20,000 bases of DNA from Dehalococcoidia bacterium (GTDB lineage: Bacteria; Chloroflexota; Dehalococcoidia; DSTF01; JACRBR01): NCBI GenBank assembly GCA_041494685.1, contig JBGQBE010000003.1, positions 45,641 to 65,640 of the forward strand, in the 5' to 3' direction. The notes under the pieces were generated by a model that did not search any database, had not been told where the DNA came from, and saw only the letters and a list, made by a program, of their open reading frames with translations. The translations under genes and the position numbers were made by a program. Shown here in pieces: positions 1 to 20,000 of the stretch (its first letter is position 1; each line of letters opens with the position of its first letter).

Positions 1-639
1 GACGCGGCGGGGTTCGTCATGGCAATACCGGCCGGTACCGGCGACCCGCTGACCTGGAACGACGCCAAGCTGGTGAACCGGCCGGACGACGAAGCCTTCC
101 TGAAGGACGCGCTGGCGGCGCTCCAATCGACGCTATGCCTCGACCCCGACCGCGTGTACCTCGCCGGCTTCTCGCTGGGCGGGGCGATGGCGATCCGCAC
201 AGCGTGCGACGCGCCGGAGACGTTCGCGGCGGTGGGCCTCGTCAGCGCCGTGTACGTGGGGTGCCAGCCGAAGGCGCCGCTGATCGCGTTCCACGGCATC
301 GCCGACCCGGTCGTGCCGTTCGAGGGAGGCGACAATCCGCCGGAGCGGGGCGGCGGCACGTTCCCGCCGGTGCGGCGCGCCGTTTCGGGGTGGGCGGTGG
401 GACTGGGGTGCGACGGCCTGCCGCTGATCTCGCGCCCCGCGCCGAGCGTGGAGCTGTCCGCGTTTCAGCGCTGCGGCCCCGGCACGGACGTCTCGCTCTA
501 TGCGATCAGCGGCGGCGGGCACAGCTGGCCGGGCTCGAAGATGACGCTGCCGGAGAACCTCGTCGGGACGACGTCGCAGGCGATCGACGCGACGAAGACG
601 ATGTGGGAGTTCTTCGCGGCGCATCCGCGGGCACACTGA
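1..639 (+). CDS. PHB depolymerase/LpqC-family alpha/beta hydrolase (esterase), 5' truncated by the window edge
   Basis: Frame is open from base 1 (DAAGFVM...). Contains the nucleophile motif GFSLGG, FHGIADPVVP (Asp) and GGGHSWPG (His), plus DPDRVYLAG typical of LpqC-like esterases. Confidence 0.85.
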   Translation, partial: DAAGFVMAIPAGTGDPLTWNDAKLVNRPDDEAFLKDALAALQSTLCLDPDRVYLAGFSLGGAMAIRTACDAPETFAAVGLVSAVYVGCQPKAPLIAFHGIADPVVPFEGGDNPPERGGGTFPPVRRAVSGWAVGLGCDGLPLISRPAPSVELSAFQRCGPGTDVSLYAISGGGHSWPGSKMTLPENLVGTTSQAIDATKTMWEFFAAHPRAH

Positions 640-701
640 CGCTCAGCGGCGCAGGATGTGGTGCGTCGTTTAGTCTCGGGGCTCCGGGCGTTCGTCCGCG
701 A

Positions 702-1298
702 TCAGGCCGGCTCAGGCGGGCTCCGGTGGACGGAGACCGCGTAGTCGCTGGCAGCGCCCCATGCGCCGCACTCCCACGTGGACCAACGCTCGGCGAGGAC
801 GAGGCCTGCGTTTGCGGCGAGTTCGTCGTACCGCTCGATTGAGAGCCGCCCCGACTTGAGCTGGAATCCGGCGACCAGCACACCGCCCGGCCGGAGGTGG
901 CGTGCGAGGTTCGACACGACATCCTGCTCGCTGCCCGGCGCGAGGAAGATCATGACGTTGCCCGCCATGACGATGGCGTCGAACGAGCGGCCGAGGTCGA
1001 CGGTCGCGAGATCGGCGAGGCACCATGCGACGTCCGGTGCCTTGCGTCGCGCCGTGGCCAGCATCTCCGCGTCGATATCGATGCCGACGACCTCGAGTCT
1101 GCGGCGCGCGAGCTCGCGGCCGACGCGGCCGGTGCCGCAGCCCGCGTCGAGTACCGATGCCGGCGCGAAGCGCTGCACGAAGTCGGCCTCGCCGTGGACG
1201 TGCTCGCCGGCGGCGGCACGGCGCTCGTACGTCGCGTCGTAATCGTCGCCGGAGACACTGCGGCTTTGCAGCCAGCGGTTCGCGGGGTCTGTCGTCAT
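702..1298 (-). CDS. Class I SAM-dependent methyltransferase (198 aa)
   Basis: Likely true start MTTDPANR at 1298, inside the 702..2090 ORF. Motif I VLDAGCGTG, GIDID and FDAIV are present. The ATG overlaps the DUF885 stop (ATGA). Confidence 0.9.
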   Translation of the reverse strand: MTTDPANRWLQSRSVSGDDYDATYERRAAAGEHVHGEADFVQRFAPASVLDAGCGTGRVGRELARRRLEVVGIDIDAEMLATARRKAPDVAWCLADLATVDLGRSFDAIVMAGNVMIFLAPGSEQDVVSNLARHLRPGGVLVAGFQLKSGRLSIERYDELAANAGLVLAERWSTWECGAWGAASDYAVSVHRSPPEPA

Positions 1299-2995
1299 GC
1301 GGGTGCGTCGCCTCCCGTCGCACGCGCGAGTTCGCGGGCGAGTTGGTCCAGCCCCATGGGGCCCAAGTTCAGCGCGCGCGTGTGGAAACGCTTGAGGTCG
1401 AACGCCGCGCCTTCGCCCTGGCGAGCGGCGTCGCGGGCGGCGAGCCAGGCGCGCTCGCCGACCTTGTAGCTGATCGCCTGCGCGGGCCAGCCGAGGTAGC
1501 GCACGACCTCGCTCGCCATGAACTCGCGCGGACGCAGGCTGCGCTCGACGGCGAAAGCGAGCGCCATGTCGTGGGACCAGACTTCGCCGCAGTGAAAGCG
1601 CTCCGACGCCGGGATCGGCAGCTGGAGGTGCAGGCCGATGTCGATGATCACACGGACGCAGCGCATCGCCTGCGCGCTGAGCATGCCCATGTAGTGGTCG
1701 GGGTTGTCGAGGTAGCCCAGCTCGCCCATCAGGCGCTCGGCGTAGAGCGCCCAGCCTTCGCCGTGGCCGGAGATGAAGCCGAGCGTGCGCTGGTAGCGCG
1801 AGAGCTCGCCGCCGAGGCAGCGCACTGCGCCGACCTGCAGGTGGTGGCCGGGCACACCCTCGTGATAGGCGGTGGATACTTCGCCCCACAGGGGGAAACG
1901 CGTCCGCGTGCCGATGGGCCACCAGGTGCGGCCGGGGCGCGAGAAATCCTCCGAGGGGCCGCTGTAGTAGGGCGCGAGTGCGCCCCCGGCCGGCGGGATC
2001 GTCACCTCGACGACCTTGACGCGCGGGTCGATGTCGAAGTGGCGCCCATCGAGATCGTCGAGCGCGCGGTCGTGCAGGTCCTGCAGCCACGCGCGGTACG
2101 CGTCGATGCCCTCGATCAAGCGCGCCGGATCGGTTTCGAGCAGGTGCAGCGCGTCGGCGATGCTGCCGCCGGGGGCGATCCGGCGGGCGGTCTGCTCCAT
2201 CTCGCGCTCGACGCGGTAGAGCTCGTCCCAGCCCCAGCGATAGGTCTCGTCGAAGTCCAGCTCGCAGCCGTTGAAGGAGCGCGAGTTGAGGGTGTAGCGC
2301 TCACGTCCGACGCCATCGGCGTCGGCGGCCTTCGCGAGATACTCGTCGAGCAGGTACGCGCGGAAGCGGGCGTAGGCGGATTCCGCCGCGCGGACGCCGG
2401 ACTCGAGGTCGCCGCGCAGCGCCGGCGATGAGACACCGCTGCGGTCGAAGGAGTCGAGCAACGAGTTGAAGAAGGACGGCTGGCCGGGGCGCAGGCCGCT
2501 CCAGATCTCCGCCTGGGCGGCGCACTCCCGCACTTGCCGTTTCGCCGCGACGAGGCCGCGCTCCGCGCCGAGCGCGAGCGAGCGCCGGAAGCCGTCGAGC
2601 GCGCGTGGCACGAGCGCGAGGCGCGCGGCGATGTTGCGCCAGTGCTCGTCGGTCGCGCGCGGCATCTGGTCGAAGACGCTGCGGATGCTGGACATGGGGC
2701 TGGCGATGATGCGCAACGCGCGCAGCTGCTCGCCGGCGGCGTGCGTGTCGAGGCGGACGTTGAAGCGCTCGGTCATGCAGTCGCGGGCGATGCGGTCGTG
2801 CTCGTCCTCGATGGGCGCGGCGGCGAGCTCGCGCAGCGTCCGCCGGTCGAGGTCGGCGACGGCGTCGGAGCCGTCGGGCGAGTAGTCGGTCATCTCCGAG
2901 TCGTGGCCGGGCACGCCCCAGGCGGTCGCGCCGCTCGGGTCGAGGGCGGCGAGCTGGTCGACGTACTGGTCGGCGATATCGAAGACGCGGGACAT
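1295..2995 (-). CDS. DUF885 domain protein (putative zinc metallopeptidase-like)
   Basis: 566 aa with HEGVPGHHLQ, EGWALYAE, IDIGLH, EVVRY..WPAQAISYKVG and FDLKRFH motifs. SD GGAGGAG directly upstream. Confidence 0.9.
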   Translation of the reverse strand: MSRVFDIADQYVDQLAALDPSGATAWGVPGHDSEMTDYSPDGSDAVADLDRRTLRELAAAPIEDEHDRIARDCMTERFNVRLDTHAAGEQLRALRIIASPMSSIRSVFDQMPRATDEHWRNIAARLALVPRALDGFRRSLALGAERGLVAAKRQVRECAAQAEIWSGLRPGQPSFFNSLLDSFDRSGVSSPALRGDLESGVRAAESAYARFRAYLLDEYLAKAADADGVGRERYTLNSRSFNGCELDFDETYRWGWDELYRVEREMEQTARRIAPGGSIADALHLLETDPARLIEGIDAYRAWLQDLHDRALDDLDGRHFDIDPRVKVVEVTIPPAGGALAPYYSGPSEDFSRPGRTWWPIGTRTRFPLWGEVSTAYHEGVPGHHLQVGAVRCLGGELSRYQRTLGFISGHGEGWALYAERLMGELGYLDNPDHYMGMLSAQAMRCVRVIIDIGLHLQLPIPASERFHCGEVWSHDMALAFAVERSLRPREFMASEVVRYLGWPAQAISYKVGERAWLAARDAARQGEGAAFDLKRFHTRALNLGPMGLDQLARELARATGGDAPA

Positions 2996-3149
2996 GGCTC
3001 CTCCATTCGGGATGGCGGGCGTGGCGCCCGTGCGGTGATTCTGGAGGTTGCGGGGCGTGAGGGCCAGTCACGGCGCGCGGCGGGCGCATCCAAGAGGGGC
3101 GCCACCGCGCATATTCCGCGGGGTGGGAGGATTCGGCGCGGATTGCCAC

Positions 3150-3179
3150 TTGACGAACAGGTGTTCTAAGTGCGATGAT
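3150..3179 (+). promoter_or_regulatory. Putative sigma70 promoter of comM (-35 TTGACG 3150-3155; extended -10 TGcGATGAT 3171-3179)
   Basis: Near-consensus -35 with an 18-bp spacer, and a TGn-extended -10 9 nt before the ATG at 3189. No SD. Confidence 0.6.
3155..3166. promoter_or_regulatory. LexA (SOS/Cheo-type) box GAAC-AGGT-GTTC
   Basis: Perfect GAAC-N4-GTTC (CGAACAGGTGTTCT) overlapping the end of the -35 and the spacer of the comM promoter. Confidence 0.75.
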
Positions 3180-3188
3180 CGCGCCGCT

Positions 3189-4721
3189 ATGGCGCTGGCA
3201 AAGATCCTTTCGTGCGCGGTTGTGGGCCTGGAGGGCGAGATCGTCGAGTGCGAGGTCGACGTGTCGCGCCGTGGGCTGAACAGCATGGCGATGGTCGGGC
3301 TGCCGGATGCGGCGGTCAAGGAGGCGAAGGACCGTGTCGAGTCGGCGATCAAGAACTCCGGCTTCCGCTTCCCGAACGGCCGGGTCGTCATCAACCTCGC
3401 GCCGGCCGACATCCGCAAAGAGGGGCCGACCTACGACCTGCCGATCGCGGTGGGGGTGATGGTGGCGGCCGGCGAGGTGGTGGCCGACATCAGCCAGTGC
3501 GTCTTCCTGGGCGAACTGTCGCTGGACGGGGCGGTGCGACACGCGCAGGGCATCCTGCCGATGGTGGCACTGGCGCGGGAGCGCGGCATCCGCACGGCGT
3601 ACGTGCCGTCGGTGGACGCGGCGGAGGCAGCGCTGCTGCCGGACATGACGATCTATCCCGTCGCGACGCTGGCGGCGCTGCTGGGGCATCTCGGCGGGCG
3701 CGATCCGATCGCGCCGGTGCCGCACACGGGCATGGCGCCGCCGCGCGACGAGCAGTGGCACGGCACGGACTTCGCGGACATCAAGGGGCAGGAGCACGTG
3801 AAGCGCGCGCTGGAGGTAGCGGCGGCGGGCGGGCACAACCTGATGATGAGCGGTCCGCCCGGCAGCGGGAAGACGCTGCTGGCGCGGGCGCTGCCGTCGA
3901 TCCTGCCGGCGATGACGCCGGAGGAGCAGCTGGACGCGACGAAGATCTATTCGGTGGCGGGACTGCTGCCGGCGGACACGCCGCTGATCACGCGGAGGCC
4001 GTTCCGGGCGCCGCACCACACGATCTCGCACGCGGGGCTGGTCGGCGGCGGGCGGAACCCGCGGCCGGGGGAGATCACGCTGAGCCATCGCGGCGTGCTG
4101 TTCCTGGACGAGTTGCCGGAGTTTGGCCAGCAGGTGCTGGAGGTGATGCGGCAGCCGCTGGAGGACCGGACGGTGACGATCTCCCGCGCGAGCGGGACGG
4201 TCACGTACCCGGCGAACTTCATGCTGGTGTGCGCGCAGAACCCGTGCCCGTGCGGCTTCGCGGGCGACCTTGCGAAGGAGTGCTCGTGCTCGTCATCGAC
4301 GGTGACGCGCTACCAGAAGCGGGTGTCGGGGCCGCTGCTCGACCGCATCGACATCTTCGTCGAGGTGCCGCGCGTGGAGTACGAGAAGCTGTCGTCGGAG
4401 TGGCGGGGCGAGCCGTCGGAGGTCGTGAGAGAGCGGGTGGAGGATGCGCGTCGCGTGCAGCAGGCGCGGTTCGCCGGCACGCGCTTCATGGCGAACGCGG
4501 AGATGACGCCGACGGAGGTGCGCACGTACTGCCAGACGCAGCTCGACGAGCAGGCGCAATCGCTGCTGCGGCTGGCGATGGCGCAGCTATCACTGTCGGC
4601 GCGGTCGTTCCACCGGATCCTGAAGCTCTCGCGTACGATCGCGGACCTGGCGGGATCGGAGATCATCGCGTCGCACCACCTGGCGGAGGCGGTGCAGTAT
4701 CGGCAGCGCGCGTCAGGGTGA
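3189..4721 (+). CDS. comM: YifB/ComM family Mg-chelatase-like AAA+ ATPase
   Basis: Start MALAKILSCAVVGLEG at 3189. Motifs VGLPDAAVKE, INLAPADIRKEG, Walker A GPPGSGKT, RAPHHT, Walker B LFLDE, NPCPCG, SGPLLDRID and LSARS. Confidence 0.93.
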   Translation: MALAKILSCAVVGLEGEIVECEVDVSRRGLNSMAMVGLPDAAVKEAKDRVESAIKNSGFRFPNGRVVINLAPADIRKEGPTYDLPIAVGVMVAAGEVVADISQCVFLGELSLDGAVRHAQGILPMVALARERGIRTAYVPSVDAAEAALLPDMTIYPVATLAALLGHLGGRDPIAPVPHTGMAPPRDEQWHGTDFADIKGQEHVKRALEVAAAGGHNLMMSGPPGSGKTLLARALPSILPAMTPEEQLDATKIYSVAGLLPADTPLITRRPFRAPHHTISHAGLVGGGRNPRPGEITLSHRGVLFLDELPEFGQQVLEVMRQPLEDRTVTISRASGTVTYPANFMLVCAQNPCPCGFAGDLAKECSCSSSTVTRYQKRVSGPLLDRIDIFVEVPRVEYEKLSSEWRGEPSEVVRERVEDARRVQQARFAGTRFMANAEMTPTEVRTYCQTQLDEQAQSLLRLAMAQLSLSARSFHRILKLSRTIADLAGSEIIASHHLAEAVQYRQRASG

Positions 4722-5582
4722 GTCTGTGCGGCGGCGGTACGGCGCGATGCCCGAGGTCTCGATGCGCGTGGCGTAGACGCCCGTGCGCGCGGCGATGAAG
4801 AGCGTGGAGCCATCTTCGCCCCACGTGCAGTTGGCGGGCAGCTGCGGGCAATCGATGACGCCCAGCGGCCGTCCGTCCGGGGCGAAGACCTGCACCGTCA
4901 TCGCGCAGACGTAGAGGCGGCCGGCGCGGTCGACCTTCATGCCGTCCGGGCGGCCTTCTTCGCGCATCTCGGCGAAGACGAGGCCGTTGCTCAGTGATCC
5001 CTCGGGCGCGACGTCGAACGCGCGGACGTGATGGCGCGCCGTATCGGCGATGTAGAGCGTGCGCTCGTCCGGCGAGAATGCGAGGCCGTTCGGGCGATCG
5101 AAGTCGGTGAGGAGCAGCGTCAGCCCGCTGCCGTCGGCGGCGATGGTGAAGACGCCGTTATACGGCAGTTCGCGCTGGTCCTCCGTGATGCCGTAGGGCG
5201 GGTCGGTGAAGAAGATGCGGCCGTCGTCGCGGACCACCACGTCGTTCGGGCTGTTCAGCCGCTTCCCGTCGTAGTGCGTCGCGAGCGCGTGCACGGCGCC
5301 GTCGCGCTCGATCGAGACGCGCCGGTTCTCGTGCTCGCAGGCGACCACGCGCATCGCGGCGTCGAGCGTCAGTCCGTTGGACTGCCCCGACGGCTGGCGG
5401 TAGACGTCGAGCGCGCCGCCGCGCCAGCGCATGATGCGGCTGTTGGGGATGTCGCTGAACAGCAGCACTCCGTCCGGATGCCAGACAGGTCCTTCCGTGA
5501 ATCCCAGCCCGTCGCCGATGAGGCGCCAGGGCTCGCTGGCGACGAGTGGGCGCAGACCATCGTCGAAGCGGACGTCAGGCAT
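4713..5582 (-). CDS. SMP-30/gluconolactonase/LRE family beta-propeller
   Basis: Motifs FTEGPVW, LLFSDIP, SNGL, LNSPND, FTDPPYG, PNGLAFSPDE and PDGMKVD. The 3' end overlaps comM by 9 nt (convergent). Confidence 0.92.
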   Translation of the reverse strand: MPDVRFDDGLRPLVASEPWRLIGDGLGFTEGPVWHPDGVLLFSDIPNSRIMRWRGGALDVYRQPSGQSNGLTLDAAMRVVACEHENRRVSIERDGAVHALATHYDGKRLNSPNDVVVRDDGRIFFTDPPYGITEDQRELPYNGVFTIAADGSGLTLLLTDFDRPNGLAFSPDERTLYIADTARHHVRAFDVAPEGSLSNGLVFAEMREEGRPDGMKVDRAGRLYVCAMTVQVFAPDGRPLGVIDCPQLPANCTWGEDGSTLFIAARTGVYATRIETSGIAPYRRRTDSP

Positions 5583-5616
5583 CGGTTCGCGTGAACCTCG
5601 GCATCATGGTGTGCTC

Positions 5617-6846
5617 CTAGAAGTCATCGGGGCAGTATGGCGCAAATGGCGTCGAGAAGACGTCGGTCAGCGCGGCCACGGCGCGCTCGTGCGATGCGCG
5701 CACCGCGCCGACGCGGACGGAGTCGGCGGGCTTCATAAAGCCGTTATAGATCGGCCCGAGCGCACGCGCATCCATTTCAATCTCGGCTGGCGCCTCCGTG
5801 CGCTCGGCGCTCATGCGCCCCTCATGCGATGCGATGCGCCACGTGCCGGCGTTCCAGGGAGCGGCGTCGTCGGTGAGCGCCAGCGTGACGGACTTGCCGC
5901 TGGCCTGCGGCAGCGCGGGCCGCAACTCGATCGCCTGCTGCACGTCGACGAGGCGGAGCATGATGCCCAGCCACGCCCCGGGCGGCTCCTCGATGTGTAC
6001 CGGTTCCTCGAGCGCGTCCGGCAGCGGCTCATCCGGCGAGGCGAGGAGGAAGATGCGCGACGCAAGGTCGTGGCCCAGCAGGTACGAGAGGACCGCGGCG
6101 TAGGCGTCCGCATCGAGCGCACACCAGTCGAACACGCGCAGCACGGTCTCGCCTGTCGGGTGGCCCGGCGAGGGCCCGCGGCTCACGGACGAGTAGACGA
6201 CGTACCCCAGGGCTTCGCCGGCGGCGTTGGACCAGACTGCGGCGTCGCGCGGCCGGTCGGCATAGTCGGTCAGCACGTTGTAGCGCCAACGGCGCTCGCT
6301 GCGGGTCAGCGCCCCGTTGCGCGGCGCGTAGAACGCGGTGTAGACGGCGTCGAGGGTAGCCCAGTCGTCTGCGCCGACGCGGCGCCACGTGCCTTTCGCG
6401 CCCAGGCGGCGCACCTTCGCGGTCTTCGGCTGGAAGGCGTAGCTCATCATCCGACCCGCCAGCTCCCAGCCGAAGCGGCGGTAGAGCGAGTAGTGCGGCG
6501 TGTACAGCGCCGAGAGCGGCTGCCCCGCATCGCGCATCTGCGCCAGCGACGCGCGGAGCAGCGCGCCGACGTAGCCGTCGCGCCGCCGCTCCGGCAGGCA
6601 ACTGACCGAGGCGACGCCGCCGAGCGGGACCTTCGCTCCGTTGATGTACTGCTCGAACGGGACGATCGTGAGCCCGGCGACCTGCTCCGCGCCGTCGAAC
6701 GCCGCGAGGGACCAGTCCCGCTGGTAGTAGAGGTCGCGACGGGCAACGGCTTTGTCGCCGCGGTCGCCGTTGAAGGCGTACGCGGAGATGAAGCTGTGCT
6801 GCGCCCACTCGGCGTCGGTTAACGGCGGCCGGATCTCGATGCCCAT
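5617..6846 (-). CDS. Eis-like GNAT acetyltransferase (tandem GNAT plus SCP2-like C-terminus)
   Basis: 409 aa. GGVASV..LPERRRDG (acetyl-CoA loop), SALY...LYRRFGWE, MLRLVDVQQA, DDAAPWNAGTW and a C-terminal PYCPDDF ending in Phe, as in Eis. Confidence 0.88.
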   Translation of the reverse strand: MGIEIRPPLTDAEWAQHSFISAYAFNGDRGDKAVARRDLYYQRDWSLAAFDGAEQVAGLTIVPFEQYINGAKVPLGGVASVSCLPERRRDGYVGALLRASLAQMRDAGQPLSALYTPHYSLYRRFGWELAGRMMSYAFQPKTAKVRRLGAKGTWRRVGADDWATLDAVYTAFYAPRNGALTRSERRWRYNVLTDYADRPRDAAVWSNAAGEALGYVVYSSVSRGPSPGHPTGETVLRVFDWCALDADAYAAVLSYLLGHDLASRIFLLASPDEPLPDALEEPVHIEEPPGAWLGIMLRLVDVQQAIELRPALPQASGKSVTLALTDDAAPWNAGTWRIASHEGRMSAERTEAPAEIEMDARALGPIYNGFMKPADSVRVGAVRASHERAVAALTDVFSTPFAPYCPDDF

Positions 6847-6916
6847 GGTGTCCCAGCGTACCCGCTCGCGCGGGCGAGTTACAGGCAGGGCGTTGAACTT
6901 CGCCAGGATGGAGCGG

Positions 6917-6933
6917 CCGTGCTGTCAGCACGG
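6917..6933. promoter_or_regulatory. Perfect inverted repeat CCGTGCTG-T-CAGCACGG (candidate operator) in the divergent intergenic region
   Basis: 8-bp arms with a 1-nt spacer, between the Eis-like and CysE-like genes. Confidence 0.4.
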
Positions 6934-6974
6934 ATGCCATTTCACCGCGGGGACCGCACCGGTATAGTCGCGGC

Positions 6975-7625
6975 ATGAGTGGACGCGGCCTGTGGCAGAG
7001 CATCCGAGCCGATCTGTTGGCGCAAGACCGCTTCGCGATCGGGCCGGGCTGGACGCCGCGTGGCGGCGGCGCGGGCGCGTGGTGGCACCGCTACAAACGC
7101 AACCACCACGCCGCGGGCATCATGATCCTGTATCGGGTGCGCGAGGCGGCGTTAAGGCGGCACCTGCCGGTGCTGCCAGGGCTCTGCGACCGCTTGATGG
7201 AGATCGTGCACCACACGTCGATCAGCCGCGGCGTGAAGCTGGGTGTGGGGGTGTACTTCCCGCACGGTGACGCGCACATCCACGGCGAGACGATCGTCGG
7301 CGACTGCGTGATCGTCGGTGTGCACTCCGGGCTGGGCCTGCGCGGAAGCTTCTTCTCGGATGACATGGGCACGAAAGGACCGACGATCGGCGCGTACACG
7401 CGCATCGGCACGGGCGCGAAGGTGCTGGGCGCGGTGACGGTGGGTGAGCGCGCGGTGATCGGCGCGGCGGCCGTCGTGCTGACGGACGTGCCGGAGGCGG
7501 CGACGGTCGTCGGCGTGCCGGCGCACGTCGTGCGGCAGGGGCCCGTCGGCGACGAACTGCCCGCCGCCCTCGAGCGCCTAGAGGCGCTGCGCGCGATGGC
7601 GCAGCGGCCGGACGAGGAGGACTGA
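6975..7625 (+). CDS. Serine O-acetyltransferase-like left-handed beta-helix (hexapeptide) acyltransferase
   Basis: YR motif, FPHG, PTIG...IGTGAKVLGAVTVGERAVIGAAAVVLTDVP..ATVVGVPA. A TATAGT -10 lies 6 nt upstream of the ATG. Confidence 0.8.
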   Translation: MSGRGLWQSIRADLLAQDRFAIGPGWTPRGGGAGAWWHRYKRNHHAAGIMILYRVREAALRRHLPVLPGLCDRLMEIVHHTSISRGVKLGVGVYFPHGDAHIHGETIVGDCVIVGVHSGLGLRGSFFSDDMGTKGPTIGAYTRIGTGAKVLGAVTVGERAVIGAAAVVLTDVPEAATVVGVPAHVVRQGPVGDELPAALERLEALRAMAQRPDEED

Positions 7626-7628
7626 TCC

Positions 7629-8603
7629 ATGGCGCGAGCGTACACCCGCGACCCGCTGCACCCGTTGGTCGAGGGGTTGTTCCAGGCGATCTTCGGCACA
7701 CGCCCGGCCGAGCGCGTGATGGAGGCGGACGTGCTGCGAGCCAGCGACCCGCTGACCGCGGCGATGTTCAACATCGGCGCCCCAACGCTTCCGGTCGAGC
7801 GCGAAATCACGATCCCGGGGCCCGCGGGCGACCTGCGTGCACTGGTGTTCGCGCCGCAGGAGGCGGGCGGCGCGCCACTGCCCGTCGTGGTGTACTTCCA
7901 CGGCGGCGGTTTCGTGATCATGACGCCGGAATCGTCAGCGAAGATCGCGAAGCGCATAGCCCAGAACGCCGGTGCGGTCGTCGTCAGTATCGACTACCGG
8001 CGCGCGCCGGAAGCCTCGTACCCGGCACCGCTGGACGATTGCATCGCGGCGTTCCGCTGGGTGCGCGCGCACGCGGCGTCGCTTGGCGGCGACCCGTCGA
8101 GGGTGGCGGTCGGCGGGGAATCGGCCGGGGGCAATCTCGCCGCAGCGACCGTGCTGCGGGTGCTGGCCGACGGAGACGCGCCGCCGGCCGCGGCGGTGCT
8201 GATGTGCGCGTGGCTGGACCTCCAAATGGATTCGCCGTCGTTTCGTGCGTTCGGCCCGACGGACGCGCTGATCGACGACGTCGTGATGACGTACTGGCGC
8301 GACTGCTACACCGACGATCCGGCCGTGTGGGCGAACCCGCTGGCGAGCCCGCTGCGCGGCGACCTGTCGGCGTTTCCTCCGGCGTGCGTGCTGGCGGGCG
8401 GCATCGACCCGCTGTGCGACGAAGACGTGCAGTTTGCGGAGAAGCTGAGGGCGGCGGGGCGCGACGTCGAGTTGCACGAGTACGCCGGCATGCCGCACAT
8501 CTGGAGCTTCTTCCCGCAGCTCGACGGTGTCACCGACGTCGACGCGCGCATCGGCGCGTTCCTGCGGCGCGTCTTCGGCAGCGAGGCGATCCTTCCGGAG
8601 TAG
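7629..8603 (+). CDS. Hormone-sensitive-lipase-family (family IV) alpha/beta hydrolase/esterase
   Basis: HGGGF oxyanion motif, IDYRRAPE..YPAPLDD, GESAGG nucleophile, DPLCDE and GMPH. Starts 3 nt after the previous stop. Confidence 0.93.
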   Translation: MARAYTRDPLHPLVEGLFQAIFGTRPAERVMEADVLRASDPLTAAMFNIGAPTLPVEREITIPGPAGDLRALVFAPQEAGGAPLPVVVYFHGGGFVIMTPESSAKIAKRIAQNAGAVVVSIDYRRAPEASYPAPLDDCIAAFRWVRAHAASLGGDPSRVAVGGESAGGNLAAATVLRVLADGDAPPAAAVLMCAWLDLQMDSPSFRAFGPTDALIDDVVMTYWRDCYTDDPAVWANPLASPLRGDLSAFPPACVLAGGIDPLCDEDVQFAEKLRAAGRDVELHEYAGMPHIWSFFPQLDGVTDVDARIGAFLRRVFGSEAILPE

Positions 8604-8606
8604 GAC

Positions 8607-10814
8607 TTACGGCGCGGGCGCGGTGCGGCGGCCGTCGATCTGGCGGTTCACCGTGATGACGCCGCGTACCGACTCCAGCTTCGCCATCATCCGGCTCAAC
8701 TGCGCCACGCCGCTGGTCTCCAGCGTGAGATAGACGGACGTCGTGCGGTCGTCCAGGTGCTCGGTGCGCACGCCCATCATGTTCACCTTCTCGTCGGACA
8801 CGAGCGTCGAGATATCGCGGAGCAGGCCGACGCGATCCCACGCCTCGATGTGCACGGCTACGGGATACATATCGCCCGTGCGGCCCCACTCTACGTCGAC
8901 GAGGCGGTCCTGCTCGTCCTCGTGCAGGACGTTGTGGCAGTCGGCGCGGTGGATGGTGACGCCGCGGCTGCGTGTGATGTAGCCCATGATGCGGTCGCCG
9001 GGGACGGGGTTACAGCAGCGAGCGATCTGCGTGAGCATGTCGCCGGTACCGAGGACCTGCACGGTCTGGCTCTGCAGGCGGCGCTGGTGGCCGCCGGCCG
9101 CCGGCAGCGCCGGCTCATCGTCCTTGTGGATCAGCGGCGCCAGTCGCAACGCGATGTGCGTTGTGGTAATGCCGCCGTAACCGAGGGCGGCGAGGAAGTC
9201 GTCGAGGGCGTCGTACTTGAAGATCTTGAGGAGGTCTTCCTGGCACTCGTGCAGGGCGAGGTTGAGACGGCGCAGCTCCTTGTCGATGATCTCGCGCCCG
9301 CGCTCGATGTTCTCGGCGCGCTCCTGCTTCTTGAACCACTGGCGGATCTTGTCGCGGGAGTGGCCGGTCTTCACGTAGCCGAGGTTGGGGTTCAGCCAGT
9401 CGCGCGACGGGCCGCGCGTCGGCTTGCCTGCCAGGATCTCGACGACGTCGCCGTTCTGGAGCTGGTAGGTCAGCGGCACGAGGCGGCCGTTGATCTTGCC
9501 GCCGACGCAGCGGTGGCCGAGTTCTGTGTGGACGCGGTACGCGAAGTCGATGGGCGTGGCGCCGGCGGGCATCTCCTTGATCTCGCCCTTGGGCGTGTAG
9601 ATGAAGACCTGGTCGCGGAAGAGGTCGTTCTTCACGGACTCGACGAACTCTTCGGCAGCGGGCATCTCGCGCTGCCATTCGATGAGCTGGCGCAGCCACG
9701 ACATGCGCTCCTCGTAGCGCACGTCGCGCGGCGACGCGCCCTCCTTGTAGCGCCAGTGCGCGGCCACGCCGTACTCCGAGAGCTGGTGCATCTCCTGCGT
9801 CCGGATCTGTACCTCGAGCGGGCGCGCGCCGATCGCCATGACCGTCGTGTGCAGCGACTGGTAGAGGCTCTCTTTGGGGCTGGCGATGTAGTCGTCGAAC
9901 TGGCCGGGGATGGGGTGCCAGAGGCCGTGCACGACGCCGAGTGCGTTGTAGCAGTCGCCGATCGTGCCGACGACGACGCGGATGGCCAGCAAGTCGTAAA
10001 TCTGCTCGAAGGTCTTGTGCTCGGCGGCGTACTTCTCGGCCTTCTGGGCGATCGAGTAGATATGCTTGGCGCGGCCCTTCACCTCTGCCTCGATGCCGTT
10101 CTTGCGCAGCTCTTCCTTCAGGATCTTCTCGACCTGCGCGATGTAGCGCTCGCGCACGGTGCGCTTCGACTGGATGAGCCGGGCGATCTGCTTGTAGCGC
10201 TCCGGCTCCAGGTGGCGGAACGCGAGGTCTTCGAGTTCCCACTTGATCTGCCAGATGCCCAGCCGGTTGGCGAGCGGGGCGTAGATCTCCATCGTCTCTT
10301 GCGCCGTGCGCAGGCGCTTCTCGGGCGGCTTGGCGTCGAGCGTGCGCATGTTGTGGAGGCGGTCGGCGAGCTTGATGATGACGACGCGCGGGTCCTCCGC
10401 CATCGCCAGGAACATCTTGCGCAGGTTCTCCGCCTGGATGCTCTGGTCGCCCGGCCGCTCCGCGGGCGCGCGCCAGGTGATCTTCTCGAGCTTCGTCGCT
10501 CCGTCTACGAGTTTGGCGACTTCTGCGCCGAAGCGCTTCTTGATCTCGTCGTTGGAGACGCCGCAGTCCTCCTGCACGTCGTGCAGCAAGGCGGCAGCGA
10601 TGGCGCCGGAGTCGAGCTGGAGGCCGGCGACGGTAATCGCGGCGTCGAGCGGGTGGATGATGTAGGGCTCGCCGGTCAGCCGCTTCTGGCCTTCGTGCGC
10701 GCGCGCCGCGAACTCGTACGCCTCTTCGATCAGGCGGATGCGCTCCTGCGGCAGGTAGGCGGCAGCCTTCTCGAGCAGGGGCTGGATCGTGGGCTCAGAG
10801 GCGAGGGTGGTCAT
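8607..10814 (-). CDS. rel: Long RSH (p)ppGpp synthetase/hydrolase Rel
   Basis: HD domain (AHEGQKR..GEPYIIHP, LLHDVQED, KLADRLHNMRTL), synthetase (GRAKH, DLLAIR, DDYIA, YQSLHT, EVQIRT), TGS (YTPKGE, TPIDFAY), ZFD (ARCCNPVPGD, IHRADC) and ACT (DRVGLLRD). Confidence 0.96.
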   Translation of the reverse strand: MTTLASEPTIQPLLEKAAAYLPQERIRLIEEAYEFAARAHEGQKRLTGEPYIIHPLDAAITVAGLQLDSGAIAAALLHDVQEDCGVSNDEIKKRFGAEVAKLVDGATKLEKITWRAPAERPGDQSIQAENLRKMFLAMAEDPRVVIIKLADRLHNMRTLDAKPPEKRLRTAQETMEIYAPLANRLGIWQIKWELEDLAFRHLEPERYKQIARLIQSKRTVRERYIAQVEKILKEELRKNGIEAEVKGRAKHIYSIAQKAEKYAAEHKTFEQIYDLLAIRVVVGTIGDCYNALGVVHGLWHPIPGQFDDYIASPKESLYQSLHTTVMAIGARPLEVQIRTQEMHQLSEYGVAAHWRYKEGASPRDVRYEERMSWLRQLIEWQREMPAAEEFVESVKNDLFRDQVFIYTPKGEIKEMPAGATPIDFAYRVHTELGHRCVGGKINGRLVPLTYQLQNGDVVEILAGKPTRGPSRDWLNPNLGYVKTGHSRDKIRQWFKKQERAENIERGREIIDKELRRLNLALHECQEDLLKIFKYDALDDFLAALGYGGITTTHIALRLAPLIHKDDEPALPAAGGHQRRLQSQTVQVLGTGDMLTQIARCCNPVPGDRIMGYITRSRGVTIHRADCHNVLHEDEQDRLVDVEWGRTGDMYPVAVHIEAWDRVGLLRDISTLVSDEKVNMMGVRTEHLDDRTTSVYLTLETSGVAQLSRMMAKLESVRGVITVNRQIDGRRTAPAP

Positions 10815-10834
10815 GCTGCTCCGTCATTGAGGCG

Positions 10835-11092
10835 CTACTGGCGCGCCGCGGCGTCCTTCGTCAGTCCCAACTCTTCGAGAATCTTCTCGACGGGCGTGCC
10901 GCCTTGCCGGGCGTAGCCCTTCATGCGGGCGCGCATCAGGATCGTGTCGTGCTCCTCGGCGCTGGCCTCGAACATGATCTGGAGGGCGTCGGCGACCAGG
11001 TCCTTGGCAGGGCGGTGCGAGCGAGCGGCCGCGACCTTCAGGGTCGTGTAGAGCTCCTCGTCGTCGAACACGATGGTCATGCGCCGGGTCAT
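10835..11092 (-). CDS. Small ribbon-helix-helix DNA-binding protein with an antitoxin-like C-terminus (85 aa)
   Basis: Likely start MTRRMTIVFDDEELY at 11092 with SD GAGAGG. Alternating beta strand RMTIVF, helix DEELYTTLKVAAARS, helix AKDLVADALQIMFE and tail GGTPVEKILEELGL. Ends 20 nt before rel. Confidence 0.75.
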   Translation of the reverse strand: MTRRMTIVFDDEELYTTLKVAAARSHRPAKDLVADALQIMFEASAEEHDTILMRARMKGYARQGGTPVEKILEELGLTKDAAARQ

Positions 11093-11114
11093 ACGGGTAC
11101 CCCTCTCTTCGGCC

Positions 11115-11163
11115 ACGCACTTGACGCCTGTACGCTTGGGCGTACGTACGCCTGAGTGTATCA
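11115..11163 (-). promoter_or_regulatory. Promoter/operator of the RHH-rel operon: extended -10 TGaTACACT (11163-11155) plus an ACGC repeat array and palindrome GGCGTACGTACGCC (11139-11152)
   Basis: ACGC at 11115, 11124, 11132 and 11148 with inverted GCGT at 11140 (8-9 bp period). A perfect 14-bp palindrome spans the predicted start site. Confidence 0.6.
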
Positions 11164-11193
11164 CGGCAGCCGTTCGCCTCGTCTGAACCCGGC

Positions 11194-11202
11194 TGGTATC
11201 CT
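11194..11202 (+). promoter_or_regulatory. Extended -10 element TGgTATCCT of hisS
   Basis: TGn-TAnnnT 9 nt before the hisS ATG, with no SD. Confidence 0.5.
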
Positions 11203-11211
11203 GCCGGACGC

Positions 11212-12495
11212 ATGAGCGAGTCTGAGAAGGCCGGAAAACCACAGAAATTCGCCGCCCCCCGCGGGATTGCCGACGTCCTGCCGGACGAATGGCCGTACTG
11301 GCAGTACGTCCGCGACACGGCCGAGCGGGTCTGCGGCCTGTTCGGCTACCACCGCATCGAGACGCCGACGTTCGAGCACGCGGGGGTTTATTTGCGCACG
11401 GTCGGGGCCGGCACGGACATCGTCGAGAAGGAGATGTACCTCTTCGAGGACCGCGGCGGCGGGCGGCTGGCGCTGCGGCCGGAGGGGACGGCGGGCGTCA
11501 TCCGCGCCTACATCGAGCACGGCATGGCGAGCCTGTCGCAGCCAGTCCGCCTGGCGTACGTCTCGCCGAACTTCCGATACGACCGCCCGCAGGCCGGCCG
11601 CTACCGGCAGCACACGCAGTTCGGTGTGGAGGCGATCGGCGACGGCGACCCGCTGGTCGACGCGGAGGTCATCGACCTGCTGTGGACGTTCCTGGGCGAG
11701 CTGGGGCTGCGCGACTTCATATTGAAGCTGAACACGATCGGCGACCAGGCGTGCCGCCCGGCATACATCGCCAAGCTGCGGGAGTACTACCGGCCGCACC
11801 TCGACGCGGTGTGCGCCGACTGCCGGATGCGCTTCGAGAAGAACCCGCTGCGACTGCTCGACTGCAAAGAGGAGCGCTGCCGGCCGCTGATCGCCGGCGC
11901 ACCGCGTCAGCACGACTTCCTCTGCGACGCCTGCCGCGACCACTTCGCGCGCCTGCGCGGCTACCTCGCGACGCTCGGCGTCGAATATACGATCGACGAG
12001 CAGCTGGTGCGCGGGCTGGACTACTACACGCGCACCGTCTTTGAATGCCACCCGAGGGTGGAAGGGTCGCAGAGCAGCATGGGCAGTGGCGGTCGCTACG
12101 ACGGCCTCTGCGAACTGCTGGGCGGTCCGCCGACGCCCGGCATCGGCTTCGGCGCCGGGATCGAGCGGCTGATCCTGAACATCAAGCGGCAGGAGGTTTC
12201 CGTGCCGGGGGCGACCGCCCCGGACCTGTACATCGCGCACCTGACACCGGAGGCGGCGACCGCGGCGCTGCGCATCGCGCGGGCGGTACGGGCGGCGGGG
12301 CGGCAGGCGATGGTGGGGAGCGCCGGCAAGAGCCTGAAGGCGCAGATGCGCCACGCGAACGCGCGCGGCGCGCGCTACGTGGCGATCATCGGCGCGGAGG
12401 AGATGGCCGTGGGCGAGGCGACGCTGCGGAACCTCGCGGACCACAGCGAACGCCGGGTGCGCATCGACGACCTTGGGACTGCGCTGGGCGGCTGA
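11212..12495 (+). CDS. hisS: Histidine--tRNA ligase
   Basis: PRGIADVLP, IETPTFE, TDIVEKEMY, LRPEGTAG, FRYDRPQAGRYRQHTQFGVE, LVRGLDYY, GGRYDGL, GFGAGIERL and an anticodon-binding C-terminus. Confidence 0.98.
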   Translation: MSESEKAGKPQKFAAPRGIADVLPDEWPYWQYVRDTAERVCGLFGYHRIETPTFEHAGVYLRTVGAGTDIVEKEMYLFEDRGGGRLALRPEGTAGVIRAYIEHGMASLSQPVRLAYVSPNFRYDRPQAGRYRQHTQFGVEAIGDGDPLVDAEVIDLLWTFLGELGLRDFILKLNTIGDQACRPAYIAKLREYYRPHLDAVCADCRMRFEKNPLRLLDCKEERCRPLIAGAPRQHDFLCDACRDHFARLRGYLATLGVEYTIDEQLVRGLDYYTRTVFECHPRVEGSQSSMGSGGRYDGLCELLGGPPTPGIGFGAGIERLILNIKRQEVSVPGATAPDLYIAHLTPEAATAALRIARAVRAAGRQAMVGSAGKSLKAQMRHANARGARYVAIIGAEEMAVGEATLRNLADHSERRVRIDDLGTALGG

Positions 12496-12548
12496 CAGGC
12501 AAGGCTTTGCGCTGTGATTAGCCACGGCGTGAAGCTGAGGAGCGCGAG

Positions 12549-13058
12549 ATGCCGGACATGCTGGTGAAGCTCTACGACCTGGGCGACACCCATTGCTACG
12601 ACGCGCGTGTCGCCGGGGCAGGCCTCGTGGTGCGGCGGATGGACGCGTGGGACCGCCCGGCGGTGCGGCGGTTCATCAACCAGCATTTCACCGAGAGCTG
12701 GGCGGCGGAGGCGGACTTCGCCTTCTCGCACGGCCATCCGATCACGGGGTTCGTGGCGACGAAGGACGGCGACGTCGTCGGCTTCGCCGTGTACGAGAGC
12801 AGCCGCCGCGGCTACTTCGGCCCGACGGGCGTGCGCGAGGACCTGCGTGGCAGCGGCGCCGGAGCGGCGCTGCTGTTCCGCTGCCTCGAATCGATGTGGG
12901 AGATGGGGTACGGCTATGCGATCGTCGGCTGGGTAGGGCCGGCGTCGTTCTACGAGAAGGTCTGCGGCGCCAGAATCATCCCGGACAGCGACGTGGGCGT
13001 GTACGGGCACTTGCAGCGCGAGACGCGGGAGCGGCTGTCGCGCCAGCAGCAGGCGTGA
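12549..13058 (+). CDS. GNAT family N-acetyltransferase
   Basis: VVGFAVY, FGPTGVREDLRGSGAGAALL (acetyl-CoA motif A) and FYEKVCGA. SD GAGGAG. Confidence 0.88.
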   Translation: MPDMLVKLYDLGDTHCYDARVAGAGLVVRRMDAWDRPAVRRFINQHFTESWAAEADFAFSHGHPITGFVATKDGDVVGFAVYESSRRGYFGPTGVREDLRGSGAGAALLFRCLESMWEMGYGYAIVGWVGPASFYEKVCGARIIPDSDVGVYGHLQRETRERLSRQQQA

Positions 13059-13100
13059 GCCGCGCACTACCGCCGCGGGTGCTACCATGGGATCGAGGAC

Positions 13101-13125
13101 GAAGCCCCCTGCGGCAGGGGGCTTC
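13101..13125 (+). other. Strong hairpin GAAGCCCCCTGC-G-GCAGGGGGCTTC in the prfA leader (possible terminator, attenuator or stabiliser)
   Basis: Perfect 12-bp inverted repeat followed only by TGTGTG (weak U-tract). It lies downstream of a TGcTACCAT extended -10 (13080-13088). Confidence 0.6.
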
Positions 13126-13136
13126 TGTGTGTGACG

Positions 13137-14213
13137 ATGTTTGACCGGCTGGAAGCAACAGAACAGCGCTACGAAGACCTGACGCAGGAGCTGGCGCGCC
13201 CCGAGATATCCGGCGACTACGAGAAGTTGCAGGCGATCGCGAAGGAGCGCGCCGCCATCGAGCAGGTCGTGACGCTGTACCGCGAATGGCGCGCGAACGG
13301 CAAGGCGCTGGAGGAAGCGCGATCCGTCATCGGCGACAGCGACCCGGAGCTGGCGGCGCTGGCCAAGGAAGAGGTCGAGTCGCTGACGGCGCAGCGCGGC
13401 GACCTGGAGACGAGGCTCAAGCGCGCGCTGGTGCCGAAGGACCCGCGCGACGACCGCGACGTGATCGTCGAGATCCGGGCCGGCACGGGCGGCGACGAGG
13501 CGGCGCTCTTCGCGGCGGACCTGTTCCGCATGTACTCGCGCTACGCCGACCGGCGCCGCTGGGGCGTGGAAGTGCTGTCCGTCAACGAGATCGGCATCGG
13601 CGGCATTAAGGAAGTAGTGTTCGAGGTGCATGGCACGGGCGCGTATTCGCGGCTGAAGTACGAGAGCGGCGTGCACCGCGTCCAGCGCGTGCCGGAGACG
13701 GAGGCGCAGGGCCGCATCCACACATCGACGGCGACGGTGGCCGTGCTGCCGGAGGCGGAGGAAGTGGAGGTGCAGGTGAACGAATCGGACCTGCGGATCG
13801 ATAAGTTCCACTCCGGGGGCGCGGGCGGTCAGAACGTCAACAAAGTGGAGACGGCGATCCGCATCACGCACCTGCCGACCGGCATCGTCGTCGTGTGCCA
13901 GGACGAGCGCTCGCAGTTGAAGAACCGCACGAAGGCGATGTCCGTGCTGCGGGCGCGCCTGCTGGACCAGAGGCAGAGCGCGCAGGCGGAGGAGATCGCG
14001 GGCGCGCGGAAGCAACAGGTGGGCAGCGCCGAGCGGTCGGAGAAGATCCGGACGTACAACTTCCCCCAGGACCGGCTGACCGACCACCGCGTGGGACTGA
14101 CCACGCACAACCTGCCGCGTATCATGGACGGAGAGATCGACGACGTCATCGACGCCGTGTCGGCCGACGTGGAGGCGCGCCAGCTCGAAGCGAGTGGCGC
14201 GGAGGCACGATGA
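13137..14213 (+). CDS. prfA: Peptide chain release factor 1
   Basis: [31 protein letters not shown] (PxT RF1 motif), [18 protein letters not shown] (GGQ) and [15 protein letters not shown] at 13137; in-frame GTG alternative at 13131. Confidence 0.98.
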
Positions 14214-14491
14214 GCGACGCACTGGAGCGGCACCGGCTCGAGATCGAGTTCTGCACGCAGTGCCGGTTCCAGGGCCGCGCGTTCTGGATGGCGCGCGAGC
14301 TGTTCGACCAGGTGCCGGAGATCGCCGAGGAGATCGTGCTGATCCCGTCGACGGGCGGCGTGTTCATCGTGCGCTTCGACGGCGAGGTGGTGGCCGACTA
14401 CAAGACCACCGGCCGCTTCCCGGAGCCGAAAGACGTGCGCGAAGCGATCCTCGCCGCCAGCGGCCGGCCGCCCCGGCCGCGCTCGCACTGA
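14210..14491 (+). CDS. Rdx (SelT/SelW/SelH) family thioredoxin-like protein, Cys form (93 aa)
   Basis: IEFCTQC (CxxC), LIPSTGGVF and GRFPEPK. ATGA overlap with the prfA stop; SD GGAGG. Confidence 0.88.
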
Positions 14492-14496
14492 CCCGC

Positions 14497-15354
14497 ATGG
14501 CTACCGCCGGCGAACTCACCCACGCCGCCGCGCAGCGCCTCGCTGCAGCCGGCATAGATGACGCGCGCCTCGAGGCAGAGGTGCTCTTCGCGCAGGCGCT
14601 GGGGTCGGACCGCGTGCACGTGCTGGCGGCGCTGCACGATCCCGTGCGGGAGGACGCGACGCGGACGTTCGGGGCGCTGATCGAACGGCGGTTGCGGCAC
14701 GAGCCGCTGGCGTACATCGTCGGGCATCGCGAGTTCTACGGCATCGACATCGAGTGCGCTCCGGGCGCGCTGATCCCACGGCCGGAGACGGAGATGCTGG
14801 TCGAGATCGCCCTGGCAGAGGTGCGGGCGCGCGGCGCGGCGCTGCGTCTCGTGGACGTGGGGACGGGCAGCGGTGCGATCGCCGTTGCGATCGCGGTGAA
14901 CGCGCCGGACGTGCGCGTACTGGCGATCGACGCGTCGGAGCCGGCGCTGGCGGTGGCGCGGCGCAACGTGCAGCGGCATGGCGTCGCGGCGCGCGTGGAG
15001 CTGCGGGCCGGCGACCTGCTGGGCGGGCAGGGTCAGTTCGACGTGATCGTGGCGAACCTGCCGTACGTAAGCGGGGCAGATTGGCGCGCCCTGCCGCCGG
15101 AGATCCGCGACCACGAGCCGCAGGAGGCGCTGACGCCGGGGCCCCTGGGGACGGAGGCGGTCGCGGCGCTGCTCGCGCAGGCGCCCGCGCATCTCGCCCC
15201 CGGTGGCGCGCTGGCGGCAGAGATGGGCGATACGCAAGGCGCGGCGCTGCTGGCGGAGGTGGCGCGCGCCTTCCCCGAAGCGGATCGGTACGTTATGAAG
15301 GATCTCGCAAGACTCGACCGCGTGCTGGTGGTCCGGGTGGGGAGTGGAGGCTGA
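14497..15354 (+). CDS. prmC: Release factor glutamine N5-methyltransferase
   Basis: ARLEAEVL, RRLRHEPLAYIVG.REFYG, LIPRPETE, DVGTGSGAIA, NLPY (NPPY variant) and HEPQEAL. Confidence 0.95.
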   Translation: MATAGELTHAAAQRLAAAGIDDARLEAEVLFAQALGSDRVHVLAALHDPVREDATRTFGALIERRLRHEPLAYIVGHREFYGIDIECAPGALIPRPETEMLVEIALAEVRARGAALRLVDVGTGSGAIAVAIAVNAPDVRVLAIDASEPALAVARRNVQRHGVAARVELRAGDLLGGQGQFDVIVANLPYVSGADWRALPPEIRDHEPQEALTPGPLGTEAVAALLAQAPAHLAPGGALAAEMGDTQGAALLAEVARAFPEADRYVMKDLARLDRVLVVRVGSGG

Positions 15355-15727
15355 TCTGGAAGCGCAGGGGTTGAGAGACGCGGTCGAGGCGCAGGCGCGC
15401 GCGCGTGTGAAGCACGACCTGGCGGCGTTCGCGTCGTACATGACGCCGCAGGCGATCGTGCAACTCGGCCGGCAGCCAGCCGTGCCGCGGCGATCGCGCT
15501 CGTTCGAGGTCGTGAGCGTCTCGGAAGACGGCGCGGACGGCATGGCGGAAGTCCGCTTCAGCGGCGGCGGAGCGTACGTGCTGCGCACGCGTTGGAAGCA
15601 GATCGACGGCCGCTGGAAGGCCGTGGAGGCCGAGATCCCGGCGGCGTCGATCCGCGTGCCGTGGTGGCGACGGATCGTCGGCGGCGGGCGGCCGGGGCCC
15701 TCGCCCGAGCGGCGTGACCTGAGTTGA
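15344..15727 (+). CDS. Hypothetical protein (possible NTF2-like/DUF4878-like fold, C-terminal PWWRR)
   Basis: Fills the gap between prmC and the next gene, overlapping both. Helix followed by beta strands (AEVRFS, YVLRTRWKQIDGRWKAVE). Start codon uncertain. Confidence 0.65.
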   Translation: MEADLEAQGLRDAVEAQARARVKHDLAAFASYMTPQAIVQLGRQPAVPRRSRSFEVVSVSEDGADGMAEVRFSGGGAYVLRTRWKQIDGRWKAVEAEIPAASIRVPWWRRIVGGGRPGPSPERRDLS

Positions 15728-16335
15728 GCCCGGGTGAGCGTGCGATCGTGATCGAGAGCAGTGATCTGCGCCTCGAGAGCATGCTGCACGAGGGCGACGG
15801 CCGCCTGGCGGCGGTGATGCTGCACCCGCATCCGCAGTACGGCGGCGACATGGACAACCACGTCGTGATGACGGTGTGTCGGACGCTGGCCGCCCATGGC
15901 GCGACGACGCTGCGCTTCAACTTCCGCGGCACGGGCGAGAGCGACGGCCAGTTCGACAACGGCGCCGGCGAGCGCGACGACGCGCGCGCGGCGATCGCGG
16001 CGCTGCGAAGCATCGCGCCGGACGCGCCGCTCGTACTCGCCGGCTACTCCTTCGGGGCAATGGTGGCCGTCGGCATCGCGCCGGCGTGTCCGCTCGCGGC
16101 GCTGGTACTGGTCTCGCCGCCGGTAGCGTTCGCGCCGCTGCCGCCGCTGCCGGACATCCCGACGCTGCTGATCACGGGCGAGTTCGACGACGTCGCGCCG
16201 GCGGACGCGCTGGCGGCGTCGGCCGCGCCGGGGCGGCGTGTGGTCGTGGTCGCCGGTGCGGGGCATGCGTGGTGGCCCGGGGCCGACGGCCTGTCCGCTG
16301 AATTGTTCGATTTTGCCGCTCAATTGACCGCCTGA
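15724..16335 (+). CDS. Small alpha/beta hydrolase (COG2945-type)
   Basis: HPHPQYGGDMDNHVV, LRFNFRGTGESDG, GYSFG nucleophile, GEFDDV and GAGH. The TTG start overlaps the previous stop (TTGA). Confidence 0.9.
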   Translation: MSPGERAIVIESSDLRLESMLHEGDGRLAAVMLHPHPQYGGDMDNHVVMTVCRTLAAHGATTLRFNFRGTGESDGQFDNGAGERDDARAAIAALRSIAPDAPLVLAGYSFGAMVAVGIAPACPLAALVLVSPPVAFAPLPPLPDIPTLLITGEFDDVAPADALAASAAPGRRVVVVAGAGHAWWPGADGLSAELFDFAAQLTA

Positions 16336-16345
16336 ATGGCCCGAA

Positions 16346-16378
16346 TAGGTGTAGTCACCTAGGGAGTCCTGCCGATAA
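16346..16378 (+). promoter_or_regulatory. Putative sigma28 (FliA/WhiG-type) promoter with -10 GCCGATAA (16371-16378) and inverted repeat TAGGTG-N4-CACCTA (16346-16361)
   Basis: Exact match to the sigma28 -10 consensus, 7 nt before the GTG start. The -35 position reads TAGT, a weak match to TAAA. Confidence 0.5.
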
Positions 16379-16385
16379 CTTCAAT

Positions 16386-18755
16386 GTGAAATCGGCGGCG
16401 ACTCTCCCATCTGACGCGCGCAGCGAAGTCCGGCGCATCGTCCTGGTCTCCCGGATCGCAGGGGCGCTGGTCGCGGTCATGCTCGTGATCGCGGGCCTGT
16501 ACCTGAACCGCCAGTCGCCCACGTCGGCGGCGGCGGTCTTCGGCTACCTGAGCATCGCGGTGGGGACCATCGCCTTCATGAGCATCTCGACGCTCGCCCG
16601 GATGGGGCACGCGCGCGTGCTGGAACGCACGATCGAGGAAGTCGGCAAGCTGACCGAACAGTTGCGTGAACTCGCGGAGCGGGACCCGCTGACCGGGCTG
16701 TACAACCTGCGTGCGTTCAACGAACTGCTGCAGGCCGAGGTGACCGGCGCGGTGCAGGACGGGGTGGCTGTCAGCCTGATCGTCGCGGATCTGGACAACT
16801 TCAAGCTGCTGAACGACTCGTTCGGGCACCAGTTCGGCGACGAGGTGCTGCGCGCCGCCAGCAGCCTGTTCCTGGCGGAGGGCGGGCCGCGCGCGGTGGC
16901 CGCGCGCCTCGGCGGCGACGAATTCGCGCTGCTCCTGCCGGAATCCAACCGCGACGCCGCGGTGCGGATCGCGCGGAGCATCGACACCGCGCTGGGCGCG
17001 CTGGACTTCGGCGCGGGACAGCCGCCGCCGCGTGGCAGCTTCGGGGTCGGCTCGTATCCGGCGGACGGCGACACGGTGCAGGCGCTGTTCGCGGCTGCTG
17101 ACGGGCGCATGTACAGCGAGAAGCACCGCCGCAAGGCGGAGTCGCTGTCGTCGCTGGCCGGCGCGACGCGCAAGCTGTTCGTGCGGGCGGGACGGGCAAT
17201 GCGCCCGAACCAGACGACCGCGCACATCCTCCAGGAGATTGCCGCGGCAGCGCGCGACGAACTGTCGCTGAGCCTGTGCGCGATCAACATCTCGCCGCGC
17301 GCGCATCATCCGCGTGTGACGGCTTCCGCGGGCGTGTCGCCGGAGATCGAAGCGGCGTTCGCCGATGCGTCCGCCCGTGGCGCGCAGAACGCGGGGGCGG
17401 CGAGCCAGATCCTGCCTCCGGACGCGTGGCTGATCGAGACGCTGGTGCCCGACGACGGCGGAGATGGAGGCACGCTGCTGCTGGCAGGCCTGCCGACGGC
17501 GTCGTGCAGACCTGATGCGCCGATCGTCGTGGCGCTGGCGGACCTGATCCAGGCCGTTGTCGCCAACGGCCGCACGCACGTCGACGCGGTGCGGGCGGGG
17601 CGCGAGCGGGACATCCACATTGACCTTGCGCACGCGCTCGCCGGGGGCGGATCGCTGCAGGCGCGGCTATCGGCCGTGGCGCAGTTGATCGGCGACTTCA
17701 TGGGCGCGTCGGCCGTAGCGATCGAGGGGCTCGACACGGATTTCCACAGCATGGCCGGCTCTTCGCCGGAGAACAGGGCGGCGTGGGACCTTGCCCGCGG
17801 ATCGGACGAATGGCGCCGATTTGTGAGCCTGATGGCGCGCGTGGCTCCCTGCATCGCGGGTGACCCGCGGGACGAACCGCTCATGCCAGCGCCGCAGCGG
17901 GCGATCCTGGCCGGCAGCGGCATCCGATCGAGCGCCGTGTGCCCGGTGCGTTTCGACGGCATGGTGCTGGGCACGCTCACGGCAGTCAGCGACACGGCTG
18001 GCTACTTTGACGAGGATCTGCTGGCCGTACTGACGACCATCGCCGATCACCTGGCGCCCGCGATCAGCGCCGCGCTGCTGCGCGATGAGCTGGAGGTGTC
18101 GTCGGCGCAACTGGAGCAGGCCAGCCGCGAGTCGCTGGCGCGGTTGGCGGACGCCGCCGAGGCGCGCGACCCGCACACCGGCGGACACCTGCGCCGCATC
18201 TGGCACTACAGCGTCGCGCTCGCGTGTGAACTGGGACTGCCGGAGGAACAGGCGCGCGCGATCGGTCAGGCGTCGGCGGTGCACGATCTGGGCAAGCTGC
18301 GACTCAGCGACGAAGTGCTGATGCGGCCGGGAAAGCTCACGGAACTCGACTGGGAGCAGATGCGCGCGCACCCGGAGCACGGCGAACGGCTGATCGGCGA
18401 TTCGCCGCAGTTCCAGGTAGAGCGCGCCGTGGCGCGCTGGCACCACGAACGCTGGGATGGCACCGGCTACCCCGACGGCCTGCGCGGCGTAGAAATCCCG
18501 CTGGCGGCGCGCATCGTGGCCGTCGCCGACGCCTTCGACGCTCTGACGACGGAGCGGCCGTACAAGCACGCGTGGTCGCTGGACGAGGCGTTCGCCGAGG
18601 TACAGCGCGTGAAGGGCGAGCTGTTCTGCCCGAGCGTCGTCGCGGCGCTCGAGGCGCTGTGGCGCTCCGGCCGTCTCGCCGAGATCTTCGCCGAGGCTGG
18701 CCGCAACGACGCGCACACCCACGAGCACGGCGAGAGTGAGCGACTGGCGGCGTAA
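16386..18755 (+). CDS. Membrane-anchored diguanylate cyclase/HD-GYP phosphodiesterase (2 TM - GGDEF - GAF-like - GAF - HD-GYP)
   Basis: Two N-terminal hydrophobic helices. GGDEF: DPLTGLYN, DLDNFK.LNDSFGH..GD, RLGGDEF. GAF: GIRSSAVCPV..DGMVLGTL. HD-GYP: RDPHTGGH, HDLGK, HHERWDGTGYP, VADAFDALTTERPYK. Confidence 0.92.
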   Translation: MKSAATLPSDARSEVRRIVLVSRIAGALVAVMLVIAGLYLNRQSPTSAAAVFGYLSIAVGTIAFMSISTLARMGHARVLERTIEEVGKLTEQLRELAERDPLTGLYNLRAFNELLQAEVTGAVQDGVAVSLIVADLDNFKLLNDSFGHQFGDEVLRAASSLFLAEGGPRAVAARLGGDEFALLLPESNRDAAVRIARSIDTALGALDFGAGQPPPRGSFGVGSYPADGDTVQALFAAADGRMYSEKHRRKAESLSSLAGATRKLFVRAGRAMRPNQTTAHILQEIAAAARDELSLSLCAINISPRAHHPRVTASAGVSPEIEAAFADASARGAQNAGAASQILPPDAWLIETLVPDDGGDGGTLLLAGLPTASCRPDAPIVVALADLIQAVVANGRTHVDAVRAGRERDIHIDLAHALAGGGSLQARLSAVAQLIGDFMGASAVAIEGLDTDFHSMAGSSPENRAAWDLARGSDEWRRFVSLMARVAPCIAGDPRDEPLMPAPQRAILAGSGIRSSAVCPVRFDGMVLGTLTAVSDTAGYFDEDLLAVLTTIADHLAPAISAALLRDELEVSSAQLEQASRESLARLADAAEARDPHTGGHLRRIWHYSVALACELGLPEEQARAIGQASAVHDLGKLRLSDEVLMRPGKLTELDWEQMRAHPEHGERLIGDSPQFQVERAVARWHHERWDGTGYPDGLRGVEIPLAARIVAVADAFDALTTERPYKHAWSLDEAFAEVQRVKGELFCPSVVAALEALWRSGRLAEIFAEAGRNDAHTHEHGESERLAA

Positions 18756-18761
18756 GGCGCA

Positions 18762-18788
18762 CCAAGGGCGATCGGCCGTCGCCCCTGG
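18762..18788 (+). terminator. GC-rich hairpin just after the GGDEF/HD-GYP stop (possible terminator or 3' stabiliser)
   Basis: CCAAGGGCGA/TCGCCCCTGG stem with one mismatch and no U-tract. Confidence 0.35.
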
Positions 18789-18960
18789 GGAATGCCCGTA
18801 GTCGTCCCGGCGCGTCGCCTTCAGGGCACGGCGCCGCTGCTTCGCGGGATCATCGCGATGTCGATCCAAGCCCTCCCGCGCCCACCATGTCTTCAAGGCC
18901 CCGAGGCCGCGGTACTCGAAGTGTTCACGCGCGTTTGGCCGTTCGTTAACAGCCTGGCGC

Positions 18961-19142
18961 TATCCTCGGACGGGCGCCGAAGCCGGGTGCGACCACCCGC
19001 CTTCAGGTTCAGAACGAATCTGCTCTCAGCGCCCACAAACCGTTTGGACACTTCGGATCAGCCCTCAGGTGCCGACTATGCCTGTGGGTCAGGTTGTCGA
19101 ACCCCGGCGTCGCCGCCGGGTCGGCCTATTGGGGGTATTTTC
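18961..19142 (+). promoter_or_regulatory. Putative -10 (TATCCT 18961-18966) followed by a structured ~170-nt 5' leader
   Basis: Several nested stems (see findings) ending at a GGGGG SD (19131-19135). Confidence 0.4.
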
Positions 19143-20000
19143 TTGTTGTATCGTGTTTTCGCATACCTGAAGCGTCGCAGATCATCGCAAATCAGGTGGC
19201 TTCCGGCGGGCGCAGCGGCCGGCGTGGCCGCGCTCGCGCTCGCGGGTTTGTTCGCAGGCGGTGATTCGCATTCCGGCGAGCTCGGCGCCTCCGGGCGTGG
19301 AGCGCCGGTGGTCGCCGTGGTGCAGCCGCAGCGGCCAGCCGAGATCGCGAACGCCGAGCGCCAGATCGGCGCGCCGGAGATGGCCGTACCGAGCGCAGCA
19401 AGCGCCCGCATCGACATCGCGCCAGCCACGGAAGATCCGGCAGCGCTCGCCATGAGCGATGGCGTGGACGCGGCGCCGCCGGAGGGCGGCGTGGCGGGAA
19501 TCTGGTATCGCAAGCGCCGGATATCGGCTGCGGCGGTGACTCCGACGAGCACGGCGACGGCGGTGCCCACGCGGGCGCCGGCGTCGGCGACGACGACGCC
19601 CGTGCCGATCGCGATCCAGGCGACGCCGACAGGTGTCGTGACGTCGCCCCTTACCGCGCCGGTGAGCGCACTGGGATGGGACGCCCAGTACTTCAACAAC
19701 ACCACGCTGAGCGGCGCGGCGGCGCTGTCCCGTAACGATGGGTCCGCCATCAACTTCGTGTGGCCGGACGTGCCGGGGCCGGGCGTCAACGCCGACTACT
19801 TCTCGGTGCGCTGGTCGCAGACGCTGAATTTCGCTGCCGGCGGCTACACCTTCACGGCGACGCACGACGACGGCGCGCGTCTCTACGTCGACGGACTGCA
19901 GGTCATCGACAGCTGGTTCACACAGATTCCGACGACCTACACCGCTACCGTGACCCTGGGCGCGGGTCCGCACACCGTGGAACTGGACTACTACTCCACG
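19143..20000 (+). CDS. Exported or membrane-anchored PA14-domain protein, 3' truncated by the window edge
   Basis: Translated by hand; absent from the ORF track because there is no stop in the window. TTG start after the GGGGG SD, basic plus hydrophobic N-terminus (KRRRSS..AAAGVAALALAGLFA), Thr/Pro/Ala linker, then GWDAQYFNNTTLSG...INFVW...DYFSVRWS...YTFTATHDDGARLYVDG..VIDSW...GPHTVELDYY (PA14). Confidence 0.85.
   Translation, partial: MLYRVFAYLKRRRSSQIRWLPAGAAAGVAALALAGLFAGGDSHSGELGASGRGAPVVAVVQPQRPAEIANAERQIGAPEMAVPSAASARIDIAPATEDPAALAMSDGVDAAPPEGGVAGIWYRKRRISAAAVTPTSTATAVPTRAPASATTTPVPIAIQATPTGVVTSPLTAPVSALGWDAQYFNNTTLSGAAALSRNDGSAINFVWPDVPGPGVNADYFSVRWSQTLNFAAGGYTFTATHDDGARLYVDGLQVIDSWFTQIPTTYTATVTLGAGPHTVELDYYST

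Follow-up and report, generated by a model that had tools for sequence, protein, structure and literature searches.

Links between toxin-antitoxin (TA) modules and the stringent response have long been argued, mostly in the sense that (p)ppGpp acts on TA modules, and transcriptional control of rel is usually thought to be minor. In E. coli, the antitoxin MqsA acts on rpoS and csgD, and a complete mazEF module with its own promoters lies directly downstream of relA, according to the portions of PMC4803016 that concern them. Portions of PMC7229694 describe the toxSAS toxins, which are single-domain small alarmone synthetases. Our full-text search of one open-access library found no description of a rel operon headed by an antitoxin-like or RHH gene.

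Here we describe such an arrangement in a 20,000-nucleotide stretch of a Dehalococcoidia genome (the window), where the gene of a small, toxin-less RHH protein, P0001, precedes rel, which encodes a long RelA/SpoT homologue (RSH). Computation establishes the fold and ancestry of this protein, its strict synteny with rel, the architecture of the operator array, purifying selection on the gene and the uniqueness of the array in its genome. The explanation that we consider likely, though well short of certain, is that an RHH antitoxin of the RelE/ParE type, after losing its toxin, was exapted in one family clade of Dehalococcoidia, where it represses its own operon with rel. The organisms of this clade are uncultured. 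Our comparisons draw on 31 'rel-linked' loci with RHH proteins of 53-93% identity, namely 18 genome loci (17 and the window) and 13 metagenome contigs.

Layout of the locus and its operator-like array

The initial annotation had placed an 85-aa ORF with its own Shine-Dalgarno site on the rel strand, 20 nt upstream of rel, with no toxin ORF beside it and hisS divergent on the opposite side. This layout is confirmed (Table 1): there are 20 nt between the TAG of the RHH gene and the rel ATG at 10814, a purine-rich stretch precedes the ATG of the RHH gene, and no toxin-like ORF adjoins it in the window. GGAGG-type sites occur at the matching position before the RHH gene in orthologous loci, and the gap between the RHH gene and rel ranges from -4 to 28 nt in 12 of them. 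The window rel is of the bifunctional type, and its product shares 80-83% identity with the Rel proteins of nine further rel-linked loci. A consensus scan of 10600-11400 returned no terminator-like site, with none in the RHH-rel spacer. Rfam models gave zero matches in 8000-12800, even with E values up to 1 allowed, so that no T-box or other known leader RNA was recognised. Towards hisS, the block with its candidate -10 box is conserved across orthologous loci, by reading of the sequence, and the short distance from the candidate box to the hisS ATG would imply a very short hisS leader or none.

Table 1. Features of the RHH-rel locus, in window coordinates
Feature	Position	Strand	Basis
rel, long RelA/SpoT homologue, 735 aa	8607..10814	-	domains HD_4, RelA_SpoT, TGS, RelA_AH_RIS, ACT_4
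RHH-rel spacer, 20 nt, GGAG 7 nt before rel ATG	10815..10834	-	sequence
Toxin-less RHH protein P0001, 85 aa	10835..11092	-	ORF, AlphaFold model, conservation
Purine-rich Shine-Dalgarno-like region of RHH gene	11100..11110	-	sequence; precedes ATG
Operator-like array, five 8-bp phases	11113..11154	-	sequence, orthologous loci
Extended -10-like box (TGn + TACACT), abutting the repeat array upstream	11155..11163	-	reading of conserved sequence
Candidate extended -10 box of hisS (TGG TATCCT), 9 nt before hisS ATG	11194..11202	+	inference
hisS, divergent neighbour	11212..12495	+	ORF, domains

The rel-linked loci and the toxin-linked relatives described below share one plan, in which 3-5 in-phase 8-bp repeats come after a -10 box. 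By eye, a box of the TACAAT/TACACT/TAGAAT type is present at the corresponding position in 18 of 18 loci; a sigma-70 consensus scan of 10600-11400, with a scanner that requires both hexamers, returned no promoters. The consensus unit of the rel-linked loci is AGGCGTAC, 8 bp long with a CGTA core. Autocorrelation at lag 8 reaches a z of 13.4 over the 18 rel-linked loci and 16.7 over 63 toxin-linked loci, while control regions are flat, and three or more in-phase units are found in 16 of the 18 rel-linked loci, against 0-1 in controls. The window array is less regular than most, with two direct units in its best phase. It consists of two direct AGGCGTAC-type units, one inverted unit and two degenerate ones, the inverted and direct units forming a 14-bp palindrome at 11139-11152. 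An autoregulatory operator at the gene's own promoter, a trait of type II antitoxins, is thus present here as a sequence feature.

Within the 3.29-Mb genome, the window array is the top-scoring site of a weight-matrix scan (38.6 against 24.0 bits), the matrix having been built from orthologous sites, two units of the window among them. The 12-mer GCGTACAGGCGT has a single exact occurrence in the genome; its one-mismatch variants occur 21 times, compared with 27 for the reversed sequence used as control. A regulon search with a strict 8-nt regular-expression chain found nothing and missed the window site too. Counts of hexamer clusters were too noisy in this GC-rich genome, and among the regulon searches only the weight-matrix scan was informative.

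From this anatomy we infer that the RHH gene and rel are co-transcribed and that their transcription is repressed. The repression of rel suggested in the initial annotation fits the -10 box, the 8-bp array and the short gap, and this anatomy is what speaks for it; the RHH protein probably acts as a repressor of rel. A rel promoter may lie within the RHH coding region.

Fold and ancestry of the RHH protein

In the AlphaFold model of P0001 (pLDDT 79.5 overall, 82-95 over residues 1-50), residues 1-42 make up an RHH domain, and residues 43-85 are helical and partly of low confidence. Structural re-alignment of residues 1-47 with the RHH domains of PutA, Arc, CopG, NikR and antitoxins gave Z-scores of 5-6.4, with an rmsd of 1.3-2.2 A over 40-44 residues and the whole target domains covered; the model has the N-terminal strand-helix-helix fold of about 45 residues that characterizes the RHH superfamily. 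The N-terminal strand itself is absent from this monomer model, which is expected where the strand pairs only in the dimer.

No RHH or antitoxin model of Pfam reached its cut-off with P0001, the best being FitA-like_RHH at 14.1 bits against a required 27; of 35 family members, 25 match the same model with E values no higher than 0.1, the lowest being 4.1e-4. The NCBIfam search gave no relevant match, and Foldseek against the PDB gave none at E up to 0.001, its list being made up mostly of RHH proteins. Homology to solved RHH proteins is reached transitively, through the profile of the toxin-linked relatives. This profile aligns with that of the rel-linked proteins over residues 1-78 (hhalign probability 99.9%, E 1.5e-31), and in turn matches the solved RHH proteins E73 (7.5e-5), ParG (4.4e-4) and the ParD-like antidote 5ceg (2.5e-3). 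The RHH N-terminus initially read from the sequence is therefore borne out by the modelled fold and the profile-profile matches, though it lies below all Pfam cut-offs. The protein was also said to end in EELGL; this was an error, as eight further residues come after. The tail motif has four invariant hydrophobic positions, V68, L72, L75 and L77.

Relatives of the RHH protein split cleanly into the rel-linked group and a more distant, mostly toxin-linked group (37-55% identity). PF05016 (ParE_toxin) is found downstream of 48 of the 61 distant genome loci that were scanned, the antitoxin genes sitting 0-10 nt before the toxin, and the 63 more distant genome loci have neither rel nor hisS within 3 kb. 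Among metagenome loci, 56 of 80 carry a RelE/ParE-family toxin, and a toxin and rel occur together in none. The rel-linked proteins form one clade, with supports of 100 and 99 in two trees. Four toxin-linked proteins of matching tail type join this clade with a support of 87, and the toxins of this sister group were confirmed as PF05016. The sister group also shares its 8-bp operator unit with the rel-linked loci; one of its members, L165, has units of the ACGTACAG/GCGTACAG kind. These sequence relationships support the view that the RHH gene goes back to a type II antitoxin of the RelE/ParE kind, in agreement with the domesticated antitoxin first proposed. Since toxin-bearing sister forms are still recognisable, the path of the exaptation can be read step by step.

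Distribution, loss and selection

The RHH gene is present in 14 of 41 related genomes, all from one family (13 of 24 there, against 0 of 16 in four other families); because of this conservation and of an overall dN/dS of 0.26 (153 pairs), the 85-aa ORF is more than a chance reading frame. The order hisS<>RHH>rel is found in all 14 related genomes that carry the gene and in each of the 17 genome loci with an identity of at least 55%. In the metagenome contigs, the RHH gene lies directly before rel in all 13, and hisS lies upstream of it in the 12 that reach that far. Toxin or Pfam queries found no toxin next to the RHH gene in any of 30 rel-linked loci (17 genome, 13 metagenome), and the window, checked by ORF reading, shows none. 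The synteny with rel is thus kept in every rel-linked locus, with no toxin between the two genes, and, as the rel-linked clade spans many genera, the arrangement is not a TA remnant confined to one genome. In the outgroup families the order is hisS<>rel without any small ORF, and a -10-like box lies 20-45 nt ahead of rel.

Within the clade, the RHH gene is missing from 9 of 22 genomes, with at least two changes forced and six on the best tree, so that the gene has to be seen as accessory and dispensable. We searched for remnants in these nine genomes. L016 shows a clean deletion, in which the upstream block and a TACACT box are retained 12 nt before the rel ATG. A 12-aa remnant of the tail persists in L018, and L017 may hold a decayed copy, on the strength of a weak match (33% over 57 aa, E 0.003 with a small database and 18 queries). 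A candidate remnant in L023 was rejected, the match being on the wrong strand.

Where it is present, the RHH gene is under purifying selection. Over the same 153 pairs, with dS about 1.1, dN/dS is 0.12 in codons 1-42 and 0.43 from codon 43 to the end. The alignment of 18 RHH proteins has 29 invariant columns, and the reading frame is intact in 18 of 18 genome loci and in nine metagenome copies that were translated. Some lineages (L058-L060) show little conservation in the middle part of the protein.

Possible roles of the RHH gene and comparison with known systems

How could an antitoxin gene come to stand at the head of a rel operon? In our proposal, a TA cassette, or its antitoxin half, would have inserted into the short rel leader, downstream of the promoter, in the clade's ancestor. 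The toxin would then have gone, leaving the antitoxin gene, its ribosome-binding site and the 8-bp operator array, with rel following after -4 to 28 nt. RHH dimers would bind the AGGCGTAC-type repeats that start right after the -10 box and repress the promoter transcribing the RHH gene and rel together, so that Rel supply would be negatively autoregulated through a small protein whose tail is flexible. As with type II antitoxins, removal of this repressor, whether by proteolysis or by titration via the tail, would raise rel transcription. Autorepression by itself leaves the conservation of a toxin-binding-type tail unexplained.

Does the tail bind Rel? The two proteins would then form a TA-like pair, with a long RSH in the toxin slot and a post-translational control that could coexist with the transcriptional one. 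We find this improbable, even though rel takes the toxin gene's place in all 31 rel-linked loci, the four tail positions stay invariant although no toxin follows, dN/dS in the C-terminal part is below 1, and toxSAS provides a known case of RSH-family enzymes as TA toxins (PMC7229694, in the portions concerned). The nearest toxin-linked relatives have a tail of this type ahead of a RelE/ParE toxin, and no new partner is needed to account for the origin of the conserved tail. Whether or not a genome has the RHH gene, its Rel is 78-86% identical to that of the window and shows no clear change specific to the clade, and the nine in-clade genomes that keep rel without the RHH gene indicate that Rel is not toxic alone, which argues against obligate neutralisation. 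Moreover, the TA toxins of the RSH superfamily covered in those portions of PMC7229694 are single-domain SAS enzymes, not long RSHs. A complex prediction for Rel and the RHH protein, run without controls, scored 0.00 against a mark of 0.32 and counts neither for nor against an interaction. Direct binding, as put forward in the initial annotation, is unsupported. An even bolder scheme would place a housekeeping long RSH in a TA chassis, a labile RHH protein repressing the operon while its tail clamps Rel or senses free RelE/ParE toxin as co-repressor. We would give this little chance; if true, antitoxin turnover would set (p)ppGpp capacity directly, which would reverse the much-debated scheme in which ppGpp controls antitoxin degradation.

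The same tail could also serve an orphan antitoxin that neutralises RelE/ParE toxins from elsewhere, from resident or incoming TA modules; its position at rel would then be accidental, or the toxin, as co-repressor, would link rel to the toxin load. This seems rather unlikely to us, albeit somewhat less so than the binding of Rel. It agrees with the tail type shared with sister antitoxins that are paired with toxins, and genome surveys report orphan antitoxins widely. The genome does encode one toxin of the distant relatives' partner family (E 4.3e-24 to their profile), whose antitoxin, with a similar tail in EKLGI, shares 27% identity with P0001 over the full length. However, this antitoxin is the resident toxin's own, adjacent to it, and has another operator unit, GTGATATC, repeated three times. 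The toxin family shows no association with the RHH gene (8 of 14 family genomes with the gene, 5 of 11 without) and was not found in G009, G017 and G020, which carry the gene and are 90-97% complete. Nor is strict synteny with rel, in all 31 loci, expected of a free-standing immunity gene. As for a functionless TA remnant, kept because its deletion would disturb the promoter or leader driving rel, we regard it as quite doubtful. The repeated losses in the clade, where 9 of 22 rows lack the gene, the possible remnants in L018 and L017 and the poorly conserved mid-protein of L058-L060 would suit it. Against it, dN/dS in the RHH domain is 0.12 at near-saturated synonymous divergence, with 29 invariant columns; no copy among the 18 genome loci and nine translated metagenome sequences has a broken frame; and both the Shine-Dalgarno site and the array of repeats are kept. 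The clean deletion of L016, which keeps the -10 box, is viable, and hitch-hiking on the promoter would thus not protect the RHH reading frame.

Autorepression of the RHH-rel operon by an exapted antitoxin is thus the reading that we retain. From the initial interpretation it keeps the antitoxin descent and, by anatomy, the repression of rel, and it drops the binding of Rel. To call the gene a 'dedicated regulator of the stringent response' was an overstatement for an accessory gene that 9 of 22 clade genomes lack, although the genome has no second array of similar score. If our explanation holds, the wiring between TA modules and the stringent response would here be reversed and fixed in the genome, with an antitoxin-derived repressor and its operator lying between promoter and rel across a family-level clade. 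The locus would offer a simple case of a selfish two-gene module reduced to a cis-acting regulator for a core stress gene, and would suggest that transcriptional control of rel can be lineage-specific.

Among known systems, the ParD/RelB-like antitoxins of RelE/ParE modules share with P0001 an N-terminal RHH domain, a flexible helical C-terminal part and a -10 box with repeated operator units, the nearest solved structures being the ParD-like antidote 5ceg by profile and AtaR, TacA, ParD and CopA by fold. They differ in having an adjacent toxin, whereas the next gene here is a long RSH, of 735 aa in the window, in 31 of 31 rel-linked loci. The omega repressor (2bnw/1irq) and CopG/ParG likewise have the RHH fold (Z 5.1-5.8) and short direct and inverted operator units overlapping the transcription start region, an overlap that is predicted at our locus. 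The omega repressor reads 7-bp heptads, whereas the operator-like unit of our locus, built around a CGTA core, is 8 bp long.

Other parallels lie in the wiring. As our RHH protein would be, MqsA is an antitoxin-type DNA-binding protein placed over a master stress-response gene, and release would come through loss of the antitoxin; as presented in the relevant portions of its source, it keeps its toxin MqsR, has another fold and acts in trans on distant promoters, whereas at our locus no toxin is left and the presumed target, rel, is encoded in cis as part of one predicted operon. The mazEF-relA neighbourhood, in the same source portions, also has a TA-derived gene adjoining a long RSH gene, but at our locus it is a toxin-less antitoxin gene that lies upstream, between the candidate promoter and rel. 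Finally, toxSAS modules, in the portions of their source that describe them, combine a RelA/SpoT-family enzyme and a small antitoxin-type gene in a two-gene operon. Their antitoxins are unrelated to the RHH protein, and in place of a single-domain synthetase the enzyme here is a housekeeping long Rel, with HD_4, RelA_SpoT, TGS, AH/RIS and ACT domains.

The locus and the predicted fold

The initial annotation described a toxin-less ribbon-helix-helix (RHH) gene at the head of rel, and both the reading of the locus and its synteny show this core observation to be real. The gene, whose 85-residue product we call P0001, carries its own Shine-Dalgarno sequence, a purine-rich ribosome-binding stretch 5' of the ATG; its stop codon lies 20 nucleotides before the rel start (10814), with GGAG within the gap. 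The ORFs and the sequence bear out the divergent hisS as well, and among the ORFs of the window no toxin-sized one with a family match lies beside the RHH gene. A scan of window positions 10600-11400 found no terminator-like site at the locus.

Features of the rel locus in window coordinates
Feature	Position	Strand	Basis
324-aa Abhydrolase_3 esterase/lipase	7629-8603	plus	domain scan
rel, 735-aa long RelA/SpoT homologue	8607-10814	minus	HD_4, RelA_SpoT, TGS, AH/RIS and ACT domains
RHH ORF, 85 residues	10835-11092	minus	ORF reading and translation
Operator-like array with 14-bp palindrome, upstream of the RHH gene	11113-11154		sequence and palindrome reading
Candidate hisS -10 box, 9 nt from the hisS ATG	11194-11202	plus	read from sequence
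hisS, divergent	11212-12495	plus	domain scan
360-aa protein with GGQ motif	13131-14213	plus	motif in the sequence

The two outermost ORFs of the table look ordinary; a GGQ motif is characteristic of peptide chain release factors. The genome has a further RelA_SpoT-domain match of 59 bits (contig C20:45650-45970, minus strand), within a 387-codon open frame that may encode a small alarmone synthetase, so that Rel is not the sole potential (p)ppGpp synthetase.

The RHH assignment rests on fold and transitive profile matches and not on curated models, none of which reaches its cut-off: the best curated RHH model scores 14.1 bits against a required 27, and there is no relevant NCBIfam match. The AlphaFold model, made from 35 homologues, has a mean pLDDT of 79.5 (82-95 for residues 1-50, 48-67 for the last 25). 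Foldseek returned no match at E <=0.001, although its list consisted mostly of RHH repressors and antitoxins. On re-alignment of the model, residues 1-47 superpose on the whole RHH domains of PutA, Arc, CopG, NikR, AtaR, TacA and ParD, with Z of 5-6.4 and rmsd of 1.3-2.2 A over 40-44 residues. The EELGL motif reported for the tail is present, but it is not the C-terminal end, since eight more residues follow.

Distribution, ancestry and loss

The RHH gene occurs in 14 of 41 genomes around that of the window (13 of 40 without the unpublished genome G021), always between divergent hisS and rel (14/14). All 14 belong to one family; within it the count is 13 of 24, and four further families of the order gave 0 of 16. 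A wider scan, with one genome per prokaryote species, gave 104 loci that encode a relative, and 80 of these were retained. The order hisS, RHH gene, rel was found in 17 of 17 kept loci at >=55% identity, mostly in the same genomes, so the two sets are not independent. At the remaining 63 loci (37-55% identity), neither rel nor hisS lies within 3 kb; PF05016 ParE_toxin is found downstream in 48 of the 61 that could be scanned, either overlapping the antitoxin gene or beginning within a few bases of its stop. Among 80 metagenome loci, 13 are rel-linked (53-93% identity), 56 toxin-linked, four without room downstream and seven other; none carries both toxin and rel. The protein search yielded 123 relatives, mostly labelled hypothetical; wherever the source assembly is named, it is Chloroflexota or Dehalococcoidia. 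A representative-sequence search yielded 60 at E <=0.001. At three loci (L004, L044, L047) the rel and hisS matches are split over several frames with the RHH gene intact; sequencing frameshifts in long-read bins are a likelier cause than pseudogene formation.

Profile-profile comparison aligned the rel-linked and toxin-linked proteins over residues 1-78 (probability 99.9%, E 1.5e-31), and the toxin-linked profile matches the solved RHH proteins E73 (E 7.5e-5), ParG (E 4.4e-4) and a ParD-like antidote (E 2.5e-3). In the protein trees a single branch sets the rel-linked rows apart, with support 100 (18 rows) or 99 (27 rows). Four toxin-linked metagenome proteins of 47-52% identity (L161, L163, L165, L166) join them with support 87; they have the same tail type and a PF05016 toxin downstream, which indicates that the tail noted in the initial annotation was inherited from a toxin-binding antitoxin. 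The operator units at L165 are ACGTACAG/GCGTACAG.

All 13 usable rows with the RHH gene fall in one 22-row clade of the Rel tree (support 100), alongside nine rows lacking it. At least two gains or losses are forced, and the best tree has six. The arrangement is confined to this clade and dispensable within it. Among loci lacking the gene, L016 keeps the upstream block and a TACACT box, with the rel ATG just 12 nt on; L018 retains degenerate 8-bp units and a 12-codon remnant ending ...VLQELGL plus stop, 5 nt before rel; and L017 has a weak match (33% over 57 aa). In outgroup families hisS and rel are divergent, 20-45 nt separate a -10-like box from rel, and a small ORF is absent. The simplest history would be one insertion of antitoxin and operator in the rel leader and loss of the toxin, after which the antitoxin was itself lost repeatedly. 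Where retained, the gene has a dN/dS of 0.26 (0.12 for codons 1-42, 0.43 for the remainder; 153 pairs, dS about 1.1), and an alignment of 18 proteins has 29 invariant columns, four of them hydrophobic positions in the tail.

Promoter and operator

A -10-like box (TACAAT, TACACT or TAGAAT type, frequently with TGn) lies 5' of the RHH gene at all 18 rel-linked genome loci, directly followed by 8-bp units up to the ribosome-binding site. This layout recurs in the toxin-linked relatives, whose units are richer in A+T. Against mononucleotide shuffles, self-match at lag 8 is 0.455 versus 0.261 at the 18 rel-linked loci (z 13.4) and 0.366 versus 0.259 at the 63 toxin-linked loci (z 16.7), the latter echoed at lags 16 and 24; the profile of control regions farther upstream is flat. 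Three to five in-phase units with consensus AGGCGTAC occur at 16 of the 18 loci (controls, 0-1). When a weight matrix of the units was run along both strands of the 3.29-Mb genome, with the scores of five phases added up, the window array ranked first; it reaches 38.6 bits and the next-best site 24.0, two of the 62 training units being the array's own. Among toxin-linked relatives L061-L123, H at the D10 position (…VVFHDE…) goes with A+T-rich GTATGTAA-type units, and D or E with G+C-richer ones; this residue may be a specificity determinant.

In relatives without the RHH gene (L016, L024), rel starts 5-12 nt past a -10 box; the sequences suggest that rel and hisS mRNAs are leaderless or near-leaderless in this clade. 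The RHH-rel gap ranges from -4 to 28 nt at 12 orthologous loci. From this anatomy, RHH dimers would bind the repeat array just 3' of the -10 box and repress one transcript carrying both the RHH gene and rel, and loss of the repressor would, by analogy with type II antitoxins, raise rel expression.

The resident toxin and known systems

The genome encodes one toxin of the family paired with the distant relatives (E 4.3e-24 against their profile), in a complete RHH antitoxin and RelE/ParE toxin pair between trpG-like and trpD-like genes (contig C57, locus L124, 1474-1951, minus strand). Its own antitoxin (DUF6290 model) has 27% identity to P0001 and a similar tail, and three GTGATATC units lie directly 5' of the ribosome-binding site. 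The antitoxin frame stays open until 148 nt inside the toxin gene (122-aa ORF), reflecting either an unusually long overlap or an assembly error. Across the bacterial family, this toxin family was found in 8 of the 14 genomes that carry the RHH gene and in 5 of the 11 that lack it; there is no association between the two.

Computation establishes the anatomy, ancestry and selection of the RHH gene. By sequence, P0001 descends from the RHH antitoxins of RelE/ParE modules and would work like them, its DNA binding being predicted. Such antitoxins are defined by an adjacent toxin, and P0001 has none; we therefore do not class it with them. There are precedents for antitoxins that act on genes beyond their own module (MqsA on rpoS) and for a TA module adjoining relA (mazEF) (PMC4803016); among RSH enzymes, only small synthetases are known as TA toxins (PMC7229694). 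Full-text searches of one open-access library found no description of an RHH or antitoxin-like gene heading a rel operon. What sets the RHH-rel arrangement apart from the known cases is that an apparently exapted, toxin-less antitoxin would serve as a putative cis-regulator of rel.
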